From NCBI RefSeq assembly GCF_024502345.1, contig NZ_JALDNN010000001.1: a stretch of 64,000 bases of DNA. One strand, written 5' to 3'. The position numbers and the translations under genes were made by a program. This document shows, piece after piece, positions 1 through 64,000 of this stretch. This stretch comes from Escherichia coli. Its GTDB lineage: Bacteria > Pseudomonadota > Gammaproteobacteria > Enterobacterales > Enterobacteriaceae. Under the pieces are notes generated by a model. That model saw nothing but the letters and a program-made list of their open reading frames with translations, was not told the DNA's origin and did no database searches. Each line of letters begins with the position of its first letter. The stretch's first letter is position 1.

Positions 1-215
1 TAAACAAGCGTACAAAATTAGAAAGGGAAGGGTAGTGTCCATAAAACATCCTCTGTAATTGGAGTATCACCATCGAATAACTCCGGATGCTCAGCAACAG
101 AGAGAGCGCTGATTTGTTAACCTGATTCCGGTGAAAAACGCTATCTTCACAACCTTACAAATTTCGTGGAATGCAGCTCGCAATCTGCGCGTTGCGATTA
201 ATTTCTACCCGATGC

Positions 216-243
216 TTGCGTCAGGCTCAGATTTGCGTATAAT
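216..243 (+). promoter_or_regulatory. S10 operon promoter candidate (-35 TTGCGT, 16-bp spacer, -10 TATAAT, GC-rich discriminator)
   Basis: Hexamers read directly at 216-221 and 238-243; about 178 bp upstream of rpsJ ATG, consistent with the known long S10 leader. Confidence 0.5.
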
Positions 244-249
244 GCGCGG

Positions 250-732
<483 letters not shown>

Positions 733-752
733 TCAGGTCATTGAGCGATTGA

Positions 753-3148
<2,396 letters not shown>

Positions 3149-3161
3149 TTTTAGAGGATAA

Positions 3162-3443
<282 letters not shown>

Positions 3444-3448
3444 GGTAG

Positions 3449-5377
<1,929 letters not shown>

Positions 5378-5402
5378 TACAGTACACTCTCTCGATACGA
5401 AT

Positions 5403-5433
5403 AAACGGCTCAGAAATGAGCCGTTTATTTTTT
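5403..5433 (+). terminator. Intrinsic terminator after rpsQ (end of S10 operon)
   Basis: Hairpin AAACGGCTCA-GAAA-TGAGCCGTTT followed by ATTTTTT. Confidence 0.8.
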
Positions 5434-5470
5434 CTACCCATATCCTTGAAGCGGTGTTATAATGCCGCGC
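5431..5470 (+). promoter_or_regulatory. spc operon promoter candidate (-10 TATAAT at 5458-5463, GC-rich discriminator)
   Basis: Clear -10 hexamer about 80 bp upstream of rplN; no convincing -35 identified. Confidence 0.4.
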
Positions 5471-5529
5471 CCTCGATATGGGGATTTTTAACGACCTGAT
5501 TTTCGGGTCTCAGTAGTAGTTGACATTAG

Positions 5530-6792
<1,263 letters not shown>

Positions 6793-6803
6793 GGTAGGGT
6801 TAC

Positions 6804-7112
<309 letters not shown>

Positions 7113-7139
7113 TTGTCACCAATTGAATCACGGGAGTAA

Positions 7140-8447
<1,308 letters not shown>

Positions 8448-8452
8448 GGTAG

Positions 8453-9586
<1,134 letters not shown>

Positions 9587-9593
9587 GTAGCAG

Positions 9594-11073
<1,480 letters not shown>

Positions 11074-11108
11074 TTTTTTCGCATATTTTTCTTGCAAAGT
11101 TGGGTTGA

Positions 11109-11138
11109 GCTGGCTAGATTAGCCAGCCAATCTTTTGT
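11109..11138 (+). terminator. Hairpin plus T-tract between rpmJ and rpsM (partial terminator or attenuator)
   Basis: GCTGGCTA-GAT-TAGCCAGC followed by CAATCTTTTGT. Confidence 0.5.
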
Positions 11139-11210
11139 ATGTCTGTGCGTTTCCATTTGAGTATCCTGAAAACGGGCTTTTCAGCATGGAACGTACATAT
11201 TAAATAGTAG

Positions 11211-11576
<366 letters not shown>

Positions 11577-11589
11577 TCGGGGTGATTGA

Positions 11590-12636
<1,047 letters not shown>

Positions 12637-12661
12637 AGCTTAGTACCAAAGAGAGGACACA

Positions 12662-13651
12662 ATGCAGGGTTCTGTGACAGAGTTTCTAAAACCGCGCCTG
12701 GTTGATATCGAGCAAGTGAGTTCGACGCACGCCAAGGTGACCCTTGAGCCTTTAGAGCGTGGCTTTGGCCATACTCTGGGTAACGCACTGCGCCGTATTC
12801 TGCTCTCATCGATGCCGGGTTGCGCGGTGACCGAGGTTGAGATTGATGGTGTACTACATGAGTACAGCACCAAAGAAGGCGTTCAGGAAGATATCCTGGA
12901 AATCCTGCTCAACCTGAAAGGGCTGGCGGTGAGAGTTCAGGGCAAAGATGAAGTTATTCTTACCTTGAATAAATCTGGCATTGGCCCTGTGACTGCAGCC
13001 GATATCACCCACGACGGTGATGTCGAAATCGTCAAGCCGCAGCACGTGATCTGCCACCTGACCGATGAGAACGCGTCTATTAGCATGCGTATCAAAGTTC
13101 AGCGCGGTCGTGGTTATGTGCCGGCTTCTACCCGAATTCATTCGGAAGAAGATGAGCGCCCAATCGGCCGTCTGCTGGTCGACGCATGCTACAGCCCTGT
13201 GGAGCGTATTGCCTACAATGTTGAAGCAGCGCGTGTAGAACAGCGTACCGACCTGGACAAGCTGGTCATCGAAATGGAAACCAACGGCACAATCGATCCT
13301 GAAGAGGCGATTCGTCGTGCGGCAACCATTCTGGCTGAACAACTGGAAGCTTTCGTTGACTTACGTGATGTACGTCAGCCTGAAGTGAAAGAAGAGAAAC
13401 CAGAGTTCGATCCGATCCTGCTGCGCCCTGTTGACGATCTGGAATTGACTGTCCGCTCTGCTAACTGCCTTAAAGCAGAAGCTATCCACTATATCGGTGA
13501 TCTGGTACAGCGTACCGAGGTTGAGCTCCTTAAAACGCCTAACCTTGGTAAAAAATCTCTTACTGAGATTAAAGACGTGCTGGCTTCCCGTGGACTGTCT
13601 CTGGGCATGCGCCTGGAAAACTGGCCACCGGCAAGCATCGCTGACGAGTAA
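12662..13651 (+). CDS. rpoA: DNA-directed RNA polymerase subunit alpha
   Basis: ORF track 329 aa. Confidence 0.97.
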
Positions 13652-13667
13652 CCGGATCACAGGTTAA

Positions 13668-14075
<408 letters not shown>

Positions 14076-14093
14076 TCTGAAGCAACGTAAAAA

Positions 14094-14117
14094 AACCCGC
14101 CCCGGCGGGTTTTTTTA
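14094..14117 (+). terminator. Intrinsic terminator after rplQ (end of alpha operon)
   Basis: GC-rich hairpin ACCCGCCCCGGCGGGT followed by TTTTTTT. Confidence 0.85.
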
Positions 14118-14181
14118 TACCCGTAGTATCCCCACTTATCTACAATAGCTGTACTCTTTTTGTTCATCCCCTGGAGTATTT

Positions 14182-14550
14182 ATGTGGTTACTTGACCAGT
14201 GGGCAGAGCGTCATATAGCAGAAGCGCAAGCGAAAGGTGAGTTTGATAACCTGACAGGTAGCGGCGAACCATTGATACTGGATGATGATTCTCACGTGCC
14301 ACCGGAATTACGTGCGGGGTATCGCTTGTTGAAGAATGCCGGTTGCTTACCGCCAGAACTTGAGCAACGGAGGGAAGCAATTCAGCTTCTGGATATCCTC
14401 AAAGGTATCCGTCACGATGATCCGCAATATCAAGAGGTTAGCCGTCGATTGTCATTACTGGAATTGAAGCTGCGACAAGCTGGATTGAGTACCGATTTTT
14501 TACGCGGCGATTATGCTGACAAGTTGTTGGACAAAATCAACGATAACTAG
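14182..14550 (+). CDS. yhdN: DUF1992-family protein YhdN
   Basis: ORF track 122 aa; synteny. Confidence 0.85.
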   Translation: MWLLDQWAERHIAEAQAKGEFDNLTGSGEPLILDDDSHVPPELRAGYRLLKNAGCLPPELEQRREAIQLLDILKGIRHDDPQYQEVSRRLSLLELKLRQAGLSTDFLRGDYADKLLDKINDN

Positions 14551-14560
14551 TGGAGTATGT

Positions 14561-14986
14561 ATGTATCGCATTGGTGAGCTGGCAAAAATGGCGGAAGTAA
14601 CACCCGACACGATTCGTTATTACGAAAAGCAGCAGATGATGGAGCATGAAGTGCGTACCGAAGGTGGGTTTCGCCTGTATACCGAAAGCGATCTCCAGCG
14701 ATTGAAATTTATCCGCCATGCCAGACAACTAGGTTTCAGTCTGGAGTCGATCCGCGAGTTGCTGTCGATCCGCATCGATCCTGAACACCATACCTGTCAG
14801 GAGTCAAAAGGCATTGTGCAGGAAAGATTGCAGGAAGTCGAAGCACGGATAGCCGAGTTGCAGAGTATGCAGCGTTCCTTGCAACGCCTTAACGATGCCT
14901 GTTGTGGGACTGCTCATAGCAGTGTTTATTGTTCGATTCTTGAAGCTCTTGAACAAGGGGCGAGTGGCGTTAAGAGTGGCTGTTGA
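14561..14986 (+). CDS. zntR: Zn(II)-responsive MerR-family regulator ZntR
   Basis: ORF begins at internal ATG (MYRIGELAKMAEV...), MerR-type HTH N-terminus, C-terminal Cys residues. Confidence 0.9.
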   Translation: MYRIGELAKMAEVTPDTIRYYEKQQMMEHEVRTEGGFRLYTESDLQRLKFIRHARQLGFSLESIRELLSIRIDPEHHTCQESKGIVQERLQEVEARIAELQSMQRSLQRLNDACCGTAHSSVYCSILEALEQGASGVKSGC

Positions 14987-15041
14987 TTTTTTGCACTGGC
15001 AGGATTACACTCGCGCCGTTAAATAACCAACTGGAGTTTTT

Positions 15042-15260
15042 ATGAGCCGATATCAGCATACTAAAGGGCAGATAAAGGATAATGCGATAGAAGCATTACT
15101 ACATGATCCCTTATTCCGACAGCGCGTAGAGAAAAATAAGAAAGGGAAAGGCAGTTACATGCGAAAAGGAAAACATGGCAATCGGGGGAACTGGGAGGCC
15201 AGTGGCAAGAAAGTAAATCACTTTTTTACCACTGGTCTTCTGCTTTCAGGCGCTTGTTAA
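15042..15260 (+). CDS. arfA: Alternative ribosome-rescue factor A
   Basis: ORF track 72 aa [28 protein letters not shown]...; 4-bp convergent overlap with mscL. Confidence 0.9.
15197..15237 (+). promoter_or_regulatory. arfA intragenic stem-loop (known RNase III processing hairpin)
   Basis: 9-bp stem GGCCAGTGG / CCACTGGTC read in sequence inside the arfA 3' coding region. Confidence 0.5.
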
Positions 15261-15667
15261 GAGCGGTTATTCTGCTCTTTCAGCAAATCACGAATTTCTG
15301 TCAGTAATACTTCTTCTTTAGTTGGTGCAGGTGCGGCTGCTGGTTCTTCTTTTTTCCGATTCAGTTTGTTGATTAGCTTAATCGCCATAAAGATGGCAAA
15401 GGCCACAATCAGAAAATCAAAGACGTTTTGAATGAAGACACCGTAATGCATCACAACAGCAGGGATATCCCCCTGCGCATCGCGTAGCGTGACAGCAAAC
15501 TGTTTAAAATCGATCCCGCCAATTAATAAGCCCAGAGGAGGCATGATGATATCGGCAACCAGTGAAGAGACAATCTTCCCGAATGCCGCACCGATAATGA
15601 CACCCACCGCCAAATCCACCACGTTCCCGCGCATCGCAAATTCGCGAAATTCTTTAATAATGCTCAT
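15257..15667 (-). CDS. mscL: Large-conductance mechanosensitive channel
   Basis: ORF track 136 aa [33 protein letters not shown]... Confidence 0.96.
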
Positions 15668-15796
15668 GTTATTCTCCCTATGAAGCCGACAACCATAAGT
15701 CTAACAAATGTTAAGCCATTTTCCTGCCAGGAATGAATTTAATTAATCCTTGATAATCAAAGGGAAATAATAAGGCGTCATTAGACGCCTTATTAA

Positions 15797-17173
15797 TTAC
15801 AAGAAGAAAGGGCTTGGTTGGAAGAGTCTTTCGACGTCGGTAATAAACTTTTTATCTGTGAGGAACATAATTACGTGATCGCCTTGCTCAATGCGCAGAT
15901 TGTCATTGGCAATCATCACGTCGTTTCCACGTACCACCGCTCCAATAATCGTTCCTGGCGGTAGCTTGATTTCGTCAATGACTCTGCCGACAACGCGTGA
16001 GGTGCTTTCATCACCGTGAGCAACGGCTTCAATAGCTTCTGCTACGCCGCGGCGCAATGAGGAAACACCAACAATATCTGCTTTTCGCACATGGCTAAGC
16101 AACGCAGAAATAGTTGCTTGTTGTGGTGAAATCGCAATATCGATCACACTCCCCTGAACCAGATCCACATAAGCGCGACGCTGGATCAATACCATCACCT
16201 TTTTCGCACCCATACGTTTGGCAAGCATGGCGGACATGATATTGGCCTCGTCATCGTTGGTGACGGCAATAAACAGATCAACTTGATCGATATGTTCTTC
16301 GGCCAGCAGTTCTTGATCCGACGCATCACCAAAAAAGACGATCGTATTCTGCAACTTTTCCGCCAGTTCGGCAGCGCGCTGCTGATTACGTTCGATGAGT
16401 TTAACGCTGTAATCTTTTTCCAGACGACGCGCCAGCCCTGCACCGATATTACCGCCACCAACCAGCATGATCCGCTTATACGGTTTTTCCAGTCGCTGTA
16501 ATTCACTCATCACCGCGCGGATATGCTGTGAAGCGGCAATAAAGAACACTTCATCACCAGCTTCAACAATGGTCGAACCTTGCGGACGAATGGGGCGATC
16601 GTGGCGGAAAATTGCTGCCACACGAGTATCGATATGTGGCATATGTTCGCGCATGGTCGAAAGTGCATTACCAATCAGCGGGCCGCCATAATAGGCTTTA
16701 ACCACAGCCAGGCTGACTTTACCCTCAGCGAAGTTTACCACCTGCAATGCGCCGGGATACTCAATCAGTCGGTAAATATTATCGATAACCAACTGCTCTG
16801 GTGCGATCAGATGATCAATCGGTACAGCATCTGAATGAAATAGCTTATCGGCATCGCGCACGTAGTCTGGTGAGCGGATACGAGCGATGCGATTAGGGGT
16901 GTTGAAAAGTGAGTAGGCTACCTGGCAGGCAACCATATTGGTTTCATCTGAACTGGTTACAGCAACCAGCATATCGGCGTCGTCGGCACCTGCCTCCCGC
17001 AATACGCGTGGATGAGAGCCATGCCCCTGCACGACTCGCAGGTCAAATTTATCCTGCAAGGTCCGCAGACGCTCACCGTTGGTATCGACAACAGTGATAT
17101 CGTTGTTCTCGCCAACCAGGTTTTCCGCCAGTGTGCCGCCAACCTGGCCGGCACCCAGAATGATAATTTTCAT
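15797..17173 (-). CDS. trkA: Trk potassium uptake NAD-binding protein TrkA
   Basis: ORF track 458 aa with Rossmann GAGQVGG motif. Confidence 0.95.
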
Positions 17174-17194
17174 CAGTCGCGACCCGTTATCTCA

Positions 17195-18484
17195 TCACTT
17201 TTTGATTAGCTTAGCGTAAAAGAAGCCGTCGCCCTCTTCGGCACCAGGTAGATTTTGTTTACCCGGTTGCTCTGGTGTTCCTGTTTCACAAAGTTCGGCA
17301 TCAGCGGTACGTTGCAAAAAAGCTTTAATCTGCAGGCTATTTTCTTCCGGTAACACCGAACAGGTGGCATAGACCAGGGTTCCACCGGATTTTAAATGCG
17401 GCCAAATGGCGTCGAGAATTTCAGACTGCAATTGCGCGAGTTCCGGGATATCGCGATCGCGACGTAACCATTTAATATCCGGATGGCGACGAATCACACC
17501 GGTTGCTGAACAAGGCGCATCTAATAAAATGCGATCAAACTGTTGCTCGCCACACCATTGGGAAGGGTAGCGGCCATCACCTTGTTTCACGGTCGCCTTC
17601 ATACCAAGGCGTTTTAAATTGTCGTAAACGCGAGAGAGGCGCTGTTCGTCAATATCAACCGCAACAACCTGCGTTTCTGGTGCCACCTCAAGGATATGCG
17701 TTGTTTTACCGCCGGGGGCGGCACAAAGATCCAAAATGTGTTCACCGTTTTGTGGCGCAAGCCAGGTCATGCAACCTTGTGCTGATGCATCCTGAACGGT
17801 AACCCATCCGTCTTCAAAACCAGGTAGCGCATGAACAGGTGCAGGTGTTTCCAGACGTACAGCATCAGGGTAATCCGCATGCGGGAAACCTTTCATTCCT
17901 GCTTCATCCAGCAATGCAAGCCAGCTGTCGCGGGAATGATGCGTACGATTAACGCGCAGCCACATTGGCGGACGCTGGTTATTGGCTTCGACGATGGATT
18001 GCCACTGCTCTGGATACGCTTTTTGCAGACGCTTCAGCAACCAGGAAGGATGCAGATAACGTGCATCACTGGCATTAAACTCGGCTAATAACTCTTCTTG
18101 CTGACGCTGGAAATGGCGTAATACACCATTTATCAACCCTTTAAGTTGCGGGCGCTTAATTGCGATAGCGCCTTCAACCGTTTCAGCCAGCGCAGCATGA
18201 GGTGGAATGCGGGTATAAAGCAGTTGATACAAACCAACCATAATCAGGTAATGCACGGTCCGCTGTTTGCCGGTCATCGGACGGGCCATTAACTTATTAA
18301 TCAGCCAGTCTAACTGCGAAAGCGTACGCAGTACGCCAAAGCACAACTCTTGAAGAAGTGCTTTGTCTTTATCGGAAACTTTTTGCTGGAGCGGCGGCAG
18401 AATGTTGCTTAATGATTGCCCTTGCTCGACGACTTGTTCAACGGCTTGTGCAGCCATACTACGTAAATTACGTTGTTTTTTCAT
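17195..18484 (-). CDS. rsmB: 16S rRNA m5C967 methyltransferase RsmB
   Basis: ORF track; start set at internal ATG ([13 protein letters not shown]...) giving 429 aa. Confidence 0.9.
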
Positions 18485-18529
18485 AAGTATAAAAATGCCC
18501 GGCAAGACCGGGCTTAGAAGATTGGACTA

Positions 18530-19477
18530 TCAGGCCAGACGGTTGCCCGGAACAAACCATTCCCGACGAGAATTCAGGAGGTCTTGTGCGCTCATCGCTT
18601 TCTTACCCGCAGGTTGTAACGAGAGCAGATTCAGGATGCCATCACCAGTCGCAACCTGAATGCCTTGTTTGTTGGCTTCAAGGATCGTTCCTGGTACAGC
18701 GTTGGTTGCCGTATCAATGACTGACGCTTTCCAGACTTTAACTGGCTGTCCTTCAATTTCCAGCCAGCTCATTGGCCATGGATTGAAAGCGCGAATACAG
18801 CGTTCAAGCTGCGCTGCCGAAAGTGACCAGTCAATACGCGCTTCTTCTTTACTCAACTTTTCGGCGTAAGTAACAAGAGTTTCGTCCTGAACTTCTGGTT
18901 TCGCCGTGCCGTCTGCCAGTTGTTTCAACGTGGTGATAAGCCCTTGTGGGCCAAGCACTGCCAGCTTGTCGTACAGCGTACCACTGGTATCTTCTGCAGT
19001 AATCGGGCAGGAGAGCTTATAGAGCATGTCACCGGTGTCTAAACCAACATCCATTTGCATAATGGTCACACCAGTTTCTGCATCACCCGCCCATAGTGAG
19101 CGTTGGATTGGTGCAGCACCGCGCCAGCGTGGCAGCAGTGAACCATGAACGTTGATACAGCCAAGACGCGGCATCTCCAGCACTGCTTTAGGCAGAATTA
19201 AACCATAGGCGACGACGACCATAACATCAGCCTGCAGATCGGCGACCAGTTGCTGGTTTTCTTGTGGACGCAGGGAAACAGGTTGAAAAACGGGCAGACA
19301 TTTTTCCTCAGCCAGAACTTTAACCGGGCTGGGCATCAGTTTTTTACCGCGTCCTGCCGGTCGGTCTGGCTGGGTGAACACGCCAACGACGTTATGACCA
19401 GAAGACAACAGCGCATCGAGATGACGCGCTGCAAAGTCAGGTGTACCCGCAAAAATAATACGTAGTGATTCTGACAC
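18530..19477 (-). CDS. fmt: Methionyl-tRNA formyltransferase
   Basis: ORF track 315 aa. Confidence 0.95.
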
Positions 19478-19491
19478 GTTAGTTCTTATCC

Positions 19492-20001
19492 TTAAGCCCG
19501 GGCTTTCAGACGATCCAGTTTTTCAACTTTCTGACGAATACGTTGTTGTTTCAGCGGTGACAGGTAATCCATAAACAGTTTGCCGACCAGGTGATCCATC
19601 TCATGCTGAATACAGATGGCTAACAGACCGTCTGCTTCCAGTTCAAATGGTTTACCGTCGCGGTCAAGGGCGCGAATTTTAACTTTCTCTGCGCGCGGCA
19701 CTAAAGCACGTTGTTCAGGGATCGACAGGCAACCTTCTTCAATGCCTGTTTCGCCGCTTTTTTCTAAAAGCTCCGGATTGATTAACACCAGCCGTTCGTC
19801 ACGGTTTTCCGAAACATCAATAACAATGATACGTTGATGGATATCAACCTGGGTTGCCGCCAGGCCAATACCTTCTTCTGCGTACATCGTCTCGAACATA
19901 TCATCGACGATACGCTGAATTTCTGCATTCACTTCTTCTACCGGTTTAGCAACTTTGCGAAGCCGCTCGTCCGGAATATGTAACACTTGCAAAACTGACA
20001 T
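19492..20001 (-). CDS. def: Peptide deformylase
   Basis: ORF track 169 aa with HEMDH metal-binding motif. Confidence 0.96.
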
Positions 20002-20130
20002 AAATCTCCAGAGATGTGTTCAGGAGTTAGAAAGATTATTTCTTCTATTCTAGACAAATCCCCCTCTGATTGACAGCATCACTGACCAATCGCAAAGATT
20101 GCTAAGGCTGCTTATGGCAGGGAGATAAGG

Positions 20131-21255
20131 ATGGTCGATACAGAAATTTGGCTGCGTTTAATGAGCATCAGCAGCTTGTACGGCGATGATATGGTCCGTA
20201 TCGCTCACTGGGTGGCAAAACAGTCGCATATTGATGCGGTTGTATTGCAGCAAACAGGGCTTACATTGCGGCAGGCACAACGCTTTCTTTCATTTCCACG
20301 AAAGAGTATCGAAAGCTCACTTTGTTGGTTGGAGCAACCTAACCATCATTTAATCCCTGCGGACAGCGAATTTTATCCTCCTCAACTTCTGGCGACGACA
20401 GATTACCCCGGCGCACTGTTTGTTGAAGGAGAACTGCACGCGCTGCATTCATTTCAGCTTGCCGTAGTGGGGAGTCGGGCGCATTCATGGTATGGCGAGC
20501 GATGGGGACGATTATTTTGCGAAACTCTGGCGAAGCGTGGAGTGACAATTACGAGTGGACTGGCGCGTGGAATCGATGGTGTGGCGCATAAAGCAGCCTT
20601 ACAGGTAAATGGCGTCAGCATTGCTGTATTGGGGAATGGACTTAATACCATTCATCCGCGTCGCCATGCCCGACTGGCTACCAGTTTGCTTGAACATGGT
20701 GGGGCACTTGTCTCGGAATTTCCCCTCGATGTTCCACCCCTTGCTTACAATTTCCCACGAAGAAATCGCATTATCAGTGGTCTAAGTAAAGGTGTACTGG
20801 TGGTGGAAGCGGCTTTGCGCAGTGGTTCGCTGGTGACAGCACGTTGTGCGCTTGAGCAGGGGCGTGAAGTTTTTGCCTTGCCAGGTCCATTAGGGAATCC
20901 GGGAAGCGAAGGGCCTCACTGGTTAATAAAACAAGGTGCGATTCTTGTGACGGAACCGGAAGAAATTCTGGAAAACTTGCAATTTGGATTGCACTGGTTG
21001 CCAGACGCCCCTGAAAATTCATTTTATTCACCAGATCAGGAAGACGTGGCATTGCCATTTCCTGAGCTCCTGGCTAACGTAGGAGATGAGGTAACACCTG
21101 TTGACGTCGTCGCTGAACGTGCCGGCCAACCTGTGCCAGAGGTAGTTACTCAACTACTCGAACTGGAGTTAGCAGGATGGATCGCAGCTGTACCCGGCGG
21201 CTATGTCCGATTGAGGAGGGCATGCCATGTTCGACGTACTAATGTATTTGTTTGA
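20131..21255 (+). CDS. dprA: DNA-protecting protein DprA (Smf)
   Basis: ORF track 374 aa; divergent from def. Confidence 0.9.
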
Positions 21256-21700
21256 AACCTATATTCACACAGAAGCTGAGTTGCGTGTGGATCAAGACAA
21301 ACTTGAACAGGATCTTACCGACGCAGGATTTGATCGAGAAGATATCTACAATGCCCTGCTTTGGCTGGAAAAGCTTGCGGATTATCAGGAAGGACTGGCA
21401 GAACCGATGCAACTGGCCTCTGATCCACTCTCCATGCGTATTTATACCCCTGAGGAGTGTGAAAGACTGGATGCCAGCTGTCGTGGTTTTCTGCTTTTCC
21501 TTGAGCAAATTCAGGTGCTTAACCTTGAAACCCGTGAAATGGTGATAGAGCGAGTGCTCGCGCTGGATACCGCAGAGTTCGACCTGGAAGACCTGAAATG
21601 GGTAATCCTGATGGTGTTGTTCAATATTCCGGGCTGCGAAAATGCGTACCAGCAAATGGAAGAATTACTCTTTGAAGTGAATGAAGGTATGCTGCATTAA
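21227..21700 (+). CDS. smg: Smg protein (DUF494)
   Basis: ORF track 157 aa; overlaps dprA 3' end. Confidence 0.85.
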
Positions 21701-21728
21701 TCATTTCTTTAATTCAGCATAAGTTGTT

Positions 21729-22271
21729 ATGGCGAAATCAGCACTGTTCACGGTGCGTAATAATGAGTCCTGCCCAAAGTGCGGGGCTGAACTGGTTATT
21801 CGATCCGGGAAACACGGTCCGTTTCTTGGATGCTCACAGTATCCGGCGTGTGACTACGTCCGTCCTCTGAAATCTTCAGCGGATGGACATATTGTCAAAG
21901 TTCTGGAGGGGCAGGTTTGCCCTGCATGTGGCGCAAATCTGGTATTACGCCAGGGACGCTTTGGTATGTTTATTGGTTGCAGTAACTACCCTGAATGCGA
22001 ACATACCGAACTTATCGATAAACCGGACGAAACAGCAATTACATGCCCCCAATGCCGGACGGGCCATCTGGTCCAGCGCCGCTCCCGTTATGGCAAAACA
22101 TTTCACTCCTGTGATCGCTACCCGGAGTGTCAATTTGCCATTAACTTCAAACCCATAGCTGGAGAATGCCCTGAGTGTCATTATCCACTACTCATCGAAA
22201 AGAAAACCGCGCAGGGTGTAAAACACTTTTGTGCCAGTAAACAATGTGGAAAGCCGGTTTCGGCGGAATAA
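21729..22271 (+). CDS. yrdD: Topoisomerase-type C4 zinc-finger DNA-binding protein YrdD
   Basis: ORF track 180 aa with repeated CxxC motifs. Confidence 0.85.
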
Positions 22272-22275
22272 TAAC

Positions 22276-22848
22276 GTGAATAATAACCTGCAAGGAGACG
22301 CTATCGCAGCTGCGATAGATGTCCTCAATGAAGAACGTGTCATCGCCTATCCAACGGAAGCCGTTTTCGGTGTTGGGTGCGATCCTGATAGCGAAACAGC
22401 AGTGATGAGACTGTTGGAGTTAAAACAGCGTCCGGTTGATAAGGGGCTGATTTTAATCGCGGCAAATTACGAGCAGCTTAAACCCTATATTGATGACACC
22501 ATGCTGACTGATGCGCAGCGTGAAACCATTTTTTCCCGCTGGCCAGGTCCTGTCACCTTTGTCTTTCCCGCGCCTGCGACAACACCGCGCTGGTTGACGG
22601 GCCGCTTTGATTCGCTTGCTGTACGAGTCACCGACCATCCGTTGGTGGTTGCTTTGTGCCAGGCTTATGGTAAACCGCTGGTTTCTACCAGTGCCAACTT
22701 GAGTGGATTGCCACCTTGTCGAACAGTAGACGAAGTTCGCGCACAATTTGGCGCGGCGTTCCCGGTTGTGCCTGGTGAAACGGGGGGGCGTTTAAATCCT
22801 TCAGAAATCCGCGATGCCCTGACGGGTGAACTGTTTCGACAGGGGTAA
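22276..22848 (+). CDS. tsaC: Threonylcarbamoyl-AMP synthase TsaC (YrdC)
   Basis: Internal GTG start ([17 protein letters not shown]...) giving 190 aa. Confidence 0.88.
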
Positions 22849-22852
22849 CATA

Positions 22853-23671
22853 ATGGAAACCTATGCTGTTTTTGGTAATCCGATAGCCCACAGCAAATCG
22901 CCATTCATTCATCAGCAATTTGCTCAGCAACTGAATATTGAACATCCCTATGGGCGCGTGTTGGCACCCATCAATGATTTCATCAACACACTGAACGCTT
23001 TCTTTAGTGCTGGTGGTAAAGGTGCGAATGTGACGGTACCTTTTAAAGAAGAGGCTTTTGCCAGAGCGGATGAGCTTACTGAACGGGCAGCGTTAGCTGG
23101 TGCTGTTAATACCCTCAAGCGGTTAGAAGATGGACGCCTGCTGGGTGACAATACCGATGGTGTAGGCTTGTTAAGCGATCTGGAACGTCTGTCTTTTATC
23201 CGTCCTGGTTTACGTATTCTGCTCATCGGCGCTGGTGGAGCTTCTCGCGGCGTACTACTGCCACTTCTTTCCCTGGACTGTGCGGTGACAATCACTAATC
23301 GGACGGTATCCCGCGCGGAAGAGTTGGCTAAATTGTTTGCGCACACTGGCAGTATTCAGGCGTTGGATATGGACGAACTGGAAGGTCATGAGTTTGATCT
23401 CATTATTAATGCAACATCCAGTGGCATCAGTGGTGATATTCCGGCGATCCCGTCATCGCTCATTCATCCAGGCATTTATTGCTATGACATGTTCTATCAG
23501 AAAGGAAAAACTCCTTTTCTGGCATGGTGTGAGCAGCGAGGCTCAAAGCGTAATGCTGATGGTTTAGGAATGCTGGTGGCACAGGCGGCTCATGCCTTTC
23601 TTCTCTGGCACGGTGTTCTGCCTGACGTAGAACCAGTTATAAAGCAATTGCAGGAGGAATTGTCCGCGTGA
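22853..23671 (+). CDS. aroE: Shikimate dehydrogenase
   Basis: Start at ATG 22853 ([17 protein letters not shown]...) giving 272 aa. Confidence 0.93.
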
Positions 23672-23925
23672 ATCAGGCCATCCAGTTTCCGGACAGAGAA
23701 GAGTGGGATGAGAATAAAAAATGTGTATGTTTTCCCGCTCTCGTGAATGGCATGCAACTGACATGTGCGATCTCTGGCGAGAGTCTGGCGTATCGTTTTA
23801 CTGGAGATACGCCAGAACAGTGGTTAGCGAGTTTTCGTCAGCATCGCTGGGATCTGGAAGAAGAAGCGGAAAACTTAATTCAGGAACAAAGTGAAGATGA
23901 TCAAGGCTGGGTCTGGTTACCCTGA
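23668..23925 (+). CDS. yrdB: DUF1488 protein YrdB
   Basis: ORF track 85 aa; synteny. Confidence 0.8.
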
Positions 23926-24455
23926 TCCAGATATTCGTCCTTCCATTTCACGTAATTATTCGCGGAATAGCGTAACCCAGCCTTCTCTTCATCACTTAAC
24001 GGGCGGATCTGTTTGACGGGGCTACCGAGATACAGATATCCGCTCTCCAGCCGTTTATTTTGTGGGACCAGACTACCCGCACCAATCATCACATCATCTT
24101 CTACTATTGCGCCATCAAGTAAAATTGAGCCCATCCCAACCAAAACTCGATTGCCAATGGTGCAGCCGTGGAGCATCACCTTGTGACCAACAGTGACATC
24201 TTCGCCAATGGTTAATGGGTTGCCATCTGGGTTGTACGAGGATTTATGAGTGACATGCAACATACTGCCATCCTGGATATTGGTGCGTGCTCCGATCTGT
24301 ACATAATGTACATCTCCACGAATCACAACGAGCGGCCAGATCCCCACATCATCAGCCAGACGAACGTCACCAATCACGACACTGCTATCGTCGATCATTA
24401 CGCGCTGACCGATTTGTGGAAAAAGATCGCGGTATGGGCGTAAAACATCAGACAT
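23901..24455 (-). CDS. yrdA: Gamma-carbonic-anhydrase-like hexapeptide-repeat protein YrdA
   Basis: Start at ATG (MSDVLRPYRDLFP...) giving 184 aa; upstream ORF-track extension runs into the rrn promoter region. Confidence 0.88.
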   Translation of the reverse strand: MSDVLRPYRDLFPQIGQRVMIDDSSVVIGDVRLADDVGIWPLVVIRGDVHYVQIGARTNIQDGSMLHVTHKSSYNPDGNPLTIGEDVTVGHKVMLHGCTIGNRVLVGMGSILLDGAIVEDDVMIGAGSLVPQNKRLESGYLYLGSPVKQIRPLSDEEKAGLRYSANNYVKWKDEYLDQGNQTQP

Positions 24456-24607
24456 ACTTACCTCAGCAATAAATGATTTACTAATGACTTTGGGGGCATT
24501 ATTGGCCTTGTGCAAGTCTTTTAGTATGCAAAAAAGCACCGTTTTGTGTGCGATTGCAGCAAAAAGGGTGAAAAAACAACAAACAGAAAAAAAGATCAAA
24601 AAAATAC

Positions 24608-24635
24608 TTGTGCAAAATATTGGGATCCCTATAAT
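24608..24635 (+). promoter_or_regulatory. rRNA operon promoter P1 (-35 TTGTGC, 16-bp spacer, -10 TATAAT, GCGCC discriminator)
   Basis: Read directly; A/T-rich UP-element-like tract immediately upstream (24581-24606). Confidence 0.8.
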
Positions 24636-24715
24636 GCGCCTCCGTTGAGACGACAACGTGAAACACTTCACAAGATGGTCGTAACAACGAAGAGAAAAAA
24701 TCCTGAAATTCAGGG

Positions 24716-24743
24716 TTGACTCTGAAAGAGGAAAGCGTAATAT
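24716..24743 (+). promoter_or_regulatory. rRNA operon promoter P2 (-35 TTGACT, 16-bp spacer, -10 TAATAT)
   Basis: Read directly, about 108 bp downstream of P1. Confidence 0.8.
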
Positions 24744-24927
24744 ACGCCACCTCGCGACAGTGAGCTGAAAGCTGCATCGCAACTGCTCTTTAACAATTTA
24801 TCAGACAATCTGTGTGGGCACTCGAAGATACGGATTCTTAACGTCGCAAGACGAAAAATGAATACCAAGTCTCAAGAGTGAACACGTAATTCATTACGAA
24901 GTTTAATTCTTTGAGCATCAAACTTTT

Positions 24928-26469
<1,542 letters not shown>

Positions 26470-26537
26470 CCTTAAAGAAGCGTTCTTTGCAGTGCTCACA
26501 CAGATTGTCTGATGAAAATGAGCAGTAAAACCTCTAC

Positions 26538-26614
<77 letters not shown>

Positions 26615-26656
26615 AATTTGCACGGCAAATTTGAAGAGGTTTTAACTACATGTTAT

Positions 26657-26732
26657 GGGGCTATAGCTCAGCTGGGAGAGCGCCTGCTTTGCACGCAGGA
26701 GGTCTGCGGTTCGATCCCGCATAGCTCCACCA
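26657..26732 (+). tRNA. alaU: tRNA-Ala (TGC anticodon)
   Basis: GGGGCTATAGCTCAGCTGGGAGAGCGCCTGCTTTGCACGCAGGAGG...CTCCACCA, 76 nt. Confidence 0.95.
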
Positions 26733-26915
26733 TCTCTGTAGTGATTAAATAAAAAATACTTCAGAGTGTACCTGAAAAGGTTCACTGCGAAGTTTTGCTC
26801 TTTAAAAATCTGGATCAAGCTGAAAATTGAAACACTGAACAACGAAAGTTGTTCGTGAGTCTCTCAAATTTTCGCAACACGATGATGGATCGCAAGAAAC
26901 ATCTTCGGGTTGTGA

Positions 26916-29818
<2,903 letters not shown>

Positions 29819-29910
29819 ACAACGCCGAAGGTGTTTTGGCGGATGAGAGAAGATTTTCAGCCTGATACAGATTAAATCAGAACGCAGAAGCGGTCTGATA
29901 AAACAGAATT

Positions 29911-30030
29911 TGCCTGGCGGCCTTAGCGCGGTGGTCCCACCTGACCCCATGCCGAACTCAGAAGTGAAACGCCGTAGCGCCGATGGTAGTGTGGGGTCTC
30001 CCCATGCGAGAGTAGGGAACTGCCAGGCAT
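29911..30030 (+). rRNA. rrfD: 5S ribosomal RNA
   Basis: TGCCTGGCGGCCTTAGCGCGGTGG...GGAACTGCCAGGCAT, 120 nt. Confidence 0.96.
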
Positions 30031-30042
30031 CAAATTTAGCGT

Positions 30043-30118
30043 GCTGATATGGCTCAGTTGGTAGAGCGCACCCTTGGTAAGGGTGAGGTCCCCAGTTCGA
30101 CTCTGGGTATCAGCACCA
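30043..30118 (+). tRNA. thrV: tRNA-Thr (GGT anticodon)
   Basis: GCTGATATGGCTCAGTTGGTAGAGCGCACCCTTGGTAAGGGTGAGG...CAGCACCA, 76 nt. Confidence 0.94.
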
Positions 30119-30155
30119 CTTTTTAGGTTAAAGTTCGGCAGATTAGAAAAGAATT

Positions 30156-30275
30156 TGTCTGGCGGCAGTAGCGCGGTGGTCCCACCTGACCCCATGCCGA
30201 ACTCAGAAGTGAAACGCCGTAGCGCCGATGGTAGTGTGGGGTCTCCCCATGCGAGAGTAGGGAACTGCCAGACAT
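30156..30275 (+). rRNA. rrfF: 5S ribosomal RNA, second distal copy
   Basis: TGTCTGGCGGCAGTAGCGCGGTGG...GGAACTGCCAGACAT, 120 nt. Confidence 0.95.
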
Positions 30276-30280
30276 CAAAT

Positions 30281-30324
30281 AAAACATAAGGCTCAGTCGG
30301 AAGACTGGGCCTTATGTTTTATTT
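30281..30324 (+). terminator. rrn terminator T1
   Basis: Hairpin AAAACATAAGGCTCAGTCGGAAGACTGGGCCTTATGTTTT followed by ATTT. Confidence 0.85.
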
Positions 30325-30453
30325 GATGTTTGTCGGTGAACACTCTCCCAACCAGGACAAATCCGCCGGGAACGGATTTGAACGTTGCGAAGCAACGGCC
30401 CGGAGGGTGGCGGGCAGGACGCCCGCCATAAACTGCCAGACATCAAATCAAGC

Positions 30454-30489
30454 AAAAAGGCCATCCGAAAGGATGGCCTTTTTGCTTTT
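30454..30489 (+). terminator. rrn terminator T2
   Basis: Hairpin AAAAAGGCCATCC-GAAA-GGATGGCCTTTTTGC. Confidence 0.85.
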
Positions 30490-30504
30490 CGAACTAACAT
30501 TCAA

Positions 30505-31263
30505 TTAATGGATTACCTGCGATAAAAATGCCCTCGTACGCTCTGATTTAGGATGCGTAAAAAATTCATCAGGTGCAGCTTGCTCCACTATTTCCCCACG
30601 ATCCATAAAAATCACCCGGTCAGCGACGGTTCGCGCAAACCCCATCTCATGCGTTACACACAACATTGTCATACCCGATTGCGCCAGCCCAATCATCGTA
30701 TCCAGCACCTCTTTCACCATCTCCGGATCGAGCGCCGACGTTGGCTCATCAAACAACATAATTTTCGGCTTCATACACAGCGAACGCGCAATGGCAACGC
30801 GTTGCTGCTGACCACCAGAAATTTGTCCGGGAAACTTATGCGCATGTTCGGCAATTCTCACCCGCTCAAGGTAGTGCATCGCCAGAGCTTCAGCCTCTTT
30901 CTTTGGCATCTTGCGTACCCAAATCGGTGCCAGGGTACAGTTCTGTAGAACGGTCAGATGAGGGAAGAGATTGAAATGCTGAAAGACCATTCCCACTTCC
31001 TGCCTGACGCGCTCAATATTGCGGATATCTTCATTAAGCTCGATGCCATCTACTACGATCCGTCCCTGTTGATGTTCTTCCAGATGATTAATACAACGAA
31101 TGGTTGTCGATTTACCGGAACCAGAAGGGCCACACAGAACGATCCGTTCTCCCAGTTGCACGGTTAAATTTATATTTTTCAAAACATGGAATTGTCCATA
31201 CCATTTATTGACGTTTTCCAGCGTAATCATCGCGTTAGCAGGTTGCAATAAAATTTGGCTCAT
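30505..31263 (-). CDS. yhdZ: Amino-acid ABC transporter ATP-binding protein
   Basis: ORF track 252 aa with Walker [10 protein letters not shown] and ABC signature LSGGQQQR. Confidence 0.93.
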
Positions 31264-31270
31264 AGTGTCC

Positions 31271-32377
31271 TCAATGCGGTGTACGCCCGGTGTTAAAACG
31301 TTTTTCCAGATGCTGGCTATAGCGCGACATGCTGAAACAGAAGATCCAGTAGATCAGCGCGGCGAAAACATACCCTTCCGTCGACATACCCAACCAGGCG
31401 GGATCAACGGTTGCCTGCTGAACGCTACTGAAAAGATCGAACAACCCGATAATGATCACCAGGCTGGTATCTTTGAAGAGTGCGATGATGGTATTTACCA
31501 GCCCAGGAATTACCAGCTTCAACGCCTGTGGCAGAATAACCAGCCCCTGAGTTTTCCAGTAACCCAATGCCAGTGACTCTGCCGCTTCATATTGCCCTTT
31601 AGGCAGCGCCTGTAATCCGCCTCGCACGACTTCCGCAACATATGCTGACTGAAACAGGATCACGCCAACCAGCGCGCGGATCAGTTTGTCGATACTGGTG
31701 CCTTCTGCCATAAACAAAGGCAGCATGACCGAAGACATAAACAATACGGTAATCAGCGGTACGCCGCGCCAGAACTCGATAAAAATGACCGATAAGATAC
31801 GCACAATCGGCATATGGGAGCGGCGACCTAACGCCAGTAAGATCCCCCACGGTAGCGCCCCCGCAATCCCAACGGATGCAATAATTAAAGTTAGCGTCAG
31901 CCCGCCCCATTGCCGGGTTTCAACCCGCTCCAGACCAAAAAAACCGCCATACATCAGCCACCAGACAATCAGTGGGTAAATCACCGCCCAGACCGCAATA
32001 TAGCGACCGCGATGCGGGAGTATTTTCCAGAACATTGGTGCGATTGACACAAGGCCAATCAGTAATGCCAGGTTAATTCGCCAGCGTTGGTCGTGTGGGT
32101 AAAGTCCATACATAAACTGACCAAATCGTTCGTGGATGAAGACCCAACAGGCACCGGCTTTTGTGCAGTCGGCACGCGTTGAGCCAACCCAGTTAGCCTG
32201 CAAAAATGCCCAGTTCAGCAACGGTGGGATCAGTTCACACATCAACCATATACAGCCAATAGTCAGTAGGCTATTGCTCCAGCTGGAGAACAGATTTTTT
32301 CGCACCCACACCATAGCGCGGCTTGAGTTATGGCTCGCCGGGCGCGGGGGATGAGACAGCAATACTTTTGTCATCAT
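31271..32377 (-). CDS. yhdY: Amino-acid ABC transporter permease
   Basis: ORF track 368 aa, multi-pass membrane protein. Confidence 0.9.
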
Positions 32378-32383
32378 GACTCC

Positions 32384-33565
32384 TTAGCGTTCCACGATCG
32401 CGATGCGGCGGTTATAGATATTCATCAGCAGCGAGATAGTCAGGCTGATAATCAGATAGACCGACATGGTCATGGCTATCGTCTCGATGGCTTGCCCCGT
32501 CTGGTTCAGCACGGTGCCAGCAAACAGCGAAACCATATCGGGATAGCCAATAGCGGCGGCAAGAGAGGAGTTTTTGACGATGTTGAGATACTGGCTGGTT
32601 AACGGTGGAATAATCACCCGCAGTGCCTGGGGAATAATGACCTGGCGTAGCGTAACCGGGTTGGGTAATCCCAGTGACCGAGCAGCTTCATGTTGACCAT
32701 AAGGCACTGCCTGGATCCCAGCGCGGATAATCTCGGCGATAAATGCAGAGGTATAAACCGAAAGTGCCAGCGTTAAGGCTGCCAGTTCAGGAATTAAAAC
32801 CATCCCGCCGCGGAAGTTAAAGCCTTGTAGGGCTGGGACATCCCAGTGTAGTGCTGCGCCAAAAAGCCATTGCGCCAGTAAAGGCAAACCAATGATCAAC
32901 ACTGCGGCGATGGGCCAGGTGCGGCGCAGTTGTCCGGTCTTTATCTGGTATGTTTTATTAAAGCGGAATAGCCCAACAGAAAGGACTATAGCCATAACAA
33001 CAGCCAGGATAAACGCAATAAATCCGTCTCCCAGCTGCGGTGACGGAATATAAAGCCCACGATTGCTCAAAAAGGCGAGAGCAAACGCGCTCACAGCCTG
33101 GCGTGGTCCGGGCAAATTGCGCAACACGGCAAAGTACCAGAAGAAGATTTGCAGCAGCGGGGGAATATTACGGAAGATCTCAATATAAATTGTGGAAAGC
33201 TTTCGTAGCAGCCAGTTATCCGAAAGTCTCGCCAGACCGATAAAGAAGCCCAAAACAGAAGCGAACACAATACACAATGCAGAAACCAGTAGCGTATTGA
33301 GTAAGCCGACAATAAAAACGCGTCCGTAGGTGTCGCCCTGCTGGTAATCGATCAAATGCTGGACAATACCGAAACCAGCGCCGCGATCCAGAAAGGCAAA
33401 ACCTGAAGTAATGCCACGATTGCTCAGATTCGTTACAGTGTTGTGAAATAACCAACCAACAATGCCGACAACAGCAACAACGGCAAGGATCTGGAATAAC
33501 CAGGCGCGAACCGTAGGGTTGGCAAAAGAGAGTGAGCCTTTAACGGTTGAGCGGCGATGAGACAT
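32384..33565 (-). CDS. yhdX: Amino-acid ABC transporter permease
   Basis: Start at internal ATG (MSHRRSTVKG...) giving 393 aa. Confidence 0.88.
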   Translation of the reverse strand: MSHRRSTVKGSLSFANPTVRAWLFQILAVVAVVGIVGWLFHNTVTNLSNRGITSGFAFLDRGAGFGIVQHLIDYQQGDTYGRVFIVGLLNTLLVSALCIVFASVLGFFIGLARLSDNWLLRKLSTIYIEIFRNIPPLLQIFFWYFAVLRNLPGPRQAVSAFALAFLSNRGLYIPSPQLGDGFIAFILAVVMAIVLSVGLFRFNKTYQIKTGQLRRTWPIAAVLIIGLPLLAQWLFGAALHWDVPALQGFNFRGGMVLIPELAALTLALSVYTSAFIAEIIRAGIQAVPYGQHEAARSLGLPNPVTLRQVIIPQALRVIIPPLTSQYLNIVKNSSLAAAIGYPDMVSLFAGTVLNQTGQAIETIAMTMSVYLIISLTISLLMNIYNRRIAIVER

Positions 33566-33632
33566 AGAAACCTCGGAAAGCATAACGCTGAAGAGAGCGC
33601 CGCCGTAGCGACGCCCGTTACCTCACACCGAC

Positions 33633-34658
33633 TTAACGCACGGGCGGCGCGTACTGAATACCGCCGTTATTCCAGAGATTATTTTGCCCACGTTTAATTT
33701 TCAGCGGGCTTTCTGAACCTACGTTACGCTCGAAAATTTCCGAGTAGTTACCCACCTGTTTGATGATGTTATAGGCCCATTTATTATCCAGCTTCAGATC
33801 CTTGCCGTAATCGCCTTCTTTACCCAGCAGATGTGCCATATCAGGCGTTGCTGGATTAGCCGCTTTTTCATCGACGTTCTGAGAATTGATGCCCATCTCT
33901 TCAGCATTCAGCATGGCGAAAAGCGTCCAGCGTACAATCGAGAACCATTCATCATCGCCACGACGAACTACCGGCCCAAGCGGTTCTTTAGAGATAACCT
34001 CCGGTAAGACAATCCATTCAGCTGGGTTGCTTAATTTGATGCGCAGGGCATACAGTTGCGACTGATCCGAGGCCAGCGTATCGCAGCGACCAGATTCCAG
34101 TGCCTTCGCTGATTCGTCAGAGCGATCGAAAGTCACCGGTGTGTACTTCATATTGTTTGCCTTGAAATAGTCGGCAACGTTGAGTTCGGTATCAGTACCC
34201 GCCTGAATACAGACGGTAGCGCCATCCAGTTCTTTCGCGCTTTTTAGCCCCGCTTTATCGTGCGTCAGGAAGCCAATGCCGTCGTAATAAGTGACGCCAG
34301 TAAATGCCATTCCCATCCCGGCGTCGCGAGATGAAGTCCAGGTCGTATTACGGGAGAGCAAATCCACTTCCCCTGACTGTAAAGCCGTGAAGCGTTCTTT
34401 TGCTGTGAGTGGGGTATATTTCACTTTCGTGTCGTCACCAAATACAGCAGCGGCAACACCACGACAAACATCAACATCAATACCTGAAAACTTACCGTCT
34501 GCATCGGCATAAGAGAACCCAGGTAATCCATCACTGATCCCGCATTGCACAAAACCTTTTTTCTGAACGGCATCAAGCGTCGCGCCAGCATGCGCCTGAT
34601 TTGCAACGGCAAGCAGCACGCTGGCGGCAGCCAGTGTGGCTATCATCATCTTTTTCAT
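33633..34658 (-). CDS. yhdW: Amino-acid ABC transporter periplasmic binding protein (intact)
   Basis: ORF track 341 aa with N-terminal signal peptide MKKMMIATLAAASVLLAVANQAHA. Confidence 0.9.
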   Translation of the reverse strand: MKKMMIATLAAASVLLAVANQAHAGATLDAVQKKGFVQCGISDGLPGFSYADADGKFSGIDVDVCRGVAAAVFGDDTKVKYTPLTAKERFTALQSGEVDLLSRNTTWTSSRDAGMGMAFTGVTYYDGIGFLTHDKAGLKSAKELDGATVCIQAGTDTELNVADYFKANNMKYTPVTFDRSDESAKALESGRCDTLASDQSQLYALRIKLSNPAEWIVLPEVISKEPLGPVVRRGDDEWFSIVRWTLFAMLNAEEMGINSQNVDEKAANPATPDMAHLLGKEGDYGKDLKLDNKWAYNIIKQVGNYSEIFERNVGSESPLKIKRGQNNLWNNGGIQYAPPVR

Positions 34659-35088
34659 AATGCTTCCTGTGAGGCGAAAATTATCGTTATAGGACGTTTG
34701 GGAAACGTCTTTTACCTGTCTGTGGCCATCCTCTTATAAGCAAAAGTAGTGCCAGCTTTTGCGCCCGATTTCGCGTCGCAATAAGCTGAGTGTAGACAGG
34801 AAATAATAAAAACAGCGCCCCGCAATGGTGCGAAAATGAAACATGCGCCACATTTTGGCGCAAAATATTTACGCGTGTTTTACTAAGCAGAATAATGATT
34901 GTTAGCGTGAGTATATTTCTGGTGGGAAGTATGAAAGTTAAATTGATGCGTTATTTCGAAAGCAGCGAAATAACGCGATATAACATGCTAAATCAGCAGA
35001 GAATTAGCCAGCAGAATATAGCAATATTTTATCTTATGTAAAGATACTGTATCGTTAAACAGAGCGCGAAACTCCGCGCCCTGTTCAG

Positions 35089-35310
35089 TTATTTCGACAG
35101 AGCGATGATCCCCATCGTCAGGCCAGCAACAGCTGCTGCCCCGCCAGCAATAGCCCCAGCCGTTTCCCAGTTATCCTGAGTTGTGCCTTTCATACAGGTA
35201 TTGGTGTGAACCAGACGACCCTGATCGTCATAAACCGGAACGCAGGGCGAATCATGAGCACAGCCCGCCAGCAATGCGGTGAGCAATGCCACAGGAATTA
35301 ATCTTTTCAT
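35089..35310 (-). CDS. yhdV: Small lipoprotein YhdV
   Basis: ORF track 73 aa with lipobox LLAGC and Gly/Ala-rich C-terminus. Confidence 0.85.
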   Translation of the reverse strand: MKRLIPVALLTALLAGCAHDSPCVPVYDDQGRLVHTNTCMKGTTQDNWETAGAIAGGAAAVAGLTMGIIALSK

Positions 35311-35520
35311 GGTGTTACCTCAGTAATAAACGCTAACGCTTAATAAGTTAACTCTCTTATTAACGAGCTGAATGCCATTTTATCACCGGAGGTTATAAAT
35401 CTTGCGGAATGAATAATGACAAATTATGTGAATTGTAAAAATAGTGAAGGGAGCGGGAACTATAGAAAGTTTTTAAAGAGTGAGAAGAAGAATATCTTAT
35501 TAATTTTTATGGGTTTCACT

Positions 35521-35551
35521 GAAAATAATAAAGGCGCCCGAAAGCGCCTTT
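35521..35551 (-). terminator. Intrinsic terminator downstream of acrF
   Basis: Hairpin AAAGGCGC-CCGAAA-GCGCCTTT; T-rich tract follows on the minus strand. Confidence 0.7.
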
Positions 35552-35562
35552 ATGTTTCTGAT

Positions 35563-38500
35563 TTATCCTTTAAAGCAACGGCGGATCACCACAAAGAACA
35601 CCGGTACGAAGAAGATTGCCAGCAACGTTGCAGAGACCATTCCTCCCATTACCCCGATACCCACAGCGTTCTGCGCGCCACTGCCGGCACCGTTACTGAT
35701 AGCCAGCGGTAATACGCCGAGAATAAAGGCGAGAGAGGTCATCAGGATAGGACGCAGACGCATACGTACTGCCATTAGTGTCGCTTCAACAACACCTTTA
35801 CCCTCTTTCTCCATGAGATCTTTAGCGAACTCAACAATCAAAATAGCGTTTTTGGCCGACAAGCCAATTGTCGTTAGCAAGCCCACCATAAAGTAGACGT
35901 CATTTTTTTGATTAAAGAGTGTCGCCGCCAGCAGCACGCCGACAATCCCTAACGGCACGACCAACATAACCGAGACAGGAATTGACCAGCTTTCATAGAG
36001 TGCAGCAAGGCACAGGAAAACAACCACAAAGGAAATTGCTACCAGAGCGGGAGCCTGGTTTCCCGATAAGCGTTCCTGATACGACATACCCGTCCAGTCA
36101 TAACCAATGCCCGCAGGTAATTTTGACGCAAGGTTTTCCATCAACGCCATGGCATCGCCGGAACTGGTTCCTGGCGCGGCTTCCCCCTGAATCTCCATTG
36201 ACGGCAGACCGTTGTAGCGTTCCAGTCGCGGAGAGCCATACACCCAATGTGAAGTGGTAAAGGCAGAGAATGGCACCATTTCGCCGTTGGCGCTGCGGAC
36301 ATAAAGTTTATCGACATCTTCTGGCAGCATACGGAATTTGGCATCCGCCTGAACATACACCTTTTTCACGCGACCACGGTCGATGAAGTCGTTAACGTAA
36401 GTCCCACCCAGCGCCGTTGAAATGGTCTGATTGATGTCAGAAAGTGAAACACCTAATGCCTGCGCCTTTTCCTGGTCAACTTCCAGTTTAAACTGCGCGG
36501 TGTCTTCCAGGCCATTAGGACGCACGCTGACTAAGCTGGCAGGATGTTGCGCCGCCATACCAAGCAACTGGTTACGGGCCTGGGTTAGGGCATCGTGACC
36601 CAGCCCAGCCTGATCAATTAACTCAAAGTCGAAACCCGTTGCCGTGCCCAGTTCAACAATGGCTGGCATATTGAATGGAATGACAAAACCGTCGCGGATC
36701 TTGCCCAACTCCATTTTGGCACGATGGATTACCGCTTCCGCACTGTTTTCGTCACCACTACGCTCTTCCCACGGTTTCAGACTGACGAAGGCCATACCGG
36801 CGTTTTGTGCCTGGCCGCTGAAGCTAAAGCCGTTAACCGTAAAGACACTTTCAACGTTTGCTTTCTCGTTCTTCAGATAGTAATCCGTCACTTGATCCAA
36901 CACTTTTTGCGTCCGCTCTTGCGTCGCGCCAGCGGGTAACTGAATCATGGTCAGAAAGACACCCTGATCCTCTTCAGGTAAGAAGGAAGACGGAAGACGT
37001 AAAAACAACACCACCATTCCTGCAACAATCAGCGCATAGATCAGTAAATATCGTCCTGTGGAACCGAGGATTTTGCCGACGCTGTTGGTGTAGTGGTTAA
37101 CGCTATGATCGAAGGTGGTATTAAACCAGCCGAAGAAACCGCCCTTATTTTCGTGATGCTCAGCAGAGACGGGTTTAAGCAGCGTTGCACATAACGCAGG
37201 GGTAAGAATCAATGCCACCAGAACAGAAAGCGCCATTGCCGAAACGATGGTGATAGAGAACTGGCGATAAATTGCCCCAGTAGAACCGCCGAAGAATGCC
37301 ATCGGAATAAATACCGCTGACAGCACCATCGCGATACCCACCAGTGCGCCCTGAATTTGCGACATTGATTTTTCCGTCGCTTCTTTTGGCGGGAGCTTAT
37401 CCTCCATCATCACGCGCTCGACGTTCTCCACCACCACTATCGCATCATCGACGAGCAGCCCGATGGCAAGCACCATCCCGAACATCGTTAGTGTGTTGAT
37501 GGAGTAACCAAAAGCGGCGAGGATGGCAAACGTCCCTAACAACACCACGGGTACCGCAATGGTGGGGATCAGCGTTGCTCGCATATTCTGCAAGAACAGA
37601 TACATCACCAGGAACACCAGCATAATAGCTTCGAACAGTGTTTTTACCACTTCGTGAATAGAAAGCTGGACGAATGGCGTGGTGTCATAAGGGTAGAGAA
37701 CCTTCATTCCCTGCGGGAAGAATGGCTGTAATTCCGCCAGTTTTGCCTTAATGGCTTTCGCGGTATCGAGAGCATTCGCGCCGGTTGCCAGCTTAATCCC
37801 CAGGCCCGCCGCCGGTTTTCCGTTGATACGAGCGATAACGTTATAGTTTTCACCGCCAAGTTCAACCCGTGCGACATCTTTCAGGCGTACCACCGAGCCG
37901 TCACTGTTTACGCGCAGGGTCACTTTGCCGAATTCTTCCGGATTTTTTAACCGCGTTTGAGCAATAATCGAGGCATTCAACTGTTGCCCTGGTAACGCTG
38001 GCGTTCCGCCCAACTGTCCGGCAGCGATCTGATCGTTCTGTACCTTCAACTGGTTAATCACATCAACCGGTGTCAGTTTATATTTGTTTAGCAGATCGGC
38101 GTCCAGCCAGATACGCATCGCATACTGTGCGCCGAAAAGCTGTACGTCACCGACGCCATTCAGACGGCTAAGCGTATCTTTAACGTTAGAGGCCACATAG
38201 TCCGAGATATCGTCCTGTGTGGTGTCTGGGTTATCAGAGACAAAGCCCGCCACCATCAAATAGCTGCTACTGGACTTTTCAACACTGATCCCCTGCTGCT
38301 GAACCTCCTGCGGCAGCAACGGCGTGGCGAGCTGGAGTTTGTTCTGCACCTGCACTTGCGCGATATCAGGATCGGTCCCGGACTGGAAGGTAAGGGTAAT
38401 TGTCACGCTACCGGCGGAATCGCTGGTGGAGGACATATACATCAGGTTATCGATACCATTCATATTCTGTTCGATAACCTGCGTCACCGTATCCTGCACG

Positions 38501-38667
38501 GTCTGCGCATCAGCACCTGGATAGTTTGCCGAAACAGAAACCGCAGGCGGTGCAATGGTTGGATACTGAGCGACGGGCAATTGTAGGATCGCCAGTGCGC
38601 CCGCCATCATCAGAATAATGGCCAGCACCCATGCAAATATCGGTCGTCGAATAAAAAAGTTTGCCAT
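35563..38667 (-). CDS. acrF: RND multidrug efflux transporter AcrF
   Basis: ORF track 1034 aa; AcrB-family. Confidence 0.96.
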
Positions 38668-38678
38668 GTCAGATTACC

Positions 38679-39836
38679 TTACTTCGATGCAGTATCTGCG
38701 GGGGTATCGGTAGTGGCTTTAACCTGCTCTCCCGGACGCGCTTTTTGCAGGCCGCTGACAATGACTTGATCGCCAGATTTCAGACCTTCGCTAATCAACC
38801 ATTTATCGCCAATCGCCTGACTGGCAACGACAGGGCGCGCTTCCACCTGACTTTTATCGTTAACAATCAGCACGGTTGCATCACCACGCGGTGTGCGGCT
38901 AACGCCTTGTTGCGGGATAAGAATGGCGTCAGGTTGGACGCCTTCATCAATCCGTGCACGCACAAACATACCCGGCAAAAGCGTATGTTGCGGGTTAGGG
39001 AAGACAGCACGTAGGGTTATGGAGCCGGTGCTTTCATCAACGGTCACATCAGAGAATTGCAGCGTACCTTTCAGGGGATAGGTTTGACCGTTTTCCATGA
39101 CCAACTCTACGTTGCTGGTGGCGTTTTCCTTATGCAAATTTCCTTGCTCTACGGATTGCTTCAGCCTCATAAAATCGTTGCTGGATTGGGTCACATCAAC
39201 GTAGATAGGATCGAGCTGCTGGACAGTCGCCAGTTCAGTCGTTTGCCCATTAGTGACAAGAGCGCCTTCGGTCACGGTCGATTTGCCGATACGTCCGCTA
39301 ATTGGCGCAGTCACTTTGGTATAAGCGAGATTGATGCGAGCGCTTTCGACTGTGGCTTTTGCGGCAATCACGGCGGCATCGGCCTGGCGAGCATCAGCAA
39401 TGGCCTGGTCGTACTCCTGCTGGCTGATGTATTTCGTACCCACGAGCGGAACGTAACGTTTTACCGTCAAATGCGCGATGGCGGCGGCGGCTTCACTTTT
39501 CGCCAGTTCGCCTTTCGCGCTGTCATAATTTGCCTGATAGGTCGCGGGATCGATCTGGTACAGGGACTGGCCTGCTTGTACATCGCTGCCTTCAGTGAAA
39601 TTACGATTCAGTACGATCCCGCTAACCTGTGGGCGAACTTCGGCTATACGGTAAGCATTGGTGCGGCCTGGTAATTCAGTCTTAACTTCTAACGGGGCCG
39701 TTTTCACAATATGAACGGTAACCTGCGGTTCACCGACGTGAGCTTTCTCTTCTCCCTTATCGTTACAACCGGCGATTAAAGCCGCGGAGATCAGAATAAA
39801 GGAGGGCAGGAGGAAAAACCTGGCATGTTTCGTCAT
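38679..39836 (-). CDS. acrE: Periplasmic adaptor (membrane fusion) protein AcrE
   Basis: ORF track 385 aa with lipobox LIAGC. Confidence 0.96.
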   Translation of the reverse strand: MTKHARFFLLPSFILISAALIAGCNDKGEEKAHVGEPQVTVHIVKTAPLEVKTELPGRTNAYRIAEVRPQVSGIVLNRNFTEGSDVQAGQSLYQIDPATYQANYDSAKGELAKSEAAAAIAHLTVKRYVPLVGTKYISQQEYDQAIADARQADAAVIAAKATVESARINLAYTKVTAPISGRIGKSTVTEGALVTNGQTTELATVQQLDPIYVDVTQSSNDFMRLKQSVEQGNLHKENATSNVELVMENGQTYPLKGTLQFSDVTVDESTGSITLRAVFPNPQHTLLPGMFVRARIDEGVQPDAILIPQQGVSRTPRGDATVLIVNDKSQVEARPVVASQAIGDKWLISEGLKSGDQVIVSGLQKARPGEQVKATTDTPADTASK

Positions 39837-40258
39837 TACTATTCCTCAAAAAACCAAAAGCGCGTTATTTACCCAGAAAGGCAACGCGTTAACTCGCAGA
39901 AAGAAAAATACAGTTCGCTATCCTACAAATTATCATTCGTCGATGTAAGGAATAGTTATGAATACTGGCGTCTCAAGGCACATAAACACAAAAAAAGATT
40001 AATATTCTACTGTTTTATTTTGACGCGGGTTGAAAGAGGCAGAATTAAAACCTCGTAAATTGAAATATATATTCATGTGGCGAATGTATTTTAGGTAAAT
40101 AATATATATTATTTATTTGACGATTTATAGCAACTCAATGTTACCCTCTCGTATAAATACACATTAGATGATAGATTAACCTTCGCTATTTTCTCACCCT
40201 GTGTCGAATATATTTATTTCCTGAATAATTAATCATGGCAAAAAGAACCAAAGCCGAA

Positions 40259-40267
40259 GCTCTGAAG
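40259..40267. repeat. 9-bp target-site duplication GCTCTGAAG (left copy)
   Basis: Identical 9-mer directly flanks both IS ends. Confidence 0.9.
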
Positions 40268-40285
40268 GGCTTTGTTGAATAAATC
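40268..40285. repeat. IS903 left terminal inverted repeat
   Basis: GGCTTTGTTGAATAAATC. Confidence 0.9.
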
Positions 40286-40299
40286 GAACTTTTGCTGAG

Positions 40300-41268
40300 T
40301 TGAAGGATCAGATCACGTATCTTCCCGACAACGCAGACCGTTCCGTGGCAAAGCAAAAGTTCAAAATCACCAACTGGCCCACCTACAATAAAGCCCTCAT
40401 CAACCGTGGCTCCATAACTTTCTGGCTGGATGATGAAGCTATTCAGGCCTGGTATGAGTCAGCAACACCTTCTTCACGAGGCAGACCTCAGCGCTATTCT
40501 GACCTTGCCATCACGACTGTGCTGGTCATTAAACGCGTATTCAGGCTGACCCTGCGCGCTGCGCAGGGCTTTATTGATTCCATTTTTTCTCTGATGAACG
40601 TTCCGCTACGCTGCCCGGATTACAGCTGTGTCAGCAGGCGGGCAAAGTCGGTTAATGTCAGTTTCAAAACGCCCACCCGGGGTGAAATCGCACACCTGGT
40701 AATTGATTCCACCGGGCTGAAGGTCTTCGGTGAAGGCGAGTGGAAAGTCAAAAAGCATGGCCAGGAACGCCGCCGTATCTGGCGTAAGCTGCATCTCGCC
40801 GTTGACAGTAAAACACATGAAATCATCTGCGCTGACCTGTCGCTGAACAACGTTACGGACTCAGAGGCCTTCCCCGGGTTAATCCGGCAAACCCACCGGA
40901 AAATCAGGTCAGCCGCCGCCGATGGCGCTTACGATACCCGGCTATGTCACGATGAACTGCGGCGTAAGAAAATCAGCGCGCTTATCCCTCCCCGAAAAGG
41001 TGCGGGTTACTGGCCCGGTGAATATGCAGACCGTAACCGTGCAGTGGCTAATCAGCGAATGACCGGGAGTAATGCGCGGTGGAAATGGACAACAGATTAC
41101 AACCGTCGCTCGATAGCGGAAACGGCGATGTACCGGGTAAAACAGCTGTTCGGGGGTTCACTGACACTGCGTGACTACGATGGTCAGGTTGCAGAGGCTA
41201 TGGCCCTGGTACGAGCGCTGAACAAAATGACGAAAGCAGGTATGCCTGAAAGCGTGCGTATTGCCTGA
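40300..41268 (+). CDS. IS903-family DDE transposase
   Basis: ORF track 322 aa (MKDQITYLPDNADRSVAKQKFKITNWPTYNK...); the track start is a TTG codon, true initiation codon uncertain. Confidence 0.88.
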   Translation: MKDQITYLPDNADRSVAKQKFKITNWPTYNKALINRGSITFWLDDEAIQAWYESATPSSRGRPQRYSDLAITTVLVIKRVFRLTLRAAQGFIDSIFSLMNVPLRCPDYSCVSRRAKSVNVSFKTPTRGEIAHLVIDSTGLKVFGEGEWKVKKHGQERRRIWRKLHLAVDSKTHEIICADLSLNNVTDSEAFPGLIRQTHRKIRSAAADGAYDTRLCHDELRRKKISALIPPRKGAGYWPGEYADRNRAVANQRMTGSNARWKWTTDYNRRSIAETAMYRVKQLFGGSLTLRDYDGQVAEAMALVRALNKMTKAGMPESVRIA

Positions 41269-41306
41269 AAACACAACCCGCTACGGGGGAGACTTACCCG
41301 AAATCT

Positions 41307-41324
41307 GATTTATTCAACAAAGCC
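41307..41324. repeat. IS903 right terminal inverted repeat
   Basis: GATTTATTCAACAAAGCC, exact reverse complement of the left IR. Confidence 0.9.
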
Positions 41325-41333
41325 GCTCTGAAG
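41325..41333. repeat. 9-bp target-site duplication GCTCTGAAG (right copy)
   Basis: Identical to 40259-40267. Confidence 0.9.
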
Positions 41334-41965
41334 ACCCGGCAAGAACTGATTGAAACTGCCATCGCCCAGTTTGCGCAACATGGCGTAAGCAAGACGACGC
41401 TCAACGACATTGCCGATGCCGCTAACGTTACGCGTGGCGCTATCTACTGGCACTTCGAAAACAAGACTCAACTGTTTAATGAGATGTGGTTGCAACAGCC
41501 TTCATTGCGGGAGTTAATCCAGGAACACTTGACGGCTGGATTAGAGCATGACCCGTTTCAACAATTGCGTGAAAAATTGATTGTCGGCTTGCAATATATT
41601 GCCAAAATTCCCCGCCAGCAGGCGTTGCTGAAAATCTTATATCACAAATGTGAATTTAATGATGAGATGCTGGCCGAGGGAGTGATACGCGAAAAGATGG
41701 GCTTTAATCCGCAGACTCTCCGCGAAGTATTGCAGGCGTGTCAGCAACAAGGTTGTGTAGCAAATAACCTCGATTTAGATGTTGTGATGATTATTATTGA
41801 TGGTGCCTTCAGCGGAATTGTTCAAAACTGGTTAATGAATATGGCGGGTTATGATCTTTATAAACAAACCCCCGCTCTGGTCGATAACGTATTAAGAATG
41901 TTCATGCCAGATGAAAACATAACGAAATTAATTCATCAAACGAATGAATTAAGTGTCATGTAAAT

Positions 41966-42145
41966 TCACATTCTGTCCTGAAAATTCAGTTCGTCACAGT
42001 TAACCAGTTTTAGTGGATTAACTGAGTTCATATTACGGCATTTGTCTGTTTCTGTTGTCAGCAGTTCAATCCACTGCATCAGTAAAGTATCAAACAGAAA
42101 AACGAAGACAGCGAAAACGACGAGCCACCAATACTTGCGAATCAT
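41966..42145 (-). CDS. yhdU: Small membrane protein YhdU (59 aa)
   Basis: Start at internal ATG (MIRKYWWLVVFAVFVFLF...). Confidence 0.75.
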   Translation of the reverse strand: MIRKYWWLVVFAVFVFLFDTLLMQWIELLTTETDKCRNMNSVNPLKLVNCDELNFQDRM

Positions 42146-42228
42146 TACCTGAGCCTGTGCATGTTTAACCAAGTCTGGCAGGAAATATACACGAAATGAA
42201 TAATCTGAAAACCAGGCTTACACTTCCT

Positions 42229-43113
42229 TTACTTTGCAATGAGATCGGGGTCAACTTCGCTTAACCGGCTTCGTTTTGACAGGTTGCCGGTCTTTCTTTT
42301 TTTCACTTTCGCCAGTTCTTCCGCAGAGTAATGCGACGCGACATCCAGCCGTCGAAGCCCCATTTTGATGTACTCGCTGTTGATCTCAATACCAATGAAT
42401 TTTCGCCCGCTGGAGACGGCTACGGCACCGGTAGTAAAGCTACCGGCAAACGGGTCGAGAACGATATCGCCTGGGTTGGAAGAGGCGAGAATAATGCGTT
42501 TCAGTAAGGCTTCCGGTTTTTGCGTCGGGTGGTTTTCATATTCATCCATCAAATAACGCACGCGCGGAAAATCCCAGACGTTACCCGGTACTTTTTGATG
42601 ATTGTAAGGCTGTGGAGGATTTTTGCGATAATCGATCAACGCGCGCTGCGATCCGGTTTTGGCTTCTACCAGAATAGCATCACCGTTGAACGTGTAGTTC
42701 TTTGCGTCTTTCACCATCATCAGGATGGGTTCATACATGGAACCGTAGTGTTTTTTCGCCTGCACTCCAGAACTGTCATATGACCAGACGATGCGACTTT
42801 TGATGGTAAAAAGCTTGCGGCACTGGAGATCGATAAAGGGCATGTTTTCCGTACTGTTCATGATGTACATGCTGCCCTGCTTTTTCAGAACGCGGTGGCA
42901 CTCTGCAATCACTTCAAACAGCCAGTCGATAAACAGATCTTCTTTCCAGGCTTCGATCAGACCATCAAAATTTTTACCGATGTTATACGGTGGGTCGGCA
43001 AAGATCAGATCGACGCTTTCAGTAGGTAGCTTTTTAAGTTCGGCAAGGGCATCACCGTGAATAATGGTCTTAGCTTCATTACCAAACCGGGTCGGTTCAC
43101 ATCCTGTTCTCAT
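42229..43113 (-). CDS. yhdJ: DNA adenine (N6) methyltransferase YhdJ
   Basis: ORF track; DPPY catalytic motif (IFADPPYNIGK); start set at ATG 43111-43113. Confidence 0.92.
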   Translation of the reverse strand: MRTGCEPTRFGNEAKTIIHGDALAELKKLPTESVDLIFADPPYNIGKNFDGLIEAWKEDLFIDWLFEVIAECHRVLKKQGSMYIMNSTENMPFIDLQCRKLFTIKSRIVWSYDSSGVQAKKHYGSMYEPILMMVKDAKNYTFNGDAILVEAKTGSQRALIDYRKNPPQPYNHQKVPGNVWDFPRVRYLMDEYENHPTQKPEALLKRIILASSNPGDIVLDPFAGSFTTGAVAVSSGRKFIGIEINSEYIKMGLRRLDVASHYSAEELAKVKKRKTGNLSKRSRLSEVDPDLIAK

Positions 43114-43132
43114 GGTCACTCCCTTTGTGACA

Positions 43133-43177
43133 CCTATAAAAAAGGCGCTTCCCCATGCCGAGTAGCGCCTTTTTAAT
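43133..43177 (-). terminator. Intrinsic terminator that in K-12-like genomes lies directly after fis; here on the far side of the insertion
   Basis: 8-bp stem AAGGCGCT / AGCGCCTT with 14-nt loop, T-tracts on both sides. Confidence 0.7.
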
Positions 43178-43197
43178 CAAGCATTTAGCTAACCTGA

Positions 43198-43214
43198 ATT
43201 AGTTCATGCCGTAT
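43198..43214. repeat. 17-bp direct repeat TTAGTTCATGCCGTATT, distal att-like copy
   Basis: 17/17 identical to 45069-45085, which is the fis stop codon plus last codons. Confidence 0.85.
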
Positions 43215-43382
43215 TGTAAAATACAGAGTCATTATACGTAATTTATTATCACTCTAGATAATTTGTATTCATCATAAATAATTGATGCGGAAAGAGATAT
43301 TTATTTTTTATTGGCTCGCATTGTATCATCAGTTATCAGTTACTCCCTGCATACAGTTGTCAAAAAGGTTGTCATTAACTCT

Positions 43383-43551
43383 ATGGCCGAAAATAAACTC
43401 TCAGATGTTCAATTGCGTGCGTTAACCCGCAAAGTCATCGAAAAACCTTTTGATGTTGCTGACGGTGGCCAAGTTGGGTGAAAACCTGCTATGCAGCTAC
43501 CGCATAAGGGTAGTGGATTCCGCTGAAATCTTGCCGTTCATCCGATCATAA
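43383..43551 (+). pseudogene. Tyrosine-integrase N-terminal (arm-type DNA-binding domain) fragment, frameshifted and truncated
   Basis: Hand translation: MAENKLSDVQLRALTRKVIEKPFDVADGGQVG-stop, then +1 frame LGENLLCSYRIRVVDSAEILPFIRS; resembles the EKPY..DG(N/G)GLYL...WxxRY pattern of P4-type integrase N-termini. Confidence 0.45.
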
Positions 43552-43575
43552 CATCACAACAGTTGTTGCCCATTA

Positions 43576-43606
43576 CCCTGGCGAATGCCGGGGCTTTTTT
43601 TATTTT
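43576..43606 (+). terminator. Candidate intrinsic terminator downstream of the integrase fragment
   Basis: Imperfect stem CCCTGG..CCGGGG followed by CTTTTTTTATTTT. Confidence 0.3.
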
Positions 43607-43619
43607 CAAAGTGACGCCT

Positions 43620-43923
43620 AGGTGTCATTAATTTATAAGGTGTCATGGTAGGTGTCATTGTTCTCAAGCCATAACCCGCAAGGGTTGCGACATTACTAAT
43701 GACACCTATGACACCTATGACAGCATTTTTAAAGAAAATAACGACCACTGTAATAATGTAACAGTGGTCGTTATACTTTATAGAAATGGGTGTCATGGTG
43801 TCACAGGTGTCATTCATTACAGTATCTTGTTTGTATTTTTCTTTAATAATCAGCGTGTTTCCCGCTATGACACCTAATGACACCTTTCCAACATAACGCC
43901 GTCATGGTGACATTAGGTGTCAT
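43620..43923. repeat. Array of 13 copies of the 9-bp motif AGGTGTCAT in both orientations
   Basis: Forward copies at 43620, 43638, 43650, 43789, 43797 (GGTGTCAC), 43805, 43906 (GGTGACAT), 43915; reverse ATGACACCT at 43699, 43708, 43717 (degenerate), 43867, 43877. Confidence 0.85.
43738..43774. repeat. Perfect palindrome with 14-bp arms and 9-nt AT-rich loop, at the centre of the motif array
   Basis: ATAACGACCACTGT-AATAATGTA-ACAGTGGTCGTTAT. Confidence 0.85.
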
Positions 43924-44274
43924 CGCCATCTGCTGCCAAAAAAGTCAAGGTACTTCCGAGGGGGGTACAGCCTGCGGGGGCATTGGTCCCGCGTAATTCG
44001 CGTTGTGCGTGCCCCTACAAAACTCACTTTATGATTACGTCAAGTAAATCAATCATTTATGTGAATCCTATCAAAGCACTGGCACCATACGTGCGCGATT
44101 GCAAAATAAAGCGAACACGTTTTACACACGCTGAATTGTAAAGATGTGTAAATATCGATTACGCCGGATTATGCCGGGTTATTTGCAAGTATTCAGGGTT
44201 ATAAGTTACTGATTTTACATTAAAAAGCTCACATTGTGGCTATTGTGTTCGGTCTGGTTACTGTATATCTTTAA

Positions 44275-44991
44275 GTCATTCCAGGCGATTTAGCTGGCCT
44301 GGCGCTGGCAGGTTATCAGATTTACCGCCATTGGGCTGGTGTGAAGGCTTTCTTTGGCGGAGTGGGTGAAGGCATCAAATCCGGGCTGGAACCGCTTAGC
44401 GACGCTCTGAGCCGCCTTTATGAACGCATGGGGCCGCTGAAACCTGTCATTGATGGTGTGGGTGCTGCGGTTAAGACGGTTTTCAACTGGTTCACGTCAT
44501 TGACCGAGCCGGTCAAGTACAGTGGCGAGGAACTGGATAAGGCCGGTAAAATGGGGATGACGTTCGGTAAGACCCTGGCGGCTGGCATCGAGCTTGTGAC
44601 CGCACCGATCACGTTCCTGATTGATAAGATTCTGTGGGTGTCTGACAACATCGGCAACCTGACCAACAAGGCACTGGAGTTTAAAAACGCCGTGTCTGAT
44701 GTTGCTGGTGGTGCGTGGCAGAAAACCAAAGATTTCTTTACCGCACCATTCCGCGACGATGTACAGCAGCCAGCAGCAACCACTGCCTCTGGTGCTGCCC
44801 TGCCGTCACCTGCACTGGCCAACCGCTCTGGTGGCACTACGGTGCATAGCAACGACCAGTACCACATCAGCGTGAAGGCAGAACCTGGTATGAATGAAGA
44901 TGCATTAGCCCGGAAGGTGATACAGCAACTACGACAGCAACAAGCAGTAAGGCAGCGAAGCATGATGATAGATGGCGCGCAAACACCATAA
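44275..44991 (+). pseudogene. 5'-truncated ORF, possibly a phage tail tape-measure-like protein C-terminal region
   Basis: Frame is open from 44275 (stop at 44272-44274) with no good start or RBS; Gly/Ala-rich and hydrophobic segments (GVGAAVKTVFNWF, ITFLIDKILWV); product guessed from composition only. Confidence 0.35.
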
Positions 44992-45068
44992 GGGTTGTCA
45001 GTACGGTTGCAACAAAAAGTAAAGGGACTGAAATAGCCCCTTTAATTTCATGCCGTTACAGCTTGACT

Positions 45069-45085
45069 TTAGTTCATGCCGTATT
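45069..45085. repeat. 17-bp direct repeat TTAGTTCATGCCGTATT, fis-proximal att-like copy overlapping the fis stop codon
   Basis: Reverse complement encodes ..K-Y-G-M-N-stop of Fis. Confidence 0.85.
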
Positions 45086-45365
45086 TTTTCAATTTTTTAC
45101 GCAGCGTACCACGGTTGATGCCCATCATCAGCGCAGCACGGGTCTGGTTACCACGGGTGTATTGCATCACCATGTCCAACAGGGGCTGTTCTACTTCAGC
45201 CAGTACCAGCTCATAGAGGTCATTCACATCCTGACCATTCAGTTGAGCAAAATAGTTCTTCAGTGCCTGTTTAACCGAGTCACGCAGGGGTTTTTGGGTT
45301 ACCTGATCCTGAGAGTTAACGGTAGAAACGGTCAGTACGTCAGAATTTACGCGTTGTTCGAACAT
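45069..45365 (-). CDS. fis: DNA-binding nucleoid protein Fis
   Basis: ORF track 98 aa [51 protein letters not shown]... Confidence 0.97.
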
Positions 45366-45390
45366 AGTTCTGTCAGCTCTTTATTTCTGT

Positions 45391-46356
45391 TTACGCAAAA
45401 TTTTCGAAGTATGCCTCCAACGCCTCCAGCTGTTCGCTGGCATCCTCAATGGCGTTGAATGTGCGCCGAAACTGGTCATTGGGAGCGTGTTCCTGGAGAT
45501 ACCAGGAAACGTGTTTACGTGCAATTCGGTACCCTTTTGCCGGACCATAAAAGTCATGCAGTTCCCGAACGTGCGCGCAAAGCAAGCGCTTAACCTCTGC
45601 CAAAGGCAGCGGGGGCAGCAACTCCCCAGTGTCCAGATAATGCTGGATTTCCCGAAAGATCCAGGGTCTTCCCTGAGCTGCGCGGCCTATCATCAGGGCA
45701 TCCGCCCCTGTATAGTCGAGCACAGCTCTGGCTTTAAGCGGGTCAGTAATGTCGCCATTCGCGATAACCGGAATGGAAACTTTCTGCTTAACTGCCTGAA
45801 TACTGTCGTACTCAGCTTCTCCATTGAACAAACAGGCGCGTGTACGGCCATGAATGGTCAGAGCCTGAATGCCACAGTCTTCAGCCAGTTGGGCAATCTC
45901 TTCGCAGTTACGGTGTTCCGGCGCCCAGCCAGTGCGAATCTTCAGGGTAACAGGAACGTCCACTGCATTGACGACCTCGGTAAGGATCGATTTAACGACT
46001 TCCGGGTACTGCAAGAGGGCTGAACCTGCGAGCTTGCGATTCACTTTTTTAGCCGGGCAACCCATATTGATATCAATAATCTGGGCACCGCTTTCCACGT
46101 TAATACGTGCTGCATCTGCCATTTCTTTCGGATCGCTACCGGCAATTTGCACGGTGCGAATACCGGGTTCATCAATGTGCACCATCCGTAAACGAGATTT
46201 ATCGCTTTCCCAAACTTGTGGGTTAGAAGACATCATCTCGGATACTGTCAATCCGGCTCCCATCTCGTAGCACAACGTCCGAAAAGGTCTGTCTGTAATG
46301 CCAGCCATGGGCGCTGCGATCAGGCGATTTCTGAGCTGATATTGTCCGATGCGCAT
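45391..46356 (-). CDS. dusB: tRNA-dihydrouridine synthase B
   Basis: ORF track 321 aa; upstream gene of the dusB-fis operon. Confidence 0.95.
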
Positions 46357-46395
46357 GTGTTAAGAAATGACCATACTGTGACTGCAAGGCGGCGT

Positions 46396-46423
46396 ATATT
46401 ACGCATTTTTCGCACGAGATGAA
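46396..46423 (-). promoter_or_regulatory. dusB-fis operon promoter candidate (-35 TTCATC, 16-bp spacer, -10 TAATAT, GC-rich discriminator)
   Basis: Read on the minus strand about 40 bp upstream of the dusB start. Confidence 0.5.
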
Positions 46424-46684
46424 AGGCCAAACTTTGACCAATCCTCTGAGATGGATCAAAGAATTGCATTTAAAATGAGCGTAGCGCGATAATTACTCAT
46501 AAAAATCATCATATTAGAAAATAGTGACTAAAATTCACACTCAAAGAAATTTGAGTAAGTTCTCAATTTTTCTTTATGAATGAAAATTTTGGCACGCAAA
46601 TTTGCGTAAATAATCAGCAAGTTTGCGTGCCTTTTGTGACGTCGCTCGCATTTTGTTGGCTGATGCGAACTTACCTGAAGATGA

Positions 46685-47566
46685 TTAATTCTTACGACCA
46701 GTAATGCGGCACCACTCTTCTTTTTCCACGACCGGGTCCAGAGCGAAGCTGTCGGCATAGGCTTCGCAAACGCTCTCCGCCTGGCTTGCCAGAATACCAG
46801 AAAGGCCCAGTAAGCCGCCTGAAACTGGCAGGACGCTAATTAACGGTGCCAGTTCACGTAACGGGCCTGCGAGGATGTTAGCGACCACCACGTCGGCTTT
46901 CATCGCTTCTGGCTGATCTTTCGGTAAGTAGAGTTCCAGACGCTCAGAAACACCATTACGTTCGGCGTTGTCGCGGCTGGCCTGAATCGCCTGCGGATCG
47001 ATATCAATACCAATGGCTTTTGCTGCACCAAGCTTCAGCGCTGCGATAGCCAGAATGCCGGAACCGCAGCCAAAGTCGATCACCGTTTTACCGGTTAAAT
47101 CGAGGCTGTCGAGCCATTGCAGGCACAAAGATGTGGTTGGATGGGTACCCGTACCAAACGCCAGCCCTGGGTCTAACATCACGTTGACGGCGTTTTCGTC
47201 CGGCACATCACGCCAGCTTGGGCAGATCCACAGTCGTTCACCAAAGCGCATCGGGTGGAAATTATCCATCCATTCGCGCTCCCAGTCTTTATCTTCCAGT
47301 TGTTCGATTTTATGCGCGAAGCCCGCACCGAGCAGCGGATGGTTTTCCAGAATCGCCACCACGTCGTTCATGTCGGTTTCAGCGTCGAACAGACCAATCA
47401 CATCGGTGTCGCCCCACAGGCGCGTTTCGCCCGGCAGCGGCTCAAATACTGGCGTATCGTGGGTATCCTGAAAAGTGATAGAAACGGCACCCGCTTCCAT
47501 CAGCGCATCGCTAAGATCTTCCGCGTTCGCGCCGGTGGTGTTCAGTTTCAGTTGGATCCAAGGCAT
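46685..47566 (-). CDS. prmA: Ribosomal protein L11 methyltransferase
   Basis: ORF track 293 aa. Confidence 0.95.
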
Positions 47567-47577
47567 GGCAAAACTCT

Positions 47578-49029
47578 TTATTTATCAGTAGTCAAAACGG
47601 TAGCTTGCGGGACGGATGTACCGAAACGGTTTCCGACCAGGAAAGCCAGCAAACTTAGTAGTAACGAGGGCACGATAGGGTGGAAGCCCAGGTACTGAAT
47701 ATTCAGCGTCGCGAGTACGGCATACAGCACGCCGCCAACGATCATCGCACTTAGCGCGCCTTTGGCGTTGGCGCGTTCCCAGTAAAGACCCAGCACCAGC
47801 GGCCACAGGAAAACGGCTTCCAGCCCACCGAAGGCCAGCAAATTCAGCCAGATGATCATTTCTGGCGGCTTCCAGGCGGCAAGCAGCAGCAACGCGCCGA
47901 GAACTAACGTAATTACCGCCGACATCCGCTTCAGACGCGTCTCGTTTTGCATTTGATCCGGACGGATATTCAGATAGAGATCTTTAATGATCGTAGCGGA
48001 ACTTTGTAGCAATTGGGCGTTAATTGTCGACATGATCGCAGCCATAGGTGCAGCCAGAAAGATCCCGGCAGCAAACGGTGGCAGCACTTTTACCATTAAC
48101 GTCGGGATCACCAGATCCGGTACGGTGAGATCGGGGATCACTGCACGACCTAAGGCTCCGGCCAGGTGCATACCGAACATCAGGATTGCGACTACAATCG
48201 TACCGATGATGATCCCCCGGTGTACTGCTTTGCTGTCTTTATAAGAGATACAGCGCACCGCAGTATGCGGCAGGCCTATAACGCCAAAGCACACCAGTAC
48301 CCAGAACGACGTCATAAAGGCAGGCGACAGAATATCGTCAGCGCCTTGTGGCGTAACCAGTTGCGGATCGATGGTTTGCAAGGTCTGTACTGCGTTGCTT
48401 AAGCCGCCAGCGGCATGTACCACGCCAATAAGCAGCACAACGGTGCCAATCAGCATCACAAGCCCTTGCATGGTGTCGTTCAGCACGCTGGCGCGAAAGC
48501 CACCAAAGGCGGTATACAACGCAATGCTGATACCGAAAATCAGCAGCCCGGTTTCATAAGGAATACCCGCCGCGGTTTCCAGCAGGCGCGCGCCGCCGAT
48601 AAACTGCACGGTCATCGCGCCAATAAACGCGACCAGCAAACTCAAACTCGCCAGCCACACCAAAAGACGACTCTGATAGCGGGCAAACAGCATATCGTTC
48701 AGCGTCACTGCATTGTAGCGGCGCGCAAGAATCGCAAACTTCTTGCCGAGAATACCGAGTGAAAGCCAGACTGCAGGAAGCTGAATCATCGCCAGCAATA
48801 CCCAGCCAAGGCCGTATTTGTAAGCAGCTCCAGGCCCGCCGATAAACGAACTGGCACTGATATAAGTCGCGGTGAGCGTCATCGCCAGCACAATACCGCC
48901 CATAGAGCGGCTGCCGAGGAAATACTCATTAAGGAAGGTGCCGGTGCTCCGTTTACGCATCGCATAAACAGAGATACCGAACACCACCACCAGATAGGCG
49001 ACCAGCGGTAGAATTACTTCAAGCTGCAT
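47578..49029 (-). CDS. panF: Sodium/pantothenate symporter
   Basis: Start at internal ATG ([15 protein letters not shown]...) giving 483 aa. Confidence 0.93.
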
Positions 49030-49261
49030 CGTCATCCTCCAGTGGGATATCGCGATAGATAAATTTCACCATCGCCCAGCACAGTCCAATAAACAGCAGC
49101 GGCGTCAGGATGCAGGCCATCTCAAACCAGCGCGGAAAGCCGGTAAAACCGGGGGCAACGCCAGGTAAGTAAGCGGCTACTAACCATACCGCCAGATACA
49201 AAAGGGTCAGCCCCAGCGCCCAGCGCGCCTCTTTATGGGCCTGAACAAAACGAGTGTCCAT
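49019..49261 (-). CDS. yhdT: Small membrane protein YhdT (DUF997)
   Basis: ORF track 80 aa; overlaps the panF start. Confidence 0.85.
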   Translation of the reverse strand: MDTRFVQAHKEARWALGLTLLYLAVWLVAAYLPGVAPGFTGFPRWFEMACILTPLLFIGLCWAMVKFIYRDIPLEDDDAA

Positions 49262-49369
49262 TTTTTGTCCCTGATGGGTGAAGAAAGCGAGGATTGTACC
49301 TTATGGGGGTTGTCGATCCCCAGTAATAAAAAAGGCCGGAAAATCCGGCCTTTTGACGCTTTTGCAGTC

Positions 49370-50719
49370 TTATTTTTCCTGAAGACCGAGTTTTTTCTCC
49401 AGATAGTGGATGTTAGTGCCACCATGCTGGAAGTTCTCGTCATTCATGATGCGGATCTGCAGATCAACGTTGGTTTTGATACCGTCGATGATCAGCTCCT
49501 GCAGCGCATTCTTCATGCGGGCAATCGCCACGTCACGGTTTTCACCGTAGCAAATCAGCTTACCGATCATTGAGTCATAGTACGGCGGCACGGTGTAGCC
49601 CGCGTAGATATGAGACTCCCAACGCACGCCAAAACCGCCAGGTGCGTGGAAACGGGTGATTTTGCCCGGGCTTGGCAGGAAGGTGTTCGGATCTTCGGCG
49701 TTGATACGACATTCCACCGCATGGCCGCGAACGTGAACTTCTTCTTGCTTGATCGACAGCGGTTGACCGGCAGCGATACGCAGCTGTTCTTTGATCAGGT
49801 CAACGCCGGTGATCATTTCTGTAACCGGGTGTTCTACCTGAATACGGGTGTTCATTTCGATGAAATAGAACTCGCCGTTTTCGAACAGGAACTCGAAAGT
49901 ACCTGCACCGCGATAGCCGATATCAACACACGCTTTAGCGCAACGTTCGCCGATGTAGCGACGCAGTTCCGGGGTAATGCCCGGTGCTGGTGCTTCTTCG
50001 ACCACTTTCTGGTGGCGGCGCTGCATGGAGCAGTCACGTTCCGCCAGATAGATAGCGTTGCCCTGACCGTCAGCCAGTACCTGAATCTCGACGTGGCGAG
50101 GATTTTCCAGGTATTTCTCCATGTAAACCATATCGTTGCTGAAAGCAGCTTTCGCTTCCGCACGGGTCATGGAGATGGATTGTGCCAGTTCAGCGTCGCC
50201 GCGCACTACGCGCATACCGCGACCACCGCCGCCGCCGGAGGCTTTGATAATCACCGGATAACCAATGCGTTTAGCAATGGCACGGTTTTTATCCATATCG
50301 TCGCCCAGCGGGCCGTCAGAACCCGGTACGCAAGGGACGCCCGCTTTTTTCATCGCCGCGATTGCGGATACTTTGTCGCCCATCAGGCGAATGGTTTCTG
50401 CTTTCGGGCCAATGAAGATAAAGCCGGAGCGTTCAACCTGCTCGGCAAAGTTGGCGTTCTCGGAGAGGAAGCCGTAACCCGGATGGATTGCTACTGCGCC
50501 GGTGATTTCAGCGGCGCTGATGATTGCCGGGATGTTCAGATAACTTTTTACTGACGGAGCAGGGCCAATACAGACCGTTTCATCTGCCAGTAATACGTGT
50601 TTTAGATCGCGATCCGCGCTGGAGTGCACAGCGACAGTCTTGATGCCCAGTTCTTTACAGGCACGAAGAATACGCAATGCAATCTCGCCGCGGTTGGCAA
50701 TAACAATTTTATCCAGCAT
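49370..50719 (-). CDS. accC: Biotin carboxylase
   Basis: Start at internal ATG ([16 protein letters not shown]...) giving 449 aa. Confidence 0.96.
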
Positions 50720-50729
50720 GTTCGCCTCG

Positions 50730-51200
50730 TTACTCGATGACGACCAGCGGCTCGTCAAATTCTACCGGTTGTCCACTTTCGACCAGAATTGCTTTCACGG
50801 TACCGGATTTGTCCGCTTCGATCTGGTTCATCATTTTCATGGCTTCAACGATGCACAGGGTATCGCCCACGTTGACTTTCTGACCCACTTCGATGAACGC
50901 TTTTGCGTCCGGGCTTGGGGTGCGGTAGAAAGTACCAACCATCGGGGAACGTACGATGTGACCACTGATTTCCGCTGCTGCTGGCGCTTCCATGGAAGGA
51001 ACGGTCGCCGGAGCGGCTGCGTTAGATTGAGCTGGCTGCTGCATCATTGGTGCAGCGTAAGCTTGTTGCATCACAGGGAAACTTGCGGCAGGAGCTGCAC
51101 GGCTAATGCGTACTGACTCTTCGCCTTCGGAGATTTCCAGTTCGGAGATGCCTGATTCTTCAACCAGCTCGATCAGTTTTTTAATCTTACGAATATCCAT
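50730..51200 (-). CDS. accB: Biotin carboxyl carrier protein of acetyl-CoA carboxylase
   Basis: ORF track 156 aa with biotinylation motif [10 protein letters not shown]. Confidence 0.96.
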
Positions 51201-51439
51201 GAGTGGGTTCCGTACTCTTTGTTTAGTGTGATTGTGACAGGCGTTTCACCGCCGTCTGTAAAGCGTATGCCCCGACAGCTGTATGCATAGCGATAAATTC
51301 CAGCAGGCCGGGACGCCGGTCTATTTTGCCCCAGAGTGTCAATGTTAGACTTGACGGACATTGTGCAGCGATCTGCTGCTATCCTCCGGCAAAAAACAAA
51401 ATATACCTTCGTTGCGCCAATGTCACCTTTTCCGCAGCG

Positions 51440-51480
51440 CAAAAACTGCGTCAGGGAGGACGAGGTCGCACATTATAACG
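51440..51480 (-). promoter_or_regulatory. accBC promoter candidate (-10 TATAAT on minus strand at 51472-51477), giving a leader of roughly 275 nt
   Basis: Only the -10 hexamer is read directly; position fits the known long accB leader. Confidence 0.3.
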
Positions 51481-52177
51481 ATTTCGTAGCAATTGGCAGC
51501 TAAATACTGGTCTTATCAGGGAAGATAATCAACAGCTAACATGTAAATAACCTTCAACACCGTGTAATTTGCAACAAGCCGCACAATTCACGAAATTAGC
51601 GCCATCATCGACGGAACTTCTTATAACGTAAGGTGAAAAGCTGTAAAGCCAGCCCTGCGAAGATGAGGGGCTGCAATGAGATAATCTTCACAGACCACAA
51701 ATAATGTAGGGATGCCAGGATCGCGACAAGATAGACGACATTACGCAGCGGTTGCTGGGGATTACCCAATTTTCACTGCATCGTCTGGATAGATGTGAAT
51801 GCTAAAGCACGCAAAATTAACCGACTGACAATGCACAGCATTAAATACGTCCGAGTGATTAATTTGTAGTCAAATAAAATCAGATTATTCACCTCATGGT
51901 ACCAGAAATAAGTAAGGGGTTAAGCGTAGCGTCGCCCAGGCAAAGCACCATAAACCTAACAGGCGACGGAGGCGTATCAATAATAGCTGTTTAGTGGAGT
52001 ATCAATGCGCATCAATTTATGGTCAGTCGAAATCATGACTTTCCAGTTTGGATTATGTTGTACAACTTCCTGACCAAGGTGTTCGACGAAAGCTGTCCGG
52101 CTAACCGCTTTTCCCGTTAACCGATTGAATAATGATTTCAAAATGAGTTCCCTCTCTTATTATTCCTTGCTAAATGG

Positions 52178-53152
52178 TTAGTTAACCTTCACCAGCGTGC
52201 GACCCTGGGTCTGGTTATTAATGATGGCCTCGGCAAAGTTCGGTGCCTCTGACAGAGATATCTCTTTTGCCGCCTGGGTATAGAATGATTCCGGTAAATC
52301 GGCGACCAGTCGCTGCCAGGCTTGTGCGCGGCGTTCTGGTGGCGTCATTACTGAATCCACCCCTTGCAAACGGACATTACGCAGAATAAATGGCATGACC
52401 GTGGTTGGCAGAGTAAAACCACCCGCCAGACCACAGGCCGCCACGCAGCCGCCGTAATTCATTTGCGCCAGCACTTTTGCCAGCACTTTGTCGCCAACAG
52501 TGTCAATTGCCCCAGCCCAGACTTGTTTTTCCAGAGGACGGGATTCGGCAAACTCATCACGAGGGAGAATACGGCTGGCACCTAAACTTTTCAGATATTC
52601 ATGGGTACTTTCGCGACCGGAAACGGCAACGACCTGATAACCCAACTTATGCAGCAGCGCCACGGCGGTACTGCCGACGCCACCACTGGCACCCGTCACG
52701 ACAATCTCCCCGTCCTGCGGGCGAACACCGGCATCTTCCAGCGCCATTACACACAGCATGGCGGTAAAACCGGCAGTACCGATAATCATTGCTTTACGCG
52801 CGTCCAGCCCTTGCGGCATGGCAACCAGCCAGTCACCTTTCACTCGCGCCTGCTCCGCCAGCCCACCCCAGTGGTTTTCACCAACGCCCCAGCCAGTGAG
52901 TAACACCTCCTGACCGGCATGAAAACGCGGATCTTCGCTGGTGCGTACAGTTCCGGCAAAATCGATCCCAGGAATCATCGGAAAATTACGGATGATTTTT
53001 CCCTTACCGGTAATCGCCAGCGCATCTTTATAGTTCAGGCTCGACCAGTGAACATCGACCGTGACATCGCCCTCCGGCAGGCGACTTTCGTCCAGAGTCT
53101 GTACTGATGCGAGAGTTTTGCCGTCCTGCTGTTCTAAAAGTAACGCCTGCAT
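52178..53152 (-). CDS. acuI: Acrylyl-CoA reductase AcuI (YhdH), NADPH-dependent
   Basis: ORF track 324 aa, MDR-family. Confidence 0.92.
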   Translation of the reverse strand: MQALLLEQQDGKTLASVQTLDESRLPEGDVTVDVHWSSLNYKDALAITGKGKIIRNFPMIPGIDFAGTVRTSEDPRFHAGQEVLLTGWGVGENHWGGLAEQARVKGDWLVAMPQGLDARKAMIIGTAGFTAMLCVMALEDAGVRPQDGEIVVTGASGGVGSTAVALLHKLGYQVVAVSGRESTHEYLKSLGASRILPRDEFAESRPLEKQVWAGAIDTVGDKVLAKVLAQMNYGGCVAACGLAGGFTLPTTVMPFILRNVRLQGVDSVMTPPERRAQAWQRLVADLPESFYTQAAKEISLSEAPNFAEAIINNQTQGRTLVKVN

Positions 53153-53303
53153 AAGTGGTCCTCATGTGCATGATGGATTGGAAAATAATTTCTGAAGACT
53201 ATACTCGCTAATGGAAAAGCAAAGCCGATGAAGCGCAATAAATTGCGAGATAAATCTGATTTGCTAGTATGCCCGCTTCCTCACTATCGGAGTTAACACA
53301 AGG

Positions 53304-55244
53304 ATGAGATTAACGACGAAATTTTCGGCCTTTGTTACGCTGCTCACCGGGTTAACAATTTTTGTGACTTTGCTGGGCTGTTCGCTAAGTTTCTACAACG
53401 CCATTCAGTATAAGTTTAGTCATCGCGTTCAGGCGGTGGCGACGGCGATTGATACCCACCTTGTGTCGAATGACTTCAGCGCATTAAGGCCACAAATTAC
53501 CGAATTAATGATGTCGGCAGATATCGTTCGTGTAGACCTGCTCCATGGTGATAAGCAGGTTTATACCCTGGCCAGAAATGGTAGTTATCGTCCGGTTGGC
53601 ACCAGCGATCTGTTTCGTGAACTGAGCGTTCCGTTGATAAAGCATCCGGGGATGTCGTTGCGTCTGGTTTATCAGGATCCGATGGGCAACTATTTCCATT
53701 CGTTGATGACCACCGCGCCGCTCACAGGGGCGATTGGCTTTATCATTCTTATGCTCTTTCTGGCGGTACGCTGGTTACAACGGCAACTTGCCGGGCAAGA
53801 ATTGCTGGAAACCCGGGCTACTCGTATCTTAAACGGTGAGCGTGGCTCTAATGTGTTGGGAACCATCTATGAATGGCCGCCCAGAACCAGCAGTGCGCTG
53901 GATACGCTGCTTCGTGAAATTCAGAACGCACGCGAACAACACAGCCGTCTTGATACGCTGATCCGCTCTTATGCCGCACAGGACGTGAAAACCGGCCTCA
54001 ATAACCGACTCTTTTTCGATAATCAGTTAGCAACGTTACTGGAAGATCAGGAGAAAGTAGGTACCCACGGGATCGTGATGATGATTCGTCTGCCGGATTT
54101 CAATATGTTGAGCGATACCTGGGGGCACAGCCAGGTTGAAGAACAGTTCTTCACTCTGACGAACCTGCTGTCGACATTTATGATGCGCTACCCTGGCGCA
54201 CTGCTGGCGCGTTACCACCGCAGTGATTTTGCTGCGCTGTTACCGCACCGGACGTTAAAAGAGGCAGAGAGCATCGCCGATCAGTTAATCAAAGCCGTCG
54301 ATACCTTGCCGAACAATAAAATGCTCGATCGCGACGATATGATCCACATTGGTATCTGCGCCTGGCGTAGTGGTCAGGATACCGAGCAGGTAATGGAACA
54401 TGCAGAGTCTGCCACGCGTAATGCGGGATTGCAGGGCGGCAATAGCTGGGCTATTTACGATGACTCGTTGCCTGAAAAAGGACGCGGTAATGTTCGCTGG
54501 CGTACGCTTATCGAGCAAATGCTCAGTCGCGGCGGCCCGCGCCTTTATCAAAAACCGGCGGTTACTCGCGAAGGTCAGGTTCATCATCGCGAACTCATGT
54601 GCCGCATCTTCGATGGTAATGAAGAGGTTAGCTCGGCGGAGTATATGCCGATGGTCTTGCAGTTTGGCTTATCGGAAGAGTATGACCGTCTGCAAATCAG
54701 CCGTCTTATTCCACTATTGCGTTACTGGCCAGAGGAAAATCTGGCGATTCAGGTTACCGTTGAGTCGCTGATTCGCCCGCGTTTTCAGCGTTGGCTGCGC
54801 GATACGTTAATGCAATGTGAAAAATCACAACGAAAACGCATAATTATTGAACTTGCAGAGGCCGATGTAGGTCAACATATCAGTCGTTTACAACCTGTTA
54901 TTCGTTTAGTGAATGCTTTAGGGGTACGGGTAGCCGTCAACCAGGCTGGTTTGACGCTGGTAAGCACCAGTTGGATCAAAGAACTTAATGTTGAGTTACT
55001 CAAGCTCCATCCGGGGCTGGTCAGAAACATTGAGAAGCGAACGGAGAACCAGCTGCTGGTTCAAAGCCTGGTGGAAGCCTGCTCCGGGACCAGCACCCAA
55101 GTTTACGCCACCGGTGTGCGTTCGCGAAGCGAGTGGCAGACCCTGATTCAGCGCGGTGTTACAGGCGGGCAAGGGGATTTTTTCGCGTCCTCACAGCCAC
55201 TTGATACTAACGTGAAAAAATATTCACAAAGATACTCGGTTTAA
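53304..55244 (+). CDS. csrD: GGDEF/EAL-domain RNase E specificity factor CsrD
   Basis: ORF track 646 aa with N-terminal transmembrane segments. Confidence 0.92.
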   Translation: MRLTTKFSAFVTLLTGLTIFVTLLGCSLSFYNAIQYKFSHRVQAVATAIDTHLVSNDFSALRPQITELMMSADIVRVDLLHGDKQVYTLARNGSYRPVGTSDLFRELSVPLIKHPGMSLRLVYQDPMGNYFHSLMTTAPLTGAIGFIILMLFLAVRWLQRQLAGQELLETRATRILNGERGSNVLGTIYEWPPRTSSALDTLLREIQNAREQHSRLDTLIRSYAAQDVKTGLNNRLFFDNQLATLLEDQEKVGTHGIVMMIRLPDFNMLSDTWGHSQVEEQFFTLTNLLSTFMMRYPGALLARYHRSDFAALLPHRTLKEAESIADQLIKAVDTLPNNKMLDRDDMIHIGICAWRSGQDTEQVMEHAESATRNAGLQGGNSWAIYDDSLPEKGRGNVRWRTLIEQMLSRGGPRLYQKPAVTREGQVHHRELMCRIFDGNEEVSSAEYMPMVLQFGLSEEYDRLQISRLIPLLRYWPEENLAIQVTVESLIRPRFQRWLRDTLMQCEKSQRKRIIIELAEADVGQHISRLQPVIRLVNALGVRVAVNQAGLTLVSTSWIKELNVELLKLHPGLVRNIEKRTENQLLVQSLVEACSGTSTQVYATGVRSRSEWQTLIQRGVTGGQGDFFASSQPLDTNVKKYSQRYSV

Positions 55245-55422
55245 CCTGCCGTTTAATCCGTTTTCACGTAGAATAACGCGCGCTGCGTCTCATGGGAGTG
55301 TGCTTGTCTGCTCGCCAGATTGTTGCAGCACATATGCAGATGAATGACCTTACGCGGTTGCAAACAGGCGAGGAATGCTGCTGATGCATTAAGCCTTTCT
55401 GGACTCAGGCAGAGATTTGTAA

Positions 55423-56592
<1,170 letters not shown>

Positions 56593-56657
56593 TCGGATGC
56601 AGGCAGGGGAAGCGTCTGTTTACCCTGCCTGGTCTGATACGAGAATACGCATAACTT

Positions 56658-58249
<1,592 letters not shown>

Positions 58250-58257
58250 AGGTTTCT

Positions 58258-58851
58258 ATGACTTCTCTGTATTTAGCTTCCGGTTCTCCGCGTCGTCAGG
58301 AGTTACTTGCGCAACTTGGCGTGACCTTTGAACGTATTGTTACGGGCATTGAGGAGCAGCGTCAGCCGCAGGAGAGCGCGCAGCAGTATGTTGTGCGTCT
58401 GGCGCGCGAGAAAGCACGGGCAGGTGTCGCGCAAACGGCGAAGGATCTCCCGGTGCTGGGTGCGGATACTATCGTTATCCTGAATGGAGAAGTGCTGGAG
58501 AAACCGCGCGACGCAGAGCATGCGGCGCAGATGTTGCGCAAATTATCGGGTCAGACCCATCAGGTGATGACGGCAGTGGCGTTGGCCGACAGCCAGCACA
58601 TTCTCGATTGCCTGGTGGTCACCGATGTGACTTTCAGAACGTTAACAGACGAAGACATCGCGGGCTATGTCGCCAGCGGTGAACCGTTAGATAAAGCAGG
58701 TGCATACGGTATTCAGGGGCTGGGTGGCTGTTTTGTCAGGAAGATAAATGGCAGCTATCACGCCGTAGTCGGCTTACCGCTGGTTGAAACGTATGAATTA
58801 TTAAGTAATTTTAACGCACTGCGTGAGAAAAGGGATAAACATGACGGCTGA
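58258..58851 (+). CDS. yhdE: Maf-family nucleoside triphosphate pyrophosphatase YhdE
   Basis: ORF track 197 aa. Confidence 0.92.
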
Positions 58852-60310
58852 ATTGTTAGTAAACGTAACGCCTTCGGAAACGCGAGTGGCGTATATTGAT
58901 GGCGGTATTCTGCAGGAAATTCATATTGAACGTGAGGCGCGACGCGGAATAGTAGGCAATATCTACAAGGGTCGTGTAAGTCGTGTACTTCCGGGTATGC
59001 AGGCGGCTTTTGTAGATATTGGGCTGGATAAAGCCGCGTTTCTTCATGCATCTGACATCATGCCGCACACCGAATGTGTGGCGGGTGAAGAACAAAAGCA
59101 ATTCACGGTGCGCGACATCTCGGAACTGGTTCGTCAGGGGCAAGATCTGATGGTGCAGGTGGTGAAAGATCCGCTTGGCACTAAGGGGGCGCGCCTGACC
59201 ACCGATATCACGCTGCCTTCTCGCTATCTGGTCTTTATGCCAGGGGCTTCTCACGTTGGTGTTTCCCAACGTATTGAAAGCGAATCAGAACGTGAACGCC
59301 TGAAAAAAGTGGTCGCAGAGTATTGCGACGAGCAGGGCGGGTTTATCATCCGTACCGCAGCGGAAGGGGTTGGCGAGGCTGAACTGGCCTCCGATGCCGC
59401 TTATCTGAAACGCGTCTGGACCAAAGTTATGGAGCGTAAAAAACGCCCGCAGACCCGTTATCAGCTGTACGGCGAACTGGCGCTGGCGCAGCGTGTTCTG
59501 CGTGATTTCGCCGACGCCGAACTGGACCGCATTCGCGTTGACTCACGCCTGACTTACGAAGCATTGCTGGAGTTTACCTCGGAGTACATTCCCGAGATGA
59601 CCAGCAAGCTGGAGCATTACACCGGACGCCAGCCGATTTTCGATCTCTTTGATGTCGAAAACGAAATCCAGCGAGCGCTGGAACGCAAAGTAGAACTGAA
59701 ATCCGGTGGTTATCTGATTATCGACCAGACCGAAGCGATGACCACCGTGGACATCAATACCGGAGCGTTTGTCGGTCATCGCAATCTGGACGACACCATT
59801 TTCAATACCAATATTGAAGCGACGCAGGCTATCGCTCGCCAGTTACGGTTGCGTAATCTGGGTGGGATTATCATTATTGATTTCATCGATATGAATAATG
59901 AAGATCACCGCCGCCGCGTGCTGCACTCGCTGGAGCAGGCGTTGAGCAAAGACCGGGTGAAAACCAGCGTTAATGGTTTTTCGGCGCTGGGGCTGGTGGA
60001 GATGACGCGTAAACGCACCCGCGAAAGCATTGAGCACGTACTGTGTAACGAATGCCCAACCTGCCACGGTCGCGGAACGGTGAAAACCGTGGAAACGGTA
60101 TGCTATGAAATCATGCGCGAGATTGTTCGTGTCCACCATGCTTACGACTCCGACCGTTTCCTGGTCTATGCTTCTCCGGCAGTAGCTGAAGCCTTGAAAG
60201 GCGAAGAGTCACACTCGCTGGCGGAAGTGGAAATTTTCGTTGGCAAACAGGTTAAAGTACAAATTGAACCGCTCTATAACCAGGAGCAGTTTGACGTCGT
60301 AATGATGTAA
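58841..60310 (+). CDS. rng: Ribonuclease G
   Basis: Start at ATG 58841 ([17 protein letters not shown]...) giving 489 aa. Confidence 0.94.
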
Positions 60311-60377
60311 ACAGATGCTGGGCCGCCATCCGGCAAAGGGTTTTTGAGTCACATTTTTAGCAGACAAGGAGTGACGG

Positions 60378-63300
60378 GTGAGGCGATTGCCGGGGATTTT
60401 ACTGCTTACTGGAGCCGCGCTCGTTGTGATCGCTGCCCTGCTGGTTAGCGGCCTGCGTATTGCTTTACCGCATCTTGACGCCTGGCGTCCGGAAATCCTC
60501 AACAAAATAGAATCCGCGACTGGCATGCCGGTAGAAGCCAGTCAGCTCTCAGCCAGCTGGCAGAATTTTGGCCCGACGCTTGAAGCACACGACATCCGTG
60601 CAGAACTAAAAGATGGCGGCGAATTTTCGGTTAAACGCGTTACTCTGGCGCTGGATGTCTGGCAGAGCCTGTTACATATGCGCTGGCAGTTTCGCGACCT
60701 CACTTTCTGGCAGCTGCGCTTTCGCACCAACACTCCTATCACCAGCGGTGGTGGTAATGACAGTCTGGAAGCCAGTCACATCAGCGATCTGTTTCTTCGT
60801 CAATTTGACCATTTCGATCTCCGCGACAGTGAAGTCAGTTTTCTGACGCCATCCGGTCAGCGCGCCGAGCTGGCGATCCCACAACTCACCTGGCTGAACG
60901 ATCCACGTCGACACCGTGCGGAAGGCCTGGTAAGCCTCTCCAGCCTTACCGGACAGCACGGCGTGATGCAGGTGCGCATGGATTTGCGCGATGATGAGGG
61001 GTTGTTAAGCAATGGTCGCGTCTGGCTACAGGCGGATGACATCGACCTGAAGCCGTGGCTCGGTAAATGGATGCAGGACAATATTGCTCTGGAAACGGCA
61101 CAGTTCTCCCTTGAAGGCTGGATGACGATCGACAAAGGCGATGTAACCGGCGGTGACGTCTGGCTGAAACAGGGCGGTGCCAGCTGGTTGGGCGAGAAGC
61201 AAACGCATACGCTGTCGGTGGATAATCTGACCGCGCATATTACGCGTGAAAATCCGGGCTGGCAGTTCTCTATTCCCGATACACGGATCACGATGGACGG
61301 CAAACCCTGGCCGAGCGGAGCATTGACGCTGGCCTGGATACCGGAACAGGACGTTGGCGGCAAAGACAATAAACGCAGTGACGAACTCCGGATTCGCGCC
61401 AGTAATCTGGAGCTGGCAGGCCTGGAGGGCATACGCCCGCTGGCCGCGAAACTTTCACCTGCACTGGGTGATGTTTGGCGCTCCACACAACCGAGCGGCA
61501 AGATTAACACTCTGGCGCTGGATATCCCGCTTCAGGCGGCAGACAAGACCCGTTTTCAGGCATCGTGGAGCGATCTGGCCTGGAAGCAATGGAAATTATT
61601 ACCGGGTGCGGAACACTTCTCCGGGACGCTTTCCGGCAGCGTTGAAAATGGTTTGCTTACCGCGTCGATGAAGCAGGCAAAGATGCCTTACGAAACGGTA
61701 TTCCGTGCGCCACTGGAAATCGCCGACGGCCAGGCAACTATAAGCTGGCTGAACAATGACAAAGGTTTCCAGCTGGATGGGCGTAATATTGACGTTAAAG
61801 CCAAAGCCGTCCATGCGCGCGGCGGTTTTCGTTACCTGCAACCTGCTAATGATGAACCCTGGCTGGGTATTCTGGCTGGCATCAGTACCGATGATGGTTC
61901 ACAAGCCTGGCGCTATTTCCCGGAAAACTTGATGGGTAAAGACCTGGTTGATTACTTAAGTGGCGCGATTCAGGGCGGTGAAGCGGATAACGCGACGCTG
62001 GTTTATGGTGGCAATCCGCAACTCTTCCCCTATAAACACAACGAAGGTCAGTTTGAAGTGCTGGTGCCGCTGCGCAACGCGAAGTTTGCCTTCCAGCCGG
62101 ACTGGCCTGCATTAACTAACCTTGATATTGAACTGGACTTTATTAACGACGGTTTATGGATGAAAACCGATGGCGTTAATCTGGGCGGCGTGCGCGCGAG
62201 TAATCTCACCGCAGTGATCCCTGACTACTCAAAAGAAAAACTGCTGATTGACGCTGACATTAAAGGTCCGGGTAAAGCCGTTGGCCCTTACTTTGATGAG
62301 ACACCGCTGAAAGATTCTCTGGGTGCGACCCTGCAAGAACTCCAGCTCGACGGCGATGTGAATGCTCGCTTACATCTTGATATCCCGCTGAACGGCGAAC
62401 TGGTAACCGCGAAAGGTGAAGTGACGCTGCGTAATAACAGTCTGTTTATCAAACCACTCGACAGCACCCTGAAAAATTTGAGCGGTAAATTCAGCTTTAT
62501 CAATGGCGATCTGCAAAGTGAACCACTGACAGCAAGCTGGTTTAATCAGCCGTTGAACGTGGATTTTTCCACCAAAGAAGGGGCAAAAGCCTACCAGGTT
62601 GCGGTGAATCTCAACGGTAACTGGCAACCGGCGAAAACCGGCGTTCTGCCTGAAGCGGTGAACGAAGCATTGAGTGGCAGCGTGGCGTGGGATGGTAAAG
62701 TGGGCATTGAGCTGCCTTATCATGCTGGCGCGACCTATAACGTAGAGCTGAACGGCGATCTGAAGAATGTGAGCAGTCACTTACCTTCACCGTTAGCCAA
62801 ACCTGCGGGTGAACCACTAGCGGTAAACGTTAAGGTTGATGGCAATCTCAACAGCTTTGAATTAACCGGACAGGCTGGTGCGGATAATCATTTCAATAGC
62901 CGATGGTTGCTCGGTCAAAAGCTGACGCTCGATCGTGCTATTTGGGCGGCAGACAGTAAAACGCTCCCGCCGTTGCCGGAACAAAGTGGCGTTGAACTCA
63001 ATATGCCGCCGATGAATGGTGCCGAGTGGCTGGCCCTGTTTCAGAAAGGTGCGGCGGAGAGTGTCGGTGGTGCAGCGAGTTTCCCACAACACATAACGTT
63101 ACGTACGCCTATGTTGTCGCTGGGAAATCAGCAATGGAATAACCTGAGTATTGTTTCGCAACCGACTGCAAATGGCACCCAGGTTGAGGCGCAAGGGCGT
63201 GAAATCAACGCCACGCTGGCGATGCGTAATAACGCGCCGTGGCTGGCGAATATCAAATATCTTTATTACAACCCGAGCGTGGCGAAAACTCGTGGTGATT

Positions 63301-64000
63301 CAACGCCGTCATCACCTTTCCCGACAACGGAGCGCATTAACTTCCGTGGCTGGCCGGACGCACAAATACGATGCGCAGAGTGCTGGTTCTGGGGGCAAAA
63401 ATTCGGTCGTATTGACAGTGATCTCACCATTTCTGGCGATACATTAACGCTGACCAATGGACTGATTGATACCGGTTTCTCGCGGCTTACTGCCGATGGT
63501 GAATGGGTTAATAATCCGGGGAATGAACGTACCTCGCTGAAAGGAAAACTGCGCGGGCAGAAAATTGATGCCGCCGCAGAATTTTTTGGTGTCACGACGC
63601 CCATACGGCAGTCATCATTTAATGTGGATTACGATTTACACTGGCGTAAAGCACCGTGGCAGCCAAATGAGGCGACGTTGAATGGCATCATTCATACTCA
63701 ACTGGGTAAAGGCGAAATTACCGAAATCAATACCGGACATGCCGGGCAATTGCTGCGCTTATTGAGCGTAGATGCCCTGATGCGTAAGCTGCGTTTTGAT
63801 TTCAGAGACACTTTTGGCGAAGGGTTCTATTTTGACTCCATTCGCAGCACCGCGTGGATTAAAGACGGCGTTATGCACACCGACGACACGCTGGTGGATG
63901 GCCTGGAGGCGGATATCGCCATGAAAGGGTCGGTAAATCTGGTACGTCGCGACCTGAATATGGAAGCGGTTGTCGCACCAGAGATTTCTGCGACGGTGGG
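60378..64000 (+). CDS. yhdP: AsmA-family envelope protein YhdP, 5' portion (runs off the window end)
   Basis: GTG start, MRRLPGILLLTGAALVVIAALLVSG...; open frame to the window end, hence not in the ORF track; minus-strand ORFs here are shadows. Confidence 0.85.
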   Translation, partial: MRRLPGILLLTGAALVVIAALLVSGLRIALPHLDAWRPEILNKIESATGMPVEASQLSASWQNFGPTLEAHDIRAELKDGGEFSVKRVTLALDVWQSLLHMRWQFRDLTFWQLRFRTNTPITSGGGNDSLEASHISDLFLRQFDHFDLRDSEVSFLTPSGQRAELAIPQLTWLNDPRRHRAEGLVSLSSLTGQHGVMQVRMDLRDDEGLLSNGRVWLQADDIDLKPWLGKWMQDNIALETAQFSLEGWMTIDKGDVTGGDVWLKQGGASWLGEKQTHTLSVDNLTAHITRENPGWQFSIPDTRITMDGKPWPSGALTLAWIPEQDVGGKDNKRSDELRIRASNLELAGLEGIRPLAAKLSPALGDVWRSTQPSGKINTLALDIPLQAADKTRFQASWSDLAWKQWKLLPGAEHFSGTLSGSVENGLLTASMKQAKMPYETVFRAPLEIADGQATISWLNNDKGFQLDGRNIDVKAKAVHARGGFRYLQPANDEPWLGILAGISTDDGSQAWRYFPENLMGKDLVDYLSGAIQGGEADNATLVYGGNPQLFPYKHNEGQFEVLVPLRNAKFAFQPDWPALTNLDIELDFINDGLWMKTDGVNLGGVRASNLTAVIPDYSKEKLLIDADIKGPGKAVGPYFDETPLKDSLGATLQELQLDGDVNARLHLDIPLNGELVTAKGEVTLRNNSLFIKPLDSTLKNLSGKFSFINGDLQSEPLTASWFNQPLNVDFSTKEGAKAYQVAVNLNGNWQPAKTGVLPEAVNEALSGSVAWDGKVGIELPYHAGATYNVELNGDLKNVSSHLPSPLAKPAGEPLAVNVKVDGNLNSFELTGQAGADNHFNSRWLLGQKLTLDRAIWAADSKTLPPLPEQSGVELNMPPMNGAEWLALFQKGAAESVGGAASFPQHITLRTPMLSLGNQQWNNLSIVSQPTANGTQVEAQGREINATLAMRNNAPWLANIKYLYYNPSVAKTRGDSTPSSPFPTTERINFRGWPDAQIRCAECWFWGQKFGRIDSDLTISGDTLTLTNGLIDTGFSRLTADGEWVNNPGNERTSLKGKLRGQKIDAAAEFFGVTTPIRQSSFNVDYDLHWRKAPWQPNEATLNGIIHTQLGKGEITEINTGHAGQLLRLLSVDALMRKLRFDFRDTFGEGFYFDSIRSTAWIKDGVMHTDDTLVDGLEADIAMKGSVNLVRRDLNMEAVVAPEISATV

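What the first reader, a model, noticed from the sequence alone, without database searches (positions are those of the whole stretch)
43955..44018. Isolated GC-rich, stem-loop-rich segment in the non-coding part of the element: candidate small structured RNA or protein-binding site
About 64 bp of GC-rich sequence (CCGAGGGGGGTACAGCCTGCGGGGGCATTGGTCCCGCGTAATTCGCGTTGTGCGTGCCCCTAC) sits in an AT-rich, ORF-free stretch (43924-44270). It has several possible local stems (GCGGG/CCCGC, CGCG/CGCG) and a GGGG/CCCC closing pair. It does not fit a tRNA.
Basis: seen in the sequence. Interest (0 to 1): 0.3.

Follow-up and report, generated by a model that had tools for sequence, protein, structure and literature searches.

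The report
Phage packaging (cos) site in satellite remnant
The GC-rich segment is not an RNA gene but almost certainly the DNA packaging (cos) site of a decayed phage satellite, copied nearly base for base from the cos site of Jilinvirus phages, so it is an ordinary kind of feature that points to a helper–satellite pair I found no paper describing.

Summary
The quoted 63-nt string is real. It lies at 43956-44018 (start off by one), with 68% GC against flanks of 37-41%.

It sits in a 1.87-kb, doubly deleted remnant of a ~9.3-kb "fis PICI" satellite between yhdJ and fis. The att cores are at 43199-43213 and 45069-45083.

Window 43939-44011 is 97-99% identical to the spanin–small terminase intergenic region of Jilinvirus myophages (ECO1230-10, ep3, Bas97, PT1, ECOO78). 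The flanks are unrelated.

Three linear phage records (ECOO78, PPpW-3, KA2-1) place their ends on the same 13 nt (window 43977-43989, GGGGCATTGGTCC). These 13 nt are centred on a GCGGG/CCCGC dyad. The phage terminase is lambda-type (gpA/Nu1).

Intact satellites keep the site between an iteron origin and a late operon. That operon ends in a Jilinvirus-like tape measure gene. A variant lineage with its own TerS keeps only the left half plus the nick region.

The RNA reading fails three tests: no Rfam hit, folding no better than shuffles, and no covariation.

Verdict: a cos site (confidence about 0.9), vestigial in this strain. It is a new member of a known kind. Interest is moderate.

The parts
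43199..43213 (.). attL core of the fis-PICI remnant (TTAGTTCATGCCGTA, the reverse complement of the published fis att identity block TACGGCATGAACTAA)
   Evidence: Two exact copies in the window against 0 expected. The identity block is described in PMC10111431.
43383..43469 (+). 5' stub of the satellite integrase gene, ending at deletion junction 1 (43466-43469). int, alpA, an unknown ORF and the VapE primase-helicase are deleted.
   Evidence: Window 43001-43469 aligns to L011 2330-2798, then jumps to L011 6532.
43470..43551 (+). 3' end of a 74-aa satellite ORF that lies downstream of the primase in intact copies
43576..43593 (+). Terminator-like hairpin plus T-run that closes the replication module
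43619..43926 (.). Satellite replication origin: at least 10 iterons (AGGTGTCAT / ATGACACCT) in both orientations around an AT-rich hairpin with 28-nt arms (43724-43788)
   Evidence: The position just 3' of the primase gene in intact copies is shown. The variant lineage has different iterons at the same place.
43939..44011 (+). cos block: 73 bp shared at 97-99% identity with Jilinvirus phages, with unrelated flanks. This is the feature the finding refers to.
43949..43958 (+). Left-arm motif GGTACTTCCG (GGTMCTTCCG). It is conserved in E. coli, Salmonella, Serratia, Pseudomonas and Burkholderia phages, about 19 bp before the left nick. It is a cosQ-like candidate by inference.
   Evidence: Alignment A2, invariant and near-invariant columns
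43974..43992 (.). cosN-like dyad GCGGG-N9-CCCGC, centred on 43983
   Evidence: Read from the sequence. The alignment consensus structure keeps only this helix.
43977..43989 (.). Inferred 13-nt cohesive end GGGGCATTGGTCC, with nicks at 43976/43977 and 43989/43990
   Evidence: A terminal 13-nt redundancy falls at the homologous position in the linear records of ECOO78 and PPpW-3. The start and left-end breakpoint of KA2-1 fall there too.
43990..44011 (+). Right arm (CGCGTAATTCGCGTTGTGCGTG) on the terS side of the nicks. It is inferred to be the binding region for the small terminase (Nu1-type), i.e. cosB-like.
   Evidence: It is conserved in phages up to TGCGTG. It is replaced in the satellite lineage that encodes its own TerS. 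The phage TerS belongs to the Nu1 family.
44047..44059 (+). IHF consensus match AATCAATCATTTA, +64 from the dyad centre. It may be a bending site that belongs to the satellite cos.
   Evidence: Five matches in 64 kb. The ZY22049-type flank, which is otherwise diverged, has one at +65. The whole Bas97 genome has none.
44292..44991 (+). 3' fragment (last 233 codons) of the satellite tape measure gene, following deletion junction 2 (~44291)
45069..45083 (.). attR core, overlapping the 3' end of fis
   Evidence: fis was identified by homology with annotated genomes.

Best explanation
The segment is the cos site, i.e. the terminase recognition and cleavage site, of a phage satellite of the 'fis PICI' type that depends on Jilinvirus myophages.

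How intact copies (~9.3 kb) would work is inferred by analogy with lambda, P2/P4 and cos-type PICIs:
- A helper infection leads to excision by Int/AlpA.
- The VapE primase-helicase replicates the element from the adjacent iteron origin.
- The helper's lambda-type terminase then acts on it. The Nu1-like TerS binds the right arm and the gpA-like TerL nicks both strands 13 nt apart, symmetrically about the GCGGG/CCCGC dyad.
- The satellite DNA is cut at cos and packaged into helper virions.

What is shown:
- near-identity to the phage cos region
- the position of that region in the phage genome
- genome ends mapping inside it
- the dyad symmetry
- a cos-type terminase in the phage
- the conserved placement of the site in satellites

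What is inferred: actual cleavage, the polarity of the overhang (5' by analogy with lambda), and the roles assigned to the left and right arms.

In this window the satellite has lost int, alpA, the primase and the late genes through two deletions. The site here is therefore a fossil that cannot support autonomous mobilisation.
For: 1. Window 43939-44011 matches the spanin-terS intergenic region of ECO1230-10 and ep3 (98.6%), Bas97 (97.3%), PT1 (94.8%) and ECOO78, at E about 1e-27, while the flanks do not align.
2. The ends of linear records fall inside it. ECOO78 carries GGGGCATTGGTCC at both ends. PPpW-3 carries GGGGCATAGACTC at both ends. KA2-1 starts at GGGGCAGTGCCAC, and its other end loses homology right after the same 13-mer.
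3. The 13-mer is centred exactly on the conserved dyad. The same centre holds in PPpW-3, KA2-1 and the variant satellite.
4. Bas97 TerL belongs to the gpA family (GpA_ATPase 2.7e-75, GpA_nuclease 2e-98) and TerS to the Nu1 family (2.3e-12). This is the lambda-type cos machinery.
5. The context is a PICI. The att block of fis PICIs is present. Intact copies carry int, AlpA, a VapE primase, an iteron origin, cos and a late operon.
6. The same phages are also the best matches for the satellite's tape measure protein (65% aa) and primase domain (66% aa).
7. A natural dissection exists. The SUISSEKPC3NDM5-type lineage encodes its own TerS, whose C-terminal part is conserved with Jilinvirus TerS while the N-terminal DNA-binding part has diverged. 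Its cos keeps the left half (36/36 identical to Bas97) up to GCGGGGGCAT and has a right half found in no phage.
8. All 7 metagenome contigs and 64 of the 65 E. coli genome hits carry the site once. Every copy examined (4 annotated genomes and the 7 contigs) lies at the same place in a satellite.
Against: No experiment or read-level termini analysis is available. The cohesive ends are inferred from how three GenBank records were deposited, and the Arya record starts 4 nt further left. No paper found states the Jilinvirus cos sequence. How a 9.3-kb element is packaged by a 41-kb cos phage is unknown; it could be about 4 copies per head or a resized capsid. In this window the element is defective, so no current function can be claimed for this copy.
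Confidence: 0.9

Rival explanations
1. The segment encodes, or is part of, a small structured RNA (an sRNA, a cis-regulatory leader or an antisense RNA), with the GC-rich stems as its functional structure.
For: An MFE fold of -28.4 kcal/mol exists on the + strand. The central hairpin GCGGGGG...CCCGC is retained in most homologues.
Against: There is no Rfam match in the segment, even at E<=10. Fold z-scores are -1.0 and +0.35. There is no covariation above shuffles, and the outer helix is paired in only 51% of cells. Conservation is at the level of primary sequence across phages of four genera, and phage genome ends map inside it. No promoter-like site faces it.
Confidence: 0.02
2. The shared block is a regulatory DNA site. 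An example would be the target of the helper's late transcriptional activator, which would let the satellite switch on its late operon together with the helper's packaging genes. On this reading it is not a cleavage site, or not only one.
For: In both phage and satellite the block lies upstream of, and co-oriented with, a late operon. Jilinviruses encode a late activator with an HTH. The dyad could equally be bound by a dimeric regulator.
Against: Genome termini map inside the block in three phages. The distance to the first downstream gene differs: about 105 bp in the phage and about 370 bp in the satellite. The phage's conserved TTGACA-containing stretch just upstream is not shared with the satellite. 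The lineage that has its own TerS has swapped exactly the right half, which fits packaging specificity rather than transcription. The two roles are not mutually exclusive.
Confidence: 0.05
3. The block is a neutral recombination scar, or a piece of a degraded Jilinvirus prophage, with no function in the element. Alternatively it is part of the adjacent replication origin.
For: The satellite shares other Jilinvirus-derived DNA, namely the tape measure and primase genes. It abuts the iteron array. The copy in the window is in a decayed element.
Against: The block is kept at 94-100% identity, at the same position, in all intact satellites examined. It is also kept in a lineage with entirely different iterons, where it is the only non-coding similarity (window 43926-43983 against L012). 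Its boundaries coincide with the phage cos core. The element has the int-alpA-primase organisation and att site of PICIs, not of a prophage.
Confidence: 0.03

Closest known systems
Phage lambda cos (cosQ-cosN-cosB with IHF site I1; gpA/Nu1 terminase)
   Same: The terminase families are the same: gpA ATPase and nuclease domains, and Nu1. The site lies immediately upstream of the small terminase gene. The nick sites are symmetric about a partial dyad. There is a conserved motif on the far side (cosQ-like) and a TerS-side arm. An IHF consensus lies about 65 bp to the right in the satellites.
   Different: The sequence is unrelated. The inferred overhang is 13 nt (GGGGCATTGGTCC) against 12 nt in lambda (lambda value from general knowledge). 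There are no obvious R1-R3-type repeats. The sub-site roles here are inferred, not tested.
Satellite P4 and helper P2: shared cos
   Same: A small integrative satellite carries a near-exact copy of the cos core of its myovirus helper and relies on the helper terminase (general knowledge of P2/P4).
   Different: The terminase type and cos sequence differ (19-nt ends in P2/P4). The element here has PICI organisation (int-alpA-VapE primase). No sid, psu or delta homologues were detected.
cos-type PICIs (SaPIbov5; E. coli EcCICFT073 with Rpp)
   Same: These are phage-inducible islands without terS that carry a helper-like cos between the replication and late modules. PMC10111431 notes this position for PICI cos sites.
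   Different: The helpers described for E. coli PICIs are lambdoid siphoviruses (from memory). Here the cos, tape measure and primase similarities all point to Jilinvirus myoviruses. No Rpp-like or capsid genes were recognised. A sister lineage carries its own TerS plus a hybrid cos, which is closer to the SaPI TerS strategy.
fis PICIs (Mageeney et al. 2023, PMC10111431)
   Same: The att identity block at the fis 3' end is the same, as are the yhdJ-fis location and the Integration/Replication/Late zones with AlpA.
   Different: In the passages retrieved, that paper does not describe the cos of this sub-lineage, its Jilinvirus affinity or its tape measure gene. The copy in the window is a 1.87-kb deletion remnant.

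Membership tests
cos site of a lambda-type (gpA/Nu1) terminase system | Sequence identity with the site next to the small terminase gene of the packaging phage | tested here: met
   73 bp at 97-99% identity with the spanin-terS intergenic region of five Jilinviruses, with unrelated flanks
cos site of a lambda-type (gpA/Nu1) terminase system | The ends of the mature phage genome lie within the site and define a short cohesive end | tested here: met
   This is indirect. A 13-nt terminal redundancy or breakpoint falls at the homologous position in the linear records of ECOO78, PPpW-3 and KA2-1. Arya starts 4 nt away. No read-level or biochemical data are available.
cos site of a lambda-type (gpA/Nu1) terminase system | Partial two-fold symmetry centred between the nick sites | tested here: met
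   The GCGGG-N9-CCCGC dyad centre (43983) is the centre of the 13-mer. The same centre holds in the diverged homologues.
cos site of a lambda-type (gpA/Nu1) terminase system | The cognate phage encodes a cos-type terminase | tested here: met
   Bas97 TerL: GpA_ATPase 2.7e-75 and GpA_nuclease 2e-98. TerS: Phage_Nu1 2.3e-12.
cos site of a lambda-type (gpA/Nu1) terminase system | Cleavage by terminase, and dependence of packaging on the site | not testable with these tools
   This needs virion DNA end mapping, in vitro cos cleavage, or transfer assays with cos deletions.
fis PICI (Gram-negative phage-inducible chromosomal island) | Integration at the 3' end of fis, flanked by the identity block TACGGCATGAACTAA | tested here: met
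   Exact copies at 43199-43213 and 45069-45083, against 0 expected. The block is as published.
fis PICI (Gram-negative phage-inducible chromosomal island) | Inward-pointing int, then AlpA, then a primase/replication module, then a late zone | tested here: met
   Met in the intact relatives E62, 0-4, ZY22049 and SUISSEKPC3NDM5.
fis PICI (Gram-negative phage-inducible chromosomal island) | The copy in this window is an intact, potentially mobile island | tested here: not met
   Two internal deletions remove int (except 87 bp), alpA, the primase, the late ORFs and about 70% of the tape measure gene.
fis PICI (Gram-negative phage-inducible chromosomal island) | Induction and transfer by a helper phage | not testable with these tools
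   No experimental data were found. No paper links Jilinviruses with satellites.
Structured non-coding RNA | Match to a curated RNA family | tested here: not met
   No Rfam hit overlaps 43939-44018 at gathering score or at E<=10.
Structured non-coding RNA | Fold more stable than composition-matched shuffles | tested here: not met
   z = -1.01 (+ strand) and +0.35 (- strand)
Structured non-coding RNA | Compensatory changes that maintain the pairs across homologues | tested here: not met
   75.0% of cells paired against 74.0% in shuffles. Covariation score 0.140 against 0.138 (212/500 shuffles as high). The outer helix is 51% paired.
Rho-independent terminator / tRNA | GC stem followed by a T-run; or a cloverleaf | tested here: not met
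   The terminator scan finds none in the segment. ARAGORN finds none.

The most novel reading that the evidence does not exclude
The cos identity, together with the Jilinvirus-like tape measure and primase genes, marks an undescribed satellite-helper system: a sub-lineage of fis PICIs that parasitises Jilinvirus myophages, a small and poorly characterised group whose lifestyle is called enigmatic. The family shows two packaging strategies side by side. One is exact cos mimicry without terS. The other is an own TerS with a hybrid cos whose right half is satellite-specific. These satellites also supply their own full-length tape measure protein, a tail component not found in satellites in the literature searched. 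If confirmed, it would also give the first definition of the Jilinvirus cos, with 13-nt ends.
Probability: 0.55. Interest if true: 0.55.

Novelty: new member of a known kind. Interest (0 to 1): 0.4.

Why it matters
For annotating this window, the analysis turns an "odd GC-rich hairpin" into a defined feature: a fossil cos site inside a deleted PICI.

More broadly, cos identity is a cheap way to assign helpers to satellites. Here it predicts that an E. coli PICI lineage, present in about 1% of complete genomes, is mobilised by Jilinvirus phages. One of these, HeidiAbel/Bas97, is in the public BASEL collection and could be used to test the prediction directly.

The paired lineages, with and without their own TerS, amount to a natural dissection of which half of the cos is read by which terminase subunit.

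The satellite-borne tape measure gene raises a separate question about how satellites manipulate tails.

Tried and rejected
- **Rfam.** I ran it at gathering score on the whole window and at E<=10 on 43400-44400. Only spurious miRNA-model hits appeared, on the iteron/hairpin region at 43685-43830. Nothing hit the segment.
- **RNA folding and covariation.** The segment folds no better than shuffles and shows no covariation.
- **tRNA, tmRNA and terminator scans.** All were negative.
- **Scan of 100,044 species-representative genomes** with CTTCCG-N13-CTGCGGGGGCAT. It gave 21 hits, all in unrelated MAGs (Bacteroidales, Clostridia and others). That is about the number expected by chance, so the scan was uninformative.
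- **Literature on Jilinvirus termini or satellites.** No paper combines Jilinvirus, ECO1230-10, ep3 or ECOO78 with satellites or PICIs. The Francisella KIRK, BASEL and ECOO78 papers do not give cos ends. The PPpW-3 genome paper is not held. Two keyword searches were wasted on the generic words 'cos' and 'cohesive'.
- **Defective-prophage reading of the element.** I rejected it because of the att block, the int-alpA-primase order, the constant ~9.3-kb size, and the absence of any other Jilinvirus gene.
- **Function of the satellite's late ORFs** (294, 104, 54, 149 and 68 aa). There were no Pfam, PHROG or NCBIfam hits for any of them, and no PDB sequence hit for the 294-aa protein, the only one searched there. 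I did not pursue this with structure prediction.

Full report
**1. The observation**

The quoted 63-nt string is present once, at 43956-44018. Position 43955 is a T, so the stated start is off by one.

It is 68% G+C, against 41% for the left flank and 37% for the right flank. Only 0.36% of 63-bp windows in the 64 kb are as GC-rich.

No gene is annotated over the homologous stretch in any E. coli genome examined. ARAGORN finds no tRNA there.

Stems can be drawn (MFE -28.4 kcal/mol), but dinucleotide shuffles fold about as well: z = -1.0 on the + strand and +0.35 on the - strand. The description is therefore correct, but "stem-loop-rich" is no more than the base composition gives.

**2. Genomic context**

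The window is E. coli chromosome. It contains an rRNA operon at 24928-30273, followed by acrEF, acrS, yhdU and yhdJ. yhdJ lies at 42229-43119 on the minus strand. fis (45069-45365), dusB and the following genes come next. These identifications rest on homology to annotated genomes.

Between yhdJ and fis lie two exact copies of TTAGTTCATGCCGTA, at 43199-43213 and 45069-45083, against 0 expected by chance. This is the att identity block (TACGGCATGAACTAA, the end of fis) that Mageeney et al. 2023 report for "fis PICIs". That is an abundant family of Gram-negative phage-inducible chromosomal islands (PMC10111431).

Intact relatives in strains E62, 0-4 and ZY22049 are about 9.3 kb long. Their gene order is:
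- an inward-pointing tyrosine integrase
- AlpA (PF05930)
- a 93-aa ORF
- a VapE-domain primase-helicase (PF05272)
- a 74-aa ORF
- a non-coding stretch
- five ORFs with no family match
- a 757-aa tape measure protein (PF10145; phrog_28, E = 2.8e-127)

The copy in the window is a 1.87-kb remnant with two internal deletions relative to E62:
- Deletion 1 runs from L011 2798 to 6532, with its junction at window 43466-43469.
- Deletion 2 runs from L011 7358 to about 11097, with its junction near 44291.

What remains is an 87-bp stub of int, the tail of the 74-aa ORF, the whole non-coding stretch, and the last 233 codons of the tape measure gene. No complete E. coli genome in the collection has the same remnant.

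**3. What the non-coding stretch contains**

- A terminator-like hairpin lies at 43576-43593.
- At 43619-43926 there are at least ten copies of AGGTGTCAT/ATGACACCT in both orientations, around an AT-rich hairpin with 28-nt arms. This is an iteron origin directly downstream of the primase gene, the usual arrangement in PICIs.
- The GC-rich segment follows immediately.

**4. The key result**

Window 43939-44011 (73 bp) is 98.6% identical to Escherichia phages ECO1230-10 and ep3. It is 97.3% identical to HeidiAbel/Bas97, 94.8% to Salmonella phage PT1, and about 92% to ECOO78. The sequences on either side do not align.

In every one of these phages (genus Jilinvirus, subfamily Iiscvirinae) the match is intergenic. 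It lies between the last lysis gene (the Rz-like spanin) and the small terminase gene, about 105 bp upstream of terS. That is the canonical position of a cos site.

More distant relatives keep its core motifs, GGTMCTTCCG ... GCCTGCGGGGGCAT ... TGCGTG, in the same position. These are Enterobacter Arya, Klebsiella KA2-1, Serratia MQ-4, Pseudomonas PPpW-3, Burkholderia Mica and an IMG/VR contig.

**5. Genome ends**

Three independently deposited linear records break inside the block at the same place:
- ECOO78 ends with ...GCGGGGGCATTGGTCC and, at its other end, begins with GGGGCATTGGTCCCGC. The 13 nt GGGGCATTGGTCC are therefore present at both termini.
- PPpW-3 begins with GGGGCATAGACTC and ends with ...GCGGGGGCATAGACTC.
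- KA2-1 begins with GGGGCAGTGCCAC. Its other end loses homology immediately after the same 13-mer.

In window coordinates this 13-mer is 43977-43989.

It is centred on 43983. That is also the centre of the inverted repeat GCGGG (43974-43978) / CCCGC (43988-43992). The same centre holds in PPpW-3, KA2-1 and the variant satellite, even though their right arms differ.

Nicks placed symmetrically about a partial dyad are what a cosN site looks like.

One discrepancy remains: the Arya record starts 4 nt further left.

**6. The packaging enzyme**

Bas97 TerL carries the gpA ATPase domain (E = 2.7e-75) and the gpA nuclease domain (E = 2e-98). Its TerS matches Nu1 (E = 2.3e-12). This is the lambda-type machinery that makes cohesive ends.

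By analogy with lambda, I infer a 5' overhang and TerS binding on the terS-proximal (right) side of the nicks.

**7. Links between the satellite and these phages**

A whole-element search and a tblastn against the complete Bas97 genome show that the satellite shares only three things with Jilinviruses:
- the cos block
- the helicase part of the primase (66% aa identity)
- a full-length tape measure protein (65% aa identity; 757 aa against 785 aa)

These same phages are the best database matches for both proteins. That ties the island to this phage group and argues against a chance similarity.

**8. A natural dissection of the site**

Seventeen E. coli genomes match only the left part of the block. 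The example examined, SUISSEKPC3NDM5, carries a sister island at the same att site, with three differences.
- It has different iterons (ACTCGCCACCAC).
- It has its own small terminase gene. The C-terminal two-thirds of that TerS resemble Jilinvirus TerS, while the N-terminal DNA-binding part has diverged (42% identity overall).
- Its cos is 36/36 identical to Bas97/ECOO78 on the left, up to GCGGGGGCAT. It then switches to a right half that no phage in the collection has.

The pattern fits a division of labour. The left arm plus the nick region would be read by the helper TerL. The right arm would be read by TerS, which this lineage has replaced.

Between the two lineages, the left cos half is the only non-coding similarity in the whole origin-to-late region.

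**9. Distribution**

- 65 of 5426 complete E. coli genomes carry the block, once each, and 64 of those copies are chromosomal.
- All seven metagenome contigs with the core are satellites of this family, with the site in the same position.
- An IMG/VR contig is a 99.9% copy of the E62 island.
- The satellite polymorphisms in the left arm are CCGAGGGGGG, CCGGAGGGGG and CCGAAGGGGG. The same variants occur among the phages, which suggests continuing exchange or co-evolution.

**10. The RNA reading**

- Rfam gives nothing in the segment, even at E<=10.
- On a 13-sequence alignment the MFE structure is paired in 75% of cells, against 74% in column shuffles.
- The covariation score is 0.140 against 0.138 in shuffles.
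- The outer GGGG/CCCC helix is paired in only 51% of cells, because the CCCC lies outside the conserved block.
- RNAalifold keeps essentially only the central dyad, together with a short left-arm helix, with no covariation term in its favour.

Conservation is of primary sequence, as expected for a protein-recognised DNA site.

**11. Mechanism: what is shown and what is inferred**

Shown: the homology, the position, the record ends, the dyad symmetry, the terminase type and the conserved placement in satellites.

Inferred:
- On helper infection, intact islands excise and replicate from the iteron origin.
- They are then cut at this site and packaged by the helper terminase.
- The GGTACTTCCG motif (43949-43958) may act like cosQ.
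- The stretch 43990-44011 may act like cosB.
- An IHF consensus at 44047-44059 may serve as a bending site. It lies +64 from the dyad, and the ZY22049-type flank, which is otherwise diverged, has one at +65. The whole Bas97 genome has none.

How 9.35 kb fits a 41-kb head is unknown. Four copies would be about 90% of the helper genome.

In this window the island lacks int, alpA, the primase and the late genes, so the site here is vestigial.

**12. Comparison with known systems, and verdict**

The feature works like lambda cos, like the shared cos of P2/P4, and like the cos sites of cos-type PICIs such as SaPIbov5 and EcCICFT073. The element is a fis PICI.

The features I found no paper describing are the Jilinvirus affinity, the definition of the Jilinvirus cos, the two packaging strategies within one lineage, and the satellite-borne tape measure gene. 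The BASEL paper calls Jilinviruses poorly characterised.

Verdict: this is an ordinary kind of feature (a cos site), here a fossil, and a new member of a known kind. Interest is moderate because it predicts a testable helper-satellite pair.

Noticed in passing
window 43619-43926: Iteron replication origin of the satellite: at least 10 copies of AGGTGTCAT/ATGACACCT in both orientations around an AT-rich hairpin with 28-nt arms (43724-43788). It drew spurious plant-miRNA hits in Rfam. The sister lineage has a different iteron (ACTCGCCACCAC, L012 ~8725-8990).
   Followed up: partly
window 44292-44991; intact in L011 9523-11796: The satellite encodes a full-length tape measure protein (757 aa) that is 65% identical to the Jilinvirus TMP (785 aa). 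The ZY22049 allele is only 43% identical. Only the last 233 codons survive in the window. I found no paper describing TMP-encoding E. coli PICIs, and its role is unknown.
   Followed up: partly
window 43466-43469 and ~44291: Two internal deletions reduce the ~9.3-kb island to 1.87 kb, yet both att cores, the origin and cos survive. None of the 5426 complete E. coli genomes has the same remnant.
   Followed up: yes
window 44047-44059 (also 43175-43187); L004 12785-12797: There is a perfect IHF consensus (WATCAANNNNTTR) at +64 from the cos dyad. The ZY22049-type flank, which is otherwise diverged, has one at +65. The whole Bas97 phage genome has none. A further match lies 12 bp outside attL.
   Followed up: partly
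window 44160-44202: Three direct repeats of TAYGCCGGRTTAT lie in the non-coding region upstream of the (deleted) late operon. They may be a regulator-binding array. The ZY22049-type flank does not have them.
   Followed up: no
L012 4914-14399 (E. coli SUISSEKPC3NDM5; 17 genomes show the same partial cos match): A sister fis-PICI lineage has its own Nu1-like TerS (L012 10555-11034) and a hybrid cos. The left half is identical to the phage, and the right half is found in no phage.
   Followed up: partly
L014 ~1530-1545 (phage Alux-21); L046 (phage KA2-1 3' end): The Alux-21 record lacks 4 nt (CGGG) exactly at the inferred left nick. The KA2-1 record carries 62 unrelated nt after the 13-mer. Both are probably assembly artefacts at cohesive ends, and they incidentally mark the nick positions.
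   Followed up: no
cos left arm, window 43944-43965, compared with L004, L013 and phage loci: Polymorphisms among the satellites (CCGAGGGGGG / CCGGAGGGGG / CCGAAGGGGG; GTCAAGG / ATCGAAGG) are the same variants seen among the ECO1230-10, Bas97/ECOO78 and PT1 phages. This suggests repeated exchange or co-evolution of cos between satellite and helper.
   Followed up: no
L011 7384-9501 (absent from the window): Five conserved satellite late ORFs (294, 104, 54, 149 and 68 aa) have no Pfam, PHROG or NCBIfam match. The 294-aa ORF, the only one searched against PDB sequences, has no match there either. They are candidates for capsid-size or helper-interference functions.
   Followed up: partly
E. coli genome collection: One of the 65 E. 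coli records carrying the cos block is a plasmid record. I did not examine it.
   Followed up: no

What the first reader, a model, noticed from the sequence alone, without database searches (positions are those of the whole stretch)
44275..44991. 5'-truncated ORF of unknown function adjacent to fis, possibly a phage structural (tape-measure-like) remnant
The frame is open from 44275 to 44991 with no convincing start or RBS; the ORF-track start is a GTG at 44341. The peptide is Gly/Ala/Val-rich with hydrophobic helices (GVGAAVKTVFNWF, GIELVTAPITFLIDKILWV) and a Gln-rich C-terminus, a composition reminiscent of tail tape-measure C-terminal regions, but I cannot assign it with confidence. It ends 78 bp from the fis stop, so transcription from it would run antisense into fis.
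Basis: inference. Interest (0 to 1): 0.45.

Follow-up and report, generated by a model that had tools for sequence, protein, structure and literature searches.

The report
Tape-measure gene stub in decayed satellite
The open frame next to fis is the last 30% of a phage tail tape-measure gene, left when two deletions gutted a small phage-parasite island (a "fis PICI") inserted at the end of fis; it is most likely an inert relic.

Summary
Window 44275-44991 is open. From 44290 it is codons 530-762 of a 762-aa tail tape measure protein (TMP). The fragment's best phage match is 54% identical (E 2e-60) to the C-terminus of the TMP of Jilinvirus-type myoviruses.

The source is a phage satellite, not a prophage. 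It is a roughly 9.5-kb PICI integrated at the 3' end of fis. This "fis PICI" family was described by Tommasini et al. 2023. The intact element is present in 47 of 5426 complete E. coli genomes, for example JML285. Its gene order is int, alpA, VapE primase, iteron origin, a late cassette, TMP.

The window keeps 1870 bp of it between exact 17-nt att repeats (43199-43215 and 45069-45085). Two microhomology deletions removed the rest:
- 3737 bp, junction TGGC at 43466-43469.
- 3912 bp, junction TA at 44291-44292.

The second deletion removed the TMP start, its Pfam and TIGRFAM domain, and the late-operon RBS. No in-frame start codon has a Shine-Dalgarno sequence. Integrase, AlpA and primase are gone, so the relic cannot move or replicate by itself.

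It is most likely an inert pseudogene, and the finding is ordinary. The more interesting point concerns the parent: this PICI lineage keeps its own TMP under purifying selection (dN/dS 0.22), a trait so far shown experimentally only for Vibrio PLEs.

The parts
43136..43177 (-). Native fis intrinsic terminator, now displaced 1.9 kb from fis by the insertion.
   Evidence: Inverted repeat I12. RNA fold -24.2 kcal/mol, z = -3.0. In island-free E. coli, 43120-43215 abuts fis directly, 100% identical in K-12 and thousands of other genomes.
43199..43215 (.). attL identity block TTAGTTCATGCCGTATT, a duplicated copy of the fis 3' end.
   Evidence: Exact 17-nt direct repeat with 45069-45085 (D8). It is the reverse complement of the published fis-PICI att consensus TACGGCATGAACTAA (PMC10111431).
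43383..43469 (+). First 29 codons of the PICI tyrosine integrase. The rest is deleted.
   Evidence: 100% identical to the 5' end of the 411-aa integrase of the intact JML285 island. The full integrase matches phrog_1 at 4.6e-52.
43466..43469 (.). Junction of deletion 1 (3737 bp), 4-nt microhomology TGGC. It removed the rest of int, alpA, orf93, the VapE primase-helicase and the 5' part of orf74.
   Evidence: Three-way alignment with both parental sequences. Size from coordinate offsets.
43470..43551 (+). 3' part of orf74, a small gene downstream of VapE in the intact island. It is out of frame with the integrase stub.
43619..43926 (.). Iteron array: 11 GGTGTCA heptamers in both orientations around an A+T-rich 28-nt inverted repeat at 43724-43788. 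Putative replication origin of the satellite.
   Evidence: 11 of the 18 GGTGTCA copies in the 64-kb window lie here; 7.6 +/- 2.7 copies are expected for the whole window. Repeat families D2, D4, D5 and I1-I7. It lies just downstream of the primase gene in the intact island, where PICI origins map (PMC10111431). Its function as an origin is inferred.
43927..44289 (+). Non-coding leader of the satellite's late operon. The RBS and ATG of the first late gene (294 aa) were lost in deletion 2.
   Evidence: 99.8% identical to JML285 L002:12005-12825. The parental sequence continues ...TTGCACAACAACCGGAGCATTTTTAATG. The promoter was not identified.
44291..44292 (.). Junction of deletion 2 (3912 bp), 2-nt microhomology TA. 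It removed six late genes and TMP codons 1-529.
   Evidence: Alignment with both parental sequences. The junction is identical in L003, L004, L005 and L008.
44290..44991 (+). Codons 530-762 plus the stop codon of the satellite's tail tape measure gene. This is the real content of the finding.
   Evidence: Ungapped and 99.7% identical to the JML285 TMP 3' end, 2 substitutions. 54% amino-acid identity to the C-terminus of the Jilinvirus ep3 TMP. It lacks PF10145 (parent residues 156-359) and TIGR01760 (residues 111-467).
45020..45044 (-). Island-supplied hairpin plus U-tract that now terminates fis. It lies between the TMP stub and fis.
   Evidence: Terminator scan. Fold -24.6 kcal/mol, z = -2.7 on the fis-sense strand; weaker on the + strand, -17.7 kcal/mol, z = -0.5.
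45069..45085 (.). attR identity block. It forms the last codons and the stop codon of the intact fis gene (45069-45365, - strand).

Best explanation
The ORF is a dead 3' stub of the tail tape measure gene of a fis-integrating phage-inducible chromosomal island (a PICI-type phage satellite).

Sequence of events, with basis:
1. A ~9.5-kb satellite integrated by site-specific recombination into the last codons of fis. Its order is int, alpA, orf93, VapE primase-helicase, orf74, iteron origin, late cassette p294-p104-p54-p105-p69-p68, TMP. Shown by the att repeats and by intact copies at the same site.
2. One illegitimate recombination event at a 2-nt microhomology deleted 3912 bp. It fused the late-operon leader to TMP codon 530. 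Shown.
3. A second deletion at a 4-nt microhomology removed 3737 bp, from integrase codon 30 into orf74. Shown. The order of events is inferred from contigs that carry only the first deletion.

What remains is 1870 bp with no recombinase, no excisionase and no replicase. The TMP stub has no start codon context, no RBS and no family-defining domain. It is most likely untranslated and without function (inferred). The relic's only present roles are passive: attR completes the fis reading frame, and the island's terminal hairpin serves as the fis terminator.
For: - TMP identity: tblastn 2e-60, 54% identity to the C-terminal 235 aa of the 785-aa TMP of phage ep3. PHROG TMP families match.
- Parent gene: the 762-aa TMP of JML285 is homologous end to end with Iiscvirinae TMPs at 42-48%. 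It matches phrog_28 at 3.7e-103, PF10145 and TIGR01760 at 225.9 bits against a cut-off of 28.8.
- Intact island at the same site: yhdJ-[island]-fis in JML285. 47 of 5426 complete E. coli genomes have at least 80% of it.
- Junctions and microhomologies.
- att repeat. It matches the published fis-PICI identity block, and the published four-zone organisation fits.
- Satellite character: AlpA (phrog_66), integrase (phrog_1), and a terS in a sister island (phrog_57, 4.4e-26). VapE primase-helicase hits. A circular 8.9-kb relative with no annotated integrase, pM121-3.
- Stepwise decay: contigs with deletion 2 only (L005, L008), with a different integrase truncation (L004), or with both deletions (L003, L006, L007, L009, L010) share the identical deletion-2 junction.
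- No expression signals: no Shine-Dalgarno sequence and no + strand promoter-like site between 43757 and the ORF.
- No domain or defence-family hit for the stub.
Against: - Non-function is inferred, not shown. The stub has no frameshift or internal stop. That is uninformative, because it differs from the intact gene at only 2 of 778 nt, so the deletion is recent.
- The late-operon leader, and perhaps its promoter, is still upstream, so a transcript may exist.
- The identical relic sits in E. coli backgrounds whose flanks differ by about 2%. It has therefore spread or persisted, which could be read as weak evidence of retention.
Confidence: 0.88

Rival explanations
1. The truncated TMP C-terminus is still made, from the GTG at 44341 or an internal ATG, driven by the surviving late-operon leader. 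It would act as a dominant-negative or decoy that poisons tail assembly or DNA injection of phages with related tails. That would make it a domesticated anti-phage factor.
For: - The same deletion-2 allele is present on at least 23 contigs, in several structural contexts and in divergent chromosomal backgrounds, with 0 of 1849 nt changed.
- TMPs are known targets of tail-assembly interference (PLE11 Rta).
- The frame is intact.
Against: - No RBS, no promoter-like site and no PADLOC hit.
- Sequence identity among copies is explained by recency.
- Spread is explained by homologous recombination: the identity tract extends 337 nt past attL and 395 nt past attR into chromosomal DNA.
- Other fis islands show unrelated TMP disruptions, for example ISEc12 in strain 98202, as expected from random decay.
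Confidence: 0.05
2. The stub is the remnant of an ordinary temperate prophage that once sat next to fis, not of a satellite.
For: The only recognisable structural gene is a TMP whose closest relatives are in complete myovirus genomes.
Against: - The intact parent is only 9.5 kb. It has an inward-facing int plus alpA plus a VapE primase plus an iteron origin, and no capsid, portal, sheath, tube or baseplate genes.
- The small island ORFs have no counterpart next to the phage ep3 TMP.
- A survey of 3565 fis islands found AlpA in nearly all and none of two prophage tail signature families. [quoted passage not shown]
Confidence: 0.03
3. It is an intact cargo gene for a 216-aa protein family of its own. 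This is the refutation case the first reader named.
For: Gene callers predict it, and NCBI lists it as a 216-aa hypothetical protein.
Against: - All homologues covering it are the C-termini of 760-790-aa TMPs.
- The 5' boundary is a mapped deletion junction.
- Its 90% cluster holds only truncated or partial E. coli copies.
Confidence: 0.01

Closest known systems
fis PICIs (Gram-negative phage-inducible chromosomal islands integrated at the 3' end of fis; Tommasini, Mageeney & Williams 2023, PMC10111431)
   Same: - Same attachment site and identity block (TACGGCATGAACTAA, which includes the fis stop codon).
- Same neighbour across the island (yhdJ).
- In the intact parent, the same zone order: integration (int + AlpA), replication (primase, origin), and a late zone with phage-derived late genes.
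- Tandem arrays occur, as the paper describes (L008).
- The paper also lists very short (<4 kb) alpA-less fis islands.
   Different: - The window copy is a 1.87-kb doubly deleted relic with no intact gene.
- The paper's main text does not mention tape measure genes, whereas this lineage's late zone ends in a full TMP.
- I found no recognisable Bro-network gene; orf93 has no family hit.
Tail tape measure proteins of Iiscvirinae / Jilinvirus-type myoviruses (Escherichia phages vB_EcoM-ep3, ECO1230-10, ECOO78, Bas97; Pseudomonas phages PPpW-3 and Persinger)
   Same: End-to-end colinear homology of the parent TMP (42-48% identity, 762 vs ~760-785 aa). The window stub is 54% identical to their C-terminal ~235 residues.
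   Different: - In those phages the TMP sits inside a complete tail module, followed by tail and baseplate-hub genes. Here it is the last gene of a satellite, next to attR, with unrelated upstream genes.
- The window copy lacks the N-terminal 70%.
PLE-encoded tape measure proteins of Vibrio cholerae satellites (chimeric tails; bioRxiv 10.1101/2025.01.29.635557)
   Same: A small integrative satellite that carries its own TMP gene and relies on a helper for the rest of the tail. This is the likeliest analogy for what the intact parent does with its TMP.
   Different: - PLEs also encode a tail assembly chaperone and a baseplate hub protein, and they parasitise the lytic phage ICP1.
- No chaperone or hub protein was recognisable here.
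- No experiment exists for the E. coli element.
- The window copy is only a stub.
EPIPs of Mycolicibacterium aichiense (bioRxiv 10.64898/2025.12.02.691453)
   Same: A satellite of about 11 kb that carries a TMP, reported as unusual for satellites.
   Different: Actinobacterial host, serine integrase, and its own capsid, scaffold and connector genes. There is no sequence relationship.

Membership tests
Phage tail tape measure protein (TMP) | Carries the family-defining domain (Pfam PF10145 PhageMin_Tail or TIGR01760 tape_meas_TP901). | tested here: not met
   The window stub has no Pfam or NCBIfam hit. The intact parent has PF10145 at residues 156-359 (7.6e-38) and TIGR01760 at 111-467 (225.9 bits, cut-off 28.8). 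Both lie in the deleted part. The stub is therefore a fragment of a TMP gene, not a TMP.
Phage tail tape measure protein (TMP) | Colinear homology with the TMPs of sequenced tailed phages. | tested here: met
   Stub residues 6-238 align to the C-terminal end of the ep3 TMP (E 2e-60). The parent aligns over residues 1-762.
Phage tail tape measure protein (TMP) | Complete reading frame with its own translation start and a length that matches the tail. | tested here: not met
   Only 233 of 762 codons remain. The 5' end is a deletion junction. No Shine-Dalgarno sequence precedes any in-frame start.
Phage tail tape measure protein (TMP) | Incorporated in the tail lumen and sets tail length. | not testable with these tools
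   This needs virion proteomics or electron microscopy.
fis PICI (Gram-negative PICI integrated at fis) | Flanked by attL and attR identity blocks matching the fis 3' end (consensus TACGGCATGAACTAA). | tested here: met
   Exact 17-nt direct repeat at 43199-43215 and 45069-45085 contains the consensus (paper). In genomes without the island, 43120-43215 abuts fis.
fis PICI (Gram-negative PICI integrated at fis) | Integration zone: inward-facing tyrosine integrase plus AlpA. | tested here: not met
   The window has only integrase codons 1-29 (43383-43469), and alpA is deleted. Both are intact in the parent. The window element is a relic of a member, not a functional member.
fis PICI (Gram-negative PICI integrated at fis) | Replication zone: primase/helicase gene with an adjacent origin. 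| tested here: inconclusive
   The primase is deleted from the window. The iteron cluster at 43619-43926 survives. The parent has a 562-aa VapE protein (phrog_2249, 1.2e-82). Origin activity was not tested.
fis PICI (Gram-negative PICI integrated at fis) | Late zone carrying phage-derived late genes. | tested here: met
   The TMP stub is at 44290-44991. The parent's late cassette ends in a full TMP, and a sister island also has terS.
fis PICI (Gram-negative PICI integrated at fis) | Helper-dependent induction, excision and packaging. | not testable with these tools
   The only indirect hint is a circular 8.9-kb relative assembled as the plasmid pM121-3. The paper cites mitomycin-induced excision of a Klebsiella fis PICI.

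The most novel reading that the evidence does not exclude
The relic marks an E. coli lineage of fis PICIs that maintains its own tape measure gene. Intact copies would then build chimeric tails (satellite TMP inside helper-made tubes and sheaths), as Vibrio PLEs do. TMP alleles would be swapped to match helpers or to evade TMP-targeted exclusion.

Evidence from other genomes:
- The intact TMP is under purifying selection (dN/dS 0.22).
- It is the constant last gene of a conserved late cassette.
- It occurs as alleles 59-94% identical beside neighbours 78-99% identical.

This would be the first such case in Enterobacteria. It concerns the parent element, not the inert stub in this window. A more exotic reading, that the stub itself is a domesticated tail-assembly poison, has a probability of about 0.05.
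Probability: 0.45. Interest if true: 0.55.

Novelty: new member of a known kind. Interest (0 to 1): 0.2.

Why it matters
For this window it matters mainly for annotation. A "hypothetical protein" (WP_249440348.1) next to a global regulator is a pseudogene fragment inside a 1.87-kb satellite scar. The fis terminator in these strains is supplied by that scar.

More broadly, the scar points to a set of about 9.5-kb E. coli satellites that carry a full tape measure gene. Satellite-encoded TMPs have been shown to work only in Vibrio PLEs. An E. coli system would be far easier to study. It could address why a satellite replaces only the tail's internal ruler and injection protein.

Tried and rejected
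- Exact-match scan of GTDB representative genomes for the deletion-2 junction found 0 hits. This is uninformative, because there is one genome per species.
- The complete RefSeq E. coli set has no copy of the doubly deleted relic or of deletion 2. The relic was found instead through the exact-protein index.
- Rfam gave only sub-threshold miRNA-hairpin hits over the origin's inverted repeat, and STnc40 below its cut-off over the native fis terminator. I found no sRNA.
- PADLOC gave no defence-family hit for the stub, the full TMP or three late proteins.
- The 294-aa first late protein has no PHROG, Pfam or NCBIfam hit. Its only phage tblastn hit is weak (4e-3) and partial (43% of the query), to a Microviridae replication protein; I treat it as noise. 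Its role, perhaps capsid-size redirection, stays open.
- I looked for a tail assembly chaperone upstream of the TMP. The island's 105-, 69- and 68-aa ORFs, and the overlapping alternative frame, show no similarity to the region upstream of the phage ep3 TMP. A chaperone is neither shown nor excluded.
- Site-specific mobilisation in trans as the explanation for the relic's spread is less likely. The 100% identity tract runs past both att blocks into chromosomal DNA, which favours homologous recombination.
- The PDB has only a weak match (8kea_G, "tmp", E 8e-4). It adds no functional information.

Full report
**1. The observation**

The frame is open from 44275 to the TAA at 44989-44991, and it is preceded by an in-frame TAA at 44272-44274. 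The first possible start is the GTG at 44341, which gives the 216-aa ORF listed mechanically. None of the 16 in-frame ATG/GTG/TTG codons has a credible Shine-Dalgarno sequence upstream. Its stop lies 77 nt from the fis stop codon, which is at 45069-45071 on the - strand. The description is accurate.

**2. What the ORF is**

- The 238-aa translation matches 278 phage records by tblastn. The best match is 54% identity over residues 6-238 (E 2e-60) to Escherichia phage vB_EcoM-ep3 and its relatives.
- In ep3 the match covers the last 705 nt of the annotated 2358-nt tail length tape measure gene.
- The PHROG hits are to TMP families or to unnamed families, and always to their C-terminal profile positions.
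- The stub has no Pfam, NCBIfam or PADLOC hit.

**3. Where it came from**

The surrounding genes are those of E. coli: acrEF, acrS, yhdU, yhdJ, then an insert, then fis, dusB, prmA and panF.

In nearly all 5426 complete E. coli genomes, bases 43120-43215 directly abut fis. About 1.9 kb of the window is therefore an insertion.

E. coli JML285 carries a 9519-bp island at exactly this site. Its genes are a tyrosine integrase (411 aa), an AlpA-type regulator/excisionase (annotated helix-turn-helix; Phage_AlpA hit on the same gene in L005), orf93, a 562-aa VapE primase-helicase and orf74. A 760-bp non-coding stretch follows. After that come six small or unknown late genes (294, 104, 54, 105, 69 and 68 aa) and a 762-aa "phage tail tape measure protein" that ends 77 nt from fis.

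The JML285 TMP is a true TMP:
- phrog_28 at 3.7e-103.
- PF10145 at residues 156-359.
- TIGR01760 at residues 111-467, 225.9 bits against a cut-off of 28.8.
- End-to-end homology at 42-48% identity with the TMPs of Iiscvirinae myoviruses.

**4. How the stub arose**

Alignments of the window against JML285 show three colinear blocks at 99.7-100% identity, separated by two clean deletions.

| Deletion | Size | Junction in window | What was lost |
|---|---|---|---|
| 1 | 3737 bp | TGGC, 43466-43469 | integrase from codon 30, alpA, orf93, VapE, the 5' part of orf74 |
| 2 | 3912 bp | TA, 44291-44292 | RBS and ATG of the first late gene, all six late genes, TMP codons 1-529 |

Deletion 2 joins the late-operon leader to TMP codon 530. 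The junction cut falls just before the parental sequence ...CCGGAGCATTTTTAATG, so that RBS and ATG are gone.

The TMP-derived sequence therefore runs from 44290 to 44991. The five codons at 44275-44289 are accidental read-through. The stub is ungapped relative to the intact gene and differs at 2 of 778 nt. The deletion is thus recent, and the intact frame says nothing about selection.

The relic measures 1870 bp from one att repeat to the other. The repeats are exact 17-nt direct copies, TTAGTTCATGCCGTATT, at 43199-43215 and 45069-45085.

**5. The parent element is a known kind**

Tommasini, Mageeney and Williams (2023, PMC10111431) catalogued 3565 genomic islands integrated at the 3' end of fis in Enterobacterales.
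- Their att identity block is TACGGCATGAACTAA, the reverse complement of the repeat found here.
- They describe a four-zone organisation: integration with Int and AlpA, Bro, replication with primase and origin, and a late zone with captured prophage late genes.
- They concluded that these islands are PICIs and that prophages do not use the site.
- They report tandems and a few alpA-less islands shorter than 4 kb.

The JML285-type island fits this scheme.

Further support for a satellite identity:
- A sister island in strain 98202 has a small terminase gene in the late zone (phrog_57, 4.4e-26).
- IMG/VR holds ~9.5-kb contigs with the same late cassette.
- An iteron cluster lies just downstream of the primase gene. 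It has 11 GGTGTCA heptamers within about 300 bp around an A+T-rich inverted repeat. This is where PICI origins map, and it survives in the window at 43619-43926.

The main text of that paper does not mention tape measure genes.

**6. Distribution and decay series**

The intact island, at 80% coverage or more and 94-100% identity, is in 47 of 5426 complete E. coli genomes.

The exact 216-aa product is on record as WP_249440348.1, "hypothetical protein", and on at least 23 contigs. These contigs form a decay series that shares the identical deletion-2 junction:
- Deletion 2 only, with int, alpA, orf93, VapE and orf74 intact (L005).
- The same, followed by a second PICI in tandem (L008).
- A 285-aa integrase fragment (L004).
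- The doubly deleted form of this window (L003, L006, L007, L009, L010).

Deletion 2 therefore came first.

L003 is 99.98% identical to the window over 9.7 kb but lacks the IS element in acrS. In L006 and L007 the relic is 100% identical (0 of 1849 nt) while the chromosomal flanks differ by about 2%. The identity tract runs from 42863 to 45480, beyond both att blocks. This favours spread of the scar by homologous recombination rather than by site-specific mobilisation.

**7. Likely function**

The relic has no integrase, excisionase or replicase. The stub lacks a start context, an RBS and the N-terminal 70% of the protein, including the family-defining domain. The scan found no + strand promoter-like site between 43757 and the ORF.

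My best explanation, at confidence about 0.88, is an inert pseudogene fragment.

Two passive consequences of the scar are real:
- attR supplies the last codons and the stop of an intact, canonical 98-aa Fis.
- The native fis terminator is displaced to 43136-43177. The hairpin at 45044-45020, which comes from the island's end, now follows fis. It folds at -24.6 kcal/mol (z = -2.7) and is followed by CUUUUUGUU.

On the + strand the same hairpin is weaker (-17.7 kcal/mol, z = -0.5) and has an interrupted U-tract. Transcription from the stub into fis is therefore impeded but not excluded.

**8. Rivals**

- A translated C-terminal TMP piece acting as a tail-assembly decoy cannot be excluded. It has no positive support beyond persistence of the allele. 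I put it at about 0.05.
- A prophage origin is contradicted by the parent's gene content and by the published survey. About 0.03.
- A free-standing 216-aa family is refuted by the mapped junction and by the fact that all homologues are TMP C-termini. About 0.01.

**9. The more interesting point concerns the parent, not this window**

- Between JML285 and pM121-3 the full TMP has dN/dS of 0.22 (0.14 for codons 1-529 and 0.25 for the C-terminal third). Intact satellites therefore keep the gene under purifying selection.
- The late cassette p294-p104-p54-p105-p69-p68-TMP recurs with different integrases and primases.
- The TMP itself occurs as alleles only 59-60% identical beside neighbours 78-99% identical.
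- Satellite-encoded TMPs have been demonstrated only for Vibrio PLEs. Those build chimeric tails and need their own TMP for efficient transduction (10.1101/2025.01.29.635557).
- They have also been noted in mycobacterial EPIPs, whose authors state that TMPs are otherwise absent from satellites (10.64898/2025.12.02.691453).
[quoted passage not shown] The idea is therefore not new.
- I found no description of an E. coli case in the searchable literature.

**10. Verdict**

It is a deletion relic of a tape measure gene inside a decayed member of a catalogued satellite family. Interest is 0.2. Novelty is a new (degraded) member of a known kind.

Noticed in passing
window 43619-43926: Dense iteron array: 11 GGTGTCA heptamers in both orientations around an A+T-rich 28-nt inverted repeat at 43724-43788. 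It is probably the orphaned replication origin of the satellite, left without its VapE primase. Rfam's only hits here are sub-threshold miRNA-hairpin models.
   Followed up: partly
window 40268-41324: A 1057-bp IS903-type element (IS5 family). The transposase matches NF033579 at 6e-107. It has 18-bp terminal inverted repeats GGCTTTGTTGAATAAATC and a 9-bp target duplication GCTCTGAAG. It is inserted near the 5' end of acrS (envR), the repressor of acrEF. The otherwise near-identical contig L003 lacks it.
   Followed up: partly
window 43136-43177 and 45020-45044: The native fis terminator hairpin is displaced 1.9 kb by the insertion. An island-borne hairpin plus U-tract now follows fis. Every fis-PICI carrier therefore has a different fis 3' UTR from K-12.
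   Followed up: partly
L006, L007 and L010 compared with window 42863-45480: The immobile relic is 100% identical in E. coli backgrounds whose flanking genes differ by about 2%. The identity tract extends about 340-400 nt beyond both att blocks. This suggests transfer of the scar by homologous recombination.
   Followed up: partly
L011 (NZ_CP083588.1, pM121-3, 8933 bp, circular): A relative of the island assembled as a small plasmid, with no annotated integrase. It has the same late cassette and a TMP 94% identical, but a different, larger VapE protein. It is either a plasmid-borne form or an excised replicating form of the satellite.
   Followed up: partly
L013 and L014 (IMG/VR contigs of 9450 and 9617 bp); L012 (strain 98202): The late cassette is mosaic. 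TMP alleles are only 59-60% identical beside neighbours 78-99% identical. A terS plus one extra ORF is inserted in some copies. In strain 98202 the TMP is split by ISEc12.
   Followed up: partly
L008 4926-11361: A tandem array: the deletion-2 form of this PICI is followed at its attR by a second, unrelated island with an integrase, a DUF6387 protein, AlpA and an AAA_25 protein.
   Followed up: no
L002 12853-13737 (absent from the window): The first late gene of the intact satellite encodes a conserved 294-aa protein (87-92% identity across elements). It has no PHROG, Pfam or NCBIfam match, and only a weak partial tblastn hit (4e-3) to a Microviridae replication protein. It is a candidate for a new satellite morphogenesis function.
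   Followed up: partly
window 43917-44141 (+): A 74-aa GTG ORF lies in the late-operon leader. It is conserved in JML285 but not annotated there, and it has no family evidence. It is probably non-coding.
   Followed up: no

Follow-up and report, generated by a model that had tools for sequence, protein, structure and literature searches.

The gap between acuI and accB in Escherichia coli, 977 bp at positions 51201–52177 of the window (the whole 64,000-nt stretch of DNA that was analyzed), contains the decayed remains of three genes together with the conserved promoter and leader of the accBC operon. The decayed genes are a truncated orphan gene, msrQ, and aroQ, and both flanking genes lie on the minus strand. 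It is highly probable, in our judgment, that the gap is a gene graveyard, consisting of yrdF, yrdE, and an aroQ scar, that became joined to a working accBC promoter and leader. The content of the gap is ordinary and its main part is already known, namely the K-12 pseudogenes yrdF and yrdE and the accBC promoter and leader. What may be new, and is modest, is the origin of the long accBC leader from aroQ, the reconstructed history of the locus, and the very high conservation of 404 nt within the species.

Contents of the acuI–accB gap

A preliminary description of this DNA had pointed to about 1 kb that lacks ORFs of 60 or more amino acids outside the accB leader, and this was borne out. The sole ORF of at least this size that touches the gap encodes 89 amino acids (51173–51442, minus strand); it lies inside the leader and overlaps the accB start. 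The next largest ORFs encode 55 (51336–51503, plus strand), 54 (51605–51769, minus strand), and 54 (51977–52141, minus strand) amino acids. Among 5426 complete E. coli genomes, 5425 carry the interval, usually at 95%–99% identity, which indicates a stable feature rather than an artifact of assembly.

The same description took the ~700 bp outside the leader to be unannotated, which is incorrect. The K-12 record NC_000913.3 places two pseudogenes there, yrdF (b4697; 3404495–3404637, equivalent to window positions 52141–51999) and yrdE (b4646; 3404638–3405031, equivalent to 51998–51605), and states neither a product nor an origin for them. The window comes from another strain, but the features are identical after coordinate conversion. 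The whole interval is 98.7% identical to K-12, and the pseudogene portions differ from K-12 by ∼2%. Both loci were called pseudogenes in a 2020 paper (PMC7648144). In other strains, RefSeq annotates the equivalent of 51605–51992 as a pseudogene for the YedZ/MsrQ heme-binding subunit or for a “cytochrome b family protein.” The features of the gap and its flanks are listed in Table 1.

Table 1. Features of the acuI–accB gap and the flanking genes, in window coordinates
Feature	Position	Strand	Details
acuI (yhdH)	52178–53152	minus	stop codon ends at 52178
Spacer, acuI stop to orphan-gene start (TTG, 52141)	52142–52177	minus	36 bp; GAGGG Shine-Dalgarno-like motif
yrdF pseudogene	51999–52141	minus	first 47 codons of the 276-aa DUF1444-like orphan gene
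Deletion junction	51995–51998	minus	TCCA filler (4 nt) that separates yrdF from yrdE
yrdE pseudogene (msrQ/yedZ remnant)	51605–51994	minus	residues ∼69–196 of the 199-aa MsrQ
Spacer 3′ of the msrQ stop	51534–51604	minus	invariant within E. coli, variable between genera
Candidate promoter block P1, GTTGATTATCTTCCCTGATAAGACCAGTATTTAGCTGCCAATTGCTACGAAATCGTTATAATGTGCGAC	51465–51533	minus	69 nt, ends in TATAATGTGCGAC; almost invariant in 12 Enterobacteriaceae
Promoter-like pair P2	51398–51426	minus	GTGACA 51426–51421, 17 nt, TATTTT 51403–51398 (consensus scan)
5′ part of leader (ancestral aroQ 5′ UTR)	51362–51464	minus	from alignment with relatives
aroQ (type II dehydroquinase) scar	51223–51361	minus	ATG 51361–51359 plus ∼20 nt; last 14 codons; TAA 51225–51223
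aroQ stop to accB ATG, accB ribosome-binding region, AAAGAGTACGGAACCCACTC	51201–51222	minus	conserved throughout Enterobacterales
accB	50730–51200	minus	ATG 51200–51198; followed by accC

yrdF is the 5′ fragment of an orphan gene

The yrdF sequence shares ∼99% identity with the initial 143 nt of an intact gene for a 276-aa protein, as found in two of the loci compared (L005 and L013). The same 36-bp spacing precedes the intact gene in strains that bear it. With 47 of the 276 codons present, the full-length ORF is absent from the window. The fragment runs out of frame into msrQ sequence, which yields the 54-aa ORF at 51977–52141 from 47 codons of the orphan gene and seven msrQ codons. The two sides of the junction share the imperfect microhomology CAC[C/T]AAAC[G/A]G, and for this reason the breakpoint is defined only to within a few bases.

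Of 5426 E. coli genomes, 670 (12%) carry the orphan gene intact, as does E. albertii. In some of these strains, RefSeq annotates it as an 831-nt “DUF1444 domain-containing” gene immediately after acuI. The intact protein (WP_000202360 type) matches Pfam DUF1444 weakly (E = 0.0024, 17.9 bits, cut-off 23.8). Searches of PHROGs, PADLOC, and PDB sequences gave no matches, and just 11 homologue clusters were found among 5.8 billion proteins. One relative of the protein is located amid plasmid-type genes (KfrA_N, Aca2).

The preliminary description raised the possibility that the gap holds small proteins, an idea that the data do not support. The best candidate is the 54-aa ORF that begins in yrdF. 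It has inherited its start codon, 36-bp spacer, and GAGGG motif intact from the full-length gene, and it is open in all four strains with the truncated locus (the short form) that were examined, so translation is possible. The RefSeq pipeline also annotates it as a hypothetical protein in some genomes. However, the ORF is a composite of one gene fragment and a few out-of-frame codons of another, it is a pseudogene in the curated K-12 annotation, and it matches no Pfam or NCBIfam family. Among the four strains, yrdF carries 3–4 nt differences per 143 nt, and most of the differences seen in the translated ORF alter the amino acid. This gives two to five replacements per pairwise comparison, which points to relaxed constraint. 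In addition, insertion of a KanR cassette between 51565 and 51564, in the spacer downstream from the relics, leaves growth and cell size like those of the wild type (bioRxiv 10.1101/359208). We therefore consider it quite improbable that this or any other short relic ORF encodes a functional small protein.

yrdE is a remnant of msrQ

Two minus-strand frames, when translated and read together, correspond to about the C-terminal two thirds of MsrQ, the heme-binding membrane subunit of the MsrPQ methionine sulfoxide reductase. Against the NCBIfam MsrQ model NF003831, the joined peptide gives an E value of 1.4e-26 over positions 72–193 of 212. Its score of 93.3 bits is under the cut-off of 130 because the match is partial. 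No Pfam hit is obtained at E ≤ 0.01, including to PF01794 (Ferric_reduct), the domain of the family. Over residues ∼72–196, the peptide shares 70% identity with E. coli MsrQ and 63%–66% with the 199-aa MsrQ proteins of Klebsiella, Citrobacter, and Atlantibacter.

At the nucleotide level, yrdE shares about 75%–78% identity with the functional msrQ of E. coli, and the alignment locates its lesions. The N-terminal ∼70 codons are deleted, and a single extra base near 51901 shifts the reading frame. A CGA-to-TGA change at 51775–51773 is common to E. albertii and every E. coli examined. A further premature TGA (51607–51605), which is specific to E. coli, lies three codons ahead of the ancestral TAA (51598–51596). 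Two of the three histidines that are conserved in all intact homologues are now arginine. Intact proteins read WATLHLTSY, LHNFVYL, and IHYLWSV at these sites, and the third motif in the remnant is LHYLWSV. The conserved histidines of MsrQ are heme ligands.

Intact relatives have msrP immediately upstream of msrQ. In contrast, yrdE has no adjacent msrP, and a 5′ remnant of that gene (∼25 codons) occurs only in strains with the intact orphan gene. Given that yrdE lacks a full-length ORF (199–211 aa), an above-cut-off score, two of the histidines, and an msrP partner, it shares partial homology and genomic position with MsrQ/YedZ, but it is a pseudogene and not a functional member of the family.

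Gene order at the locus in relatives

In Klebsiella aerogenes and Citrobacter enshiensis, the gene order is csrD, acuI, msrP, msrQ, (aroQ), accB, accC, with aroQ being the variable member. To survey this arrangement more widely, one genome per species was anchored on AccB and reference proteins were mapped onto the 80 loci returned. The order msrP-msrQ-aroQ-accB is found in 44 of these, usually with acuI first. The genera include Enterobacter, Kluyvera, Pluralibacter, Erwinia, Pantoea, Serratia, Yersinia, Hafnia, Edwardsiella, Budvicia, and Pectobacterium, among others. The order acuI-msrP-msrQ-aroQ-accB is the arrangement in most other Enterobacterales sampled. The aroQ gene immediately precedes accB in 65 of these 80 loci, and the aroQ-accB pair alone reaches Vibrio, Aeromonas, and Pasteurellaceae. 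Among the 80 loci, intact msrPQ without aroQ beside it occurs only in Citrobacter, Superficieibacter, and Phytobacter. The E. albertii locus is in the remnant state.

The intact msrPQ genes of E. coli are located elsewhere, between hiuH and zinT. The MsrQ encoded there has 211 amino acids, and its C-terminal extension is also present in the E. albertii protein. This second locus raises the question of whether the fragment near accB is a secondary partial copy of E. coli's own msrQ rather than a decayed ancestral gene. The remnant is indeed closer to the functional E. coli gene than to the syntenic Citrobacter msrQ (∼66% identity for the remnant alone), and a rough neighbor-joining tree places it with the former. 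However, this similarity fits equally well if the copy at the hiuH locus arose from the accB-linked one within the Escherichia lineage. Moreover, homology to Citrobacter continues unbroken from inside msrQ through its 3′ flank and the promoter into accB, as a single BLAST segment (51994 to 50700) that is 81% identical overall to the C. enshiensis msrQ-accB stretch. The remnant also has the C-terminus of the 199-aa type (KKFRQWWR, now KKFRR and a stop) without the extension of the 211-aa protein, and in genomes with the intact orphan gene the 5′ end of msrP lies in the expected place. A secondary copy is therefore very improbable. On alignment and position, yrdE appears to be the positional orthologue of the accB-linked msrQ, still in its ancestral place.

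A 196-aa MsrQ (P0002) with the same C-terminus as the remnant was considered as a living orthologue and rejected. The contigs that encode it (L010 and L011) are mosaics and probable assembly chimeras. They are 100% identical to E. coli from ∼51721 to 51465 and 50%–80% identical on either side, with the switches falling in highly conserved stretches, and the coverage of L010 is <1x.

Two forms of the locus in E. coli

The genomes with an intact orphan gene (the long form) have an msrQ remnant of 303 nt, compared with ∼390 nt in the window, and they lack the equivalent of window positions 51898–51998. The short form, in turn, lacks most of the orphan gene. It follows that neither form could have given rise to the other. 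In the long form, a 168-bp spacer after the orphan gene resembles the msrP upstream region plus ∼25 msrP codons (alignment score 77, shuffled sequences 16 ± 2.4). On a metagenomic contig (L102), acuI is followed by an orphan gene that is 76% identical and next by the beginning of msrP.

Between E. coli and E. albertii, divergence over the initial 143 nt of the orphan gene is just 3.5%, compared with 25% at the third positions of acuI. The shared string “SLFNRL,” which occurs in the C-terminal extension of E. coli MsrQ and at the N-terminus of the orphan protein, was also considered as a recombination junction. Its local DNA score of 14 is no higher than expected by chance (shuffle mean 14.7), and the idea was rejected.

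Promoter, leader, and aroQ scar

The preliminary description proposed a −10 element at 51472–51477 on the minus strand for a long accBC leader. The TATAAT at this site is real, and its candidacy is strengthened by strong conservation across species. In a consensus scan, it pairs with CTGCCA at 51499–51494 with a spacing of 16 nt. With up to five mismatches allowed, a 21-mer around this −10 element occurs in 51 of the 83 scanned sequences, only one of which lies outside Enterobacterales. In P2, TGAC and TAT.TT form the main invariant columns among 43 Enterobacterales; the spacing is free of gaps and the spacer sequence varies. With their hexamers, correct spacing, and cross-species conservation, P1 and P2 both have the attributes of sigma-70 promoters and are candidate promoters for accBC, and either may be the pair that fires. 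The plus-strand sequence CTGGTC (∼51508–51513), within the P1 block, resembles a FadR half-site.

The leader was aligned from the msrQ stop to the accB ATG in 12 Enterobacteriaceae. Those without aroQ were E. coli, E. albertii, four Citrobacter, Superficieibacter, and Phytobacter, and those with aroQ were Enterobacter, Pseudescherichia, Klebsiella, and Kluyvera. Compared with the aroQ-accB-accC cluster of Gammaproteobacteria, E. coli keeps the promoter, the 5′ UTR, the start and 3′ end of aroQ, and the accB ribosome-binding region, all in order. The difference is that Escherichia has ∼70 nt where the aroQ body of ∼380 nt was, as seen in BLAST comparison with K. aerogenes aroQ and in the multiple alignment. 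The aroQ Shine-Dalgarno sequence GGAG now reads GCAG in Escherichia and GAAG in Citrobacter, both of which are lineages without aroQ. Citrobacter, Superficieibacter, and Phytobacter have lost the gene with different breakpoints. There is no ORF of ∼150 aa that would belong to the AroQ family (PF01220), and the sequence is a scar and not a gene.

The accBC leader was reportedly described by Li and Cronan in 1993 as unusually long and as holding an ORF. Both characteristics would follow from the aroQ scar. In the literature searched, we found no mention of an aroQ scar as the source of the long leader.

Conserved RNA structure was also sought in this region. RNAalifold predicts no consensus pairs in the early leader of 43 Enterobacterales, and the fold of the E. 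coli early leader is no better than those of shuffled sequences (z = −0.9). The invariant columns of the early leader suit promoter hexamers and not RNA structure. A hairpin at the 3′ end of aroQ (GACGGCG...CGCCTGTC) was rejected, since the changes between species, judged by eye, are not consistently compensatory.

Constraint and decay within E. coli

The two parts of the gap differ sharply in their diversity among E. coli genomes. Identity over the 404 nt from the msrQ stop to accB (51201–51604) is 99% or higher in every one of the 5425 genomes, and most genomes were 100% identical in evenly spaced samples of the ranking. For the adjacent 404 nt of accB coding sequence, 4754 genomes reach at least 99% identity and 671 fall at 95%–99%, with none lower. 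In contrast, the msrQ remnant (51605–51998) is at least 99% identical in only 18 genomes; 4137 fall at 95%–99%, 1264 at 90%–95%, and six at 80%–90%. In pairwise comparisons among strains, the remnant differs by 2%–8%, which equals or exceeds the rate at acuI third positions (1%–5.5%). The aroQ scar differs by 1.7% between E. coli and E. albertii.

The promoter block and leader are kept across species, and the relics vary at about the silent-site rate in E. coli. We conclude that ∼51201–51533 is a strongly constrained promoter and leader. For 51605–52177, we infer that the DNA is a nonfunctional relic in which yrdF and yrdE have no role.

An independent small RNA in the gap

The preliminary description also suggested that the gap could encode an sRNA, and this proposal is likewise unsupported. 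The only Rfam hit is Ysr190 (RF02764), with 25.3 bits and an E value of 0.57 in E. coli against a gathering threshold of 66, so that no family reaches its threshold. In three Yersinia loci, the same model scores 96–131 bits; its match there lies between msrQ and aroQ, which is the orthologous site, and the homologous position in the window is 51398–51497. In Yersinia, Ysr190 spans the promoter −10 element and the aroQ 5′ UTR or early leader, and the part that E. coli shares is mostly the promoter itself. Ysr190 is therefore a fragment of the aroQ-accBC leader and not a separate sRNA gene.

Transcript ends provide little more for an sRNA. Term-seq data list just two weak “orphan” 3′ ends on the sense strand, at ∼51809 (K-12 3404827) and ∼51263 (PMC7815308, the data set that accompanies PMC7648144). 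The first is inside the msrQ remnant, indicating that some transcription crosses the relics, and the second is 63 nt upstream of accB. No 3′ end is listed at K-12 3405200–3405299, where the end of a Ysr190-like RNA would be expected, and no terminator-like sites are present in 51000–52400. Although the Yersinia RNA and the two weak ends could be read in its favor, the absence of a consensus structure and the near-silent-site variation of the relics add to the case against an independent sRNA on either strand, which we judge to be very unlikely.

A proposed history of the locus

Since the short and long forms cannot be derived from each other, either two independent deletions or exchange between species is needed. 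The homologies, synteny, lesions, and contrast in diversity are shown by the data, and the order of events given here is inferred. The simplest history begins with an ancestor that had all of the genes and then underwent two independent deletions. This Escherichia ancestor would most likely have carried acuI, the DUF1444-like orphan gene, msrP, msrQ, aroQ, and accBC. A second msrPQ copy, at hiuH-zinT, would be the one that survives intact in present-day E. coli. In the short form, one deletion of ∼1.9 kb would have begun at codon 48 of the orphan gene and ended near nucleotide 203 of msrQ, leaving yrdF and yrdE. These relics would now be drifting as nonfunctional DNA, with transcription that is at most weak and probably results from acuI read-through. 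Exchange between species may also have been involved, as suggested by the low divergence of the orphan-gene 5′ end relative to acuI third positions between E. coli and E. albertii.

Separately, the body of aroQ would have been lost, with the ∼70 nt remaining. The aroQ promoter and 5′ UTR would thereby have become the unusually long accBC leader (51201 to ∼51465), in which the start codon of aroQ and its final 14 codons survive. The functional part would then be limited to the segment from ∼51533 to accB, serving as the promoter, leader, and ribosome-binding region of the essential accBC operon.

A more speculative extension is that accBC retained the promoter, 5′ UTR, and 3′ end of the lost aroQ as a regulatory leader, so that the scar is not mere debris. 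We hold this only tentatively and think it somewhat less probable than the converse. It would explain why the 404 nt are more uniform than the accB coding sequence in 5425 genomes, and also why the scar differs so little between E. coli and E. albertii.

Implications

The “unexplained” 700 bp upstream of the accBC leader are two catalogued pseudogenes, with no hidden sRNA or small-protein locus. Within ∼1 kb, this gap sets neutrally decaying DNA beside extremely constrained noncoding DNA, and it could possibly serve as a calibration for conservation screens in E. coli. The origin by aroQ deletion offers a concrete source for the long accBC leader and supplies boundaries for dissecting accBC regulation. 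If the hypothesis of a retained regulatory leader is true, then the long leader would be a place to search for the as yet unlocated target of AccB autoregulation and growth-rate control.

Conservation and transcription signals upstream of accB

The 404-nt noncoding segment between the msrQ stop codon and accB (51201–51604) is at least 99% identical, and mostly 100%, in 5425 of 5425 E. coli genomes. In contrast, the adjoining 404 nt of coding sequence of the essential accB gene fall to 95–99% in 671 genomes. Thus, the noncoding segment is more uniform within the species than the coding sequence alongside it. The switch from the fast-varying msrQ remnant to the uniform segment occurs exactly at the msrQ stop codon.

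A candidate second promoter pair also lies in this segment, with the TATAAT promoter ∼70 nt upstream of it. In alignment A1, both hexamers of the pair are invariant across 43 Enterobacterales, and their spacing is fixed whereas the sequence of the spacer varies. Published Term-seq data (PMC7815308) report two low-abundance "orphan" RNA 3′ ends, both in the sense direction. The end nearer accB just precedes a short GC-rich inverted repeat of the retained aroQ 3′ end.

Coordinates of features in the window and in comparison loci (L-numbers)
Feature	Location	Strand	Remarks
Term-seq 3′ end	∼51809		K-12 3404827, + strand; within msrQ remnant
Candidate promoter pair (GTGACA, 17 nt, TATTTT)	51398–51426	−	Alignment A1
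Term-seq 3′ end	∼51263		K-12 3405373, + strand; 63 nt upstream of accB
aroQ scar	51223–51361		Inside accBC leader; keeps the ATG and final 14 codons of deleted aroQ
Apparently intact 196-aa MsrQ	L010 230–958; L011 408–904		Same protein; metagenomic contigs, different samples
Orphan protein (276 aa)	L005 2366–3196	−
Orphan protein (276 aa)	L013–L016, L017, L097–L099, L100–L103 (the protein or relatives)
Ysr190 ("Yersinia sRNA 190," Rfam)	L073 3380–3481; L053 3238–3339; L051 3380–3481		Between msrQ and aroQ

Metagenomic contigs with an apparently intact MsrQ

The two metagenomic contigs that encode an apparently intact MsrQ are mosaics. Both L010 and L011 are 100% identical to E. coli over ∼51721–51465 and just 50%–80% identical on either side, and L010 extends into an intact aroQ start. 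Judged from these sequences, the contigs are probably chimeras created during assembly, with the joins in conserved stretches, although they may represent a real recombinant.

The 276-aa orphan protein

The near-orphan protein whose gene start is retained in the window exhibits a presence/absence polymorphism in E. coli, being present in 670 of 5426 genomes. It carries a DUF1444 label with a score under the Pfam cut-off, and only 11 homologue clusters were found among 5.8 billion proteins. No match was obtained in PHROGs, PADLOC, or the PDB. A relative with 63% identity is encoded on a mobile-element-like contig, where its neighbors are KfrA_N, Aca2, and ResIII genes.

E. coli and E. albertii (L017) differ by ∼3% across 51999–52177, which comprises the opening 143 nt of the orphan gene plus a 36-bp spacer, whereas the neighboring acuI differs by 10.7% overall and by 25% at third positions. 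This disparity hints that the segment might have been exchanged recently between the two species. The hexapeptide SLFNRL occurs both in E. coli MsrQ, within its C-terminal extension (RSLFNRLRKQ...), and at the orphan-protein N terminus (KSLFNRLTGK...). A comparison of the functional msrQ locus (L008 6001–6636) with window positions 52100–52141 revealed no DNA similarity above chance behind this shared peptide.

Loss of aroQ and variation in other genera

The aroQ gene is also lost in Citrobacter, Superficieibacter, and Phytobacter (loci compared: L006, L007, L018, L019, L025, L036, L067, and L092). Because the breakpoints differ among these genera, the sequences suggest that aroQ has been lost repeatedly and independently. 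Between E. coli and E. albertii, divergence is 1.7% in the aroQ scar and 10.6% in the early leader.

Other parts of the locus also vary. In several genomes, among them Enterobacter, Cedecea, Phytobacter, and Pantoea, acuI is absent from its place between csrD and msrP (L020, L023, L030, L031, L036, L041, L044, L045, L050, L059, and L061). In Photorhabdus and Xenorhabdus (L043, L046, L052, and L058), acuI is followed directly by aroQ-accB, without msrPQ.

The Ysr190 family

In the three Yersinia loci, Ysr190 (RF02764) covers the −10 hexamer of the aroQ-accBC operon together with the early part of its 5′ UTR. Therefore, what this family describes is probably a piece of an mRNA leader and not a separate sRNA.
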